A stretch of 64,000 bases of DNA from Rubripirellula sp. (GCA_965216875.1 OZ244207.1:6272001-6336000), one strand, 5' to 3'. Positions 1 to 64,000 are shown, numbered from the stretch's first letter. Made by a program: numbers and translations. Notes: generated from the sequence alone by a model not told the origin.

Positions 1-53
1 CTTTCATGTTCTCGGCGGCCGTAAGCTGACCTGGCCTCCTGGTTGATCCAACA

Positions 54-1202
54 ATGGCCGATTTTCGTTTTCTCGCAGAGAAGATCGAACAGCTTCGAGG
101 GCAGGATCGATCGCGCAAACTCGTCCCAAGAGTTCACGACGGCGTTCACCTAAGGTCGGAGGACGGGATGTCGCTGATCAACTTTGGCGCGAACGACTAT
201 TTGGGAATTGCGGCACAACAAAAGACCCCCTCGCGATCATGTTTGACGGGCGCGGCAGCGAGCGCATTGGTGAGTGGTTGGACAACCGAGCATGAAACGC
301 TGGCAAAAGCGATCGCGGCTTGGGAATCGACGGAGGCGGCCGTTCTGTTTCCGTCAGGATACGCCGCATGTTCGGGAACCATCGCTTGCCTCGCGCGCGA
401 GGGTGATTTGATTCTGAGTGATGAATTGAATCATGCTTCGTTGATTGACGGATGCCGTTTATCCAAAGCAACGAAAGTCATCTACCCACATCGAGAGGTG
501 GAAGCGGTTGATGAGATTCTGCGGACGTTGCGCGACCGATACGATCGAGTCTGGATCGTCACCGATGGCGTTTTCAGCATGGACGGACACGTTGCGCCGC
601 TCGCGTCACTCTGTGACCTCGCCAAGACACACGACGCGACGGTCATCGTTGACGAAGCCCACGGAACAGGAGTTCTGGGATCAAACGGAAGCGGCCTATG
701 TGAAGCGCTCGGATTGAAAGAAGAAGTTCCCATTCGAATTGGCACACTCAGCAAAGGCATCGGGTCACAAGGCGGATTCGTTGTGGGGCCTCAAGTGGTG
801 ATCGACTATCTGATCAATCATTGTCGGTCGTTGATCTTCAGCACCGCACTCGCACCAGCCGCAGTTGCAGCAGCTGCATCGGCGATCGAAACCATCAGGG
901 CGCAACCCGATCGAGCACAAACGGTGCAGCGCTATGCAAAGCAATTGCGCCAACGGTTGTCGCTCGATGGGGACGGCATCGAGTCGTGCGTGCCCATTGT
1001 GCCCCTGGTCGTTGGTTCGGACTCTGCCGCGGTTGGTCTGTCAAAGGAACTTGAGCGACGAGGTTTTTTCGTGCCGGCGATTCGTCCGCCAACGGTCCCC
1101 GAAGGGGCGGCTCGCGTCCGTGTTTCTCTCTCTGCGGCGCACGAGCCCGCGATGGTCCAGTCGCTTGCCGATGCGATCATCGAAAGTGGCTTTCTAGGCT
1201 AG
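54..1202 (+). CDS. bioF: 8-amino-7-oxononanoate synthase (class I/II PLP enzyme)
   Basis: Motifs NFGANDYLG, SDELNHASLIDG, DGVFSMDG, VDEAHGTG, GTLSKG (PLP Lys) and AIRPPTVPEG. Confidence 0.9.
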   Translation: MADFRFLAEKIEQLRGQDRSRKLVPRVHDGVHLRSEDGMSLINFGANDYLGIAAQQKTPSRSCLTGAAASALVSGWTTEHETLAKAIAAWESTEAAVLFPSGYAACSGTIACLAREGDLILSDELNHASLIDGCRLSKATKVIYPHREVEAVDEILRTLRDRYDRVWIVTDGVFSMDGHVAPLASLCDLAKTHDATVIVDEAHGTGVLGSNGSGLCEALGLKEEVPIRIGTLSKGIGSQGGFVVGPQVVIDYLINHCRSLIFSTALAPAAVAAAASAIETIRAQPDRAQTVQRYAKQLRQRLSLDGDGIESCVPIVPLVVGSDSAAVGLSKELERRGFFVPAIRPPTVPEGAARVRVSLSAAHEPAMVQSLADAIIESGFLG

Positions 1203-1219
1203 CCGATCGCGCTATTTTT

Positions 1220-1235
1220 CGGATTTCGAAATCCG
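1220..1235. promoter_or_regulatory. Perfect 16-bp palindrome just downstream of bioF (hairpin or operator)
   Basis: cggatttcgaaatccg is self-complementary; no 3' U-tract on the + strand. Confidence 0.3.
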
Positions 1236-1534
1236 TCCGGCGGCCCAAATCGTCTTGAACCTAGTGAACCGCCTGTTTGTGGTACCGGGTTTTGGTCGGA
1301 ATCTTCCCGCAATCCGACCAAAGGCAGGCCTGCGAAGAAATCATTCGCCTTAGGCGTGATTTTTGAGCAAAAATAGCGTGTTGGCCCCGGCACACGGCAA
1401 CTTCTCCTCTGGCCAGGCTAATAAACGCGACGTTGGGTCGTTTACAGCGTACCTGACAACGAACCGGCATCCGCCGTTCAATGATTTCAAAATGATCCTC
1501 CCGTCACTGACTTTTCTGACAAGGAACGACCGTC

Positions 1535-4500
1535 ATGCTTCGCTTTCCCCGGTCGCATAAAAAACAGTCCGCCCGCAAAGGGGCCCTTCGCAATTCGGTT
1601 CGTCGCGCGTTGGTCGCCCTCACGCTTTGCATCGGAGGCGCCCAAACCATCAGTGCCGAACCAATTGGCGTGATGGAACGCTACGCTCTTGCGGCAGATC
1701 GCCAAGCAATGCTTGCCGAGTTGATTCCCGGAAGCGAGGACTTCTACTTCTATCACTGCCTGCACTACCAAACGACTGGCGAGCTGGAGCGATCCGAAGC
1801 AATCTTGCGCGATTGGTTGGCCGAACACAAAGGCCGCGAAACACCGCTGATCACTGCGATGATCGATCGGCAACGTTTGCTGACCTACAACATTTCACCC
1901 CAGCGAACGGTTGATCACTTGATTCGTCGTCTTGGCATCAAGCTAGACCATGCACCGCCAGTCACAAAGGGCGAGCGTCGCTATCCGAGTGAGTTGAACG
2001 TCGCCGCGCTCGACATCGATCGCCTTGTCAAAGATGCACTACGTCGCAACGACCCATTGAAGCCAGTTGGCATGGCTCATTTGGCCGAGTTGTATCGCAC
2101 AGGGAAAACGGCGGGAGTTTCGATCAGTCTGAAGGAGTTTTTGAAGCGGGTGAATGGACCCTACATCGCTAACCTTGATGAATTGGTCATCAAAGAACTG
2201 TCCTCGCGGCGACCGAACGAACAGAAATTTGGCGACGTTGCCGCACACAACCACCTAACGCTTGATGAGCTTCGAAGTGTCGCAAAGAGCGTCTCGGCGG
2301 TTTCAGACGACAATGGCTACGTTGCGGCAGTGCTTAGACGACTGCGTCCAGACGGTGACAGCGATCCAAGCCAACAACCTGAAGTGCAACTCGCATACTT
2401 GCAGCAGGTTGAAGACTACGTCAGCACGTTGCCGCAAAGCTACAACTCGCTGAAGGCGGCGTCGATCTATCGACTGCTTGAGGCCAACGTGACTCGAGGC
2501 AATTATGACCGCGCGCTATTCCTGCGCTATCTACAACTTCCGCGAACAAGCCCAATCGTTCCGGCAGAATGGGCGCGACGACCGAGCGTGAAAGCAAAAC
2601 TCGGTGACAATTTCATGAGCATGGCGCTGCTGCCGCCCATCGGTGACGAACAACCTCTCGTCCGCGCACACCTCGAACACTTTCTAAAAGAGGCAAAGAA
2701 CACAGACGCTTTCAGCAGCTACTTCAAGCCTGAATACCTTCGCCAAGTCTTTGCGGAAACGAAACTGCTCGAGGGGATTGGCGATGAAGAGCGCTGGTAC
2801 AAGATGCTGAGTGCTTCTCAGAGGCAGGCCTTGCGCGATTCGACTCAGCTGCGTCTATCCGTCGAGAATCCACGAACGTTTGCAGCGGACCAGCCTACGA
2901 AATTGCGAGTCGACGTCAAAAACGTTGACGAACTTGTGGTGAGGATCTACGAGATCAACACCGAGTCCTATTATCGAACTCACAGTCGTCCAATTGACAC
3001 CGATATTGATTTGGACGGACTTGTGGCCACCCACGAAAAACGTCTGCCATTCAACCATCCCGCAGTGCGTCGTCACCGCGAGGACGTTTCACTTGACGAA
3101 ATCAAAGGCCGCGGAGTCTGGATCGTTGATTTGGTCGGAAAGGGCATGCGGGCACGAGCGCTCGTGCGTCGCGGCGAAATCGATCATGTCGATTCGGTGG
3201 CTGCGGATGGGATGGTTTTCACCATTGTTGACGAAAACCGCAAGCCAATTCCCGTTGCGTCGATGTTGGTTGGTTCCCGCAAGTTTGTTGCCGACGATCA
3301 AGGACGAATCCTGTTGCCGCCCGTGGCCGAGAACGTGCAGCGGCGCGCGATGATCAGCGACGGAAAAATCTCGCGACCCATTACTTTCCGTCACCTGCGC
3401 GAATCTTATCGTTTGACCGCTGGGATGCACGTCGATCGGACGCAGTTGCAAAGCGGCGGCAATGTCGACGTCTTGATTCGACCTCGATTGGTGATGGGCA
3501 ACACTCCGATCGACCCGCAAACGTTGACTGATGTTGCGGTACGTGTCGAGGCTCGCGACCTGGACAACGTCGTGACGAACATGAACATCGGTGATGTGAA
3601 GCTGGATCAAGATGCTGAATTGGTCGTACCGATGCGCGTTCCGTCGCGATTGGCGAGTCTCAAGGTAACACTCGTTGGTGTCGTCGATGGTCTTGCTGAT
3701 GGCAAAAAACGCACGGTGGAAACGAGCCGAAGTTGGGACGTCGCCGGGATTCGACGTACCAGCCACACGCATGACGCTTTCCTGACGCGTGATGGCGACA
3801 ACTTCGTGATCGAAGTTCGTGGACGAAGTGGTGAACCGGTGGCGGATGCGACGGTGAACGTCTCGCTGACAACCAACTCAAGGCGCGCCACCGTCGATCA
3901 AACACTTCAAGCGGATCGCAATGGGCAAGTGAAACTGAAAGACCTGCCAGGAGTCGATCAGATTCGATTCGGAGTCACCTCGGGTCTCCAGCACGCACGC
4001 CAATTAAAACTGAATCAAGTGCGGTGGCCAAACGAGATTCATACCACCACCGAACGTGGCGTGCGCCTGCCACTGGCCGATGTGATCAAGTCAGCCGCGG
4101 AGCGTTACCGACTTGTCGAGCTGCGTGCCGGATCCAACCGCGCCGATCAATCGGATCGCCTTTCGGTCAAAGATGGCATGCTGGTGATCGGTAACCTTGC
4201 ATCAGGCGATTATCACCTGATTGATCGATTGACAGCAGCACGAACCGTGATCGCGGTCGTGGACGGACCCGAGATCGAACGCATCGCAACGGGTCGTGTT
4301 CGACATCGTTCGATGGCCATGAATGAACCCGTTTCGATCGCGTCGATTGATCGGAACAAAGAGGGTTTGAGGATTCAGCTATCGGGCGACTCCGCAGATG
4401 CTCGCGTCCACATCTATGCGTCTCGGTACATCGACTCGACGTCGCCGATGGACCAGCTCTACATCCCTGAACCGAGTCTTTATGGTCGCCGCATCACCCT

Positions 4501-7500
4501 GCCCCGCAATGGATATGTCGGTGATTTGCGACTTGGCGACGAATACCAATACGTGCTCCGTCGTCAGTACGCCACGAAGTATCCGGGCGTGATGATTCCT
4601 CGGCCAAGTTTGATTCTGAACCCCTGGGAAACCGAGGAAACGACGAATCAAAGCCAGTCGGCTGCTGCTGGCGATGTGCCGCCGCCCAGTGCGGCCGCAC
4701 CCGATTCGATGGCCGAGGCCGCGGCCAAACGCAAGAGCGAAGCTCAATCACGGATGGTGGGATCGGACTATGACTTCCTTGGTGACTCGGGTGCTGTTGC
4801 AGCCAACCTTCGCGCCGATGAAAAGGGTGTCGTGACCGTACCGGCGGATCTGATTGAATCGATGCCGGTGATTCAAATCGTCGTTAGCGACTCACTCGCT
4901 TTGTTGCAGCGAACCATCACTGCGCCGCTGGCGGATGCTGAAACCGTCGACCTGCGATTGGCAAAGGCACTTGATGCCAAAAAATCGTACTCGTTTGAGC
5001 GGGCCGTTTCGATCGTTTCCAAGGACAACCCGCTCGATTTGGAAAGCCTTGGATCGGCCCAACTGCAAGTCTATGCGTCGGTCGGAAGTTTGCTCAAGCT
5101 TTACAAGACACTTGTCGGCGACTCGCGTTTGTCCGAATTCGATGAGCTTGGCTATTGGCACAAACTCGATCGCACTCAGAAACTGGATGCGTATTCACGG
5201 CTAGCAAGTCACGAGCTGCATCTGTTCCTTTGGGCCCACGATCACGGATTCTTTGAAGACATCGTTGGTCCCTACTTGGCCAACAAAAAGGAGAAGCAAT
5301 TTGTTGATCATTGGCTCCTTGGCGATGACTTGAGCGAGTACACAACGCTGTGGCGATACAACCAATTGAACGCGGCCGAACGTGTTTTGTTGGCGATGAA
5401 AGTCAACGACGTTCGAGATTCGGTAGCCCGTGAGCTTCGTGAACACGTTGCCGAGCAAGAAGAAGACTTTGCCACTGTCCGAATGCGTATCGACAGCGCT
5501 TTAAAAGACTCGGGACTCCGCTTTGAGAGACTCGAGGCAAAGTTGGGTGCCGACGCCAGCGACATGGTTGAGGCGGAGCCGATGATGGAAATGCGAATGC
5601 AACTGTTTGGCGCGATCGCCGACAGCGATAGTCGAGGTATCGACAAATCACGCCAACTCCGCGCCAAAGAGGTCGAGCGTGAATCGGATCGTTATTACAG
5701 CAAACAATCGCGTGGTCGACGAGTGATGTCGCGCCGCGGTGGCATGTTGGGTGGCGGAGGCCGGTCGCTGGCGTTCTACCGAGAACTCGACAGCACCAAG
5801 CAGTGGGCCGAAAGCCATTGGGATCGAATCCGAACCGTCGGCGGACCTCATCCATCGAGTCTGATTTCTCGAAACGGATTTTGGGCCGATTTGGTTGCCG
5901 GCGAACCTGGCAAGATTGATGTTTCATCCAATTTGTTGAGTCCGGTCGAAAACCGACACTCGGCATTGGTCGCGCTGGCACTTTGTGGTTTGCCTTTGAC
6001 ACCGGGCGATGTTGGTTTGCCAACCGAACGCGACGAGGCGTACGCTCCCGAGCACGCGGTTGCCGTGGTGACCAAGCGGTTGAATGTTCTTGACGCAGCC
6101 GAAGGTGAATCGAGCATTTTGATCGGTCAACGGTTCGATGATTTGCACCGATCGAGCAGTCGTTCGGACGATATCTCAGAACCGAGCGAGTTTTTGACCG
6201 GTGTTGCCTACAAGGGCCAAACCGTTGTTTCCAACCCCACAGCAGCTCGCCGAACCGTGGATGTCTTTTGGCAGATTCCGGCGGGAAGTCTGCCGCTGGC
6301 AACAAGTCAAACCACGGACAGTCGCACAATGGTGCTCGAACCGTTTGCCGTTCAATCGATCGAATACCAGTTCTATTTCCCAGCCGCTGGTAGTTTCGTT
6401 CACTACCCGGCAACCGTTTCAAGCCAAGGGAAATTGATCGCTCGTGGTGGTGAAAAAGAATTCAAAGTGGTTGCACAGCCGACTGAGCACGACAACATCA
6501 CTTGGGAGAAAGTGGTTCGAAACGGGTCGGCCGACGATATTCGCGATTTCCTGGTCGACGCTAACCTGCGTAAGCTCAACTGGATGCTGGTCGCGCACCG
6601 CATGCAGGACCAAGAGGTGTATCGCGTCGTGATCGACTCGCTGCGCGACGCCAACATGCCAGTTGCGGAACTGTGGGCATATTCGCTCAAACATCGTGAT
6701 GACGATGCAATGAGCGACTACCTGTCGATCCGCGAAGACTTGGTTGGACGCGTTGGCCCTTCGATCGACAGCCCGCTGCTTTCGGTTGATGCAATCGAGC
6801 GTCGAACCCATGAATTGCTCGAGTATGCCCCACTGGTGCGAGCACGCATCCATCCTCTACGTGGCGAAAATGAAATTCTGAATCCAACCTTCTTGGGTCA
6901 GTACCGGAGTTTCGTACGCATGCTCGGGTTCGACAACGAAATTCCCGACAGCGAACGACTCGTGCTTGCCTATTACCTGTTGCTGCAAAACCGAATTGAG
7001 GAAGCGATCGATCATTTTGGTAAGGTCGATCGCGAGAAGATCGCAACCAAATTGCAGTACGACTATGTGGATGCCTATTTGGCGTTGCATCAAGAACACT
7101 ACAAACGGGCGGAGAAGATCGCGCGTCAACATGCTGGTCATGCGGTTCCACGTTGGGCTCATCGGTTCGGTGAGTTGTCACGGCAACTCAATCAACGACT
7201 CGATCTCAATCGCACTGAAAAGCTAGTCTCCGTTGATAAAAAGGATGCGGGCGACAAGCCGGTTGATGTCGCATCAGGCGATCTTTCCGTGATTGACCGC
7301 GAGCGCAAACAACAGGCCGCCTCGCAGGCACAGCCCGAAGTGATCGTTCGCATTGAAGGCGACTCGCTAAGGATCGATCATCGCAAAGCCAAAGAGGTGA
7401 CCGTCAACCTTTATGGTGTGGACCTTGAGTTGTTGTTCAGTAAAGCGCCGTTTGTTCGTGAAGACTTGCAGCGTATGGCCATGGTTCGACCGGCTCAAAG

Positions 7501-7906
7501 CGAACAGGTCGAGTTCGAATCGGCAACCGGAGTGGGCAGGTACGAGTTGAACGAGAACCTGAGCCGTCAAACGCTGCTTGTTGAAGTGGTTGCTGGCGCA
7601 TCACGTTCAACCGCGTTGTACTACGGTGGCGAAATCACGACGTACGTGTCCGAGAGCTACGGCCAGTTGCAGACGACCGATGCGCAATCGCATCAACCGA
7701 TTCCTGGTGCCTACGTGAAGGTCTACGCAAAGTATCCCAACGGAAACGTCCGATTCTTCAAAGATGGCTACACCGATGCTCGTGGTCGGTTTGACTATGC
7801 AAGTATCAGTGCAAACGATGCCAAGGGAGCCGAGCGTTTCGCGATTCTCGTGATGAGCAGCGAACAAGGGGCGACCCTTCACGATGTTCGCTCACCCAAT
7901 CAGTGA
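1535..7906 (+). CDS. Giant (2123 aa) secreted protein, possibly alpha-2-macroglobulin-like multi-beta-sandwich architecture
   Basis: Long uninterrupted ORF. N-terminal basic plus hydrophobic signal (RRALVALTLCIGGAQTISA). MG-like segments (DVKNVDELVVRIYEIN; GAYVKVYAK...KDGYTDARGRFDY). The CDS is certain; the function is inferred. Confidence 0.6.
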   Translation: MLRFPRSHKKQSARKGALRNSVRRALVALTLCIGGAQTISAEPIGVMERYALAADRQAMLAELIPGSEDFYFYHCLHYQTTGELERSEAILRDWLAEHKGRETPLITAMIDRQRLLTYNISPQRTVDHLIRRLGIKLDHAPPVTKGERRYPSELNVAALDIDRLVKDALRRNDPLKPVGMAHLAELYRTGKTAGVSISLKEFLKRVNGPYIANLDELVIKELSSRRPNEQKFGDVAAHNHLTLDELRSVAKSVSAVSDDNGYVAAVLRRLRPDGDSDPSQQPEVQLAYLQQVEDYVSTLPQSYNSLKAASIYRLLEANVTRGNYDRALFLRYLQLPRTSPIVPAEWARRPSVKAKLGDNFMSMALLPPIGDEQPLVRAHLEHFLKEAKNTDAFSSYFKPEYLRQVFAETKLLEGIGDEERWYKMLSASQRQALRDSTQLRLSVENPRTFAADQPTKLRVDVKNVDELVVRIYEINTESYYRTHSRPIDTDIDLDGLVATHEKRLPFNHPAVRRHREDVSLDEIKGRGVWIVDLVGKGMRARALVRRGEIDHVDSVAADGMVFTIVDENRKPIPVASMLVGSRKFVADDQGRILLPPVAENVQRRAMISDGKISRPITFRHLRESYRLTAGMHVDRTQLQSGGNVDVLIRPRLVMGNTPIDPQTLTDVAVRVEARDLDNVVTNMNIGDVKLDQDAELVVPMRVPSRLASLKVTLVGVVDGLADGKKRTVETSRSWDVAGIRRTSHTHDAFLTRDGDNFVIEVRGRSGEPVADATVNVSLTTNSRRATVDQTLQADRNGQVKLKDLPGVDQIRFGVTSGLQHARQLKLNQVRWPNEIHTTTERGVRLPLADVIKSAAERYRLVELRAGSNRADQSDRLSVKDGMLVIGNLASGDYHLIDRLTAARTVIAVVDGPEIERIATGRVRHRSMAMNEPVSIASIDRNKEGLRIQLSGDSADARVHIYASRYIDSTSPMDQLYIPEPSLYGRRITLPRNGYVGDLRLGDEYQYVLRRQYATKYPGVMIPRPSLILNPWETEETTNQSQSAAAGDVPPPSAAAPDSMAEAAAKRKSEAQSRMVGSDYDFLGDSGAVAANLRADEKGVVTVPADLIESMPVIQIVVSDSLALLQRTITAPLADAETVDLRLAKALDAKKSYSFERAVSIVSKDNPLDLESLGSAQLQVYASVGSLLKLYKTLVGDSRLSEFDELGYWHKLDRTQKLDAYSRLASHELHLFLWAHDHGFFEDIVGPYLANKKEKQFVDHWLLGDDLSEYTTLWRYNQLNAAERVLLAMKVNDVRDSVARELREHVAEQEEDFATVRMRIDSALKDSGLRFERLEAKLGADASDMVEAEPMMEMRMQLFGAIADSDSRGIDKSRQLRAKEVERESDRYYSKQSRGRRVMSRRGGMLGGGGRSLAFYRELDSTKQWAESHWDRIRTVGGPHPSSLISRNGFWADLVAGEPGKIDVSSNLLSPVENRHSALVALALCGLPLTPGDVGLPTERDEAYAPEHAVAVVTKRLNVLDAAEGESSILIGQRFDDLHRSSSRSDDISEPSEFLTGVAYKGQTVVSNPTAARRTVDVFWQIPAGSLPLATSQTTDSRTMVLEPFAVQSIEYQFYFPAAGSFVHYPATVSSQGKLIARGGEKEFKVVAQPTEHDNITWEKVVRNGSADDIRDFLVDANLRKLNWMLVAHRMQDQEVYRVVIDSLRDANMPVAELWAYSLKHRDDDAMSDYLSIREDLVGRVGPSIDSPLLSVDAIERRTHELLEYAPLVRARIHPLRGENEILNPTFLGQYRSFVRMLGFDNEIPDSERLVLAYYLLLQNRIEEAIDHFGKVDREKIATKLQYDYVDAYLALHQEHYKRAEKIARQHAGHAVPRWAHRFGELSRQLNQRLDLNRTEKLVSVDKKDAGDKPVDVASGDLSVIDRERKQQAASQAQPEVIVRIEGDSLRIDHRKAKEVTVNLYGVDLELLFSKAPFVREDLQRMAMVRPAQSEQVEFESATGVGRYELNENLSRQTLLVEVVAGASRSTALYYGGEITTYVSESYGQLQTTDAQSHQPIPGAYVKVYAKYPNGNVRFFKDGYTDARGRFDYASISANDAKGAERFAILVMSSEQGATLHDVRSPNQ

Positions 7907-7911
7907 GACGA

Positions 7912-7951
7912 GTAGGCCGGATCAAGGAGCGACAGCGACGCAGATCCGGCA
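7912..7951 (+). repeat. REP-like palindrome family A, copy 1
   Basis: gtaggccggatcaaggagcgacagcgacgcagatccggca; GTAG foot plus gccggatc/gatccggc stem; near-identical copy at 11801. Confidence 0.85.
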
Positions 7952-7953
7952 TG

Positions 7954-8021
7954 ATTGTCGCCTTTCGCTCCGCGAAAGTAGCGTCCGCAAACGCAGTTCT
8001 TGTGGAGCAGAAGGCGACTAT
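7954..8021. repeat. REP/REPIN-like inverted pair, family D
   Basis: attgtcgcctttcgctccgcgaaag...tgtggagcagaaggcgactat are imperfect inverted arms. Confidence 0.6.
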
Positions 8022-8070
8022 GTTGAAGCTCGGCTAAAAAAATCACAGCCTTTCTACGTGGCAACGCACT

Positions 8071-8094
8071 CCACGCTCTGGCGAGCGTAGCTAC
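8071..8094 (-). repeat. REP-like palindrome family C (reverse orientation)
   Basis: ccacgctctggcgagcgtagctac is the exact reverse complement of 34422-34445. Confidence 0.85.
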
Positions 8095-8137
8095 AGACAC
8101 ATAGTAAAGCCCGGCCGCTTACGCGATCGCGGCTCAG

Positions 8138-8203
8138 CGTTTGTCGTCCCGCCTTTAGGCGGAAGAGCCTGAAGATTCCGTTTAGAGCTCGGTACGACAA
8201 ACG
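8138..8203 (+). repeat. REPIN-like element family B, copy 1
   Basis: cgtttgtcgtcccgcctttaggcgg...aagattccgtttagagctcggtacgacaaacg; 10-bp terminal inverted repeats; homologous copies at 11851, 33217 and 54677. Confidence 0.8.
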
Positions 8204-8217
8204 CCCTGCTCGCAGCC

Positions 8218-10125
8218 TTACGCCCAATGACGCAACCATTTTTCAAGAATCAAAAGGTTCCACAGTCGGTAACCATGATTGTGTTTGCTCTCTTCGTGAG
8301 AACGCACGAGCGATTCGACTTCTTCGCGTCGGAAGTAGGTACTGATTCTCGAGTCGTCGGCCAGAATCGTGTCATGCACCATCGGTTTGAGTTCGTTTCG
8401 GAACCATCCACCGATCGGAATTCCAAAGCCCATTTTCTTGCGATGGAAAATCGAGCGGGGAATCATCGAACCGAACGTGTCTTCGAGAATCAGCTTGCCG
8501 CGTTTTCCGCGGAACTTATGTTCGACCTCCATCGATGCGGCCAGTTCGACAATGCGATGATCCAGCAGCGGTTGACGAACCTCTAAGCCGTGAGCCATCG
8601 AGGCAATATCGACTTTGGTCATCAGGTCGCAACAAAGGTAGGTGAAGACGTCGGCCATTGACGCGCGTGTGACGACATCGCGACCTTCGGATTGATCCCA
8701 CGCTGCGGCAAGGAAATCGAACGGATCATCACCAGGCAACGTTTCGACGAAATCGTCGGTGTAGAGCGATGCCCGCATGGATTCGGGAAAGATCTGCAAC
8801 CAATTCAAGTATCGTCGTGCGGCCGGTTGATTGAGCGCTTCCAAGAATCGTTTCGCTCGCCGCGGCAGTGAACGCTGACGATTGGAATCAGGCAGTTTCT
8901 GAACCAGCGAGATGCCAGGGAATTTGTGGATGGGAAATAGCCTGAGCATTTTGTTGCTCAGCCAAAGTGCACGGTAACGTTCGTAGCCGGCGAACAATTC
9001 GTCACCGCCGTCACCCGAGAGTGCAACGGTGACTTCCTTGCGGGTCAGTTCCGACAAATACCACGTCGGGACTGCCGATGAATCACCAAACGGTTCGTCG
9101 TAGTGCCAAACCAGTTTGTCGATCACATCGACACCACTTGGCATCACTTCGAATCGCTGATGCTGCGTCCCCAAATGTTCGGCGACGGCCGCTGCGTGCA
9201 CCGTTTCATCAAAATCCGCAACGGGAAAACCGATACTGAACGTTCGGACTTGATGGTCCGATTGGCTTTGAGCGATCGCGGTGATCAGCGACGAATCGAT
9301 TCCGCCCGAAAGAAAGGTACCTAGCGGAACGTCGCTTTGCATACGAAGACGCACCGAATCGGTCAGCAATTCGCGTAGACGCTCGCGTGCCTCGCCGGGA
9401 CGCATGGGTCGTTCGATGCTTGGATCAATATCCCAATAACGCTTGACCGAGAGTTGGCCATTTTCAAAGACGGCGTAATGCCCCGGCGGCAGTTTACGCA
9501 CGCCCTTCCAGATGGTTCCGGGATAGGGGACGTATTGGTAAGTCAGGAACTCGTCGATGGCGCCGGGATCAATTTCCGAACAAACACCTTCGACTTCGGC
9601 CAAGCACTTCATCTCGCTGCCGAAAACCAGCCGATCATTCTTGACGGCGTAATAAAGCGGCTTCTGTCCGATACGGTCGCGAGCGAGGACAAGCCGGTTA
9701 TGGTGCGGATCCCAGATCGCGATCGCGAACATTCCATTGAGCTGGGAAAAACACTCGACACCAAGGTCTTCGTAGAGGTGAAGAATCGATTCACCATCAC
9801 CGTCGGTCGAAAAGGTGTGGCCTGTTCCTTCGAGCCGGTTTCGCAGTGTTTTGTAGTTGTAGATTTCGCCGTTGAAGACCATGCGAAGCGTGCCATCTTC
9901 GTTGGCCATCGGTTGGCGGGCGCCTTCGAGGTCAATGATGCTGAGGCGGCGAAACCCAAGTGCGACTCCGACCGTCTTTCCGTAGGCATCGCGGTGGTCG
10001 GTGTTGTACCAAGTCTGTGAATCATCGGGTCCACGATGTGCGATCGATGCGGTCATTTTGGCGAGTGTGTCTGGGCTAATCGCCGAGGACACCTCTCGCC
10101 AAATTGCTCCCGTAATGCCGCACAT
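8218..10125 (-). CDS. asnB: Asparagine synthase (glutamine-hydrolysing)
   Basis: N-terminal MCGI (Ntn Cys), HRGPD, FNGEIYNY, LSGGIDSS, SGDGGDELFAGY and KMGF. Confidence 0.93.
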   Translation of the reverse strand: MCGITGAIWREVSSAISPDTLAKMTASIAHRGPDDSQTWYNTDHRDAYGKTVGVALGFRRLSIIDLEGARQPMANEDGTLRMVFNGEIYNYKTLRNRLEGTGHTFSTDGDGESILHLYEDLGVECFSQLNGMFAIAIWDPHHNRLVLARDRIGQKPLYYAVKNDRLVFGSEMKCLAEVEGVCSEIDPGAIDEFLTYQYVPYPGTIWKGVRKLPPGHYAVFENGQLSVKRYWDIDPSIERPMRPGEARERLRELLTDSVRLRMQSDVPLGTFLSGGIDSSLITAIAQSQSDHQVRTFSIGFPVADFDETVHAAAVAEHLGTQHQRFEVMPSGVDVIDKLVWHYDEPFGDSSAVPTWYLSELTRKEVTVALSGDGGDELFAGYERYRALWLSNKMLRLFPIHKFPGISLVQKLPDSNRQRSLPRRAKRFLEALNQPAARRYLNWLQIFPESMRASLYTDDFVETLPGDDPFDFLAAAWDQSEGRDVVTRASMADVFTYLCCDLMTKVDIASMAHGLEVRQPLLDHRIVELAASMEVEHKFRGKRGKLILEDTFGSMIPRSIFHRKKMGFGIPIGGWFRNELKPMVHDTILADDSRISTYFRREEVESLVRSHEESKHNHGYRLWNLLILEKWLRHWA

Positions 10126-10374
10126 AGATGTTGGTCTCCGCCAGTCTGCCGTTTCTTGGCGACAGCATGTTGATGATCGCGATGGTGTTTTTAACGTGCA
10201 CTACGATAGTCGCCGTCGAACACCATTATTGCGACTTTGCCCACCGAGCGTGATGCGGGGCGCTGAAATCGAGGAGTTATTGATACGATCGTCTCAGTCC
10301 TACACGCCAACGCGTCCGTTTCTTGGTTCGGTTGGTACGATGGTGGATCTTCAGCGTCACCCGAAAGTCAAAAA

Positions 10375-11787
10375 ATGAACGAATCGCGACCCTACCAAAG
10401 ATCTCCTTTTTGGGCCCTGGCCATTGTTTTGGGTTTGATCGTTGTTGTGCCGCTTCTGCTTTGCGGAGGCGTCCTGACTTGGTTCTTTGGTCGCTATTCA
10501 GCCGCTTCGAAGGAGTTGACCGTTCGGACGGAGTCGCTTCGGGCCGAGGACGTGCCGGTTGATTACGATTCGGTCGCCGATTTGCATCGCCGATTGACCT
10601 CGGACGAGCGAACCGATCGATGGGTCGAGCTGACGGCTGTCGTTGAAGGAAGAGACTTTGATGTAGCAAGTGTTGGTCTGCCTCACTTGGGTGCCGGCCC
10701 GGAGATCCCACCGCCAGATCAACCGTGGACTGACGAGCAAACGGTGAAGGATTTCTTGGCCACTCACGATGAGTTGTTGAAGTCGATCCATGAGCTGGCC
10801 GAAGCCGAGCTTGCCGATGGGGCCAAACCCATTTTTCGACCGATCGAAATGGAGGGCCTGGGAACGCTCCTGCCCGACACCCAAGCGACGCGAGCACTTT
10901 CAAGATTGATGATGCTTGAATGGGAAGTTGCGCTGCGCGACAACGATTCCAAACGGGCCCTTGAGTGCATCCGTGCGTGCCAAGGTTTAGAAGCATCTCT
11001 GTTGGGTGAACCGATGGTGGTGTCACAGCTCGTTCGGTTCAATGTTGCCAACCGGCGCAACGAAATGCTTCGACGTTCGATCGAGCATGACCTGCTTCAG
11101 CCGCAACAGCTGCGAGCAATTCGACGCGACATTCCAAGCATTGATGATGAGCTGGCAAGCTTTTCTTTGGCGGTTCAGGGTGAACGCGGATTGTCGTTGC
11201 CGGTCTTTTCCGATCCTGCTGAGGCAGCCGCTTTGCTCGAAATCGAAGAAGCAGAAAACTCGCCGCTGCTCGGCAAACTGAGATCTCGCGACGCGATCTT
11301 TTACCTTGATCAAATCGGAGCCTTCGAAGATGCGCCGACGGAGCTCGCCGAATTTCGCGAGCACGGACAAAAGTGGGGCGAGAACTTGTCTGCAAAAGTC
11401 GATTCGTCATCCGCTGCAGAAAAGACCGACTACATCGTTTCTTACCTGCTTCTGCCGGCGCTCCAAACCGTGTCGGCCGCTTATTCAAACGCGATCGAAA
11501 TCGACAACCTTGCGAGATTGGCAATTGATGTCAGGCTCTATCGCGTGGCCGATGGCTCACTTCCGCAGACGATGGATGAGTTGATCAAGAAAGGTGACGG
11601 CACAGCGGCTTATGAAACCGCTGGCGATGAACCGTTCGGTTATTTGAAAGAAGATTCGGGCGTCACGGTGTGGGGAATTGAACGTCTCAACAGTGATGTG
11701 ATTCCCGAGACGCCACCAAACGTTCAAGGCGACGAAGAAGCGAATCGGCGCTGGGTGTGGCGGGTGCCGAAACTGGCGAGTCCGTAA
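10375..11787 (+). CDS. Hypothetical membrane-anchored alpha-helical protein
   Basis: 470-aa ORF with one N-terminal TM segment. The C-terminal LAIDVRLYRVADGSLPQTMDEL resembles pseudopilin-like helices. Confidence 0.6.
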   Translation: MNESRPYQRSPFWALAIVLGLIVVVPLLLCGGVLTWFFGRYSAASKELTVRTESLRAEDVPVDYDSVADLHRRLTSDERTDRWVELTAVVEGRDFDVASVGLPHLGAGPEIPPPDQPWTDEQTVKDFLATHDELLKSIHELAEAELADGAKPIFRPIEMEGLGTLLPDTQATRALSRLMMLEWEVALRDNDSKRALECIRACQGLEASLLGEPMVVSQLVRFNVANRRNEMLRRSIEHDLLQPQQLRAIRRDIPSIDDELASFSLAVQGERGLSLPVFSDPAEAAALLEIEEAENSPLLGKLRSRDAIFYLDQIGAFEDAPTELAEFREHGQKWGENLSAKVDSSSAAEKTDYIVSYLLLPALQTVSAAYSNAIEIDNLARLAIDVRLYRVADGSLPQTMDELIKKGDGTAAYETAGDEPFGYLKEDSGVTVWGIERLNSDVIPETPPNVQGDEEANRRWVWRVPKLASP

Positions 11788-11800
11788 CCTGCTACCAAGT

Positions 11801-11840
11801 GTAGGCCGGATCAAGGAGCCACAGCGACGCAGATCCGGCA
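11801..11840 (+). repeat. REP-like palindrome family A, copy 2
   Basis: 39/40 identical to 7912-7951. Confidence 0.85.
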
Positions 11841-11850
11841 CGACAAACGG

Positions 11851-11909
11851 TTCGTAGTCCCGTCTTTGGGCGGCCGGCCAGAAGATTCCGGCTAAAGCTC
11901 GGCTACGAA
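11851..11909 (+). repeat. REPIN-like element family B, copy 2
   Basis: ttcgtagtcccgtctttgggcgg...gaagattccggctaaagctcggctacgaa. Confidence 0.8.
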
Positions 11910-11914
11910 AAAAC

Positions 11915-12874
11915 CTAGGTGAGGTCGCGTACTGCGGTGATGAATTCTCGCATCGACTGATACCGCTCGGTTGGCTTCTTCGCGATTGCGCGCATCACCA
12001 CGTCGTCGGCACCTTTGGGGATGTCTCGATCGGGTGAGCGGACACTCGGTGGATCGGGCATTCGATGCTTGATGTTGTCGAAGGTCTCATCAATATTGGC
12101 GCCGCGAAACGGTTCACGAATGGCAAGCAGTTCATACATGCAAACGCCTGCGCTGAAGACATCGGTTCGTTCGTCGATGCTGCGGTTTCCATCGATCTGT
12201 TCGGGCGACATGTACAGTGGCGTTCCGGGGCGTTGCCCGCCACCGGTCAGCGTTTGAAGCTGTGTCTCTTCGCTTTGTGGTCGCAGCACACTTTTGGACA
12301 CCGGTTCATTGTGGTCGGTGTGTCCCCAGACTTTCGCCACTCCCCAATCGAGCAGAATGACTTCGCCAAAGTTCCCGACCCAGATGTTCTCGGGTTTCAT
12401 ATCGCGATGGATCACACCGCGTGCATGCGCGTAGGCGAGTGCCTGGCAGGAACTGGCCAGGATTTCGAGACGCCGCGCTGTGTCGAAGGCATCGATCGTG
12501 GGTTGGTCGCCCATCGCGATGCGTTTGAGGATTTCGAAAAAGTTCTCACCCGAGATCCGCTTCATCACAAAGAAGATGCCTTCTTTGTCGTCGTCACCGA
12601 TGTCGTATACCGGCACCGTGTTGGGATGTTGCAATTGGGCGGTGACGCGAGCTTCGCGAAGCAACCGACGTCGTTCGTTGCGATCACGCTGGGTGGCGGG
12701 CAACAGCGTTTTGACGGCGACCGTGCGACCGGTGACTGGATCGAAACAAGAACGCAAGATCGCACTTCCACCGCGACCGATTTCGCGGTAGCCGGTGTAC
12801 CGACCGAGTCCTGGCGGCAGGTTGCGCGGCAGATCGGGGTCGGTTCCGGAAAGAATGATGGATGATTCGTTCAT
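11915..12874 (-). CDS. Hanks-type Ser/Thr protein kinase (catalytic domain only)
   Basis: IGRGG, VAVK, HRDMKPEN, DWG, GTPLYMSPEQ and TDVFS. Start placed at MNESS. Confidence 0.9.
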   Translation of the reverse strand: MNESSIILSGTDPDLPRNLPPGLGRYTGYREIGRGGSAILRSCFDPVTGRTVAVKTLLPATQRDRNERRRLLREARVTAQLQHPNTVPVYDIGDDDKEGIFFVMKRISGENFFEILKRIAMGDQPTIDAFDTARRLEILASSCQALAYAHARGVIHRDMKPENIWVGNFGEVILLDWGVAKVWGHTDHNEPVSKSVLRPQSEETQLQTLTGGGQRPGTPLYMSPEQIDGNRSIDERTDVFSAGVCMYELLAIREPFRGANIDETFDNIKHRMPDPPSVRSPDRDIPKGADDVVMRAIAKKPTERYQSMREFITAVRDLT

Positions 12875-12979
12875 GTTTCCAGTATAGAGAAGAATCGGCC
12901 GGTATCGGGACACGACCAAACCGGAAAACGGCTCACGAACAGTCCGCTCAGTCGAAACCTGAGGGATCCGACCGGCCAC

Positions 12980-13011
12980 AAAAAAACCCGGTAGCGGGAT
13001 GCTACCGGGTT
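12980..13011 (-). terminator. Intrinsic terminator of glnII
   Basis: aacccggtagc/gctaccgggtt stem with an adjacent A-run (U-tract on the minus strand), just downstream of the glnII stop. Confidence 0.8.
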
Positions 13012-13049
13012 CAAGCTTCTCTTTGCGGAGAAAGATGCTCTCGTTTTAC

Positions 13050-14075
13050 TTAGGCAGGTTGCTCGACGCTTGCACCCTTGACCGTCGTGATGATCGCGCT
13101 GGCGACCATGTACGGGTCAGCGTTGGATGCAGGACGACGATCTTCCAACCAACCCTTCCAGCCGTGCTCGACGGTGAAGACTGGGATACGGATCGAAGCA
13201 CCACGGTCCGAGATACCGTAGCTGAACTTGTCGATCGATTGGGTTTCGTGCAGACCGGTCAAACGCTGATCGTTGTCGGCACCGTAAACGTCGATGTGAT
13301 GCTTGATGCGTGGCTCGAAAGCTTGGCAAACAGCATCGTAAACTTCCTTGCTGCCGCAGGTTCGCAGCAGGGTGTTCGAGAAGTTTGCGTGCATGCCGCT
13401 TCCGTTCCAGTCGCCTTTGACGGGCTTGCAGTGGAAGTTGATCGACATGCCGTACTTTTCGGCGGTACGCTCAAGGATGTAACGAGCGAGCCAAATTTGG
13501 TCACCAGCTTCTTTGGCACCCTTGGCGAAGATTTGGAATTCCCATTGGCCCATCATCACTTCGGCGTTGATGCCTTCGACGTTCAGGCCAGCTTCCAAGC
13601 ACAGCTCGAGGTGCTCTTCGACAATGTCACGACCGACTGCTTTGCCAGCACCGACCGAGCAGTAGTAAGGACCTTGAGGAGCTGGGAAACCTTCAGCTGG
13701 GAAGCCGATTGGACGATCGGTTTCTGGATCCCAGATGGTGTATTCCTGTTCGAAGCCGAACCAGAAATCGTTGTCGTCGTCTTCAATGGTCGAACGACCG
13801 TTGCTCTTGTGAGGTGAACCGTCGTGGTTGAGCACTTCGCACATCACCAAGAAACCAGTGCCCAAACGGCCTGGATCGGGAACGACGTAGACTGGTTTGA
13901 GCAAGCAGTCGGACGAGCCGCCTGGAGCTTGTTCGGTCGACGAACCGTCAAATCCCCACATCGGGGCGTCTTCAACGTTGCCGCTGAAATCATCAACAAC
14001 TTTTGTCTTGCTACGCAGGCTCTGGGTGGGCTGATAGCCGTCGAGCCAGATGTACTCCAACTTGCATTTGGTCAT
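13050..14075 (-). CDS. glnII: Glutamine synthetase type II
   Basis: KLEYIWLDG, FDGSST, WFGFEQEY, NAEVMMGQWEFQI, DWNGSGMHANFS, RLTGLHET, DRGASIRIP and EDRRPASNADPY. About 341 aa, with GGGGGA upstream of ATG 14075. Confidence 0.92.
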   Translation of the reverse strand: MTKCKLEYIWLDGYQPTQSLRSKTKVVDDFSGNVEDAPMWGFDGSSTEQAPGGSSDCLLKPVYVVPDPGRLGTGFLVMCEVLNHDGSPHKSNGRSTIEDDDNDFWFGFEQEYTIWDPETDRPIGFPAEGFPAPQGPYYCSVGAGKAVGRDIVEEHLELCLEAGLNVEGINAEVMMGQWEFQIFAKGAKEAGDQIWLARYILERTAEKYGMSINFHCKPVKGDWNGSGMHANFSNTLLRTCGSKEVYDAVCQAFEPRIKHHIDVYGADNDQRLTGLHETQSIDKFSYGISDRGASIRIPVFTVEHGWKGWLEDRRPASNADPYMVASAIITTVKGASVEQPA

Positions 14076-15041
14076 AAAAGTGATTCCCCCTAGTGAATCA
14101 ATAACGAGTTTGACCGATTGGCGCCTGTCACCCTCTGTGGGCGGAATCAATGCACCGAAAACGTTCCGAAAAACTTTCCTACGAAATCTACCTACCACAC
14201 CCAGAAATCCGGGTTCCGTCGCATCGTGCGGCGACCGGAACGAACGCTCACCAAGCCTGCCGGCCCGGTGGAGCGTACAGTCTTAAAATAACCAATTTCT
14301 GTTCAAACGAAAGTCTTCCGGCTCGGCCTCAAGAGAAACTCCACCACCGCCCGCCACCGAAGCAAAGGCGAACTGTCGGCTTTGGCAGCCGGTGGCGACC
14401 CACTCATAGGGTGCAAGAATTCAGGCCAGGTCCCGAGCTTTCAAATCGCCCCCGTTGATTCTTGGCCGCGGTCGCCAATCGATCGACCGGACCAAGGGGG
14501 GCATCGCCGCCAAAAGGACCAATTGTCGGCGGCTCAATTCACAATGCCCGCGCCCCTGCGCGGAGCCGCCAAATGTGGTGCCCAGCGAAATCCCTACTGC
14601 ATCAATGTTCGGCGCTCGACCGATACGAACCTGTCCTCCCGCGTTTGGGCTACCAAGCGGGCACAATCTGCGGCCAATCGACTCGCCACCAAACAACCGA
14701 AAGAAAATTTGTTTGCCCGGCAGACCTTCGATTGGATTGAGGAGCCCATGCGGTCACCCCTTCAGAACCTTGCGTTCCACGCGTATTGGCGGTCGCTCGT
14801 TGTTCCAAGCGAGGTGGTCGTCGCGGCCGCGCCCCGCAACCGCCCCGTTTTTTGCCTAACTTTTAGGTCTCCGGTGTACTTTTGCCAGCACCACCGAGAT
14901 CGCTCTAATAGCAGCAGATTGAACAGCTCGATTTGTTGTCCCCCAATGGAGCCGGTTGCTGAGTCACCTTGGCACCGAATTGGGGACAGCCTCTCCATAG
15001 CACCGCAGAACCATCCCGATATTGGATGCATCATTGTGAGC

Positions 15042-15566
15042 ATGACACCAAACAATCCTTTTGAGCAGCAAAGCCAAGCACCCGCACCGGCCAACAAAGG
15101 TGGTGGGAAAACCTTCCTTTGGGTCATCGCGATCTTGTGTGGCGGCGGTTTGCTCGGTGGCCTCGTTTGTTGCGGAGTTTTGTACGGACTGTTCAGTTTT
15201 GGGATCGATGTGCTCACAGAATCCTACAAAGAGCAACTCGCTGGTGATCCCGTGATCGTCGAGCATATTGGCGAGATCGAATCGCTGGAGATGAGTTTGT
15301 CAAAGACCGCGGCCGAAGCTGAAAACACCGACGGCGACATGATGGCCTTTGAAGTCGAAGGCACAAAGGGTTCGGGCACCCTTTTGATCGAACAGGACAA
15401 CGCGGGGGATGGCACCGGAATCGAGTCGGCAATCTTGGTCACGCCTGATGGACAGCGGCACGATGTGATCAAAGGACGTTTCAGCGAGGGCGGCGAGTTC
15501 GATCTGAGCGAAGTGGATCAGATGCTTGAAGAGTTCAAAACCGAGCTTGAATCAATCGAACAATGA
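15042..15566 (+). CDS. Small membrane-anchored protein, Coa1-like/hypothetical
   Basis: One TM segment with CC followed by DPVIVEHIGEI...FEVEGTKGSGTL. The upstream extension to 14382 looks non-coding. Confidence 0.55.
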   Translation: MTPNNPFEQQSQAPAPANKGGGKTFLWVIAILCGGGLLGGLVCCGVLYGLFSFGIDVLTESYKEQLAGDPVIVEHIGEIESLEMSLSKTAAEAENTDGDMMAFEVEGTKGSGTLLIEQDNAGDGTGIESAILVTPDGQRHDVIKGRFSEGGEFDLSEVDQMLEEFKTELESIEQ

Positions 15567-15795
15567 GCCCGTGAACCTGAAGATCCGGTGGCCCTGAATG
15601 CCGCATGGATGGACAAGCGAGTCATCGATGCAAATGCAGGGTTTGACGCCTTCACCATCACCCCCGATCATTTTGGCCACCGACCAACCGGCACATCCCA
15701 CCAAGTCGGCCGTTCGAAGCATCCGCACCTCTGCGGATTCCGAAAAGAACAAACGACAAAACCGATCACATAACCACAACAAACCAAAGAGAACC

Positions 15796-16227
15796 ATGAA
15801 AGTTGCAACCTTCGAAACTGACAAAGGCAACATCCGCGTCGAGCTGTTTGCGGACAAGACTCCGATCACCGTCGGGAAATTCGAACAGCTCTGCGAAAAG
15901 AACTTTTACGATGGGCTTACCTTCCATCGCGTGATCGCCGACTTCATGATCCAAGGCGGTTGCCCACAAGGCACAGGCACCGGTGGACCAGGCTACCAAT
16001 TCGAAGATGAGTTTCATCCAGAGTTGCGTCACGATGGCCCTGGAGTCCTCTCGATGGCCAATGCGGGACCCAACACCAATGGATCGCAGTTCTTCATCAC
16101 TCACGTCGCTACCCCGCACCTAGACGATCGCCACAGCGTTTTCGGACGAGTGCTCGAGGGACAAGACGTTGTCGATGCGATCGCCCAAGGCGACAAGATG
16201 AACAAAGTCACCGTGACCGAAGAGTAA
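15796..16227 (+). CDS. Cyclophilin-type peptidyl-prolyl cis-trans isomerase
   Basis: [37 protein letters not shown] and HSVFGRV. Confidence 0.95.
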
Positions 16228-16309
16228 ACCGCCTTCTGTAGGGTGTGTGGGTCGCGCCATTGGCGAGCGACCAACACCCCGTTTCGACGTCCCGCCTGAG
16301 GTGTGCAAC

Positions 16310-17437
16310 ATGCGATTCTTTTCACTCGTGATCGCAACCTTCGCGATCGGTTTCGCGTCGTCAAAAGCGGCATGGTGTGAGACGCTTCCGGTCTATATCG
16401 GAACCGGCGCCGAGGGGATTTACCTTTCACAGTTTGACGTCGAAACGGGCGAGCTAAGCGAACCCAAGAAGGTGGCTCAGACCAAACGCCCCACCTTCTT
16501 GTGGATCGAACCAAATACCCATTCGCTGCTTAGCATTTGCGAACTCGGAAGAGGTTCGGGTGATGACGGTGCGGCGATCGTCTCCTGGGCCATTGATGCC
16601 GCCACAGGCGGACTGACCCTGCGAAACCGCCAAGACGCGATGCATGACGGCCCCTGCTTCGTCGGTGCATCGTCGGATGGCAAGTTTGCTGTGATCGCAA
16701 ACTATGGTGGCGGGAGTGTTGCTCTGTATCCGATCAACGATGACGGATCATTGCAAAAGGCTTCGGCCCACATGGTGCACAGCGGATCGAGTATCAACCC
16801 TCGGCGACAGAAAGAACCACACGCGCACAGCAGCCGGTTCGATCCGAGCGACCGTCGCGTCGCTGCCGCTGACCTAGGCACGGACAAGGTCTATCTGTAC
16901 GACGTTGGCGACGGGGGATCGCTCACGCCATCCACTCCGCCCGCTATCGAGACGCCACCTGGAAGCGGGCCGCGCCACTTTGTCTTTTCGCCCGACAACC
17001 ATTACATGCTGATTCTGGGTGAGCTGACGGGAACGATCACCACCGTTCGCTACGCCCCGCCCAAGATTGAGAAGATCGAAACCGTTTCGACGATGGCCGA
17101 TGGCGTTGCCGACGATGCACCTCGCGGGTCGGCCGAGATCTTGTTTCACCCCAATGGACGATGGGTCTATTGCAGCAATCGCGGGCCCAACGAAATCGCC
17201 GTGTTTGACTATGACGCAAAGTCAGCCAGATTGAAGCGGACATCAGCGATCAGCAGCGGTGGGAAACACCCGAGGAATTTTCGAATCTCGCCTGACGGCA
17301 AGTTCATGTTGGTCGCAAACCAGCTGACCGATAACATTGTTGTCTTCAAGATCGATGCGGAAGACGGAAAACTCGTTCCGACCGACATCGAGCTGAAAGT
17401 GCCCAAGCCAATGTGTTTGAAGTTCTTTCAGAAGTGA
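16310..17437 (+). CDS. Secreted lactonase family protein (6-phosphogluconolactonase-like beta-propeller)
   Basis: Signal peptide; ANYGGG, PHAH, ADLGTDKV, GPRH, SNRG and PRNF. Confidence 0.88.
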   Translation: MRFFSLVIATFAIGFASSKAAWCETLPVYIGTGAEGIYLSQFDVETGELSEPKKVAQTKRPTFLWIEPNTHSLLSICELGRGSGDDGAAIVSWAIDAATGGLTLRNRQDAMHDGPCFVGASSDGKFAVIANYGGGSVALYPINDDGSLQKASAHMVHSGSSINPRRQKEPHAHSSRFDPSDRRVAAADLGTDKVYLYDVGDGGSLTPSTPPAIETPPGSGPRHFVFSPDNHYMLILGELTGTITTVRYAPPKIEKIETVSTMADGVADDAPRGSAEILFHPNGRWVYCSNRGPNEIAVFDYDAKSARLKRTSAISSGGKHPRNFRISPDGKFMLVANQLTDNIVVFKIDAEDGKLVPTDIELKVPKPMCLKFFQK

Positions 17438-17464
17438 TCGTCAAACGCGCTTAGTGGCCAGCCA

Positions 17465-18496
17465 ATGTCAAAACCACGATTACTGATTCAATGGATCGTG
17501 GGTTTGGCCCTTGGGACCGCGTTGATTGCAGCGACCTCGCCCTTTTTCGTACGCAGCTACGTTCCGCTGAGCGTAGATCAAACACGCAATGTTTGGACCA
17601 TGCCGCCAGGGCGACTTTACCGTTGGCGAAGCGAAGGTTACGCAAACACTTCGGTGGGGCCGCTTGGCATGCCAGGCAAAACCGAGTTGCCGCCGCGCGA
17701 CGAGCGGATGCGAGTTGCGTTGTGGGGTGATTCGCAAGCCGAAGGTGTCTGCGTTGTCGACCACCAAAAGCTGTTTCATCAAACCGAGATTGCTTCGGGT
17801 AACAAGGCGGTCGTTTTTCCGCTCGTCCGAAGTGGCGAAGATGCGGCAACGTGGCTGACCCAGATGCCACGTGTCGAAGCACCGCTCGCGATCGACGCGC
17901 ATGTGTTCTTGATTGTCGACTTGCCGGATCTGCAAGCCGCCATTAGCGCACCGATTGATCCACCGTCCGAGGCCGACATCCAGCAAGCCAATGCCGCGCT
18001 GGCATCGCGTTTGCCGGCGTTTGTGATCCAGACGGCTCGACATCTGTTGTACGAAAACGATGGTGCGACGCGTCGCCAATTGCGGTTTTCGATCGGGCCG
18101 ATCCAGCAGGACGAATCCAACACGCAGAACGCCGCTTCGGCCAATAACGGAAGTGCCATCGATTGGTCGCCTTCGACTCGAGCGGTACGAAGAACAACCA
18201 ACCTGCCGGTGGTCATTATCTACGCGCCGATCTTGCCACAGATTTTCTATGGCAAGCTACTTGTCGACGATCCAAACGAAGATTCGTTCAGTCAACTTCG
18301 CAAAACAGCCGAACAAGCCGGGATCGCCGTGATCGACATGCGGCCAACGTTTCGTGAGTCAATGCAAGACGGAGCGTTCGCGCATGGCTATCACAACGGT
18401 TTGATCGGAAACGGACATCTCAACGCAACCGGCTACAAACTTGTCGCCGAGGCTTTGGCGACGACCCTTGCTCAAATTGCAAACGAAGGCGAGTAA
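17465..18496 (+). CDS. SGNH-like periplasmic protein (AlgJ/AlgX/PatB-like partner of the MBOAT)
   Basis: N-terminal anchor, LWGDSQAEG block and C-terminal GHLNATGYKLVAEAL; adjacent to the MBOAT gene. Confidence 0.65.
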   Translation: MSKPRLLIQWIVGLALGTALIAATSPFFVRSYVPLSVDQTRNVWTMPPGRLYRWRSEGYANTSVGPLGMPGKTELPPRDERMRVALWGDSQAEGVCVVDHQKLFHQTEIASGNKAVVFPLVRSGEDAATWLTQMPRVEAPLAIDAHVFLIVDLPDLQAAISAPIDPPSEADIQQANAALASRLPAFVIQTARHLLYENDGATRRQLRFSIGPIQQDESNTQNAASANNGSAIDWSPSTRAVRRTTNLPVVIIYAPILPQIFYGKLLVDDPNEDSFSQLRKTAEQAGIAVIDMRPTFRESMQDGAFAHGYHNGLIGNGHLNATGYKLVAEALATTLAQIANEGE

Positions 18497-18502
18497 GGCG
18501 GC

Positions 18503-20065
18503 ATGCTCTTCACCCAAATTGAGTTCCTCGTTTTCTTTGCGGTCGTCGTTGCCGCGACGTGGATGGTGCCAAAGTTCGTTGGTGAGCCGTCCACTTCAGA
18601 AGACCCCGAGGTGGAAGAACCACCTCCCGAAGAAACGACATCCGATAAGCAAGAGCAAGAGCAAGAGCAAGAGGACGCGGACACTGACGCCGAGACGGAC
18701 CCCGAGGAATCCTCCGCGCCAGTGCGAGTGAAGCGACGTGATCGGAATCCGGCACGCGGTCAGCGGAACTCGATCCTGCTGTTGGCGAGCTATTACTTTT
18801 ACGCCTATTGGGACTATCGCTTTTGCGGGTTGCTACTGCTTTCTACGGTGGTTGATTACGTCGTTGCAAAGCGCATCGAAGCAAGTGACGACCAGGACAC
18901 ACGCCGCTCGCTCTTGTTGGTCAGTTTGTTTGTCAACTTGGGCGTCCTCGGCTTCTTCAAGTACTTTGGGTTCTTTGTTGAATCGGCCGCGCCGTTGGTA
19001 GAATCGTTTGGGATGAGTCCGACCACTTTGGACATCATCTTGCCGGTCGGTATTTCGTTTTACACCTTTCAAACGCTTAGCTACACGATCGATGTCTATC
19101 GGCGAGTGATTCGCCCGGTGAATCGGTTCCTCGACTTTGCACTTTACGTTGCGTTCTTTCCTCAGTTAGTTGCCGGTCCAATCGTTCGAGCGCGTGAGTT
19201 GCTCCCACAACTCGCAACCGTTCCGGAGTGGTCGACTCGCCGGTTCTATGGCGGCGCCCAGCAAATGTTGCGCGGTGCGGTCAAGAAAGTCTTGCTTGCC
19301 GATCGACTTGGCGAAGCGGTCGACGTGGTCTTTGCCGGCCCCGACCTTTACTCGGGCGTCACGATTTGGATTGCCGTGATCGCCTACGCAGGGCAAATCT
19401 ACTATGACTTTTCGGGCTACAGTGACATGGCGATCGGTGCCGCCAAGATGCTGGGTTATCGCTTTCCAATTAACTTTCGGCATCCGTACCTTTCGCGATC
19501 GATGGCCGAGTTCTGGCATCGTTGGCACATCACGTTGTCGAGGTGGCTGCGCGACTATCTGTACATTTCGCTCGGTGGCAATCGAATCAGCAGCTTGTCG
19601 ACGTACCGAAACCTGATGATCACGATGACCCTTGGCGGTCTATGGCATGGTGCGGCGTGGACGTTCGTGTTGTGGGGTGTTTGGCATGGAGCTGCTCTCG
19701 CCATTGAGAGATTCGTCAGAGCAAAAACCAACATTGCACTTCCCTCCCCTGTCGCGTGGTTGGCGACGATGACCGTCGTACTTGTTGGATGGGTGTTGTT
19801 CCGAGCTCAGGATCTCGAAACGACTGCGATCCTCTTGGAGCGGATGGTGACAATGACTTCGGGCGTTGACTGGTTCCCGCCACTCACGTTGCTTGCGATT
19901 TCGATTCTGGTCATCGAACACGTCGCCTGGCGCACGCGACTGCGAAGAGCGATGCGACTACCATGGGATGCTTGGTATTCGCCCATCGCCACCGCCGTCA
20001 TGGTCTGGGCGATCGTGCTCTATGCACCCCAGGGATTCCGGCCGTTCGTCTACTTTCAGTTTTGA
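18503..20065 (+). CDS. MBOAT family O-acyltransferase (AlgI/DltB-like)
   Basis: LPVGISFYTFQTLSY, FFPQLVAGPI, DFSGYSDMAIG, FWHRWHITLS, GLWHGA and terminal FVYFQF. Confidence 0.92.
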   Translation: MLFTQIEFLVFFAVVVAATWMVPKFVGEPSTSEDPEVEEPPPEETTSDKQEQEQEQEDADTDAETDPEESSAPVRVKRRDRNPARGQRNSILLLASYYFYAYWDYRFCGLLLLSTVVDYVVAKRIEASDDQDTRRSLLLVSLFVNLGVLGFFKYFGFFVESAAPLVESFGMSPTTLDIILPVGISFYTFQTLSYTIDVYRRVIRPVNRFLDFALYVAFFPQLVAGPIVRARELLPQLATVPEWSTRRFYGGAQQMLRGAVKKVLLADRLGEAVDVVFAGPDLYSGVTIWIAVIAYAGQIYYDFSGYSDMAIGAAKMLGYRFPINFRHPYLSRSMAEFWHRWHITLSRWLRDYLYISLGGNRISSLSTYRNLMITMTLGGLWHGAAWTFVLWGVWHGAALAIERFVRAKTNIALPSPVAWLATMTVVLVGWVLFRAQDLETTAILLERMVTMTSGVDWFPPLTLLAISILVIEHVAWRTRLRRAMRLPWDAWYSPIATAVMVWAIVLYAPQGFRPFVYFQF

Positions 20066-20068
20066 CGT

Positions 20069-20878
20069 ATGTCTGAGGAAGCGGTCGAAACGTCCGAGAC
20101 TTCGCCAACGCCAAAAAGCGTGCATTTGACGTCTCGACTTCTTGCGCCCACAACGATCCTGAGCGTGGTATTGCTGGCGTTGACGCTATTGCCGATGTCC
20201 AAATGCAGCAACGACCCAAACGATAGCGACGGCGAAATTGTGCCAGCGGTGATCGCAGTTGCGATGCTCGGACGCGATGAACAACCACCGCTCAGTTGGT
20301 TCGAGTCTATCGAGAGATTCGTCAGCCAGGTTCCGCTTCTGTTCTTGATCACGTGGCCTTACTGGAATGCCTTTCCAGGTATTGCGGCCGGGATCGTGGT
20401 GATACGTTGGCCCCGCGCCGCGACGACCATCTATCGATTGCTGCTGTTGCTTCTTGCAGGGGCTGTCACCTCCCTCGCGTTTGCCGTGGAACCCCTTTGG
20501 CGGCCGGTTGTTGGAGTCGGCGGACTGGTTGCACTCGCGACAATCGTCGTGTCGTTTCCGTTTGTCCACCGATCGATTTTCCGCTGGACATCCTCGCAGC
20601 GCTTCGAAGGTCAACCCAATCGAGTGCACGCGGCCTTTACTTCGGTGGCCATCTTATGCGCAACCGCATCGATCATGTTGGCCACCCTCGACCAAACGAT
20701 TCTCTATGGTGGAATCTTGGCGCTCTTTACGAACCTATCAATGGTATTCGTTGCGGTGACATCGGCCGCACAATCCAAAGTCGATTGCAAACGCACGCCA
20801 CGCTTCAAAATCGCGCACGTTCTTTGTCTGACGTTCGCGATTGCAGTGATCTTGGGCTGGCTGTTTCGGAATTCCTGA
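20069..20878 (+). CDS. Hypothetical polytopic membrane protein
   Basis: Multiple hydrophobic segments; starts 3 nt after the MBOAT stop. Confidence 0.6.
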   Translation: MSEEAVETSETSPTPKSVHLTSRLLAPTTILSVVLLALTLLPMSKCSNDPNDSDGEIVPAVIAVAMLGRDEQPPLSWFESIERFVSQVPLLFLITWPYWNAFPGIAAGIVVIRWPRAATTIYRLLLLLLAGAVTSLAFAVEPLWRPVVGVGGLVALATIVVSFPFVHRSIFRWTSSQRFEGQPNRVHAAFTSVAILCATASIMLATLDQTILYGGILALFTNLSMVFVAVTSAAQSKVDCKRTPRFKIAHVLCLTFAIAVILGWLFRNS

Positions 20879-20881
20879 TCA

Positions 20882-21709
20882 CTAGCCGATTCGCTGAATC
20901 TTTTGCCAGTCGATCTGATGCGACGCGGTCGTCACGCGATGGTATGCCGCGGTCAGGGCCAGCATGACACCAATGGCGATCGCGGCGGCGATCACGAACA
21001 TGATCACGATCTGGTACTGAACCGCTTGGATGGGCGGCGCGCCGGCCAGCAATTGACCCGTCATCATGCCTGGCAGGCTGACAATGCCAGCGACCGACAT
21101 GGTATTGAGGATCGGGATCATCGCGGTTCGCGTTGCCGCTGCGAACACGTCGCGACAGGCTTCCCAGCGTGTCGCGCCGAGCGTCAGCTGCAACTCGACC
21201 TCGCCGCGCCGCTGCCTCAACTCACTCAAAAACCGGTCCAGACCGAGGGAAATCCCAGTCAGTGAGTTGCCAAGCACCATGCCGAGAAGTGGAATGACAA
21301 CCTGAGGGCTGTGCCACGGTTGCGGGCGCACCACCAACAAGACGGTGACTCCCGTCGTCAACCAAGTACTTGCCCACACCGAAAGTACGGCCGCAGGATA
21401 GATCGATTCAAAGCGATGTTCGATTCGGCGCACCGCGGCAATACCCGCGATCAAGGTCATTACGGCGGCCAAGCCAAGAACGGGCCAAGCCGACGACAAT
21501 GCAAAAATCTGTTTGAGGATCAGTCCGACGATGGCGAGTTGGATCGTCATCCGAATCGAACTCACCGCGATCTGGCGCGCCAATCCCAGTCGCAAGACCC
21601 AGGACACGATCGCGTTGACTCCGATCAACGCGGCGGCGATTCCAACTTCGACCCACGTGATCGAAATGTCGTTTGGTTCGCCGGTCGCTAAGAGCAGTGC
21701 GTCAAGCAT
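20882..21709 (-). CDS. ABC transporter permease, FetB/YbbM (UPF0014) family
   Basis: RMTIQL, IPLLGMVLGNSL, LGATRWEA, GIVSLPGMMTGQLLAG and YQIVIMF. Confidence 0.88.
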   Translation of the reverse strand: MLDALLLATGEPNDISITWVEVGIAAALIGVNAIVSWVLRLGLARQIAVSSIRMTIQLAIVGLILKQIFALSSAWPVLGLAAVMTLIAGIAAVRRIEHRFESIYPAAVLSVWASTWLTTGVTVLLVVRPQPWHSPQVVIPLLGMVLGNSLTGISLGLDRFLSELRQRRGEVELQLTLGATRWEACRDVFAAATRTAMIPILNTMSVAGIVSLPGMMTGQLLAGAPPIQAVQYQIVIMFVIAAAIAIGVMLALTAAYHRVTTASHQIDWQKIQRIG

Positions 21710-22385
21710 GGGGTACTCCTTCAACCATGCGACCGGCATCCAAAAGGATTTGCCGCGAGGTTAGTCGATCGCGTTGGCTTTCATCATGACTGACGAGAAG
21801 GAGCGCGCGTCCGCCAGGGTTGTGCCAATCCATGACGACTTGCTCGAACCGGAGCGTCGTTTCGGGATCCAAAGATGCTGTTGGCTCATCGAGCAGCAGC
21901 ACCGAAGGATCAACAAGGATCGCGCGAACCAGTGCAACCAATTGACCTTCGCCGCCGCTAAGTTGTTCGGCCGATTGGTCCAAGAACGCCGGTTGCTTTC
22001 CGAGCTGGTCAAGCAATTGAATGCCGCGCGTCTCGTCGTATTTCGGCGAAGTTTCGCCCGCAGCGATTTGCAATTCAAACGGCAATTTCAAATTGTCGCG
22101 AACCGTCCCCGACACGACCGCAGAACGCTGAGCGAGATAGACCACTTGTCGGCGATAGCGAATGATGTTTTCGGCCGAAACCAAGGCGCCATTCCAGTGA
22201 ACGTCGCCTTCGATTGGATCGAGCATTGCGATCGCTCGAAGCAACGTCGACTTGCCTGATCCGATCGGGCCCACAATGGCCAATCGGTCACCCGCGTCAA
22301 TCGTCAACTGGGAAAGCTCCAGTAACACCTGGTCAGCATCGATGCGACGAACGAGATTCGATAATGTGAGGATCGGCGACGGCAT
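21702..22385 (-). CDS. ABC transporter ATP-binding protein, FetA/YbbL-like
   Basis: GPIGSGKST, LSGGE, LLLDEPT and VSH; overlaps the permease start. Confidence 0.88.
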   Translation of the reverse strand: MPSPILTLSNLVRRIDADQVLLELSQLTIDAGDRLAIVGPIGSGKSTLLRAIAMLDPIEGDVHWNGALVSAENIIRYRRQVVYLAQRSAVVSGTVRDNLKLPFELQIAAGETSPKYDETRGIQLLDQLGKQPAFLDQSAEQLSGGEGQLVALVRAILVDPSVLLLDEPTASLDPETTLRFEQVVMDWHNPGGRALLLVSHDESQRDRLTSRQILLDAGRMVEGVPHA

Positions 22386-22410
22386 GTTGGATTGGTTGGA
22401 CCGACCAAGT

Positions 22411-24909
22411 TTAGTTTCTTGGTTTCAGGCCATTGTGTGTTGCCGTCGCCGCCGTTGGATCTTCGGGCCAATGGTGTTTGGGATAGCGACGGCGAAGGTC
22501 TTTGCGGACTTGAATGTAGGTCGAACTCCAAAAGTTCTGCAAGTCTTCGGTAATCTGCTGAGCGCGATAGTTTGGTCCGAGCAGATGCAATTGAACAGGG
22601 ACGCGGCCACCGGCAATGCGAGGGTTTTCGTTCCAACCAAACAATTCTTGAATCCGCACTTCCATGATTGGGGGTTTTCCATCCGCGTATTGCAGGCGGA
22701 TGGAATTCCCACTGGGGACACGCATCTTTTCGGGGGCGAGTCGATCGATCGTCTGCAACGTTTCGTAGTCATAGCCAGATCGGATGTGGTCCAGCCACGG
22801 CGCTTTTCGAAGCTGGGCGAACGATGTGCGCGACTGGCACAACGCGACAAGGGCGTCGTCAACAAGCTGTTGGGTTGATGGTAATTCGAGCTCCGTCATT
22901 ACCGCTGACAAAAAGCGAACGCGTTGAATGAATCCCTCGAGCTGTTGGTCGTCACTCGGAAAGACTTGATCCATCTGCTGTTTTGCGGCTTCGACCAGCA
23001 TCTCAGCAATCTCGCCACCAGGAGCGCACCGGATCGGTGTTTCTGAAAGCAACAGATCATCGTAGTAGGTGCGGTGCCGCGCGATCACACTTTGCGATTC
23101 GGGCTGAAAAATCGGCTCGTCGACTTCTCGTATGAGACCCTCGTCAAGCCAATGACGCTCAACCGCTGTGGCCAAGCGAACGCGAGCATCGGTATCCCCC
23201 GAGTCCACATCGACGCAAACGAAGAGTTCCGAGTCGCGGACAGACGAATTGCGATCGATTCGGACACCGCGACCGCCAACCATCACTCCCTTGTCACTGG
23301 ATGGTTCGCGTCGGCGTGCGACTCGATCGGGAAAGGCAGACAACAATGCGCGCGATAGTTTCGCACCATGATCCACGCCTTTTGCGTTGATGCTACGTAA
23401 GAGTTGATCGGCCACGCGACGAATCTGTTTCGCGAATGCGGGTTCGATGTCGCCACCGCGATCGCCTTCAAAGAACGCCTTCAAGCGGTCGACGCGATCG
23501 GAAACATCGCATGCTGACAAGGTTTGACTGTCCCGTCGCCGATCTCTTCGAAACGGCGATCGTTCGGTGAGCAACGCTGCTGCGATTGCAGCGTCATCGA
23601 CGATTCCTTGGTCAGCGGCCGAAAGCAGGAACCGGGCAACACGCGGATGAACGGGAATCGAGAGCATCGATCGCCCTAGCTCGGTTACCGAACGCTCCGA
23701 ATCAATGGCGTGCAGTTGTTGCAGTAGCTTGGTCGCCCGATCAACCGCCGAGACTCGTGGTGCCGTCAACCACGGGAAATCGCTGATGTCACGCTCGCCC
23801 CAAGCGAACAGACGCAGTGCAGCAGCGCAAAAATCGGCTCTCTCAATCTCGGCTGTGTCTCGTTCGGGCCGCGAACGATGCACATTGGCCGGCCATAGTC
23901 GAAGGCAACGACCGGCCTGCGTCCGTCCAGCGCGCCCCGCACGCTGCTCGGCGGATGCCTGCGAAATACTCTCGAGTGAAAGTTTCGGCAAGCCGACCGA
24001 CGCATCAAAACGCAGGACGCGCGCGAGCCCGCTGTCGATGACACCCGTCACGCCTTCGATCGTGACCGACGTTTCCGCGACATTGGTCGAAAGAATGATT
24101 TTGCGACGGTCGGACGGTCCGAGCACGTCGTCTTGATCCTTAGGGGAAAGGTCCCCATACAAGTCATGGACATCAAAGTCGTCTCCGAGTGCGGACTCGA
24201 CAATCGCGTGTGTGCGTCGAATCTCACCCACACCGGGAAGGAAACCGAGGAGGTGCCCGGACGTTTTTTCGGCAAGTTCGCGAATTGCATCGAGCATCCT
24301 TTGCTCGAGTGGCGCGTCGCTGTGATGGGCGACGTGAGCAATGTCGACGGGATAGGAACGTCCTTCACTCATCACCGCTTCGGCATCACCAAGAAAATCA
24401 ACGATCGGCCCAGGATCGAGCGTCGCGGACATCACGATCAGGTTGAGCTCAGGTCGCACGGTCGTGCGAATTCGATGGACCATGCCGAGCAGAAGATCCA
24501 TCTCGAGCGAACGTTCATGGAATTCATCCAACACGACGCAGGAAACGTCTTCCAAGAAAGGATCGGATTGCAACTGACGCAGCGCGATGCCCGGTGTGAC
24601 CACAAGAATCCGCGTCGACTTGCTTGATCGACGATCAAAACGAACTTGGTAGCCAACTTCGTCCCCCAGTTTGCAGTTCACCAGAGAAGCAAGCCGAGAC
24701 GCGGCACTACGCGCGGCAAGACGCCGCGGCTGAATCAACAGAATCTTGCCAGCTGGGGTGTCGGCAAACAGCGCGGGCGGAACACCCGTGGTTTTTCCCG
24801 CACCCGGCGGCGCCTTGAGAACCACGGGAACGTTCCGCGCGACCGCATCAACGATCTGCGTCAGACATTCGTTGATGGGCAGATCGTCTTGATACGATGC
24901 CGTCGCCAA
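22411..24909 (-). CDS. hrpB: ATP-dependent RNA helicase HrpB
   Basis: APPGAGKTT, QPRRLAAR, DEFHERS, MSATL, TNVAETSVTI, QRAGRAGR and C-terminal YPKHHWP. Confidence 0.93.
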   Translation of the reverse strand: MATASYQDDLPINECLTQIVDAVARNVPVVLKAPPGAGKTTGVPPALFADTPAGKILLIQPRRLAARSAASRLASLVNCKLGDEVGYQVRFDRRSSKSTRILVVTPGIALRQLQSDPFLEDVSCVVLDEFHERSLEMDLLLGMVHRIRTTVRPELNLIVMSATLDPGPIVDFLGDAEAVMSEGRSYPVDIAHVAHHSDAPLEQRMLDAIRELAEKTSGHLLGFLPGVGEIRRTHAIVESALGDDFDVHDLYGDLSPKDQDDVLGPSDRRKIILSTNVAETSVTIEGVTGVIDSGLARVLRFDASVGLPKLSLESISQASAEQRAGRAGRTQAGRCLRLWPANVHRSRPERDTAEIERADFCAAALRLFAWGERDISDFPWLTAPRVSAVDRATKLLQQLHAIDSERSVTELGRSMLSIPVHPRVARFLLSAADQGIVDDAAIAAALLTERSPFRRDRRRDSQTLSACDVSDRVDRLKAFFEGDRGGDIEPAFAKQIRRVADQLLRSINAKGVDHGAKLSRALLSAFPDRVARRREPSSDKGVMVGGRGVRIDRNSSVRDSELFVCVDVDSGDTDARVRLATAVERHWLDEGLIREVDEPIFQPESQSVIARHRTYYDDLLLSETPIRCAPGGEIAEMLVEAAKQQMDQVFPSDDQQLEGFIQRVRFLSAVMTELELPSTQQLVDDALVALCQSRTSFAQLRKAPWLDHIRSGYDYETLQTIDRLAPEKMRVPSGNSIRLQYADGKPPIMEVRIQELFGWNENPRIAGGRVPVQLHLLGPNYRAQQITEDLQNFWSSTYIQVRKDLRRRYPKHHWPEDPTAATATHNGLKPRN

Positions 24910-24980
24910 AGGATAGAGCTAGTTTGGTTTTGAATTCCGTCTTTGGATCGGACTCGCCACAGCGCGTCCTGCACAGAGTC

Positions 24981-26276
24981 TTATTGCAGGTGGATATCGG
25001 CAAAGTCGAGATACTGCGTCCAGTCATAAGAGGTCACGCTATGCTTGCCAGTTCGCAAGTGGTAACCGATTTTTCCGGTCTTGATCGCATTGTCGGGTGC
25101 TGGCATCTCTGGAGGCGCGGATCCACCGAAGCCAACCGTACCAAGCAATCGATAAACCGGATCGGCGTGGACGGCTGACAAGAATTCACCCTTGGGATCT
25201 GCCCAGCGATCTTCGGTCGCGCTCGCGATGTAGACGGCGCGGGGTGCGATCAACGCGATGAGCTGGTGTTGGTCGACGGGGCATTCGTCTTCGTTGAGGT
25301 TGTATTGAAGGTAGTTGTCACAGAACCAGTGCGGGAAAACGGTGTTGATGCGGCCAACCGTTTCGCCGATCGCACGGCGACTTAACGCTGCGCCGCCACA
25401 ACCCGAGTTGTTACTGATGACAAGTTTGAACCGTGTGTCGGTCGCGCCCGTCCAGAGGGAAGTTTTTCCAAGCCGCGAGTGACCCATCACCGCAAGTCGA
25501 TCGGAATCGATCCATTGGTCCGTTTCCAAGTAGTCGACGACCCGGCTGACCCCGTAGGCCCATCCTGCAATGCTGCCCCACTTTTCCCCGGAAGGGATCT
25601 TGGCTTTAGCGACATCGGCCTTCAGTGCGCCGTGCACACCATTTTCGAAACCATCATCGAAATCGGGATCGATATCGCCGTAGTAGATCGTTACCAGCGC
25701 GTAGCCTCGATCAATGATCATCTCGATAGGCCATCGACTTGAAGCAACACCTCGAGCCTTTTCCGTTGCACGGTTGTTTTGGGTCGTTTCCTTCTTCGGT
25801 CGCATCCAGCTTTCGTTCAATGAGATCGAAGGGTCTGGATCAACGCTGTGATTGCCTTGAAAGTTCAACGTGACAAAGGCTGGCGCGGGCTTTGCCGAAG
25901 TGGGCGTGTAGATCAGCACCCGAATCGATAACGCATCGTCTCCCAAAATGACATCGACTTCTCGTCGCGTTGCCTTGCCACCGAAGACCTTCGTCTGGCT
26001 AACTTCTTGATGACGAACATCGCAGGGCTCAGGAGCTCGACCATAGACCTGTGCAGCGAACAGGTCGAGGATCTCGGGTCGTCGAACTTCGAACCACGTT
26101 TTGGCGTCGGTGACGGAATCTCCTTTTTCGGTCACCAGTGGATCGGGCAACGTGAACGAAGGAATCTTGGATTCGTCATAGTTCGCGACAAACTTTTGAG
26201 CCTGCGAGATTGAGGCGAACTGCGACACGGACAAGAACAAACCGAACAAGGTTGCAGAGAGAATCAGTCGCGACAT
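24981..26276 (-). CDS. Carbohydrate esterase family 15 (glucuronoyl esterase-like), secreted
   Basis: Signal peptide; ANYDESK..LPDPL; GHSRLGK nucleophile elbow; SGCGGAALSRR; FPHWF; WADPKGEF. Confidence 0.85.
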   Translation of the reverse strand: MSRLILSATLFGLFLSVSQFASISQAQKFVANYDESKIPSFTLPDPLVTEKGDSVTDAKTWFEVRRPEILDLFAAQVYGRAPEPCDVRHQEVSQTKVFGGKATRREVDVILGDDALSIRVLIYTPTSAKPAPAFVTLNFQGNHSVDPDPSISLNESWMRPKKETTQNNRATEKARGVASSRWPIEMIIDRGYALVTIYYGDIDPDFDDGFENGVHGALKADVAKAKIPSGEKWGSIAGWAYGVSRVVDYLETDQWIDSDRLAVMGHSRLGKTSLWTGATDTRFKLVISNNSGCGGAALSRRAIGETVGRINTVFPHWFCDNYLQYNLNEDECPVDQHQLIALIAPRAVYIASATEDRWADPKGEFLSAVHADPVYRLLGTVGFGGSAPPEMPAPDNAIKTGKIGYHLRTGKHSVTSYDWTQYLDFADIHLQ

Positions 26277-26435
26277 GAGTGTGAACCCCGGGGGAAGTGA
26301 GTCGACGGGAGCGGGCGGGACGATTCGACCCATGACCTTGGTCGCATCGCGAAAAGCAGCATAAGAGCCGCTAGAGGCGAGTGCCAGTCTTTCCCCCGAT
26401 GAGACTCTCAATCATTTCTGATTTGTGCAGTGACG

Positions 26436-26957
26436 CTAGGCGGGTCCAAGACCAACTGCACGTCGCCAGGCACTCATTTGTCCCATGTGCAGCATGAAGT
26501 GACCACCGACATAGAAACCCAACATCGCGCCGGTGGTTGGGAATTTTGCTTTGGCGGCTTCGTTGGCGTTGGCCGTCAAGAAGACATCGTCCGGAGCGGC
26601 TTCCAACGCATCAGCCGCCGCGCGATGCCCGTCAAGCAGCGCCGCGGTGACCTCGTCCATCGAGGGATAGATCGAGCCATCGGGGTCGTCGACGCATTTC
26701 GCATCTTTGGAAAAGACTTTGATCCAATTTTCTGCTGGTTCAAACGCGCTGGCGTCGCCACCGACTTCACTGATCACTCGGCTCGAATAAAGACTCAGAT
26801 GGCCGTAGATGAAGGCGGGGTGGTTCGATTCAATCACCGTGTCGCCAATCGTCGCAAAGCGAGCGAATTGGTCTGGTTTGACATCTGAAAGAAGACGTTC
26901 CGCATACCCTAACCCGAGTCGGGCGGAAGCAGCGATGATGGGTCCGATGTTCGACAC
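26436..26957 (-). CDS. DinB family protein
   Basis: NHPAFIYGHL and HFMLHMGQMSAWRR metal-binding pattern; GTG start after AAGGAA. Confidence 0.75.
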   Translation of the reverse strand: MSNIGPIIAASARLGLGYAERLLSDVKPDQFARFATIGDTVIESNHPAFIYGHLSLYSSRVISEVGGDASAFEPAENWIKVFSKDAKCVDDPDGSIYPSMDEVTAALLDGHRAAADALEAAPDDVFLTANANEAAKAKFPTTGAMLGFYVGGHFMLHMGQMSAWRRAVGLGPA

Positions 26958-27069
26958 GATGGATTCCTTGGTCGTGGGAAATAGAGTCGCCTTAACGTGC
27001 AAGCCATGATTACAGCGACTGTTCGGACCGATGTCCATCGGCGTCGAATCGAGGTGTGATTCGTTCAAC

Positions 27070-27102
27070 AAAAAACGCTCCCGCACATCAGTGCGAGAGC
27101 GT
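27070..27102 (-). terminator. Intrinsic terminator after the Gfo/Idh/MocA gene
   Basis: acgctcccgcac/gtgcgagagcgt stem with an adjacent A-run. Confidence 0.7.
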
Positions 27103-27138
27103 CATCGTTTTCAACATTGAATCGGTCAAGCCGCTGAA

Positions 27139-28443
27139 TTACGCGTACGGGTTGTACTTTCCTGGGACAGGAACAGGGTACTTTCCGTCAGCACCCGGCT
27201 GTGTCGGTGGAATGGTATCGATCGTGTAGTCGTCGATTCCAGGAGCGAGTTCCGTTCCTTTCGCGAGCAAATCGTCCCACTTCAAGATCTTGCCCGAGTA
27301 GCAAGCTTCGCGGCCAAGGATGGCGGTGAAGGTCGACTTCGCGCCGTATTCACCTTCGTTGTAGATCTCGCCACGCATCAGAGCTTCGATCATGTCGTGT
27401 TGCTCTTGTTGGTGACCGTTGGGCTTTTTGCCGTCGAAGGCCCAGGCATTGGGACCATCGATTCGACCGCTTGGGTCGGCAGTTCCCTTGGTGCCATGAA
27501 CGGCCTCGCCAACGTGGTTCCAAACATTCTTTGCGTGACGACCTTGGCTGAACATCTTGGTGCCGTCAGCAAAGGTGTACTCACAGAACGTGTGGTCAAA
27601 AATCTGGCTCTTGGTGGCGTCGCCATCCATTCGCAGTTCGCGACCGCCCATGCCGTTGCATTCGACCGGGTACTCGCCTTTGACCCAGCATCCAACATCG
27701 AGGTTGTGGATGTGCTGTTCACAGATTTGGTCGCCCGACAACCAGTTGAAGTGATACCAGTTGTGGACTTGGAAAGCCATTTCGGTGTGTTCTGGTTGAC
27801 GGTTGCGATACCAGATACCACCACCGTTCCAGTAGACGCGTTGGCAGATGACGTCGCCGATCGCACCTTCGTGAATTCGCTTGATGGTTTCCATGTAGCG
27901 AGGCTCGTGGCGGCGCTGCAGACCGATGGCAACCATCAGGTTCTTCTTCTTCGATTCTTCAACCGAAGCGAGCACGCGGCGAACACCGGTTGAATCGGAA
28001 GCAACTGGCTTCTCCATGAAGATGTGCTTGCCTTTGTTGACCGCGTATTCGAACTGTTGAGGTTTGAATCCGGGTGGCGTGGCGATGATCACCAGGTCGA
28101 CGTCCGAATCGATGACTTGCTTGTAGCCATCCAAGCCGCCAAAGAAACGTTCGGTGGGAACGTCAACCTTTTCCTTGAACTTGTTTTGCAGGCCCTTCAG
28201 CTTCAGACCAGCGATCGATGGAAAGGGGTCGGCAACGGCAACCAATTTGGTGTTGCCTTTGGTGCTCATGATTTGACCGGCGGCGGACGAACCACGTCCA
28301 CCACATCCAATCAGGCCAAAGCGAATCGTGTCGCTTCCTTGTGCGTGAGCTGTTCGTGCGATTGTGCTGGTCAGGGCAGCACCAGCGGCTGCTGCGGTGG
28401 TTGATTTCAGGAAGCTACGACGATTTGAGTCGCTTGGCATCAC
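27139..28443 (-). CDS. Tat-exported Gfo/Idh/MocA family oxidoreductase
   Basis: NRRSFLK Tat motif, GLIGCGGRG, IATPP, MEKPVA and EQHIHNLD. Confidence 0.9.
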   Translation of the reverse strand: MMPSDSNRRSFLKSTTAAAAGAALTSTIARTAHAQGSDTIRFGLIGCGGRGSSAAGQIMSTKGNTKLVAVADPFPSIAGLKLKGLQNKFKEKVDVPTERFFGGLDGYKQVIDSDVDLVIIATPPGFKPQQFEYAVNKGKHIFMEKPVASDSTGVRRVLASVEESKKKNLMVAIGLQRRHEPRYMETIKRIHEGAIGDVICQRVYWNGGGIWYRNRQPEHTEMAFQVHNWYHFNWLSGDQICEQHIHNLDVGCWVKGEYPVECNGMGGRELRMDGDATKSQIFDHTFCEYTFADGTKMFSQGRHAKNVWNHVGEAVHGTKGTADPSGRIDGPNAWAFDGKKPNGHQQEQHDMIEALMRGEIYNEGEYGAKSTFTAILGREACYSGKILKWDDLLAKGTELAPGIDDYTIDTIPPTQPGADGKYPVPVPGKYNPYA

Positions 28444-28626
28444 TGGGATCCTCTATTCGGGGGTTATCTCTAAGAGTTGGACTACTTGGGGAAAGACCGA
28501 ATTGTAAACGCAATACGGCAAAAGTGGAGCGGACAAGGCCCTTGTGGCGTCAATTTGCCGTTTTCACGACGTTTTGACGCGCTCCAAATCCTGCGATCCC
28601 CCTCATCCAGCGGGATCAAGACGGTT

Positions 28627-29478
28627 TTAAGGGCCAGGTTTTAGGGGCCAGTTGTCGTCGACGACAATCAACCTCTCGGACTCTCTTCCCTCACTATCTA
28701 ACACCGCAACCATCGAAGCTGATCGGATCGATCCAGGCCTGGCCGGCGACATCGCGTCGATCAATTGCTTGAAGGTTAATGGACGATGGCCCGCGGCGGT
28801 CAACCAAAAGGGTTTGGCAAGCAGCTCAAACCGCGGCGATTCCTCGTCGCCGTCTAACAGCGACAATTCACTTTTGTGCAACCATCGCCCGCCAAGGTGC
28901 TGGCTTGAAGTCATTGCCGGAAGTTTGGCCTTGGTGGTGTGGCCGAACGGTACAAACAGCCTCCCCTTCACCAGCGCCGCTCGTTTGGTTGGCTGAGGGA
29001 ATCGTTTTTCACAAAGCCGCAATTGGTGATTGAAGAGTCGCTCGAGTTTCAGATCCAGACGGTCCTTCGCATTGGGCCCAACCCAAAGGTCGCATTGAGG
29101 ACGCGTTGGCTTAGGTTGAAGAAAGAACTTGACCGCCGTCTCAAGGTGGACGAACTCACCCTCTTCGTCTTCGAACAAAAAATCAATTTCGCCGACCGTC
29201 TTACCTGAACGTATGACTTGATGCTGATGAGCGATCAGCTTGACCGATCGAATCCGCGTCAGCCAATACAGCACCAGGGATTCGAAGTACCTGCCGACGC
29301 GATAGCAGAGACGATCTTGGATGAACTTGCCGAGGTCGGCTCGATCGATGACATCGGGGTCGATCGAGAACGGATCGCTGGCGTCGCAGGTGATCAACGA
29401 GTTGCTGTTAATCGCCCAGGCGAGATCCGCGGCCAATTGATCACGGCGGTCGTCGTCCATGATCACGCTGTGAGACAT
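28627..29478 (-). CDS. DUF1853 family protein (PD-(D/E)xK-like)
   Basis: VGRYFE, GEIDFL, HLETAVKFFL and WVGPNAKDRL. Start moved to ATG 29478 to avoid overlap with the divergent kinase. Confidence 0.75.
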   Translation of the reverse strand: MSHSVIMDDDRRDQLAADLAWAINSNSLITCDASDPFSIDPDVIDRADLGKFIQDRLCYRVGRYFESLVLYWLTRIRSVKLIAHQHQVIRSGKTVGEIDFLFEDEEGEFVHLETAVKFFLQPKPTRPQCDLWVGPNAKDRLDLKLERLFNHQLRLCEKRFPQPTKRAALVKGRLFVPFGHTTKAKLPAMTSSQHLGGRWLHKSELSLLDGDEESPRFELLAKPFWLTAAGHRPLTFKQLIDAMSPARPGSIRSASMVAVLDSEGRESERLIVVDDNWPLKPGP

Positions 29479-29544
29479 CTGCGATAGGTAGGTCGGTACA
29501 ATGAATCTTCCATCGCTTGTATTGGCTGGTATCGGGAGTGGGTC

Positions 29545-32500
29545 ATGTTGAATTGGTTGTCTTATCCCTTCGATACCGAAGGATTCCCGCCACGTTGGCA
29601 TTGTGGCGAAGCCTGGCAGGAAGAGCCGTACATCGGATGGCTTCACATCATAAGTGATCTGGCGACGTTCGCCTCGTACTACGCAGTGCCTTGCGTCGTT
29701 GCTTGGTTTGTGATGGGAAAGCCCGAGCGCAAGTTCCCGCCGATCTTTTGGATCTTTTTCGGTCTGGTTTTTTTCTCTTGCGGTAGCGTCCACCTGATCG
29801 AAGCGGGGATCTTTTGGTGGCCGATGTACCGAATGTCGGCGATGCTCAAGCTCGTCACTGCCGTTGTATCGACCATAGGTGTGGTGGTGCTGGCGAGATC
29901 TTTGCCGCGCGCACTCGACTTAAAGACTCCCGAAGAGCTACAGGCCGAGATTGAAGAGCGGCGCGAAGCGGAAGCCAAGCTCGACTTTGAAAAGAACCTG
30001 CTTCACACGTTGATGAATCATCTTCCTGACGCGATCTATTTCAAAGATGCTGATGGAAAGTATTTGCGGGTCAGCCGAGCATTGGCGGACAAGTTGCAAC
30101 TCGATGACGTCGCCGCAGCAACCGGAAAATGCGAATCCGATTTCCTGCAGCCCGAGCTAGCGCAAAAGTTTGTCGAGAGTGACCGCAGGGTCATGATGAC
30201 TGGCGAAACCATCGAAGGTCAGGTTGAACGAGAACCGTGGCGGCGCGGCAATCAAGAACGATGGATCTCGACGACTCGCGTTCCCCTTCGTGATTCAAGC
30301 GGCGAACGTATTGGCACGTTTGGCATTTCTCATGATGTGACCAACATCAAGAACGCAGAAGAACGGCTGACGCGTCTGGCCCAGCAACTTGCACTTCCCC
30401 GTGACGGGGCATCCGAAAAACCGATGCCATTGCACCTGGCCAACTTTGGCCTGCGAGACATGATCTCGTGCGGCAGCGATATCCGCGGGATGGCGATCGG
30501 TCACGAAACACGGCGCGGACTTGATACAGCACTTTCGGAATACTTGTATCAACGCATGAAGGGCAGCGATCGGCAACCCGCGTTCGCATTGGTGCGTATG
30601 TTTCAATCAACCAAGTTTGGCGAGCTGGATGACGAACGCAAGGCCATTGCGACCCGGCTTGCTGGCGGCGCAGAACTCGACGACCAGACGCGGTGCCTGA
30701 CGTTGCAGGGAACGGCGGGGCTTGAGCCCGCGTGGAATGATCGCACGCGATCCAAGTCGCACCGAGTGATCCCGCTTCCCAGCGAGCAAGCGATCAACGA
30801 TCTACCAATGATCGCCCAGTTGCTACGTCAACTCGGATTCAACGTCGATGGTGTGCTTGAAGGACGTATTGAAGCTTCCAAGGACACACGAGCAAACGTC
30901 TTTCATATTGCCAAGGCCCGCGGCTGCGAGTTCATTCCGGATCAGGACGAATTTGTGATTCCGCACGGCATTGAATCGGTCGTTGGATTTGGTGACGTGT
31001 TGCCGAGCGGCGATTTCTTCGCCGTCATTTGTTTTTCGCGGATGCCGATCGATGCCCAGACGGCTGCACTGTTTTCTCACCTTTCCATCAGCACCAAGCT
31101 GGCCCTGCTCGCTCACGAACCGGCAGCCGAAAGAGTCGAGGCCCAGATCATTGCCGTCGATCAATTGATTCAGAATTACGAACATGTGGTGTGTCACCAA
31201 GAATCGAGCTTGCGAAACGCGATGGTCGAACTTGAACAGGCGCGTGATGTCGCCGATGAAGCGAACCGAGCGAAGAGCGAATTCTTGGCCAACATGAGCC
31301 ACGAAATCCGTACGCCAATGAACGCAATCATCGGGATGACCGAACTGGTACTCAGCAGTGATTTGCCCGATACCGAACGCGAATACTTGACGACAGTGCT
31401 TGAATCGAGCGAGTCGCTGCTAAACATCATCAACGAGATTCTCGATTTCTCGAAGATCGAAGCGGGTCGGGTAGAGTTGGATGAAGGCGAACATAACCTT
31501 CGAGATGAAGTCGCCGATATGGTCAAGTCGCTCGCCATTCGCGCGCATCGCAAACAGATCGAGCTGGCCTGCGAAATCGGCAACGATGTGCCCGATTGCG
31601 TTGTCGTTGATGCTGCAAAGTTACGACAGGTGATCCTGAATCTCGCCGGCAACGCGATCAAGTTCACCGAAGTTGGCGAAGTGGTTGTGTCGGTTCAATT
31701 GGAAGGTTTCGAAGGCGACCTGGCTCGGCTCAACTTTTGCGTCACCGATACCGGGATCGGCATCACCCCGCAGCAACAGGTGTCGATCTTCGACGCGTTT
31801 GCCCAGGGCGACGCTTCAACGACGCGACGCTTTGGCGGTACCGGATTGGGACTCTCCATCTCGGCCGATTTGGTTCGTCTGATGGGTGGCCAAATCGAAG
31901 TCAGTAGCCAAGTCGGAAGCGGAAGCACGTTTCGGTTTACGTTGCCACTAAGAGTCGGTGCGAAGAATCAAACTCCGGCGCATCCCGATGCCATCATCGA
32001 TTTGCCTGTGCTTGTCGTTGACGACAACGAAACAAATCGTCACATCCTCGAACAAATGATGTTGACCTGGAAATGCGCTCCCACCATGGCCAGCAGTGTC
32101 TCGTCGGCGATGGAGTTGCTTGAGCAAGCGCAGCGAGACGAAAAACCGTTCTCGTTGGTGGTGACTGACATTCATATGCCAGACCAAGATGGTTTCGATT
32201 TGATCGAGTTGATTCGTGGCAATGCCGATGTTTGCGAAACTCCGATCATCATTTTGACATCGGGTGTCGGGATCGACGACATGCAGCGAAGCCAACAACT
32301 GGCCGTCGCCGCTCACTTGATGAAGCCAGTCAAGCAGTCAGAGCTGTTAGACGCGATCTTGGTCACGATGGGCAACAAATCAGCCGAGTCATCGACGGCA
32401 GCGCGAAATATCTTGGCGAGTGGTCTCGGAACCGAGCGACTGAATTTGCTGTTGGTCGAGGATGGGCTTGCCAATCAGCAACTTGCGATAGGATTGTTGC

Positions 32501-33210
32501 GCCGCTGGGGGCACGATGTTGAGGTTGCCGAGAACGGTGCTGTTGCCGTTGAAAAGCACCGCAACGGCGAATACGACGCGATTCTGATGGACTTGCAAAT
32601 GCCCGTGATGGACGGGTTCGAAGCAACAAAATTGATCCGCGAAGCCGAAGATCGTGATCAGGTTGCCGCGATCCCAATCATTGCGATGACGGCACACGCG
32701 TTGGTTGGTGATCAAGAGCGATGTCTTGCGGCTGGAATGGATGGCTACGTTTCCAAGCCCATCCGCCAAAAGGACCTGTTTGATGCCCTCGCGGCTGTCG
32801 CTCCCATCGACCCCTTGCGATTGACGGGGATGAATCCGGCAGCGAAACCGGTTCAAGCAACAACGAACGAAGAGATGGGCGACCGAGTCGACATGAGTGC
32901 GGCGCTCGAAACGATGGACGGTGACCGCAGCATTCTCGACTCGGTCATCAACGCGTTCCTGCAAGAAGGCCCTAAGTTGTTGGATCAGCTGTTGGACGCG
33001 GCGCAAGAAAAAGACTTCAAGCGATTGCGTCGGTCAGCTCATACCTTGAAAGGCAACTACATGATCTTGAAGCAAGAGAACATGCGGAGTCTTGCAGAGA
33101 AGGTCGAAAAGAATGCGGCCGACGAAAAAGTGGAAACCGATCTGGTCGATCAATTGCACGCTCGATCGAAATCGGTGATGCAACAACTCAAAGCGTTCTT
33201 GGATGGGTAA
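29545..33210 (+). CDS. Hybrid sensor histidine kinase: ETR1-like TM domain - PAS - GAF-like - HisKA - HATPase - 2xREC - Hpt
   Basis: [14 protein letters not shown] (H box), [28 protein letters not shown] domains (VTDIHMP; LMDLQMP) and Hpt AHTLKG. Confidence 0.93.
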
Positions 33211-33216
33211 CGCACC

Positions 33217-33279
33217 GTTTGTAGTCCCGCCTTCAGGCGGAGCGCGTGAAGATTTCGGCTAAAGCTCGGTACGACGAAC
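33217..33279 (+). repeat. REPIN-like element family B, copy 3
   Basis: gtttgtagtcccgccttcaggcgg...aagatttcggctaaagctcggtacgacgaac. Confidence 0.8.
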
Positions 33280-33321
33280 AGCCAGCGCGTCGGCTCACAA
33301 AAGCCATGCCGCACGCGGGAC

Positions 33322-34275
33322 CTAAAGCTCGAGCGCGGCCGCGACGACCGCTTTGGATTTCTCCAAGCCCTCGACACACACTTCCAACGCATCACGTTGC
33401 CAATAGTCGCGGTTGAACAGTTCCAGCGAGAAAGCACCCGCAAACCCGCTGTCGATCAATCCACGGATCAGTTGCGGTAAGGGGCAATCGCCGTCGCCGG
33501 GAAAGACGCGGTCAGCGTCGCCGATTTTGTCCAGCGGGATGTCGCCGGGATAATCGTTCATGTGAAAGCAATGCATGCGGGATGCTTCGATCATTCCCAA
33601 CGATGCAAAGTCATTGCCGCCTTTGTAAATGTGATAGAAATCCGGCAAGACGCAGGCGCTCGGGTGTGCTGCGCCCGTTGCAACAAATGCGAGTTCGCTG
33701 AGCTTGCTCAGTGTGGGCGAGAATCCCCACAGTTCGAGTTGGGGAATCACACCTGTTTCGTCGCCGACTTCAAGCAGCGCACGATACCTCTGGGCGATGG
33801 CTGGCAGCGGTGGCGAAACGCTATCGCCGCGATGCGCACCGACCGGCGGCGCGGCCATCAAGGTTCCGCCGATCGCTTTGACCAATTCCATGTCATGACG
33901 AGCCTGCTTGAGACCCTTGGCACGTTCCCCATCGTCGTCGCTGATCCAATTTGCGAAGCCGATGGCGCTGTCCACCGTTAGCCCAGAGTCTGCGATTTGC
34001 TTTTTCAAGTCGGCAAGTTTGCCACCCTTGTTGACGTAGGCTTCGATGTCGCGAATCCAAGGCTCGATCCCGTCATAGCCTGCTTTGGCAGCGACTTCGA
34101 TTTGTTTGTCGATCGTCAATTCCTGGCCGCGAATCGTACTGGTGTTCAGGGCAAAGCGGACAGGCATTGAGGGGTCTTTCATCGGTGTGGCGGCTTGGAG
34201 TGGAAGTGAAGGAAGGGATGCTGCCGCGGTCATTGCGGAGGCGGCAACCAATAGGTCGCGACGGTCAAGCTTCAT
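33322..34275 (-). CDS. Tat-exported sugar phosphate isomerase/epimerase (AP-endonuclease-2 TIM barrel)
   Basis: DRRDLL Tat motif, AGYDGIEPW, DFYH, HMND, DRVFPGDG and SLELFN. Confidence 0.85.
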   Translation of the reverse strand: MKLDRRDLLVAASAMTAAASLPSLPLQAATPMKDPSMPVRFALNTSTIRGQELTIDKQIEVAAKAGYDGIEPWIRDIEAYVNKGGKLADLKKQIADSGLTVDSAIGFANWISDDDGERAKGLKQARHDMELVKAIGGTLMAAPPVGAHRGDSVSPPLPAIAQRYRALLEVGDETGVIPQLELWGFSPTLSKLSELAFVATGAAHPSACVLPDFYHIYKGGNDFASLGMIEASRMHCFHMNDYPGDIPLDKIGDADRVFPGDGDCPLPQLIRGLIDSGFAGAFSLELFNRDYWQRDALEVCVEGLEKSKAVVAAALEL

Positions 34276-34421
34276 CGTTGATCGGTCTCGAGGCGGGGAT
34301 CGGCAAAGGAAGGACCACCAGATTAGCAAGAATGATCCAGCACGCCGAACGGTCGAGAAAGAAATCGACGAAATTACGCCGGCTACCGCCTTGCCGCTTA
34401 CCGGTGGGTTTTTCAGTGACC

Positions 34422-34500
34422 GTAGCTACGCTCGCCAGAGCGTGGTGAAAGTGGAAAGCGGTCAACGATTAGAAAATCACCTTCTAGCGAAGGTAGCAAC
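34422..34500. repeat. REPIN-like inverted pair, family C
   Basis: gtagctacgctcgccagagcgtgg ... caccttctagcgaaggtagcaac; two GTAG-footed hairpins in inverted orientation. Confidence 0.75.
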
Positions 34501-34512
34501 TGGCTGTGACTG

Positions 34513-35070
34513 CTACCGAGTCAACGATGTCATCCGCACGGCCTGCGTCGCCGCGGCACCAAAGAGCCGCTCGAATTCCTTGACCGCAATTTCTCGAAGG
34601 CCGGTAGGAAGAATCCCGATCGCCATTCGGTAGGTATCGAAAGAGTCCCCTTTTTTCCCTTCGAGGTACAACTTTCGCGCGTGTCGAACGAGCGCCTTGC
34701 CCTCTTCGGTTGGCGATACCCGTTTTCTCGTTTGCTTGCCCGCGATCAGCTCCTCTTTGCTCATGCCAAGAAGCTGACGGTCAATTGCGTTGTGATCAAT
34801 GATCGTGGCGTGGACCGAGGCACCTGAACGGCCGAGCGATGAACCAAAACCGCGGCTGAGTCCACGACGATTCATCCCGGTGGCGGACCGATTGACGCCG
34901 CCCAGGTAGGTGCTTCCACCAGCAGGTACGACGACTGTCCCGTTGTACGAGAAGGATGAAAACGATGGCAATTGTACCGTCGTTGGAAGCTGAGCCAACG
35001 CCGACTTGGCATCAGCCAGACAAACGCAAAACGCAAAGAGCGCGATCAAAGTCCACCCGTGCCGTCGCAT
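34513..35070 (-). CDS. Secreted hypothetical protein with a secretin-like peptide segment
   Basis: Signal peptide; TTVQLPSFSSFSYNGTVVVPAGGSTYLGGV; TGATG overlap with the msrA stop. Confidence 0.55.
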   Translation of the reverse strand: MRRHGWTLIALFAFCVCLADAKSALAQLPTTVQLPSFSSFSYNGTVVVPAGGSTYLGGVNRSATGMNRRGLSRGFGSSLGRSGASVHATIIDHNAIDRQLLGMSKEELIAGKQTRKRVSPTEEGKALVRHARKLYLEGKKGDSFDTYRMAIGILPTGLREIAVKEFERLFGAAATQAVRMTSLTR

Positions 35071-35801
35071 CACTTCTCTCCAGGTTTCTTGATTTTGTCG
35101 CCGAAGTTCCGATTGAACTTTCGAACCTTGTTACGAACGACAACTTGGCAATAACCAGCGTTTGGATTTCGACGGTAGTAATCTTGGTGGTAAGCTTCGG
35201 CTGGATAAAACTTGGTTGCCTTTTCAAGCTTGGTCACGATGGGTTGATTGAACTCACCTGAAGCGTCCAGCTTCTTGATGTATTTTTCAGCAGCTTCTTT
35301 TTGCTCGTCGTCGTGATAGAAGATCGAGCTGCGGTATTGAGGACCCTCGTCGTTTCCTTGACGATTGAGCGTGGTGGGGTCGTGTGTCTTGAAAAAGACT
35401 TCCATCAACTCGTCATAGGTCGTCACCGAAGGATCGTAGTAGATCTCGCAACCCTCGGCGTGGCCGGTGGTCTTGCGACAAACTTCTTCGTAGGTTGGGT
35501 TTTCGACGTGCCCACCGATGTAGCCCGAGATGACATCGTTGACGCCTTGCATTCGTTCGAAGACGGCTTCGGTACACCAGAAACAGCCGCCGGCGAAGGT
35601 CGCGACCTTTTCTTTCGATTCGGTGTTCTCTTCGCTTGTTGACTCAGATTCAGCGGGTTGATCTGACACCAATGGGGCTCCTGGGTTGGCGGACTCGGCT
35701 GTGGTGTCGATGCTTAGTAGGAAACCGCCGACCAACAGACCGAGCAAGGATGCGAGAACCAAAAATGTTCGTGTGGCCGGTAGATGATTGGGCGAAGACA
35801 T
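35070..35801 (-). CDS. msrA: Peptide methionine (S)-S-oxide reductase, exported or anchored
   Basis: FAGGCFWCTE, HDPTTLNRQGND.GPQYRS and AEAYHQDYY. Confidence 0.95.
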   Translation of the reverse strand: MSSPNHLPATRTFLVLASLLGLLVGGFLLSIDTTAESANPGAPLVSDQPAESESTSEENTESKEKVATFAGGCFWCTEAVFERMQGVNDVISGYIGGHVENPTYEEVCRKTTGHAEGCEIYYDPSVTTYDELMEVFFKTHDPTTLNRQGNDEGPQYRSSIFYHDDEQKEAAEKYIKKLDASGEFNQPIVTKLEKATKFYPAEAYHQDYYRRNPNAGYCQVVVRNKVRKFNRNFGDKIKKPGEK

Positions 35802-36047
35802 CTCAGACTTTAGGCTCCGGTACAGTTCGGTTAAGAAACGCGGTGCATGATTTCATGATACGCGTGGACTTCCATGATATGCATGAAAGTCCGTGTTTTG
35901 TCCATTCCTTTTTGCGTTGTTTGACCCGGCTGCGTTCTTTTGAGGCCGGATGACACTGCTGAGGGCCCTCGGTCGGGCATCGAATCTGGCTGAAGGAACA
36001 CCCTGATTTTGAGCTTTGGCATCGTATCAAAGCGTCCACCACCGATC

Positions 36048-36482
36048 ATGAATGACTTTTTTGACCGTCACCACGTCGTCGGGGATGACGAAATCGATGC
36101 CCAGAACCATGTTCACAATTTGCGGTATTTGCAGTGGACGCTTTGGGCCGCGGGTGACCACACCCGCCAATTGGGTTGGGATTCAAAGGCTGAATTGGAA
36201 CGCGGATTTGGGTGGGTCGTTCGCAGCCACGACGTGACCTATCGTGCCGCGGCGTTGGCAGGCGACCAGATCGTCGTCAGGACTTGGGTGTCGGAGATCG
36301 CAAAATTTGCGTCGCGGCGAAAATATGTCGTTTGTCGGCCAGCAGACAAAACGATTCTGGCGCGGGTCGAAACGCGGTGGGTGTACGTCGACCTGAATGC
36401 TCATAAAGTGGTTGCCATTCCCAAGGATGCTCTCGAGCAGCTTGTGATCCCTTGCCAAACTCCGCCGTTGCCCTGGGAGTAG
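36048..36482 (+). CDS. Acyl-CoA thioesterase (hotdog, YbgC/FadM-like)
   Basis: EIDAQNHVHNLRYL and WVVRSH..TY. Confidence 0.8.
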   Translation: MNDFFDRHHVVGDDEIDAQNHVHNLRYLQWTLWAAGDHTRQLGWDSKAELERGFGWVVRSHDVTYRAAALAGDQIVVRTWVSEIAKFASRRKYVVCRPADKTILARVETRWVYVDLNAHKVVAIPKDALEQLVIPCQTPPLPWE

Positions 36483-36486
36483 ACCG

Positions 36487-36963
36487 TTGTCCAAAGGCCC
36501 CGTATCCAATGGCCCCGACCAAACTGGAGATACCTCGGACCTACCAGGTCGATACGAGCGGTGGTTGATCTTGCTGCTGCGCGGCGTCGCGGTGATCACT
36601 TGGCTTGCTTTCCTTGCCGCCGTGATGCCCGAAAAGTGGATCGTAGAAATCTCGGAAGAGCTTGGCTTTGATCCCTTTCCTCATTCGCCACTCACCTTTT
36701 ATCTCGCTCGCAACCTGTCGCTGTTGTACGGAATGGTTGGTGCAGGTTTATGGCTTATCACGTTTGACTTTGATCGCTACCAACCGCTGATCAAGTATTT
36801 CGCACTCGGCACCATTGCTTTCGGAGCATTGCAGTTGGTGGTTGACTTTCAAGCGTCGATGCCCATTTGGTGGACGCTTGGTGAATCGGTCTCCACCATG
36901 TTAGGCGGCATGCTTGTTGGATGGCTGGACCGCAAAGTCTGTTGGGAACGCGCAAACGCTTGA
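36487..36963 (+). CDS. Hypothetical membrane protein
   Basis: About four hydrophobic segments; co-directional with the thioesterase; start uncertain. Confidence 0.6.
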   Translation: MSKGPVSNGPDQTGDTSDLPGRYERWLILLLRGVAVITWLAFLAAVMPEKWIVEISEELGFDPFPHSPLTFYLARNLSLLYGMVGAGLWLITFDFDRYQPLIKYFALGTIAFGALQLVVDFQASMPIWWTLGESVSTMLGGMLVGWLDRKVCWERANA

Positions 36964-36968
36964 GTTTG

Positions 36969-37598
36969 TTAAAAAACCAGATTCTGGATGCGATCGATCG
37001 ACCATTGCGTTTGATCGATCGAGCGAAGCGGCGGAATTCGACTCAGGTAGGTGTCAGGTAAGCCCTTATCCTGCAGGAATCGTTTGGTCGCATCCATTTC
37101 GCGGTCCCGAAAGGATTCGGCTTGTTGATAGATCCGAACACCAAGGATCGAATCCGCGAGGCGAGTGATCACGCGGCGCCATTGTTCGGCGTCTTGGTTG
37201 TTCGCATCGATCGGTGCTGGTCGATGTTGTTGCGAAGCAAACGCCGCGCAAACGCTCTCGCGCCAACTCATCGGATCTGAAGGCGAATCGAACCGTTCCG
37301 CAATTTCTTCTTCGACCAAGCGATCGACTTCGAAAAAGGTGGCATCGACGGCGGCATCGAAGATGGCCGCTGGTTCTGGTGGCAGTTTGGGTGTCAATAA
37401 AGCGGCGGTCGCTTCATCGAGCAACCAGAGTCGTTGTCGCCAATCCCACTGGTCGTACCAGTCGATGCCATAGGTGATCGGTTCGTCGTCTTCGCGGCCT
37501 TCACGCACAAGGGCGTCAACCATCACGCCCACAGCTCCCTTGACGAGGGCTGCTTCCCTTCCGACGAGGACTCGATTTCCGGTACAGGTTGACCACAT
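36969..37598 (-). CDS. Conserved hypothetical protein
   Basis: Trp-rich acidic helical ORF that fills the gap between genes. Confidence 0.55.
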   Translation of the reverse strand: MWSTCTGNRVLVGREAALVKGAVGVMVDALVREGREDDEPITYGIDWYDQWDWRQRLWLLDEATAALLTPKLPPEPAAIFDAAVDATFFEVDRLVEEEIAERFDSPSDPMSWRESVCAAFASQQHRPAPIDANNQDAEQWRRVITRLADSILGVRIYQQAESFRDREMDATKRFLQDKGLPDTYLSRIPPLRSIDQTQWSIDRIQNLVF

Positions 37599-37744
37599 GT
37601 GTCCAGTTTGAACCAAACACTCGCCAAGGTGAACAGGAGGTCATCGTGGACGTGCGCGAACTCGTTGCTTTCCATGGTTGCGCATAAACTTGGTACTTAC
37701 ACCATGCGGAACTTCTTCGTCGCGTTTTCATTGTGGGGACACCA

Positions 37745-39241
37745 ATGAGCTTACGCCTCTTTTTGGCAGCCTTTTCGATTCTGGGTTTGGCCACAAGTTG
37801 CCTCGGACAGGGCAACGCAACGTCAAGCAAGTTGGTGACATCCAAACAGCTCAAGGACTGGGAAGTCGAGCCCAACGTTGTACTTGGTCGCGAGCTGGTG
37901 TTGTTGACCAAGGTGATCGACGACGCCAAACGCGCTGAAAGCGAAGCGACGCAATTGCGGACGGAGATCGCAATCATTTCGTCCAACGTCGTTGTGCCCT
38001 CAGGGCTTTACGGTTCGCAGTATTCACAGAATCAAGCGGACACGCTCACCTCGCTCGAGTCAGATGCAAATCGGATCGCATCGTACGGCCAAGGAATCGA
38101 CGATCGGATTCGGCAAGTCAAAGAATGGCTTTCGGAGGCCTCCGAGGAAAACGCTGACGCCGAAGTACCCACAAAAATCCTCGGCGACTTAAACGCAATT
38201 CAAACGCAAATCGATCACGATCGCGCTGCGATTGCCCAGCATTCTGAGCGGCTGGACCGGATTCAGTTGGTGCTGATGGTTCGTGACGAGACCCTCAACG
38301 CAAGCCAACAGCGTCTCGATCTCTTGAAGAGCAGTTCCATCGAAACGATGCCTCCCAGTCAGCCCATGGGATTTGGAGGCGGCGGCTTCGGCGAAAACTT
38401 GATGCGACCGACTGGGGCATCGAATCAGTCGACCGCAACACGTACAGACGCGCTTGAAACGGTGGCTCAACTCGAATCAGAATCGCAGACGCTCGCGGTT
38501 GAGGCTGCGGAACTGGTCAACAATCATGCTCGCGTGATTAGTTTTTGGAAAGCGACCACGGAGCGCGCCGTCGCGATGCTTCAGGAATTGGACGGTGTCC
38601 AAGCAGAAATTGCTGAGAGTCTCGCACAGTTGCAGACGCAAAAAGAGCAGGTTGAAAACGCGTTGTCCAAACGCGATGCCGACTTGGTTCAATTCGAGAT
38701 CAACAAGATGCTCGTCTGGGCCGTCTACGGAATGATCGTGACCATCATCGCCCTGTTCGTGCTGCTGAAGTATTTTCCGACTTCGCTGACCGACTTGATC
38801 GTTGAACAACGCGTCGTGGTGGAAGTCCTCAGTATGGGATTCTTGCTGGTCACCGTCATCATCTTAGGATCCGCCAAGTTGATTCAAGGCGAAGGTCTCG
38901 CGGGGTTGCTTGGCACGATCGCAGGCTACATCTTTGCCAAGAAGACATCTGATCTGATGTCGGGCGACAAACCTGGATCGACCGAATCACTTGAACGTCG
39001 GTTGATGCAAAGCCAACTCGAGCTGGCCGAACTCAATGACAAACTTGACGCCTACAAGGCTCAAGTCGGTTCGAAACCAACGCCGGGTCAGCAACAGACG
39101 CTCGAGAAGCTCCAACGCCAAGTCCGGCTTGCAGCTAGCCGAAGAGATACGTTCCGTGAAGCGCTTGCGCGAGAAGGCAGGTCGACGCCACCAGCTGCGA
39201 TGCCCGAAAGCGAGACGAATCCAAAGCCAGATAAGAAATAG
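37745..39241 (+). CDS. Signal peptide + long coiled-coil + C-terminal TM hypothetical protein
   Basis: Heptad-rich Q/E/L segments; TM block ending GLLGTIAGYIFAK. Confidence 0.65.
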   Translation: MSLRLFLAAFSILGLATSCLGQGNATSSKLVTSKQLKDWEVEPNVVLGRELVLLTKVIDDAKRAESEATQLRTEIAIISSNVVVPSGLYGSQYSQNQADTLTSLESDANRIASYGQGIDDRIRQVKEWLSEASEENADAEVPTKILGDLNAIQTQIDHDRAAIAQHSERLDRIQLVLMVRDETLNASQQRLDLLKSSSIETMPPSQPMGFGGGGFGENLMRPTGASNQSTATRTDALETVAQLESESQTLAVEAAELVNNHARVISFWKATTERAVAMLQELDGVQAEIAESLAQLQTQKEQVENALSKRDADLVQFEINKMLVWAVYGMIVTIIALFVLLKYFPTSLTDLIVEQRVVVEVLSMGFLLVTVIILGSAKLIQGEGLAGLLGTIAGYIFAKKTSDLMSGDKPGSTESLERRLMQSQLELAELNDKLDAYKAQVGSKPTPGQQQTLEKLQRQVRLAASRRDTFREALAREGRSTPPAAMPESETNPKPDKK

Positions 39242-39252
39242 ATGGGGCCAGC

Positions 39253-39828
39253 TTAGTTGAGCATGCCTTTGACATCTTTTAGCAGTGTCGCGACATCGAT
39301 TTTGTCAGCATCAAAGCAGTGCGTTGCAACGACCTGGCTGTCTTTGGCAACCACAATCGAAACTTCAACGGCTTCGGGCAACTTGTAATTGACCGGGCCT
39401 GTTTTGTTTTCTTTTGCAACAACGAATGGAACTTTCTTTGCCCCCGACGCTTCTGCGATCTTTTTGGCGTCTTCACGCAGGACAGCGGCATCTTCGCCCA
39501 TCAACGTCATCAGCCCGCGAAGTTTGTAGTCTTCGTTTGCAGCAACTGCCGAGTCGAGCTGTTTGACAAGCTCGGGCACTTTGCCGCCGGTGTTTCGCGC
39601 GAACACCATGACCATCGGGCTGGAACCATATCGACATCGATAACAAAGATCATCACCCGGTTGAACGCCATCGTCTTCTGCGCCTGCGACCTTGGTAACG
39701 TAAAACGCACCGATTGCTTCGCCGGTCTTTAATCCGACTTGCGAGTCGTCAGCGACAAGGACCGTGCAAGTCATGGCAAAGGTCAATGCGCTACAGAACA
39801 AAACTCGGCTCAATACCAACCGTGACAT
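39253..39828 (-). CDS. Secreted hypothetical protein with CxxC (thioredoxin-like fold inferred)
   Basis: Signal peptide; LCYRCRYG followed by PMVMVFAR. Confidence 0.55.
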   Translation of the reverse strand: MSRLVLSRVLFCSALTFAMTCTVLVADDSQVGLKTGEAIGAFYVTKVAGAEDDGVQPGDDLCYRCRYGSSPMVMVFARNTGGKVPELVKQLDSAVAANEDYKLRGLMTLMGEDAAVLREDAKKIAEASGAKKVPFVVAKENKTGPVNYKLPEAVEVSIVVAKDSQVVATHCFDADKIDVATLLKDVKGMLN

Positions 39829-40135
39829 CACGACTTCTCCAATCCCATCTGACGCATCAAAGAAAAGGGATAACCCCGAACGGACTGATCGTGCAAAACC
39901 GCCTTTAGACCTGGGTGGTTGCAAGTAGACTCACAACCGCAAGGCCGGCCATTATCTCGCTGCGTGGTGAATTGGATACCCCGCAGCGGGGCGGTTTTTT
40001 CAGATCCGCGTTTTTCCGCGGCACAAACACTGGAATGCGGCTGATTTGCTAGCTCAATTCAGCCTGTGCAAGCAGGTGTCCGATTGGATCGCCCGCGGCG
40101 TTTGCGCGAAATCGCGTGGTGGAAAACCTGTTCGA

Positions 40136-41176
40136 CTACGCCGTTTGCGGCTGGATGACCACTTTCATTTGGTCCGGATCTCCCGCATGAAGTCGTTCGA
40201 ACCATTGTGGTCCATCGCCCAGGGAGATCTTGGCGGTGATCAGAGGCGCGACATTGATGATCCCTCGGTTCATCAGATCGATGCACTGGGGGTATTCGCC
40301 ATTGCAACCGCAGGTTCCGTGCAGCGAGATTTCGCGGGTGACGACCGATTGAAGCGGCAGGTCGATGGTGGGCGAGACGTTTCCAACCAAAGTGACGTTG
40401 CCACCTTTGCGAACGGATTCGATCGCCGTGACCACCGTTGGCGTAGCCCCGACCACTTCCATCGCGATGTCGGCGCCGCGGCCTTCGGTCATTTCGCGAA
40501 CGACAGCGGGCACATCAACTTGGTCACTCCTCAACACATCGGTGGCTCCAAGTTCTTTGGCAACTTCAAGACGCTTGTCGTTGATGTCGACCGCAATCAC
40601 GCGCGAAGCACCGGCGGCGCGAACGGCTTGAAGTGTGAGTAGTCCAATCATGCCAGCTCCGACCACAACGGCCGTATCGCCGAGCACGACGGGGGTGACG
40701 TTGACGGCATGCACAGCAACCGAAACCGCTTCGACCAGTGCGGCATGTTCAAAGGGAAGCGTGTCGGGCAAGCGATACACGATGCGACGAGGAATGCTGA
40801 TACGCTCGGCAAATGCCCCATGACGACGATATTCGCCACACGAAACACCAAGCACCATACGGTTGTCACAAAGGTTGCGATGCCCGTCGAGACAGAACTC
40901 GCATTTGCCACAAGAGACCATCGAATCAAAGGTGACTCGCGTCCCGTTGGGCAAGTCGGTCACGTTGTCGCCGGTGGCAACCACGATGCCCGCAGCTTCG
41001 TGCCCCATCACCAAAGGTGGAATGCGACGGCCTGTGCTGCCGTCGTAACCATGAATGTCGCTGCCGCAAATGCCACATGCTTCGACTTGAACGAGGACGT
41101 CATCGGCGCCGACTTCGGGCTCGTCGACATCGGTGACTTGCATCTGCTTGTATTCAGTTAGCAATAAGGCTTTCAT
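40136..41176 (-). CDS. Zn-dependent (MDR) sugar-alcohol dehydrogenase
   Basis: CGICGSDIH, GHE, structural CxxCxxC..C and GAGMIG. Confidence 0.9.
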   Translation of the reverse strand: MKALLLTEYKQMQVTDVDEPEVGADDVLVQVEACGICGSDIHGYDGSTGRRIPPLVMGHEAAGIVVATGDNVTDLPNGTRVTFDSMVSCGKCEFCLDGHRNLCDNRMVLGVSCGEYRRHGAFAERISIPRRIVYRLPDTLPFEHAALVEAVSVAVHAVNVTPVVLGDTAVVVGAGMIGLLTLQAVRAAGASRVIAVDINDKRLEVAKELGATDVLRSDQVDVPAVVREMTEGRGADIAMEVVGATPTVVTAIESVRKGGNVTLVGNVSPTIDLPLQSVVTREISLHGTCGCNGEYPQCIDLMNRGIINVAPLITAKISLGDGPQWFERLHAGDPDQMKVVIQPQTA

Positions 41177-41203
41177 GATGTGAGCTCGATCGGTCTCTTG
41201 TGA

Positions 41204-41803
41204 TTGTTTGTGGTGGTCCGCCCAAGTTTAGATGAACGGCTATCAAAGTTGAATTCAAACGACCCGAATTGCGAATGGACGCTGACCGCATATCACGAAG
41301 CAGGCCACGCTGTTGTTGGCTACGGCCTCGGTGGGTCGGTGCAATCGATTCAACTAGGTGGTGAGGCCGACGATGATTTACCAGAGAGATTTGGCGATTG
41401 CCGTGTCGCTTGGGGGCAACCTGGGGAGATCCCAGACCTCTGGCAGCGTGAACTGATGACCGTCTTGGCCGGCCCAGTGGCCGAAATGATCTACACTGGG
41501 GAGCCGTATCATCCCGCACTCTACGGGCCCTGGCAAGGTGATTGGCAAACCGCCTGGGAAATGTGTTCGCTGCGTGTCAAGCTCGCTCGGCAAGCCAAGG
41601 GCGAGCCGAGGGACACGGTGGCCTCGCTCGTGGACCAAGCCAAAATGCGAGTGCTCGAATCGATTCTGCTTCAGTTACGAGAGCACATGCAGAAAGAGCC
41701 GATTTGGCCCGCGGTCGGAGCCGTGGCCGACGAACTGCTTGCCCACGAATACCTCGAGCAAGAAGAACTCCACGACACACTCGATTTCTGGTTCTCGCGG
41801 TAG
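41204..41803 (+). CDS. Stand-alone peptidase M41 (FtsH protease domain)-like protein
   Basis: TAYHEAGHAVV and LAGPVAE; no AAA or TM domain; start uncertain. Confidence 0.7.
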   Translation: MFVVVRPSLDERLSKLNSNDPNCEWTLTAYHEAGHAVVGYGLGGSVQSIQLGGEADDDLPERFGDCRVAWGQPGEIPDLWQRELMTVLAGPVAEMIYTGEPYHPALYGPWQGDWQTAWEMCSLRVKLARQAKGEPRDTVASLVDQAKMRVLESILLQLREHMQKEPIWPAVGAVADELLAHEYLEQEELHDTLDFWFSR

Positions 41804-42012
41804 CCAGCTTCAAGCGCGCTCTCGCAACGAACGATCGCGCGCTGGGTCACGACTCGCTGCAACGAAAGTTGGTCGTGATCGTTTTCGAAGGGGCAAGAAA
41901 TGTGGGATTGGATGCGGCCAGCTTTGTCGCTTCTGGCGCCACTGAAAGTAGACTGCAACCGGATTGAAAACCTCGGTCGTCGCGAGTGCTCTTGTTGGGA
42001 CGATGAGACGGG

Positions 42013-42063
42013 CGACAAGACGGAAGGATCGACAAGACGGTCGGATCGACGAGACGGGCGGGA
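42013..42063. repeat. Three imperfect 17-bp tandem repeats
   Basis: cgacaagacggaaggat / cgacaagacggtcggat / cgacgagacgggcggga, starting at 42013, 42030 and 42047. Confidence 0.6.
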
Positions 42064-42457
42064 CGGCATGAGTCGGGCGCCACTGCACCTTCACCAGACA
42101 GGGTTTTGGCGGGGGGTGCCAAATCGGTCAGGTGTTGTTTCAGCGAGCCTATGTGGTGTAGGACACGCGCAATTTGTGCGTTTATAGACAGACTGACTGA
42201 TAGAAACGTTTTTTCTGGAACCTTTGTTCGTTTTCGTCGTCAACGTCGCTGTGCACGGTGTCGGCGGCGTTGACAAGTTGCAGCGTCTAGGTAGTTTGTC
42301 ACGCTCGCAGTTGTCACTTATCTGGTCTGCCGACGCGGACTCCCGCCTTAGGTGAGTCGACCACACACCGCCTGTGAGCGATCTCTTTCGTGCGATCGCG
42401 TACACACTTTTGTGTATTGGATTGGCGGGCTTTTTCGAATCTGTCGGAGTCACGTGA

Positions 42458-42649
42458 ATGAAGGATTTTGCCTTGCGGTACCGCTATTTCCCCGTCCTGG
42501 CGCTTTGTCTTGTCAGCTCGCTCGCCCTCGTTGGTTGCGGAAGCGGCGAAGCCGAGGTCATTCAAACCGAAGAGGTCTTTCAAGAAGACCCAGCGGTTGA
42601 ACAGGCGAAGGAAAAGGCCAAGCAAGAGTCGATGAAAGAGCCTCTTTAG
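42458..42649 (+). CDS. Small lipoprotein associated with the DUF1559 gene
   Basis: Lipobox LVGC followed by an acidic tail. Confidence 0.7.
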   Translation: MKDFALRYRYFPVLALCLVSSLALVGCGSGEAEVIQTEEVFQEDPAVEQAKEKAKQESMKEPL

Positions 42650-42717
42650 GCCACGACCTCTACCTATCTCCCCCCTCCAACTTCAACTCTATTTCGTTTC
42701 AGTAACAGGAAGCATTA

Positions 42718-43977
42718 ATGCAATTGTCCAAAAACACCTCTTCACGCCGTGCAGGTTTCACATTGGTTGAACTGCTCGTCGTGATTGCGATCATTGGTGT
42801 CTTGGTTGGTTTGCTCTTGCCGGCAGTTCAAGCTGCTCGCGAGGCGGCCCGCCGCATGAGCTGCAGCAACAATTTCCGTCAAATCGGAATTGGAATCCAC
42901 AACTACCACTCGACCTACAAGAACACACCGATGCATCTCGGCGGTACCAATTCACCTGGTATCGAAGGCGGTGCCGAGGGTGGTACCGATTCGTGCTCGA
43001 CCTATTCGAACCGTTTGCGACTTAGTGCTCTGGTCGGTTTGATGCCCTTCATCGAACAGCAAGCTCTTTGGGAAGAAATTTCGAATCCCAGTACGTTTGA
43101 TTTGTCCAATCCAAACACTCCACTGTCGCCGCCGTGGCCTGCGATGGGACCAACGCCATCGGATGAGGACAACGTCTTCGCACAAGGTGGTCACCCAACC
43201 CGCAACACCGCTTACCGCCCTTGGATGACTCAGGTCCCAACCCTGCGCTGCCCAAGTGATCCTGGCTCCGGCCCACCTTCGATGGGTCGCACCAACTATG
43301 CGGTTTCGATCGGTGACGGGATTCGTTTGCAGCAACTTGGCCCTTACGAGAACTCGATCAGCCAAAGGACTTCAGGCAACACCCAGCAATGGCGTGCTGC
43401 TGACCGCGGTTTCTTTTCGGCACGCACCTTCCGTAAGTTCCGCGACTGCTTGGACGGAATGGCTAACACCATTGCGATGGCAGAAATCGCCACCGACCTT
43501 GGCGACCGTGACATCCGAACTCAAGGGATGCAGGGGGGTAACGATGTTCGCACCAACCCAACCATTTGCCGCGTCAACATCGACCCCGAACGCCCACAGT
43601 TTTGGGATCCATCGGTTGGCGCCGCTGATTTGTTCGCGATCAATCAAGGCCGCGGATACCGATGGGCCAGTGGTGAAGGACCTGACACTGTGGTTTCGAC
43701 GATCCTGCCACCAAATAAAGAAGTTTGCGTTCGCAGCGTGACTCGTTACATCATCGCATCGGGTGCATTGCCACCAAGTAGCCGTCACCAAGGTGGCGTA
43801 CACATCCTGATGGGTGATGGTGCTGTGGTCTTCATTTCCGATTCGATCGAAGCTGGCGACTCGACCGCTCCTGCGATCGAAGGCAACCTTGCTGGTCGTC
43901 AAAGCCCCTACGGACTGTGGGGTGCATTGGGCACTCGAGCAAGCAAAGAAGTGATCGAAGAAGAATTGAATCAGTAA
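42718..43977 (+). CDS. DUF1559 prepilin-type protein with H-X9-DG C-terminal motif
   Basis: [44 protein letters not shown] and [14 protein letters not shown]. Confidence 0.93.
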
Positions 43978-43999
43978 CGCTCGTTACGATTTCAAAAAC

Positions 44000-44039
44000 A
44001 AAAACCTGGTGCGAGAGAAAACTCGCGCCAGGTTTTTTT
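44000..44039. terminator. Bidirectional intrinsic terminator
   Basis: aaaacctggtgcgag/ctcgcgccaggtttt stem with A- and T-runs on either side, between convergent genes. Confidence 0.85.
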
Positions 44040-44055
44040 ATGCGCTTGTCCGGAA

Positions 44056-45282
44056 CTACAGTTGCTTGGCTTGTTTCAGCGCCGCTTGGTCGATTGAAAA
44101 TCCGAGCCCTGCGCGGCGAGGCACTTGGATCGTGCCATCGGTCACTTTGCCGTAGGAGCGGTATTCCTGAAATGGTCCAAGGTTGTCCAGCACGCTGCAG
44201 AGGTGCAAGTTGGCGGCGGCATCGGGAAGGACTTTGGGGCTGTGTGGTGTGATCGGCAAACCAGCTGCGTTCGCCATCTTGGAAACTCGCAGCGTTCGCA
44301 CGAATCCTCCGTTGTAGAAAATGTCGGGCTGCAAAATGTCAACGGATCGGTTTTTCGCCATCTGGGCCCACAACCAGAGGTTGCTGTCCTGTTCGCCGCC
44401 AGCAACGTTGATGTTTCGATCGCGAAGACCTTCAGTAACGGATGCCGTGCCTTGAGTATCTTGCCAAGGCACAGGTTCTTCGAAGAAGGCAACACCGTGA
44501 TCATCCAAGAAGCGACCCATCTCGATGGCTTCAGAAACCGTGTAGGAGCTGTTGGCATCCGCATAGATGGTCACTTTGTCGCCAAACGTTTTTCGGGCCA
44601 ACGCAATCATCTTGCGGTCGCGTTTGTTCTGCTCGGCTGAATTACCCATCCGTTTGCCGATCTTGAACTTCGTCGCCTTCGCCCCGGTCTTTTCAAGGTC
44701 TTTGGCCGCGTTTGCAACTTCAGCTTCGGCACTCGTGTTTCGTCCAAATTGTGAAATGTAAACCGGGATGTCGGTCCGCAACGGTTTACCAATCACGTGA
44801 CTGACGGGGACGTCCTTGAGCCGAGCAAGCATGTCAAAGATGGCGATTTCGACGTGCCCAACGACATTCCAAAACGGCATTCCCGCAAATTTATAGACGC
44901 TGCCTCGATCGTCGCGCTCGGTGTACACGCCGTCGACTAGCGATTCGATGTCGCGAGCGTCTTTGCCAACGAAGAATGGGTTCACCAGTCGTTTTGCCAG
45001 TTCGACCGTCACTTCCAAACGGCTGTTGCCAGGGCAATAACCAACCGCGCCTTGTTCGCTCGTCACACGAAACCAAATCGATCGTCCGACCCGGAGTTGG
45101 TCAACCGACGCGATAAGGATTGGCGAATCAAACCGGCGGTGCAATTCGAGCATTGGGCTGGCGCCCGGGACGTCGATGGCAATGGATTGCCCTGCCATCA
45201 TCGCCATCGCGCCGAACAAACTGGTTTTGAGAATGTGCCGACGGTTCACTTGAGAGCGAGATTGTGAGTGGTTGATCTTCAT
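44056..45282 (-). CDS. Tat-exported mandelate racemase/muconate lactonizing (enolase superfamily) enzyme
   Basis: NRRHILK, KFKIG, YADAN, FFEEP, AGGEQ, QPD and TPH. Confidence 0.85.
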   Translation of the reverse strand: MKINHSQSRSQVNRRHILKTSLFGAMAMMAGQSIAIDVPGASPMLELHRRFDSPILIASVDQLRVGRSIWFRVTSEQGAVGYCPGNSRLEVTVELAKRLVNPFFVGKDARDIESLVDGVYTERDDRGSVYKFAGMPFWNVVGHVEIAIFDMLARLKDVPVSHVIGKPLRTDIPVYISQFGRNTSAEAEVANAAKDLEKTGAKATKFKIGKRMGNSAEQNKRDRKMIALARKTFGDKVTIYADANSSYTVSEAIEMGRFLDDHGVAFFEEPVPWQDTQGTASVTEGLRDRNINVAGGEQDSNLWLWAQMAKNRSVDILQPDIFYNGGFVRTLRVSKMANAAGLPITPHSPKVLPDAAANLHLCSVLDNLGPFQEYRSYGKVTDGTIQVPRRAGLGFSIDQAALKQAKQL

Positions 45283-46202
45283 GACAAGGCACTCCGCAGA
45301 TTGGCGTGGCTCGCACGATGTGCATCGACTGCGGAGAGTTTTTTGGGCGACTGCGCTTCGACAGCCTGTTCGAGTACGAGATGAGGCCGGATGTTTCGTT
45401 TGTCAAGAAACTCGAAGATGCGTTCGTAATTGATGTCGCCCTCTGGCGCAAACGTCTCCGTCCAGATGCCTTCGGCCGACTGGCGCAAATGAAGCTCGAC
45501 GATGCGTTGGTGGTAATGCGTGATCGCGTCAAACACAGCGAGTTCGGAGTTGCCGCAACCGCGATAGATCCAATGTGAGTCGAGACAGAATCGAACGTTG
45601 TCTGGATCGGTCGCCGTCAACATGTGGTGAAATTCGCGAGCCCCCTCGCGTAGCTCGGCGTCATGGTTGTGATAGGCAAGAGCCATGCCAAGTTTTCGCA
45701 ATTCGGCTCCTAGAGCATCGAGGGCTTTGGCTTGCAATCGCAATTGGGCATCGGACTTGTTTTCAGGTCCGCCCCACCGAATCGGCGATGGGTTGGTGAC
45801 AACGATCTCGGTTCCAAGCTTTTTGGCTTCGGTTGCAATTTCGATCACCGCGGCTGTGCTGCCGTCGATCTTGGCTGCGTCATGCAGTTCGCTGTTGACG
45901 TAGATTGACCGCATGGAAAGACCGTGTTCACTAAGCCGATCACCGAGCCCGACCAGTTCGCTCTTGTTGCCGATGATTGGTTCGTATCCGGTAATGCCGG
46001 TGTCGGCGATATCAGTGAGCAGCGCATCGGAATGCGCTTTGAATTCGCGACCATCACGACGATCGAACGTGAGCCACGGATAGGTGTTGGTTGCAATGAC
46101 GCGCTGTTGATCGTTGGGAGCAGCGCTGAGCCAATTTGAGAAGACCGGCAGTGCAAGCGTGGCGGCAGTGCCAGCAAGCAGCTGGCGTCGGGTGTGAGGC
46201 AT
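45279..46202 (-). CDS. Tat-exported sugar phosphate isomerase/epimerase (IolE-like TIM barrel)
   Basis: TRRQLL, YHNH, CLDSHW, LHLR and VLEQ; 4-bp overlap with the enolase-family gene. Confidence 0.8.
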   Translation of the reverse strand: MPHTRRQLLAGTAATLALPVFSNWLSAAPNDQQRVIATNTYPWLTFDRRDGREFKAHSDALLTDIADTGITGYEPIIGNKSELVGLGDRLSEHGLSMRSIYVNSELHDAAKIDGSTAAVIEIATEAKKLGTEIVVTNPSPIRWGGPENKSDAQLRLQAKALDALGAELRKLGMALAYHNHDAELREGAREFHHMLTATDPDNVRFCLDSHWIYRGCGNSELAVFDAITHYHQRIVELHLRQSAEGIWTETFAPEGDINYERIFEFLDKRNIRPHLVLEQAVEAQSPKKLSAVDAHRASHANLRSALS

Positions 46203-46553
46203 CGGAAAGCTTGGGGGGAAGGATCGACGGGGAGAAACAGTGAGTTTTCGTGAACCGCGGTCGCGTCGGGCTCTTATTCGTGATGGCTGGGTCCCTATTC
46301 GCGAGGGCCAGAACATGGTGGTGGTGAGTAGCCTATCAACCTATCCCACCTGCTGGCGATGATAGCTACGGCAAGGCTCTTGCTGTGAAGTTTTTGGTCG
46401 TGATGCAGTTTTTGAGATCGAGCGGAGCGTTGCGTAAGATAGGGCTGTTCTTTCGACAGATTCGTTTGCCCATCCGCCTCGAGTGGTACAGCAAACGAGC
46501 GAAAGCAACCCTCGCATCCCGCCTGACTGTCCTCCCCTTCTGATTGCTGTGCC

Positions 46554-48146
46554 GTGAGTCGACTTCTTGGTCTGTTATTTGTCTTCGCATTCGTTGGTTC
46601 GCTCGGTGCCCAAAGCCCCAGGCAGCCCAACATCCTTTTGATCATGGCCGATGACCTTGGTTACTCCGATCTTGGCTGTTACGGCAGCGAGATCCAGACG
46701 CCAAATCTTGATGCACTCGCGGCGGGCGGCGTTCGCTTCACCCAGTTCTATAACACTGGCCGATGCTGGCCAACGAGAGCGGCGTTGTTGACGGGTTATT
46801 ACCCGCAAAGCGTCAGGCGTGACACGGTCGACGGTGCACGCAGTGGAGGTCGTGGAAAACGGCCGTCTTGGGCGCCACTGATTTGCAAGCCGCTTCGCCA
46901 GGCGGGATATCGCAACTACCACACGGGCAAATGGCACTTGGATTCGATGCCCATCGCGAGCGGGTTTGACCGCTCGTATTATCTGAAAGACCAACATCGT
47001 TTCTTCAATCCAACGTTGCATTGGAAAGACGACAAGAAGCTTCCTCCGGTTCCAAAGGGTACGGACTTTTACGCAACAACCGCACTCGGCGATCACGTCA
47101 TCGAAACGTTGTCAGAGCATCAAGACAAATATTCGGAGCAGCCGTTTTTTCATTACCTTGCGTTTGCTGCGCCCCATTTTCCGTTGCACGCGCTGCCCGA
47201 AGACATCAATCGGTACCGCCAAATGTATCGGGTCGGCTGGGACGAGATTCGCAAACAACGACATTCGCGCATGCAAGATTTGGGATTGGTCTCGGCGCCA
47301 TTGTCGGATGTGATGACCACCGTTGGACCTCCGTACGACTTTCCCGACGCGATGAAACAACTTGGTGATGGCGAAGTGAATCGGCCAGTCGCCTGGAGCG
47401 AGCTGACGGACAAGCAGAAAGAGTTTCAGTCGACCAAGATGGCGATTCACGCTGCGATGATCGACTGCATGGACCGCCAGATTGGTCGAATCATCGAAAA
47501 GCTCAAAGAGTTGGAAGTGTTCGACAATACGGTCGTTCTTTTTCTGTCCGACAATGGCGCAAGCGCCGAGATCATGGTTCGCGGCGACGGCCATGACCCA
47601 GAAGCACCGATGGGATCGTGGGCGAGCCATCTTTGCCTCGGACCAGGTTGGTCGACGGTTTGCAACACACCCTTTCGATACCACAAGACTTGGACGCACG
47701 AGGGCGGCACTGCGACGCCTTTGATCGTCCATTGGCCGAAGCAGATCGCTGCAGCTGGCCAGCGACGGCATGACGTTGGCCACGTGATCGACATCTGGCC
47801 TACTCTTTTGGAGGTCGCCAAAGCGAATCGACTGGACGAAACCGAGCTTGGTAGCGAGGGGCCAGACCGTCCAGGTAAGAGTTTGGTCGATACATTCACA
47901 AAAGACCGCGTTGTGCCACGAACGATTTGGTTCCAACACGAAGGCAACCGGGCGCTGCGCGTTGGCGACTGGAAGGTAAGCGCCGTGAACAACGGCGATT
48001 GGGAACTCTATCGTCTTTCCGTAGATCGCAGTGAAACGACCGACCTGTCAAAGAGCGACCCTGATCGTCTGTCCGAGATGACGCGCCAGTGGCAAAGGAT
48101 TGCCGATGAGAATCGACGCCGCGCGACCGAGCTTTGGCGCGAGTAA
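46554..48146 (+). CDS. Arylsulfatase (formylglycine-dependent, Cys type)
   Basis: PNILLIMADDLG, CWPTRAALLTG, GKWHL, APHFPLH and SDNG. Confidence 0.93.
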   Translation: MSRLLGLLFVFAFVGSLGAQSPRQPNILLIMADDLGYSDLGCYGSEIQTPNLDALAAGGVRFTQFYNTGRCWPTRAALLTGYYPQSVRRDTVDGARSGGRGKRPSWAPLICKPLRQAGYRNYHTGKWHLDSMPIASGFDRSYYLKDQHRFFNPTLHWKDDKKLPPVPKGTDFYATTALGDHVIETLSEHQDKYSEQPFFHYLAFAAPHFPLHALPEDINRYRQMYRVGWDEIRKQRHSRMQDLGLVSAPLSDVMTTVGPPYDFPDAMKQLGDGEVNRPVAWSELTDKQKEFQSTKMAIHAAMIDCMDRQIGRIIEKLKELEVFDNTVVLFLSDNGASAEIMVRGDGHDPEAPMGSWASHLCLGPGWSTVCNTPFRYHKTWTHEGGTATPLIVHWPKQIAAAGQRRHDVGHVIDIWPTLLEVAKANRLDETELGSEGPDRPGKSLVDTFTKDRVVPRTIWFQHEGNRALRVGDWKVSAVNNGDWELYRLSVDRSETTDLSKSDPDRLSEMTRQWQRIADENRRRATELWRE

Positions 48147-48158
48147 GAACTGCGGTCG

Positions 48159-50600
48159 CTACGATTTGGCGTCGGCGTTGCTGGACAACAACGTGTTCTG
48201 TGTGGTTCGACACAGGTTCAACAGCTGTTGCGTGTTCTTAAGCAGATTGAACCACTGCATGTTTTCTTCTGCCGCTTCGGTTTCGATCCGATCCGCCGCT
48301 TCGGCGATCGATTCGATATCGTGGCGACGAGCGAGTGCACCGAGACGAGCAGCCAAGGTTTGAAGGCCGTCGACATCACGCGCGTCCAATGCATCGGCAA
48401 GCCGTTCGATCTGCAAGCCGAGTTGCATCGCTGTCTGCTGAGGCACCGATTCTTCACGCAATCGATGACGGTCGTGTTCGTCAATCGTTTTTGCGAAGTG
48501 CTCGACAAGGGTTGGGTCAAATTGTGATCCTGCACAGCGACGAAGCTCGGCGACGGCATCATCGTGGCTGCGGCCTTCGCGATAGATTCGGTCGCTGACC
48601 ATTGCATCGTAACTGTCAGCGATCGCGAGCAATCGTGCTGGCAGTGGGATCTCGCTGCCAGCCGGCAGGTGAGGTTCGGTGGGACGCGCGCAGAAGTAAG
48701 CGTGGTGTGTGCGAATGATCTCGGTCAGCTCGGCACAGTTGAATGTTCCTGCAACGATTTCGACACCAATGCGATCAAACGATTGCATTTGTTTCCATTC
48801 ATCGGGCGTCAAAGTGCCCGGTTTCAAGAGCACATCATCTGGAATGCCAATCTTCCCGATGTCGTGCAGCAATGCCGCGATCTCAAGAAGGTAGGTGGTG
48901 CGTTTGTCGAGCAGCCCGGATGCGAGTTGCACACAAAGATCGGCGACGCGGCGCGAGTGTTCGGCTGTTTCGGAATCACGATAGGCCAACGCGCTCACCA
49001 AGGCAGTGACCGCCTGGAACGGCAAGTTGGTGACGTCAGACGTTTCGGGTCGGCCCTGTTCGGCGCCATCTTCGATGTCCATCGCGGCGACTTGTTCGCT
49101 AAAGGCGATCACACGATTTCGGCCTTGGCGTTTAGCAATGTACAAACACTTGTCGGCTTGCTGGATCAGTGCCTGAGGGTCGACCGCTTCATACGTCGAG
49201 GTCGATACGCCAATGCTGACCGTTAGCTTCAGGTCCTCGGGGTCATCGAGTCGCGCTTCTTCAATGGCCTGTCTTGCTTTTTCAGCGAGCTTGCATGCTT
49301 TGTCGGTATCTGCGTCAGGAATAATGACACAGAATTCTTCGCCACCATAACGGCAGACGAGCGCAGGAGCCGCAAAGGTCTCTTGAATCAATCGAGCAAC
49401 GATTCGAAGCACGTCGTCGCCGACTTGATGTCCGTAGGTATCGTTGACCTGCTTGAAGTGATCGTTGTCGATCATCAAGCAGGCGATCGGCAGATAGCTG
49501 ACTTCTTTCCAAAGTGTTTCGAAACGTTCAAAGAGGGCACGCCGATTCAAGCAGCCGGTCAACGCATCTTGTGTTGCGAGGATCTCGAGTTCGCGATTCT
49601 TGCTGCTAATCTCATCGCGGCTGTTTCTCAGCATCGCGAGCATTCGCTCAAGTTCCGCACGATGCTGTTCGCCCTCGGTCACATCACGGAAGGTGGCCAG
49701 TGCACCGCGTCGTGGTGAATCGGGGGTCGAAATGGGCGAGGCGTTGATGGAAAAGAATCGGTATTCACCGGTCGGCAATTGGTACCGCATCAGTTGTTCG
49801 ATTTGCTGAGTCCCTTCGTTGATCGCTCGGGTCCACGGGAAGTCGTTCGCCGCATGTGTGCTGCAGATCCATGGCAACTCGCTCGCTCGCCGGCCCAGTA
49901 ATTTGTACGGGTTCACGCCGACGGTGTCGCAAAAGGATCGGTTCGCCAAAATAATCCGCTCGCGTTCGTCGATGATGAGCAGACCTTCGGAGAGTGTGTC
50001 GAGTGCTTGGCGAATTCGGTCGGGTGCCGCTTCGCACACGTGTGTCGACCCAATCCAACCGATGGTTTGCAGGATCCAAACGAAGGCCACAACCAGTAGC
50101 ACGAGGCCGAGAGATGCGTACTTGGATGCAAAGCCACGAAGCGTCGTCGCTCCTTGCGAACTGTCAAGATAAAACTCGGCTTGACCGTATGACTTTCCGT
50201 TAAGCCTGAGGGCGACGGCGTGTGTCAGCGAGGCAGCCGACGACTTGAGATTCGCCGACGGGCGGTCTGCAACGGGATGGTCGGTCGTTGGCCTGCTGGA
50301 TCCGACCAGCCACTGTCGCTGGGGGTAGGACTCTGCTTGCAGCGAGATTCGGATGCCCGAGATCTTTGCTTCGCGTTGGAGAGATCGACGCAGAATCACG
50401 TCCACCGTTTCGAGTTCACCGTCGCGAATTCGATTGGTCACGCGCAATGCAATCTCGTTACAGCGTTCGATGGTGTTGTTGGCGATTGGAGACGCATTGG
50501 CCGGCAAAAAGCCGAGCCACCGTGCGCCTACAAAAAGGCCAGCAACCGCACAGACAAACACTGCAAAGCGGCGTAGCGATTCGAATCGAGGCTTGAACAA
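48159..50600 (-). CDS. Membrane PAS-GGDEF diguanylate cyclase with degenerate HD-GYP and Hpt-like tail
   Basis: Two TM segments, PAS, DALTGCLNRR, DNDHFKQVNDTYGH, RYGGEEF, LLHDIGK and IADSYDAM. Confidence 0.88.
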   Translation of the reverse strand: MFKPRFESLRRFAVFVCAVAGLFVGARWLGFLPANASPIANNTIERCNEIALRVTNRIRDGELETVDVILRRSLQREAKISGIRISLQAESYPQRQWLVGSSRPTTDHPVADRPSANLKSSAASLTHAVALRLNGKSYGQAEFYLDSSQGATTLRGFASKYASLGLVLLVVAFVWILQTIGWIGSTHVCEAAPDRIRQALDTLSEGLLIIDERERIILANRSFCDTVGVNPYKLLGRRASELPWICSTHAANDFPWTRAINEGTQQIEQLMRYQLPTGEYRFFSINASPISTPDSPRRGALATFRDVTEGEQHRAELERMLAMLRNSRDEISSKNRELEILATQDALTGCLNRRALFERFETLWKEVSYLPIACLMIDNDHFKQVNDTYGHQVGDDVLRIVARLIQETFAAPALVCRYGGEEFCVIIPDADTDKACKLAEKARQAIEEARLDDPEDLKLTVSIGVSTSTYEAVDPQALIQQADKCLYIAKRQGRNRVIAFSEQVAAMDIEDGAEQGRPETSDVTNLPFQAVTALVSALAYRDSETAEHSRRVADLCVQLASGLLDKRTTYLLEIAALLHDIGKIGIPDDVLLKPGTLTPDEWKQMQSFDRIGVEIVAGTFNCAELTEIIRTHHAYFCARPTEPHLPAGSEIPLPARLLAIADSYDAMVSDRIYREGRSHDDAVAELRRCAGSQFDPTLVEHFAKTIDEHDRHRLREESVPQQTAMQLGLQIERLADALDARDVDGLQTLAARLGALARRHDIESIAEAADRIETEAAEENMQWFNLLKNTQQLLNLCRTTQNTLLSSNADAKS

Positions 50601-50950
50601 GGTAGGAGCTCAATGATTCAAGTGAACGTAAGTCATTTACGCTCTGATGAGTCACCAAAGAGGTGCATAGAAATTCTGTAGCACGCGCGGGGGGACATGC
50701 TGTTGCGAATCGGTCTCATGTGCAATCGATTTGACGATCGTCGTTGATTTGGGGTGTTGTGACGGTTGTTGCGGTTGTTGTGATTGTGAGTTTGTCATGT
50801 TCCGCAAAACAATTCGGCCGTTTCACTTGCAAAACACGTTGGCGTCGAATTGGTGACCTACCTTTTCAATGGTGCTGCGCGCACGTTGCGCGAACATCTC
50901 CGTTTCCGACGACCATTGACCAAGACGCACATTCTGAAAGGGGGGCAGAC

Positions 50951-51349
50951 GTGTTTGATTCGTCCAGCGCACGCCTGTTATTGATCGAGAAGGAGCCAGT
51001 CCTTCGCGAGTTGACCACCTTTCGACTGCAGCTCTTGGGTTACCAGATTCATGTGGTTGAATCGGGGGCCGAAGCGATGGTCGAAATCGGACGCGATGCG
51101 CCCAACCTCGTGATCGTCAACACCACGCTCGCCGACGGCGATGGGATCGAATGGATCGCGCGAATGCGAAGTGAGTACACGGCGGAACAAGTGCCGGTCC
51201 TTGTATTTTCACTCGACCCAAGTTTGGAAACGGTGGAACGAGCGTTCCATTCGGGCGCCCAAGACTATTTGATCACGCCCTTTGATCCGACCGTCATGGA
51301 AGAAAAGATCGAAGCGTTGCTTACCGGACAACATGCGGCGACCAAATAG
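50951..51349 (+). CDS. Single-domain atypical (pseudo-)receiver protein
   Basis: CheY fold pattern (DGIEW, PVLVFS, GAQDYL..PF), but VIVNTTL replaces the phospho-Asp. GTG start after a GGGGG RBS-like run. Confidence 0.8.
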   Translation: MFDSSSARLLLIEKEPVLRELTTFRLQLLGYQIHVVESGAEAMVEIGRDAPNLVIVNTTLADGDGIEWIARMRSEYTAEQVPVLVFSLDPSLETVERAFHSGAQDYLITPFDPTVMEEKIEALLTGQHAATK

Positions 51350-51411
51350 CAGCCACCTCACCCTACCTACCACCCTGCCCCTTCCCTGATGGGACAACCG
51401 AGACCCATGCG

Positions 51412-53163
51412 ATGCGACGACTTGGCGATATCCTGATCGAAAAGGGAACGCTTACCGAAGAACAACTCGAGGAAGCGTTCAGCACCAAACCACGCGACAC
51501 GATGTTGGGTGATTGGTTGGTTCGCCAACGACTGTTGTCGGTGGCCGAGCTCGGTTATGCGCTCGCCGATCAATTCGAAGTCCCCTACATCGATATCGAT
51601 CCTGCCAACGTGGACCCGCAAGTCGCGCGTTTGTTGCCCGAGGACTTTGCACGCTCTCACCTAGCCGGTGCGATCGAGATTTCACAGGGCCATATGACCC
51701 TTGCGATGGTTGCTCCGGACGACATCGGCACCATCGCCGAGGCGGAACTCATGACGGGTTATCAGATTCGGCCCGCTGTCGCGATGGAAGAGGATATCGA
51801 CGCGTTCATCAGTCGGATGTACGACGATCGAAGTGTCGCACGTCAGACGATCGTTGACATGAAGCTTGCCGAACTACGCGAAGCGGGTGTCAACGCCGAC
51901 GAGAACAACGGCGCGATGTTGGCGGCCGAACAGGAAGATGCACCGGTGGTTCGCCTTGTTCAAGCGATCCTTGCCGGGGCCGTTTCGGCCGGGGCGAGCG
52001 ACGTGCACTTGGAGCCGTTCAAACCAGAAATGCGCGTTCGCTATCGCGTCGACGGCGAACTGCAACAAGTGATGACGATTCCGAACCATATCGAAGATTC
52101 AGTGGTCAGCCGGATCAAAGTCATGGCCGATATGGACACGACCGAGAATCGCCGACCACAAGACGGACACCTGAGCGTTTTCGAAAATGGACACCGGGTC
52201 GGATTTCGTGTCAGCGGCATTCCAACGGTTGACGGCCAAAAGCTGGTTCTTCGACTCCTCGAAGAAGGCAGCAAAACGTTCGCTCTCGATAGCATCGGGA
52301 TGACCCGACGCGACTACGAGCGAATGCGCGCGATGATCGACAAGCCGCACGGAATGTTCGTCGTTACTGGCCCGACCGGTAGCGGAAAAAGCACGACGCT
52401 GTACGCAGCACTCCAACACCTTAACGGTGACGACCGCAACATTGTGACCGTTGAAGACCCCGTCGAATACCGTATTGCTGGCATCAATCAAGTGCAAAGC
52501 GACAACGAATTCGGAATGGGTTTTGCCAACGCACTCAAGTTCATCATGCGACAAGACCCCGACGTGATCATGGTCGGTGAAATTCGAGATAGTGAAACGG
52601 CAACAACTGCGATCCAAGCGGCGCTGACTGGCCACTTGATGATCAGCACACTGCACACAAACGATGCCGTTGGCGCGGTTCAGCGTCTGAGTGACCTTGG
52701 CGTCGACAATTTTAAGATTGCTGGTTCGTTGCTCGGAAGCGTCGCCCAACGTCTGCTTCGTTGCGTCTGCGAAAACTGCAAACGCAGCGTTCCGGCAAAC
52801 GAAAACATGTTGAATGCACTCGACCCCGAGGGGACCGTGCCTCGCGATGCAAAGTTCTATCGCGGTGACGGCTGCAAGAAATGTTTGGGCACCGGTTTTA
52901 GTGGACGGATACCGATCTTCGAGATCATGCCCATCACGCCTGACATCACGATGGCCATCGAAGCCGGCGTGCCCCATTCGAAGTTGCACCAAATGGCGGT
53001 TGATGCCGGAATGGTGCAATTGTCGCTAGCCGGTTTGGAACAGGCACTCGCAGGGCGCACGTCGATCGAAGAGGTGTACTTCAAGACGAGTGGCGATCGA
53101 CGAGGTGGTGACTCGGCCCCCGTCGCAGGCGGCCGCCGTGAACTCGACGCAGCGCACGCATAG
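51412..53163 (+). CDS. Type IV pilus/T2SS assembly ATPase PilB/GspE with N-terminal MshEN motif
   Basis: RLGDILIEKGTLT, ASDVHLEP, GPTGSGKST, EDPVEY, RQDPDVIMVGEIRD, TGH..STLH and two CxxC motifs. Confidence 0.92.
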   Translation: MRRLGDILIEKGTLTEEQLEEAFSTKPRDTMLGDWLVRQRLLSVAELGYALADQFEVPYIDIDPANVDPQVARLLPEDFARSHLAGAIEISQGHMTLAMVAPDDIGTIAEAELMTGYQIRPAVAMEEDIDAFISRMYDDRSVARQTIVDMKLAELREAGVNADENNGAMLAAEQEDAPVVRLVQAILAGAVSAGASDVHLEPFKPEMRVRYRVDGELQQVMTIPNHIEDSVVSRIKVMADMDTTENRRPQDGHLSVFENGHRVGFRVSGIPTVDGQKLVLRLLEEGSKTFALDSIGMTRRDYERMRAMIDKPHGMFVVTGPTGSGKSTTLYAALQHLNGDDRNIVTVEDPVEYRIAGINQVQSDNEFGMGFANALKFIMRQDPDVIMVGEIRDSETATTAIQAALTGHLMISTLHTNDAVGAVQRLSDLGVDNFKIAGSLLGSVAQRLLRCVCENCKRSVPANENMLNALDPEGTVPRDAKFYRGDGCKKCLGTGFSGRIPIFEIMPITPDITMAIEAGVPHSKLHQMAVDAGMVQLSLAGLEQALAGRTSIEEVYFKTSGDRRGGDSAPVAGGRRELDAAHA

Positions 53164-53172
53164 GAGAACGTC

Positions 53173-54318
53173 GTGGTAAGCAAAGCAATCTCCCGACCCG
53201 CTGGCGAAAGCGGCATCCTTGGCTTCTTCAAGAAGTTGCACTCGATCCAGATCGGAGGGCCAAAACATGGTGATCCGACTCGCATTAAGCCAAACCAGCT
53301 CGCAGAGATTCTGCGATTGCTGTTGATGCTGCTCGAAAACGGCCTTTCGATGCCAAAGGCGCTCGCATCACTTGCGTCCGACCAATCGATGAAGAAGCAT
53401 GCACAGGTGTTGCATCGATTGCGATTGAATCTTGAGGCGGGTGGATCGCTCAGCAGTGGGATGGAGCTCTTTCCGCGTACGTTCACTCCGATGCAGGTCC
53501 AACAAATCCGTATTGGTGAACAGACCGGGGCGCTCGAAAGAGCACTCGATCGGGTTTGCGAACAGATGGAACGCCAGGCTGCACTGCGAAAACGGATCAT
53601 CAAGAAGATCAGCTATCCCATTCTGATCACCGTCGCGGGCGCAGGCTTGATGATCTTTATGTGTGTGGTGGTGGTCCCCGAATTTGAAACCGTGTACTCG
53701 GGGAGCGGCGTCGATTTGCCGACCGTCACGCGGGTCGTGACGGGAACCAGCCGTTTCGTCATTCGCTGGGGGTGGATCGCACTTCCCGCGATTGCCTTGA
53801 CGTTGACCGCTTGGGTCATGGCCAGGTCGCGGCCCCGTACAGCACGAAAAATCGATGCGGCGCTCTTGCGATTGCCGCTGGTTGGTCCCTGGCTTCGCGA
53901 CGTTGCTGTGTTGCAGTTCGCCGAGGCAATCTCGTCGATGATCGAATGTGGTTACAAACCCGTCGACGCCGTTCGCGTTGCGACCAACTGCGTCCGCAAT
54001 CTCGAAGTACGAGGGGCTGTGGATGAGGTTCAACGGGGCGTTCAGCGGGGCGAGAAGCTCAGTGACGAATTGCAAAAGCACGAGCGGTTCTTTTCCGCAA
54101 CGCTCTGCCAGTTGGTTGGTGTCGGCGAACAGTCGGGCGAGTTCGGCAAGGCAATGCGCGGCACGTGCGACCATCTTCGTGAACGACTTGAAACGCGAAT
54201 TGACGCCACCGTCGGCATGCTTGAACCGACGCTGACAATCACCCTTGCCGCAGCGATTGGTGGCATCGTGTTGTCAATCTACACGCCGATGTTTCATATG
54301 TTTGAGGTGCTCGAATGA
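53173..54318 (+). CDS. Type IV pilus/T2SS platform protein PilC/GspF
   Basis: GEQTGAL, SYP, VVVPEF, GEQSGE, LEP and IYTPMF. Confidence 0.9.
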   Translation: MVSKAISRPAGESGILGFFKKLHSIQIGGPKHGDPTRIKPNQLAEILRLLLMLLENGLSMPKALASLASDQSMKKHAQVLHRLRLNLEAGGSLSSGMELFPRTFTPMQVQQIRIGEQTGALERALDRVCEQMERQAALRKRIIKKISYPILITVAGAGLMIFMCVVVVPEFETVYSGSGVDLPTVTRVVTGTSRFVIRWGWIALPAIALTLTAWVMARSRPRTARKIDAALLRLPLVGPWLRDVAVLQFAEAISSMIECGYKPVDAVRVATNCVRNLEVRGAVDEVQRGVQRGEKLSDELQKHERFFSATLCQLVGVGEQSGEFGKAMRGTCDHLRERLETRIDATVGMLEPTLTITLAAAIGGIVLSIYTPMFHMFEVLE

Positions 54319-54647
54319 TCCGATCACGATCGCGTGGATTCACCCTGCTGGAACTGATCGCCGCCGTCATCATTGCATCGATGTTGATGGTCCTGAGTAT
54401 TCGGTTCATGCGCCCGCCCGCAGAAGCAGGCTCACAGCGCAGCTGCGACTTGACGCGTCAATTACTACAGAACGATGCCGACCGTTTTCTCGAAACCGTT
54501 GGCCGCTCGCCATCACGCGACCTCCGCGAACTGCGCAGCGATGACTATTCCGGAGTCGTCCTCCCGACTTGCCCGGTCACCGGCGAACCGTATTCGATCG
54601 ACAACTCGGGCGTCGTCGTGTGCCCAACTCACGAAGCAACACGCTGA
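54315..54647 (+). CDS. Small type IV pilin with Cys/His motif
   Basis: RG|FTLLELI prepilin site; ATGA overlap with pilC; C...CPVTGEPY...CPTH. Confidence 0.85.
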   Translation: MIRSRSRGFTLLELIAAVIIASMLMVLSIRFMRPPAEAGSQRSCDLTRQLLQNDADRFLETVGRSPSRDLRELRSDDYSGVVLPTCPVTGEPYSIDNSGVVVCPTHEATR

Positions 54648-54676
54648 AGAACCAGTTCAGACGTCCACCTGCGAGA

Positions 54677-54728
54677 CGCCCTTTGGCGGGATGCGAGAAG
54701 ATTCCGGCTGAAGCTCGGTACTACGAAC
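54677..54728 (+). repeat. REPIN-like element family B, copy 4 (5' degenerate)
   Basis: cgccctttggcggg...gaagattccggctgaagctcggtactacgaac. Confidence 0.7.
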
Positions 54729-54756
54729 CACTGATCTGCACTGATCGAACACTGAT
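54726..54756 (+). repeat. ~10-bp periodic triple repeat (cactgat x3)
   Basis: aaccactgatctgcactgatcgaacactgat. Confidence 0.6.
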
Positions 54757-54895
54757 TTGGCTCAGGCATCAGAATGCCACGCGATATGCGGACACACTCA
54801 CCCGTGTCCCCTTTTCCGCCGCCTGTGCGCCGCGTGCAGATTTGGGAAGATGCAATCATGGACTGCGCCGTCGAATTCATGGAGGAGGCATGTAG

Positions 54896-55792
54896 ATGAA
54901 GTCGATGTTTCGATCCGATTCATCCAAAGCGTTGATGCTTGAGTGGTACGAGCGGTTTCATGATCGTTTGTGCGTCCCGACGGAGCGTCGTACGGTGAAC
55001 ACACGGTGCGGTGAGACGCACGTTTTGGTTGGCGGTCGAGCAGAGAGTCCCCCCGTTGTGTTGTTGCATGGCGCCATGGCCAGCTCGGCCCATGTCATGG
55101 TCGAGGCGGCGCCGCTGCTAGACCGGTATCGCATCTACGCTGTCGATGTAATGGGTCAGTCGCCTAAGAGCGCCGACTATCGACCATCGGTTGCCAATCA
55201 GGAATACGGCCAGTGGCTCGGTGACGTGATGGATGCCCTCGAGCTCCCGCGTGCCCATCTCGTTGGTATCAGTTGGGGTGGATTTGTGTCCTTGCAACTT
55301 GCCGCGCTTTCGCCTCAGCGCATCGAGCGTTTGGTTCTGATGGTCCCCGCTGGAATCATCAATACGCCAGCTTGGACGGGGTTCAAAAGGATGGGACTGC
55401 CCTTGCTGTTGTATCGGTTGTTTCCCACCGATCGCCGGTTACAGGCGTTTCTGCGGAACCTGTTGACCACGACCGATGATGACTGGGCAAGTTATCTGCG
55501 TGATGCGCTGGGGGCATACAGGCTCGACATGCGTGTACCCCCCTTGATCCGACCGGGCACCCTAGATGACTTGACGGCGCCGACGTTGGTCATCGCGGCC
55601 GACGGCGACGCGAGCTTCCCGGGATCTAAATTGCTCAAGCGTGCCAGCGAGCTCATCCCTTCTTTGGTTGGTCAGGAGCTTCTGTCGGACAGCAACCATT
55701 GCCCGCCAACAACCGACGAGTTTCGTGCATGGATGAGCGAGAGGATCGGTGCATTCTTGGACGGCGATCAGGACCAGTCTGCTGCACGATGA
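54896..55792 (+). CDS. Alpha/beta fold hydrolase
   Basis: LLHG, AVDVMGQ, GISWGG nucleophile elbow and NHC; GGAGG RBS. Confidence 0.88.
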   Translation: MKSMFRSDSSKALMLEWYERFHDRLCVPTERRTVNTRCGETHVLVGGRAESPPVVLLHGAMASSAHVMVEAAPLLDRYRIYAVDVMGQSPKSADYRPSVANQEYGQWLGDVMDALELPRAHLVGISWGGFVSLQLAALSPQRIERLVLMVPAGIINTPAWTGFKRMGLPLLLYRLFPTDRRLQAFLRNLLTTTDDDWASYLRDALGAYRLDMRVPPLIRPGTLDDLTAPTLVIAADGDASFPGSKLLKRASELIPSLVGQELLSDSNHCPPTTDEFRAWMSERIGAFLDGDQDQSAAR

Positions 55793-55819
55793 GTTGACTC
55801 GCTCTTCTGAGATCACTTG

Positions 55820-56326
55820 CTAGGAGTCGCTCGCTTGCGGGTCGTCGTCGATTCCACGTGCTTTTAACACGACGTCTTGTTCGAGTGACGCGCGTAGATC
55901 TTGGAACGATTTGCGGACGGGTGAAACGAGTCTCTGCATGCTGATCTGCGCAGCTTTCAATGCCTTCAACTTTTCGAGGTTACTCAGTTGTTGCCCACGT
56001 CGAATGTCGGCGATCAGGCTTGTCGTTGTTGATTCCCACTGGGCTGCAATGGCCGCAAATCGTGTTTCTAATTGGACGACCCGATCGAGTGATGATCGAT
56101 AGCGTCCCTGTTGAAACTCCCTTTCCGCTTCAGACAATTCGACGGGAAACCCACGCAATCCACTGAGTCCGCTGATCGCGCGACCGCTGGGCAGTCCTCG
56201 TATCTCGCCTCCCGGCAATCTTTCGGTTCGTTGTATCGCAGTGACCACCAACGAAAACTGTGATGCGTTTGTTGCAGACACGTTTTGACTCAATTTCTGC
56301 TGAAGGTTCGTGTGAGCGTAAGTCAC
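55820..56326 (-). CDS. Hypothetical helical protein
   Basis: 168-aa ORF filling the gap, with a coiled-coil-like C-terminal half; start uncertain. Confidence 0.45.
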   Translation of the reverse strand: MTYAHTNLQQKLSQNVSATNASQFSLVVTAIQRTERLPGGEIRGLPSGRAISGLSGLRGFPVELSEAEREFQQGRYRSSLDRVVQLETRFAAIAAQWESTTTSLIADIRRGQQLSNLEKLKALKAAQISMQRLVSPVRKSFQDLRASLEQDVVLKARGIDDDPQASDS

Positions 56327-56460
56327 GATCCGTTCATTCTAGTGATGCGTTGGCGAGCAAGAGCCACTGGTCCGTAAAGGTCTGAACGCTGCGGTGCACG
56401 GGGTTGGTTAGTGTTCCGGACATGGGAACTGATCGGCTCGTTCGTTGAGGAGGTGGTGAG

Positions 56461-56490
56461 AACCGCAGATGAACACGAATGAACACAGAT
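56461..56490 (+). repeat. 10-bp periodic triple repeat
   Basis: aaccgcagat gaacacgaat gaacacagat, followed by gtagataaga x2 at about 56502-56521. Confidence 0.6.
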
Positions 56491-56549
56491 GGATGTGGAT
56501 GGTAGATAAGAGTAGATAAGAGAGCTGGGTGTGTCATGCGGAGCATGAC

Positions 56550-57599
56550 CTACGCGGCGCGTGGTGTGAGTACGGTGCAGGTGTCGCCCACTTCAAGTTG
56601 CAAGGCGTTTGCACTGGCTCGATTGATGACAAGTTCGTCAGGTGTGCAAATCGCGCTTTGGTAGACGCTTGCAAACCCACCCGCCGAACTGCATAGGATC
56701 AGCGGCAGGTTGTCGCCGGCAACTTCGTCCAAAATCTTGGTGACTTGCATCTCGCGACTGCGTCGTACCGCGTTGATTTCTGTCTTTTCGCAACTGACCA
56801 TGGGGCCGGCGTCAAAAATGTCGACAAATTCAGTCGCCTGGAACCCTTCGCTCTTGAGCAGTTTGAGGGCAGGAACCGTTTCATCATGAACCTGGCCGAT
56901 CCCTTCGCGTATTTCATCAGGCAATAGATCGAGGTAGACCGGATGCTGTGGCATCATCTCTTCGATGAACTGTTTTGAAACCGTCGACATGGCATCGACG
57001 GTTGCAAAGTCGGTGGGGATAAAGCGACCAGGTACAGCTTGCCAAAAAGGGACGCTGCCATCGGGGTTCGCTTTGCCCCGCATTTCTGCGATCACACGAT
57101 CAGCAAAGCGATGAGGCATCATCGCGATCAGTGCAAACCGAGCAAGAGACAGCCAGCGGCCACGACCCTCGCCGCGGTATTTGCCGCGCAAGAATAGGCT
57201 GCCAATCTCGGTTGGCCCATCGTGAATCCGAGTCAATTCAAGGATCGTTCGATGATGGCTGATGCCAAGCATCTCGCTGTGATGATCCGATTCGGCCAAG
57301 CGATAGGCGTACAGCGGTTGATAGCCGCCGCTCTTGGCATAGATCGTCGATGTGCCAACGAGTTCGCCAGCATCGTCGTCGACTAGGACTAAGACAAAGG
57401 GTTCGCCGCGCGGCGACAATCCGCTGCGTGAAAACGCAAAGGTGGAATGCTCGACGCGGTCAAGCAGGCGGTTGCGGTCAAGTTGCAACGAGGTGAGTCC
57501 CTTGGTCGCCGATTGAACCAATTGGTTCAATGCGTCGAGGTCATCGAGTCGAACTGCGCGAACCGTCCACATACCGAAACCGCCAACGTTTGTTGTCAA
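56550..57599 (-). CDS. astA: Arginine N-succinyltransferase (AstA family)
   Basis: VRAV..DDL, GLTSL, TEIGSLFL, LSLARF, VIAEMRG, PFW, IGQVH, LKSEGF and VDIFDAGP; start may be ATG 57572. Confidence 0.88.
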   Translation of the reverse strand: MTTNVGGFGMWTVRAVRLDDLDALNQLVQSATKGLTSLQLDRNRLLDRVEHSTFAFSRSGLSPRGEPFVLVLVDDDAGELVGTSTIYAKSGGYQPLYAYRLAESDHHSEMLGISHHRTILELTRIHDGPTEIGSLFLRGKYRGEGRGRWLSLARFALIAMMPHRFADRVIAEMRGKANPDGSVPFWQAVPGRFIPTDFATVDAMSTVSKQFIEEMMPQHPVYLDLLPDEIREGIGQVHDETVPALKLLKSEGFQATEFVDIFDAGPMVSCEKTEINAVRRSREMQVTKILDEVAGDNLPLILCSSAGGFASVYQSAICTPDELVINRASANALQLEVGDTCTVLTPRAA

Positions 57600-57653
57600 T
57601 AAGTGCCCCGGGCGAACATGTGCCCGAGTGAGTCCCCGGAATGCTTCGAGCGA

Positions 57654-59075
57654 CTAGCTGCCGAGTTGATTCTTGAATGCCGCGAGCGATTGATCGAGCA
57701 ACGCCAATGCCGCGTCGATGTGCTCGGTTGTCGTATTGGCGGGTGGGGGGACGAAACGAATTCGAGTCGGATCGGATCCACAGACAAAACCAAGTAAACC
57801 TGTTTCGTACATGATCGTCATCAACGTCTTGGCTTGGTCAAAGCTACCATCACCTGGCGTGAAGCCGATCATCATGCCTTCGCCGTACGGTCCGCGGACA
57901 AGCCCCGGGTATTTGTCAGCGAGACTCGCCAGTCCGGCAGCGAAGTGCTCGTGGCGTTTGACGTTTTGTCCATCGGGTCCAAAACACCCGCCCTCTTCAA
58001 GCAGGTCCAGCATCTCGATCCCGGTTGCGATGGCCGACGACGAACCGGTAAAGGTTTGACTGAGGATCGGTCCAGTCGGTTTGAAGCTTTCGCCGTAAAG
58101 CGTTGCGCAAACCTGCGTGATTTTTCCCACGGTCACAATGTCGGCAAAGTGATCGAGCTGGAAATGTTGGAACGCAAAGGGTCGACTCGTTCGTGAGAAC
58201 GATTGAACTTCGTCAAAGATGATTGTCACCCCAGCTTCGCGAAGCGGCTCGCAGAGTGCTGTGAAGAACTCTTGGCTGCCGGGATAGTATCCGCCTTCTC
58301 CGGCGATCGGTTCCGCCCAAAAGGCAGCGTAGCGGCTGGGGTGTCGTTTCAAGAGTCGATGAACTTCATCAACAGCCCATCGTTGGCTTCGCTCGGGATT
58401 GGCTGGGTCACGAAAGGGGATGTAATCGACATTCAGAGTGAGCGGCAAACCGGCTCGATAATTAGGGCGGTCGGTCAATGCCGCCATCGCCATGGTCCGT
58501 CCAGCAAACGCGTTGTCAAAGGCGATGATTCGGTCGGCAGGAGCTTTGTTGTGGAAGGCGATCTTGAGTGCGTTCTCATTCGCCATCGCACCGCTGGTCG
58601 AAAGCAGGCAGTGGTCCAGTTTTGCTCCCGACTGTGTTGCCAGCTCAAGAATCTTTTCGCACAGTTTCAGACTCGGTGGATGCTGTTGCAGGTTGCCCTG
58701 CATCACGGTGTCCTCGAGCGCCGAGTCGATCGTGGCCGAGATCATCGCTTGATCGGAATGGCCTGCGCCGTGGACACCGATGCCGCAGATGAAATCGAGC
58801 TTGACACTTCCGTCGGCCAGTTCGACGTAGGGGCCGTTGCCGAGACCTGATGAGAGGTATGGCCAAAAGGGCGTCCCCCCGCGTGCGACACCAAGTCGAT
58901 CGAGCATCGCCTGATAGCTGTCAAGCAGATCGGGCTGGGGCGGAGCAACGCCGCTGATCGCGCCACCATGTTCGGCGACTGCCTCGGCAATCAAACGCTT
59001 TGCTTCGGCGATGCGCGGGTCGGCTCGCAGAGCTTCGGCGTGAGTTGACGAGGATTGGGGTGCGGCTTGGTTCAC
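57654..59075 (-). CDS. Class III PLP aminotransferase (acetyl/succinyl-ornithine or lysine/GABA type)
   Basis: SGAMANENALK, AFAGRT, EPIAGEGG, IFDEVQ, TVGK and SQTF; GTG 59075 follows GAAGGAG. Confidence 0.82.
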   Translation of the reverse strand: MNQAAPQSSSTHAEALRADPRIAEAKRLIAEAVAEHGGAISGVAPPQPDLLDSYQAMLDRLGVARGGTPFWPYLSSGLGNGPYVELADGSVKLDFICGIGVHGAGHSDQAMISATIDSALEDTVMQGNLQQHPPSLKLCEKILELATQSGAKLDHCLLSTSGAMANENALKIAFHNKAPADRIIAFDNAFAGRTMAMAALTDRPNYRAGLPLTLNVDYIPFRDPANPERSQRWAVDEVHRLLKRHPSRYAAFWAEPIAGEGGYYPGSQEFFTALCEPLREAGVTIIFDEVQSFSRTSRPFAFQHFQLDHFADIVTVGKITQVCATLYGESFKPTGPILSQTFTGSSSAIATGIEMLDLLEEGGCFGPDGQNVKRHEHFAAGLASLADKYPGLVRGPYGEGMMIGFTPGDGSFDQAKTLMTIMYETGLLGFVCGSDPTRIRFVPPPANTTTEHIDAALALLDQSLAAFKNQLGS

Positions 59076-59338
59076 GACGTGACTCCTTCGGTTGGATCTT
59101 GGCTGGCCCATCAGGGAGGCGATGGACACAGACATAGTAACGTTCTGGGCTGAAATGGTTCAGGGTCAGTTTTTTGGCTCGCTGTGCCGCCGCTATTGAG
59201 AATCACTGGCTTCCCAGTGTCGAATGCCCGGCCGCTCGCGCGATCACGCCTCAAAACGAGTGCTTCGGCCATGTATAAACACACATCGGGTCGCCAACCT
59301 GATCCGGACCCGAACACCAATCTCACTTTGGGCAAACC

Positions 59339-60496
59339 ATGGATCCTTCCGTCGCAAATCGAATTCTCGAGCATTTGAAACAGCGGCGCGAGGAGATGGT
59401 CGAGTTCGCCGCTACGCTGGCCGAGGTTGAGTCGCCGTCGCACGATGGCGGTTCCCAGGCAGCTGCTTTCCGTCTGCTTACTGACCGGCTCGAGGCCTTG
59501 GGGTTTCGTTGCCGCCGATTCCCTGGCGATCGAAGTGGCGGCCAGCTTTTGGCAGTGCCGGAAAAGCGAAAGCGAAAGGCACCCATTCAATTGCTTCTCG
59601 GTCATTGCGATACGGTTTGGCCGATCGGAACGGTCGAGACGATGCCCGTCCGGGTAAGCGACGGCAAGTTGTTCGGACCAGGCGTCTACGACATGAAAGG
59701 AGGGCTGACTCAGGGACTGTTTGCGATCCAAACGCTTTTGGATCTCGGCATGGAAACTGCGGTCGAGCCGATCTTCTTTATCAATTCCGACGAAGAGATT
59801 GGAAGCCGCGAATCGGAGTCAAAGATTCGCCGACTCGCAGCAGCAGTTGACCGTGTGTATGTCCTGGAACCCTCACTTGGAGAGTCGGGGAAACTGAAGA
59901 CATCACGCAAGGGTGTTGGCCGTTTTGAGATCGCGACCATCGGCAAAGCTGCCCACGCTGGATTGGATCCCGATAAAGGTGTCAGTGCCATCGTCGCGAT
60001 GGCCCAGGTGATCGAGCAGCTCGACGCGTTCAACGACAGCGCCGCCGGAGTCTCCGTGAATGTTGGAACGGTCGCGGGCGGGACTCGACCGAACGTGATC
60101 GCAGCCGAGTGCCGCGTCGAAGTGGATATCCGAGTGCGAACAATTGAGCAGGCCGAGCATATTGAAGCTGCAATCAGCAAATTGACGGTTCGCGATACAA
60201 GGGTTCGCATCGAAGTGACCGGCGGGTTTTCTCGACCGCCACTCGAAGCGACATCGCGCAACCAGGCGTTATGGGAACAGGCGAGACAAATCGCCGAGAC
60301 GCTCAGGATCCCCATCGAACAAGGGGCCGCAGGTGGTGGATCAGACGGAAATTGGACCAGCCTTTACGCCGCGACGCTGGATGGACTTGGTGCGGTTGGT
60401 GATGGCGCGCACGCGACGCACGAGCATCTGTTGATCGACAAGATGCCAGAGCGAGCAGCGCTGCTCGCATGTATGATGCTCAGCGAGCTGAATTAG
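59339..60496 (+). CDS. M20 family metallopeptidase/deacylase (carboxypeptidase G2/ArgE-like)
   Basis: LLGHCDTVW, GPGVYDMKGG, SDEEIGS, LEP, AHAG, GGSDGN and GAH. Confidence 0.88.
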   Translation: MDPSVANRILEHLKQRREEMVEFAATLAEVESPSHDGGSQAAAFRLLTDRLEALGFRCRRFPGDRSGGQLLAVPEKRKRKAPIQLLLGHCDTVWPIGTVETMPVRVSDGKLFGPGVYDMKGGLTQGLFAIQTLLDLGMETAVEPIFFINSDEEIGSRESESKIRRLAAAVDRVYVLEPSLGESGKLKTSRKGVGRFEIATIGKAAHAGLDPDKGVSAIVAMAQVIEQLDAFNDSAAGVSVNVGTVAGGTRPNVIAAECRVEVDIRVRTIEQAEHIEAAISKLTVRDTRVRIEVTGGFSRPPLEATSRNQALWEQARQIAETLRIPIEQGAAGGGSDGNWTSLYAATLDGLGAVGDGAHATHEHLLIDKMPERAALLACMMLSELN

Positions 60497-60654
60497 GTGC
60501 GCGAAATCGCTTCGTAGACCGAGATTCTCGGGCTACATCGTGCTTTTCAGACCCCACCGATCTGCTTATTCTGGTAGGCTTCTGAGCCGATTCATGACAC
60601 ATTCATTGGGAGCTGGGGGACGATCCTGAAACAGGCGGGCATCTTCCCAAATTC

Positions 60655-62337
60655 ATGAGCGATATTCTGCTCTATTATCGGCGCCCCGATCCGACGACAT
60701 GGGTTTATATGTCGTCGTTCTTAACGATTGGCTTGTACTTCGTGTTCCACCGTTTTTGGAGCATGAGGAACCTCGATATCGTGCTTTTGATCTTGCTCGC
60801 GCCCGGCATGTTGATGGTGCACGAGGGACGCCGCCAATGGGTGCTCGAGGCTGAAAAGAAGGACGCCGTCGCTGCTCAGCGTTCGCAGACTCCCGTGCCG
60901 GACGATGATCGAACGCAAAATGGGGAAGATGACCAAGCGGGCAAGAATAGGCCTAGCTCAAAGGTCCTCGTCGCATTTCATCAAGACGCTTCCGATGACG
61001 ATCTCCAACAGGGGGAGTCGCCCAAAGCGGCTGACGCTCAACCGTCTGGCGACGATGATTCAAAAGATGATGCCAACGACGAGTCAAACGACGAGTCGAT
61101 GGATGCCGAAGCACCTGGCACCGACGCAGCCGAAGGCGATGGAGCAGATGTTGCGGTGACGGATCCGAACATTGTAGGCGCCGACGACGAAGTGACACCT
61201 TTGTCGGATTCGGGGTACACCGCTTCAGAAATCCAACGGCTGGGATTCATCACCTTGTTTGTGGTTCAAGCTCTCATTCTGATTCGCTTGATGCTTGATC
61301 CGTTGAAGACGCGCCGACCGTTGCTCGATCCCAACCTGTCGATCGGCGGCTTGAACTTCATCGGAATCTCGATGTTCATCTTCATGATGGCCAACGTGGT
61401 GGCGAGCAACCCTCGGTTGCAGGCGACGCAGGGTCCCCAGCTTGGACCAGGCTATGCCTTGATGAACATGCTGCCGGCAATCCCAACGCGTCCGGTAAGT
61501 GATGCACTTGGAAGTGCGGCACCGCCAACCGAGGGCGAGTTGACCTCATCGCAAGCACGGCTTGCGATGATCGCCAAAGTCCTTGCGATCGTCGCCCAAA
61601 TGGCGGTCGTGACTGGAATCGTGCTGATTGGCAATCGACACTTCGGGAACCTTCGCGCTGGAGTTGGTTGCGCGACGCTGTATCTGATGATGCCCTATAC
61701 GGCACAGATGACCGGCCGCGTTGACCATGCGGTTCCAGCTGCGCTTTTGGTTTGGGCGCTGCTGCTTTATCGCAAACCCATTTTGGCGGGCAGCTTTTTC
61801 GGTTTGGCTGGCGGCTTGGTCTATTACCCATTATTCCTGCTGCCACTTTGGGTCAGCTTTTATTGGAAGCGTGGTGCGGGTCGCTTCGCAACTGGCGTGG
61901 CGGTGATGTTGGCCGTGTTGATGGTGCTGCTGTCACTCGCGGGAACCGATACGCTTGTCGAACATTTACGTTTGATGTTTGGCTTGTTCTCACCCTTCAA
62001 GGAGGCGAGTGAGCTGCGCGGGTTCTGGCAATTGGGGCTCAATCCAATATGGCGGCTTCCGGTGATTGTCGGATTCGTCATCTTGAGTATGTTCTTTGCG
62101 GTTTGGCCGGCTCAGAAGAATCTGGGAACCTTGCTGAGTGGTTCCGCCGCCGTGATGGTGGCTGCTCAATTTTGGCATGGCTATGGTGGCGGGCTTTACA
62201 TCGCTTGGTTCTTGCCGTTCTTGTTGCTCACGATCTTTCGTCCCAACTTGGAAGATCGTGTCGCGATCAAAGTGGTCGATGAATCAAGATCAGGGAATTC
62301 ATCAAGAGAATCGCGGCTGGAGGCCGAAGCGGCTTGA
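60655..62337 (+). CDS. Polytopic membrane protein (GT-C/GT87-like inferred) with a long acidic insertion
   Basis: More than ten hydrophobic segments, YYPLFLLP and YIAWFLP motifs; D/E-rich loop in the N-terminal third. Confidence 0.6.
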   Translation: MSDILLYYRRPDPTTWVYMSSFLTIGLYFVFHRFWSMRNLDIVLLILLAPGMLMVHEGRRQWVLEAEKKDAVAAQRSQTPVPDDDRTQNGEDDQAGKNRPSSKVLVAFHQDASDDDLQQGESPKAADAQPSGDDDSKDDANDESNDESMDAEAPGTDAAEGDGADVAVTDPNIVGADDEVTPLSDSGYTASEIQRLGFITLFVVQALILIRLMLDPLKTRRPLLDPNLSIGGLNFIGISMFIFMMANVVASNPRLQATQGPQLGPGYALMNMLPAIPTRPVSDALGSAAPPTEGELTSSQARLAMIAKVLAIVAQMAVVTGIVLIGNRHFGNLRAGVGCATLYLMMPYTAQMTGRVDHAVPAALLVWALLLYRKPILAGSFFGLAGGLVYYPLFLLPLWVSFYWKRGAGRFATGVAVMLAVLMVLLSLAGTDTLVEHLRLMFGLFSPFKEASELRGFWQLGLNPIWRLPVIVGFVILSMFFAVWPAQKNLGTLLSGSAAVMVAAQFWHGYGGGLYIAWFLPFLLLTIFRPNLEDRVAIKVVDESRSGNSSRESRLEAEAA

Positions 62338-64000
62338 CCAACGAAACTTCCGCAAGGGAATCCGAGCTGGGAGATGCATCCCAGGCACTCGCACGCTACC
62401 GCGAACACCTTCAAACGATTGCCAACGAACGCGACCAGTTGAAGGCCAAGGATCGCAAGTTTGGCGTTGTTCGCGTGATCCTGTTCTTCGCAGCAATCGT
62501 TTGCTGGATTGTCGGCATCTACGAAGACGGACCAGGTTGGATCGGCACCGGTGCGATCGTACTGTTTCTGATCGTCGTGATCGTCAATGAACCGATTCGC
62601 GAACGCCTGGAAGAACTGCGAAAACATCGAAGTGTGATTCGGCGGTTGATCGCACGGCTGGAACGCGACTGGGATCGATTGGCAACCAAACAACTCGCCA
62701 GGCAACTTGCCGAGGTCCCGCTTCCAGATCATCGTCGCGACGTTGCCGACGATTTAGATTTGCTCGGGCGCGCGTCGTTGTTTCACCTAGTGTCGATGAG
62801 CTTCACGATGCCCGGGATCCGCACGCTCGCCGGTTGGCTAGCCGGTCCTGCGGTCGCGGAGGTCGCTCGCGAGCGATCCACGGCGATCGCTGCTCTGGCA
62901 CCGATGAGAGAGGAACGGCTGAGGTTCTATACGTTGTCGCGCGAAGTCGGTGACAGCAGCGGTGACCCGGATCAATTCACCGACTGGGCCATTGGCGAGG
63001 CGTGGCTACCAGGAAGGAAGTGGTTGGTGACTTGGTCGCATGTCACCACCGGCTTGTCGGCTTTGCTCGTCGTGGCATTCGTCGTCGGGATCATTGGGAT
63101 CGTGCCAACCTTCGTGCTCAAGTACAGCTTGATTGCGATGGGCGCGTTGATCGCAATCAACATGCTGATCACCACAGCCTTTCTCGCACCGGCGCACGCA
63201 ATCTTTTCGATTGCCATGCACAACCGACGAGCGGTCGACAATTATGAGGAGATCTTTTCGGCGGCCGGGTGGATTCCACAAGCATCCGATGGCCCGCTGA
63301 CCAGAATCCGAGACACGCTGCTTAACGGACCGACCTCTGCCGTCGAAGGCATGCGAGCACTTCGGAAAGTGGCTGGCGCGGGCGGGCTACGACAATCTGC
63401 GGCAACGTTTCTGATTTACCTGCCCCTGCAAGCGCTCATGCTTTGGGATGTCCGCGTTCTAAAACGTCTCGAAGATTGGCAAGAGATCTATCGCGAACAT
63501 GTTGGTGGTTGGTTTTCGGCACTCGGCGAATTGGAAGCCTTGCTTTCGCTGGCCGCATTACGTGATGAATACCCTGGATGGGCGCAGCCGTCGTGGCAAA
63601 CGGGTGACGATTCGATCGTATTGGAAGCGACTTCCATCGGTCACCCACTGCTGCACGATGGCGCGCGCGTTTGCAACGATGTCTCCATGGGGCCGCCAGG
63701 GACGATGTTGTTGGTCACCGGCAGCAACATGTCCGGCAAGAGCACGATGCTCCGCAGCGTCGGATTGAATGTCGCGTTGGCGGGGGCCGGGGCACCCGTG
63801 TGTGCCAAGACGTTCCAACTTCCTTCGGTCGAGTTGGCAACCAGTATTCGCGTCAGCGATAACCTGAGTGAGGGTGTTTCGTTCTACATGGCGGAACTGA
63901 AACGGCTCAAGAGTGTTGTCCAGCACGCCCAAGAGATGTCCAAGGCCGAAGATCGCGTTTGCTTGTTCCTGTTGGACGAAATCTTGCAGGGGACCAACAG
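62334..64000 (+). CDS. Membrane-anchored MutS-domain-V ATPase (MutS-related), truncated by the window edge
   Basis: TTG start overlaps the upstream TGA after GGAGG; in-frame TM segments, GHPLL, VTGSNMSGKSTMLR, SFYMAELKRL and LLDEILQGTN. Absent from the ORF track because there is no stop in the window. Confidence 0.88.
   Translation, partial: MTNETSARESELGDASQALARYREHLQTIANERDQLKAKDRKFGVVRVILFFAAIVCWIVGIYEDGPGWIGTGAIVLFLIVVIVNEPIRERLEELRKHRSVIRRLIARLERDWDRLATKQLARQLAEVPLPDHRRDVADDLDLLGRASLFHLVSMSFTMPGIRTLAGWLAGPAVAEVARERSTAIAALAPMREERLRFYTLSREVGDSSGDPDQFTDWAIGEAWLPGRKWLVTWSHVTTGLSALLVVAFVVGIIGIVPTFVLKYSLIAMGALIAINMLITTAFLAPAHAIFSIAMHNRRAVDNYEEIFSAAGWIPQASDGPLTRIRDTLLNGPTSAVEGMRALRKVAGAGGLRQSAATFLIYLPLQALMLWDVRVLKRLEDWQEIYREHVGGWFSALGELEALLSLAALRDEYPGWAQPSWQTGDDSIVLEATSIGHPLLHDGARVCNDVSMGPPGTMLLVTGSNMSGKSTMLRSVGLNVALAGAGAPVCAKTFQLPSVELATSIRVSDNLSEGVSFYMAELKRLKSVVQHAQEMSKAEDRVCLFLLDEILQGTN

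Follow-up and report, generated by a model that had tools for sequence, protein, structure and literature searches.

Ethylene receptors of plants and bacteria

Seven residues are listed as required for ethylene binding by the Arabidopsis receptor ETR1: Asp25, Tyr32, Ile35, Pro36, Ile62, Cys65 and His69. The etr1-4 allele of this receptor is I62F, a substitution that abolishes ethylene binding; a literature search on I62F, Ile62 or etr1-4 with its residue returned no confirming paper. Published studies describe Cys65, His69, Ile35, Pro36 and Ile62 as essential (PMC6586836), Asp25 (PMC10266040) and Tyr32 (PMC8879215) as likewise needed, and F61A and I62A as reducing binding (PMC8879215). In ETR1, Lys91 is dispensable for copper binding (PMC10266040), signalling by ETR1 is mainly independent of kinase activity (PMC11971883), and Asp25Asn is documented as a natural affinity variant within the family (PMC10266040, PMC11971883). 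Plants carrying etr1-4 are described as insensitive, and proteobacteria and cyanobacteria as possessing ETR1-type domains with a Cys/His/Asp copper site (PMC11819568, PMC10266040, PMC6586836, PMC8879215, PMC6913735, PMC6682694, PMC7700396, PMC11971883); the earlier note on this DNA likewise mentions homologues in these two bacterial groups.

AzoEtr1 of Azospirillum brasilense Sp7 consists of an N-terminal three-helix domain followed by a PAS domain and a histidine kinase; it retains all seven binding residues and a helix 2 of canonical length, and ethylene binding has been demonstrated (PMC11819568). The reference used here is an ORF of 525 aa on an A. brasilense Sp7 plasmid (L088:2477-4051), matched to the published AzoEtr1 by fit and flanked by a release-factor-like ORF upstream and a receiver-like ORF downstream. 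SynEtr1 (slr1212) of Synechocystis and GeiEtr1/2 of Geitlerinema, compared by published description (PMC6682694), place a bacterial ETR1-type domain with a single N-terminal Cys on a multi-input kinase; all seven residues are kept and SynEtr1 also has a cyanobacteriochrome. A further relative is the planctomycete-type group of ETR1_N kinases with an N-terminal RWxCG motif, which constitutes the parent subfamily of the protein described below and shares about 45–55% domain identity with it, together with the motif itself.

That a planctomycete should carry an ETR1-type domain is in itself unremarkable. The ETR1_N family numbers 7,279 representatives at E 0.001; at the level of the phylum 47 of 401 genomes encode the domain, and at that of the family 112 of 401. 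A literature search on ethylene receptors in Planctomycetes gave unrelated matches only, and one on macroalgae and ethylene gave no usable link, both judged by title. Neither the clade described below nor a natural I62F was found in the literature searched, a search that extended to sources other than subscription reviews of non-plant receptors.

A hybrid kinase of Rubripirellula

The window is the whole stretch of 64,000 nucleotides of Rubripirellula sp. that was analysed (GCA_965216875.1 OZ244207.1:6272001-6336000), numbered from its first letter. It encodes a hybrid sensor kinase with the following features.

29545..33210, plus strand: hybrid sensor kinase ORF, 1221 aa, ATG at 29545; ETR1_N - PAS - GAF-fold - HisKA - HATPase - REC - REC - Hpt
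29584..29607, plus strand: N-terminal motif R17-W18-x-C20-G21, conserved in homologues
29632..29922, plus strand: ETR1_N three-helix membrane domain, residues 30-126 (Pfam PF25487, model helices)
29656..29658, plus strand: Asp38, equivalent to ETR1 Asp25, which is assigned to the copper site and His polarisation, paired with Lys91 (PMC10266040); present in 83/83 variant domains
29677..29700, plus strand: helix 1, with Tyr45 (Y32) and Pro49 (P36) kept, Val48 (I35V) and Val52 (L39V) clade-specific
29755..29793, plus strand: helix 2, residues 71-83, with an extra residue between Phe71 and Cys79, Val75-Phe76 replacing canonical Phe-Ile, and Cys79 and His83 as putative copper ligands
29848..29907, plus strand: helix 3, with Lys102 (K91), Thr105 (T94), Ser109 (S98) and Pro121 (P110) kept, Gly112 (T101G) clade-specific
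30001..30345, plus strand: PAS domain, residues 153-267 (PF08448 76.8 bits, PF00989 30.1 bits)
30418..31128, plus strand: predicted GAF-fold domain, residues about 292-528 (model and Foldseek; no Pfam or NCBIfam family match)
31270..31953, plus strand: histidine kinase core, HisKA 576-641 (His586) and HATPase_c 689-803 (Pfam, motifs)
32005..32790, plus strand: two receivers, the first at about 821-940 with Asp875, its limits being estimates based on motif positions, the second at 969-1082 with Asp1016 (PF00072 in two stretches, 147 bits)
32947..33162, plus strand: Hpt domain 1135-1206 (His1166) (PF01627 36.8 bits)

The 1221-aa ORF displays the unorthodox hybrid kinase layout (HisKA-HATPase-REC-Hpt, BarA/ArcB-like), with the phospho-residues His586, Asp875, Asp1016 and His1166 all within intact motifs of one chain, and its scores stay below the BarA, TorS and ArcB equivalog cut-offs. 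The His-Asp-His relay that the earlier note had read in this polypeptide is indeed there, although the PAS domain, the GAF-fold domain and the second receiver had been missed. A profile search of the genome found no other ETR1_N domain.

The N-terminal residues Arg17, Trp18, Cys20 and Gly21 recur in 70 of 71 homologues, the one miss being a truncated record. Cys20, the single N-terminal Cys, is a candidate for an inter-subunit disulfide. Arabidopsis ETR1 has in common with the Rubripirellula kinase the Cys/His Cu(I) ligand set with its Asp-Lys pair, the order binding domain - GAF - kinase - receiver and an N-terminal Cys for a possible disulfide dimer (PMC10266040, PMC6586836). The planctomycete protein differs from ETR1 in having one N-terminal Cys and not two, a His-to-Lys spacing of 19 rather than 22, alterations at I35, L39, F61, I62 and T101, and an extra PAS domain, second receiver and Hpt domain. 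Compared with AzoEtr1, it carries I35V, the helix-2 insertion, the Phe/Ile swap and T101G, and adds a GAF-fold domain, two receivers and an Hpt domain; furthermore, AzoEtr1 has an adjacent response regulator, whereas none is evident among the ORFs flanking this kinase.

Residues 292-528 are, on the evidence of the structural model, a GAF fold. The 237-aa domain is modelled at pLDDT 95, and its best Foldseek matches are the GAF-containing PDE6 and phytochromes (E 2e-4 to 1e-3, 7–12% identity, TM about 0.4–0.6); none of 62 aligned members matches the Pfam GAF models at E 0.1. A total of 66 relatives of this domain were found, 130–415 aa long, many about 240 aa and apparently stand-alone; their atlas clusters are unnamed, with Gemmatimonadota and Myxococcota commonest.

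A DUF1853 gene (28627-29478, minus strand, likely start ATG 29478) lies head to head with the kinase, 66 bases away, and was seen next to the kinase in none of the other loci. Downstream, a TIM-barrel sugar-isomerase-like gene with a possible TAT signal (33322-34329, minus strand) is convergent with the kinase; this gene is a neighbour in 6 of 26 loci. No copper, alkene or regulator gene is common to the 26 neighbourhoods. The genome encodes a copper P-type ATPase. A scan for promoters and terminators gave results at chance level.

Membership of the ETR1 family

The identification of the sensor as ETR1-like, made in the earlier note by eye, holds. Residues 30-126 match Pfam ETR1_N (PF25487) over profile positions 2–97 of 97 at 79–84 bits (83.9 bits, E 1e-23) against a cut-off of 27, and BLASTP aligns the domain to the AzoEtr1 ORF with 34% identity over 138 columns (E 1e-22). 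The three helix peptides that had been quoted are all present in the ORF, and Asp38, Tyr45, Pro49, Phe76, Cys79, His83 and Lys102 stand at the positions given for them. The spacings D38-Y45-V48-P49, C79-H83 and K102-T105-S109-P121 agree with the identities and numbers of ETR1 residues, an equivalence that relies on a published residue table (PMC10266040). The D, Y, P, C, H, K, T, S and P positions and the His-to-Lys spacing of 19 are shared with AzoEtr1.

Conservation of the putative ligands points in the same direction: Cys79, His83 and Tyr45 occur in 71 of 71 homologues and Asp38 in 70 of 71. These figures come from an aligner-based count, which agrees with a domain parser that required Cys-x3-His and Asp/Tyr motifs. 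The comparison supports a true member of the ETR1 family in which the predicted copper site (Cys79, His83, Asp38, Lys102) appears intact.

An AlphaFold2 model of the domain (mean pLDDT 87) places helices at 28-57, 66-88 and 95-123, all hydrophobic in sequence. Searches for a solved relative were negative for the membrane part: phmmer of this domain and of a canonical relative against a PDB copy found none, Foldseek with the membrane-domain model gave a best E of 3.9, and VIA-align a best Z of 7.8, to generic helical bundles. Since no solved membrane domain emerged from the PDB copy searched, arguments about how a Cu(I) three-helix site achieves nanomolar and selective binding of ethylene still depend on models.

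Small three-helix proteins were encountered in four loci (L101, L103, L117 and L115, at about position 251 or 134 of each). They display a Gly-Tyr-Phe helix followed by Phe-Phe-x-x-Cys-Gly-x-Thr-His and resemble remote ETR1_N relatives devoid of the Asp-Lys pair, with profile scores of 7–14 bits only.

Helix 2 and the equivalent of Ile62

The earlier note pointed to Phe76, three residues before the Cys, as a departure from ETR1. A second essential residue is altered as well: Ile35 has become Val48. The residues of the kinase indicate a member of the ETR1_N family that departs from the seven-residue pattern of functional ethylene receptors, as five residues are kept, Ile35 is replaced by Val48, and Ile62 by Phe76 or Val75 depending on the register.

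The register is ambiguous because helix 2 has one residue more than the canonical length between Phe58 and Cys65. The conserved Phe lies eight residues before the Cys in 60 of 66 variant domains and seven before it in 82 of 83 canonical ones; this one-residue insertion between Phe and Cys makes the position of the gap decide which residue corresponds to Ile62. When all gap positions were scored, placement at residue 72 (Phe76 equivalent to Ile62, Val75 to Phe61) tied with placement at 76/77 (Val75 equivalent to Ile62), the scores being 24.39, 24.35 and 24.30, and 300 bootstraps chose the gap positions 171, 115 and 14 times. BLASTP and hhalign both place the gap after Val75, in the register that equates Val75 with Ile62. 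The covariation signal, which is weak as few sequences carry it and the 40–59 pair is lost after correction, leans the other way: the published 60–97 pair peaks five residues before the Cys in both groups (corrected z 3.7–4.3 canonical, 3.0–4.0 variant), and the 39–55 pair moves from ten residues before the Cys to eleven in the variant group. The helix is continuous over 66-88 in the model, as judged by a three-state helix call that is blind to a pi-bulge. On balance, these alignments and couplings moderately favour Phe76 as the counterpart of Ile62. The 'natural I62F' of the earlier note is likely in this sense; its register is made ambiguous by the insertion, and it is not an isolated substitution, being fixed throughout a clade along with other changes.

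A clade defined by a rebuilt layer

The survey of this position in homologues that the earlier note had called for was performed on 285 distinct domains, including the best 150 of the 7,279 family representatives. From the sample were removed one chance pattern match out of 26 (L084) and 17 duplicates out of 166; two of the 150 representatives were left unparsed, P0218 and P0191, a fragment with several odd residues and no His. A Phe three residues before the Cys is found in 84 of 285 domains, a Val at the Ile35 site in 84 of 285 and both in 83, which form a clade. The Phe61 site is Ile or Val in these 83 domains and Phe in 200 of 201 canonical ones, the 101 site is Gly in 80 of 83 against Thr in 191 of 201, and RWxCG is present in 81 of 83 and 182 of 201; given this last figure, the canonical set is skewed to near relatives and its frequencies are not valid for the whole family. 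Canonical planctomycete-type kinases differ from the clade at I35, F58, F61, I62, T101 and helix-2 length. The 39 site is Val in 90% of the 83 variant domains (L39V).

The rest of the site is preserved. The clade retains the equivalents of Asp25, Tyr32, Pro36, Cys65 and His69 in 83 of 83 domains, those of Lys91, Thr94 and Ser98 in 82 and that of Pro110 in 81, the misses being two truncated or frame-shifted records. When 149 domains were placed on a tree, the 66 of variant type formed a single branch within the RWxCG subfamily (SH-aLRT 98, quick search), the tree being built on the same columns as define the clade. Purifying selection is evident over 28 loci: mean pS is 0.75 (saturated) against a pN of 0.22, synonymous codons occur at every key site, and the Phe three before the Cys is present in 28 of 28 loci, encoded by both of its codons. 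The clade is represented in 18 of 401 genomes of the family, four of which also carry a canonical copy. Phe three before Cys79 is the mark of one clade rather than a lone mutation; a unique one-off event is ruled out by its sharing across the 83 members.

Close relatives with names are mostly planctomycetes: 23 of 25 true pattern matches belong to Pirellulaceae or other Planctomycetota, with one from Akkermansiaceae and one from an unnamed bacterium. L073, from an assembly that bears the label Akkermansiaceae (Verrucomicrobiota), belongs to the clade and sits amid Pirellulaceae rows, through either transfer or mis-binning.

A few domains depart from the common pattern. P0186, placed in neither group, has Val at 35, Gly at 101 and the longer helix, yet Leu three before the Cys; P0201 has its Phe seven instead of eight residues before the Cys; in P0182 the variant helix is retained and the loop is shorter by one residue. 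These three would be helpful for ordering the changes. L006 and L007 are of canonical length and show another natural change at the Ile62 site, namely Thr, with Cys-Ala-Asn replacing Cys-Gly-x. At the deepest branch of the clade, P0051 and P0055 join a variant ETR1_N domain to a PAS domain and a methyl-accepting chemotaxis signalling domain (PF00015); each is a candidate copper-dependent gas chemoreceptor.

What the variant domain may sense

The reading that best accommodates these observations, to which we assign a probability of roughly 0.55, is that of a working Cu(I) sensor whose pocket has been compensated and whose affinity has probably shifted, with ethylene or a like alkene as the likeliest ligand. 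By analogy with ETR1, Cu(I) would be held by Cys79 and His83 and tuned by Asp38 and Lys102, midway along the three-helix bundle. In the ancestor of the clade the hydrophobic layer on the cytoplasmic side of the copper may have been repacked as a unit: helix 2 would have gained one residue, probably around position 72, the Phe-Ile that precedes the Cys would have turned into Ile/Val-Phe, and the facing residues would have shrunk (I35V, L39V, T101G), creating room for the Phe. Such a site would most likely bind ethylene or a like small alkene; as the repacked layer would separate the copper from the signalling end of the bundle, affinity, off-rate or coupling should be unlike those of canonical receptors. 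Gas binding would shift helix 3 and the coiled coil that follows, this signal being integrated with PAS and GAF inputs; autophosphorylation of His586 would then be altered, as would phosphotransfer, with a receiver Asp and His1166 as successive relay points and an unlinked response regulator as the final recipient. Against this reading stands the alteration of I35, F61 and I62 throughout the clade, whereas AzoEtr1 keeps all seven residues.

The published ETR1 couplings offer a view on compensation. Among the five most diagnostic sites (35, 39, 61, 62 and 101) there are four of them (35–61, 35–101, 61–101 and 62–101) against 0.25 expected, an enrichment (p 0.0003; p 0.005 with draws restricted to conserved sites) that fades as sites are added (p 0.08 at 8 and 0.24 at 10 in the conserved-only control) and that could derive in part from this clade itself.

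An unlikely alternative is that the copper site has been retuned for another small molecule that binds Cu(I), such as a larger alkene or alkyne, CO, an isocyanide or an organosulfur gas (methanethiol, dimethyl sulfide), with ethylene binding weak or lost. The changes are concentrated in one layer beside the ligand site and are fixed clade-wide, the four genomes out of 18 with both copies are what separate jobs would produce, and a mouse olfactory receptor with a Cu(I) Cys/His site for organosulfur odorants is cited in PMC10266040. However, the gains and losses of volume would about cancel, the site-lining equivalents of Y32, I/T28, T94 and S98 are retained, the 26 loci contain no conserved neighbour gene indicating another ligand, and the keeping of paralogues fits a mere change of affinity equally well.

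Marginally less likely is an ethylene-blind protein that mimics etr1-4 and is locked in one state, the real inputs being provided by the PAS and GAF domains, and the membrane domain acting as a copper- or redox-dependent anchor or dimeriser, or as a sensor of copper loading. Three of the residues that ETR1 needs to bind ethylene are altered, and conserved copper ligands are expected here too. The GAF-fold domain is found in 32 of 83 variant proteins and 0 of 201 canonical ones, a count limited by record length (70 of the 83 clade records are at least 560 aa and some are truncated), and a gain restricted to this clade suggests added inputs; nevertheless, the other 51 members, some of them truncated records, show no such domain. 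It also argues against blindness that the counterparts of Y32, K91, T94, S98 and P110, involved in gas binding or signal transfer and not in copper binding, are as fixed as the ligands, and that two members place the domain on a chemoreceptor.

A decaying or non-functional copy, in which the Phe would reflect drift or a sequencing error, is very improbable and, as regards decay, ruled out by clade-wide conservation: a T run in the helix-2 sequence might conceivably favour error and no other support was found, whereas the 1221-aa frame is unbroken, the relay is intact, the Phe recurs in 28 of 28 loci with both codons and pN is far under pS.

The same phenylalanine outside the clade

An independent check on the compensation proposed above, in its favour, comes from other carriers of the same Phe. 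Metagenomes were scanned for a Phe at this distance from the Cys in canonical context, a context found in 62 of 201 canonical domains; of the 31 matches, 28 were rejected by profile and three are real family members (L108, L113 and L119). Together with P0074, these combine the Phe with a helix 2 of canonical length. In all four Pro36 is replaced by Gly or Ala, as against one of the other 200 canonical domains, and 36–62 is the top-ranked published coupling of I62 (PMC10266040). The four are mutually 27–46% identical and represent two or three origins on the tree; L108 and L113 also have Met at 35. They might be non-binders themselves.

With Val at 35 in the clade and loss of Pro36 in the outsiders, all 87 members seen with this Phe carry a further change on the facing helix, at position 35 or 36. 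As the Phe is fixed alongside changes at positions coupled to I62, the loss of binding in the plant allele is not simply transferable to these proteins. A bolder proposal, possible in our view and distinctly tentative, is that a blinding Phe at Ile62 has been fixed repeatedly in nature, each time rescued or redirected via helix-1 positions 35/36, and that the clade, with its insertion and full repack, would consist of Cu(I) receptors for a non-ethylene gas, or for ethylene over a very different range, feeding kinases and chemoreceptors.

Implications for bacterial ethylene receptors

The clade alters I35, F61 and I62, which alanine scans identify as essential, while conserving the copper site. 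It provides natural candidate second-site suppressors at positions 35, 36, 61 and 101, and some genomes pair canonical and variant paralogues. Either genuine receptors escape the rule of seven residues used to identify ethylene receptors in bacteria, or that rule flags a change of ligand. With its ligands kept and the underlying layer rebuilt, this lineage is a natural test of how the pocket sets gas binding.
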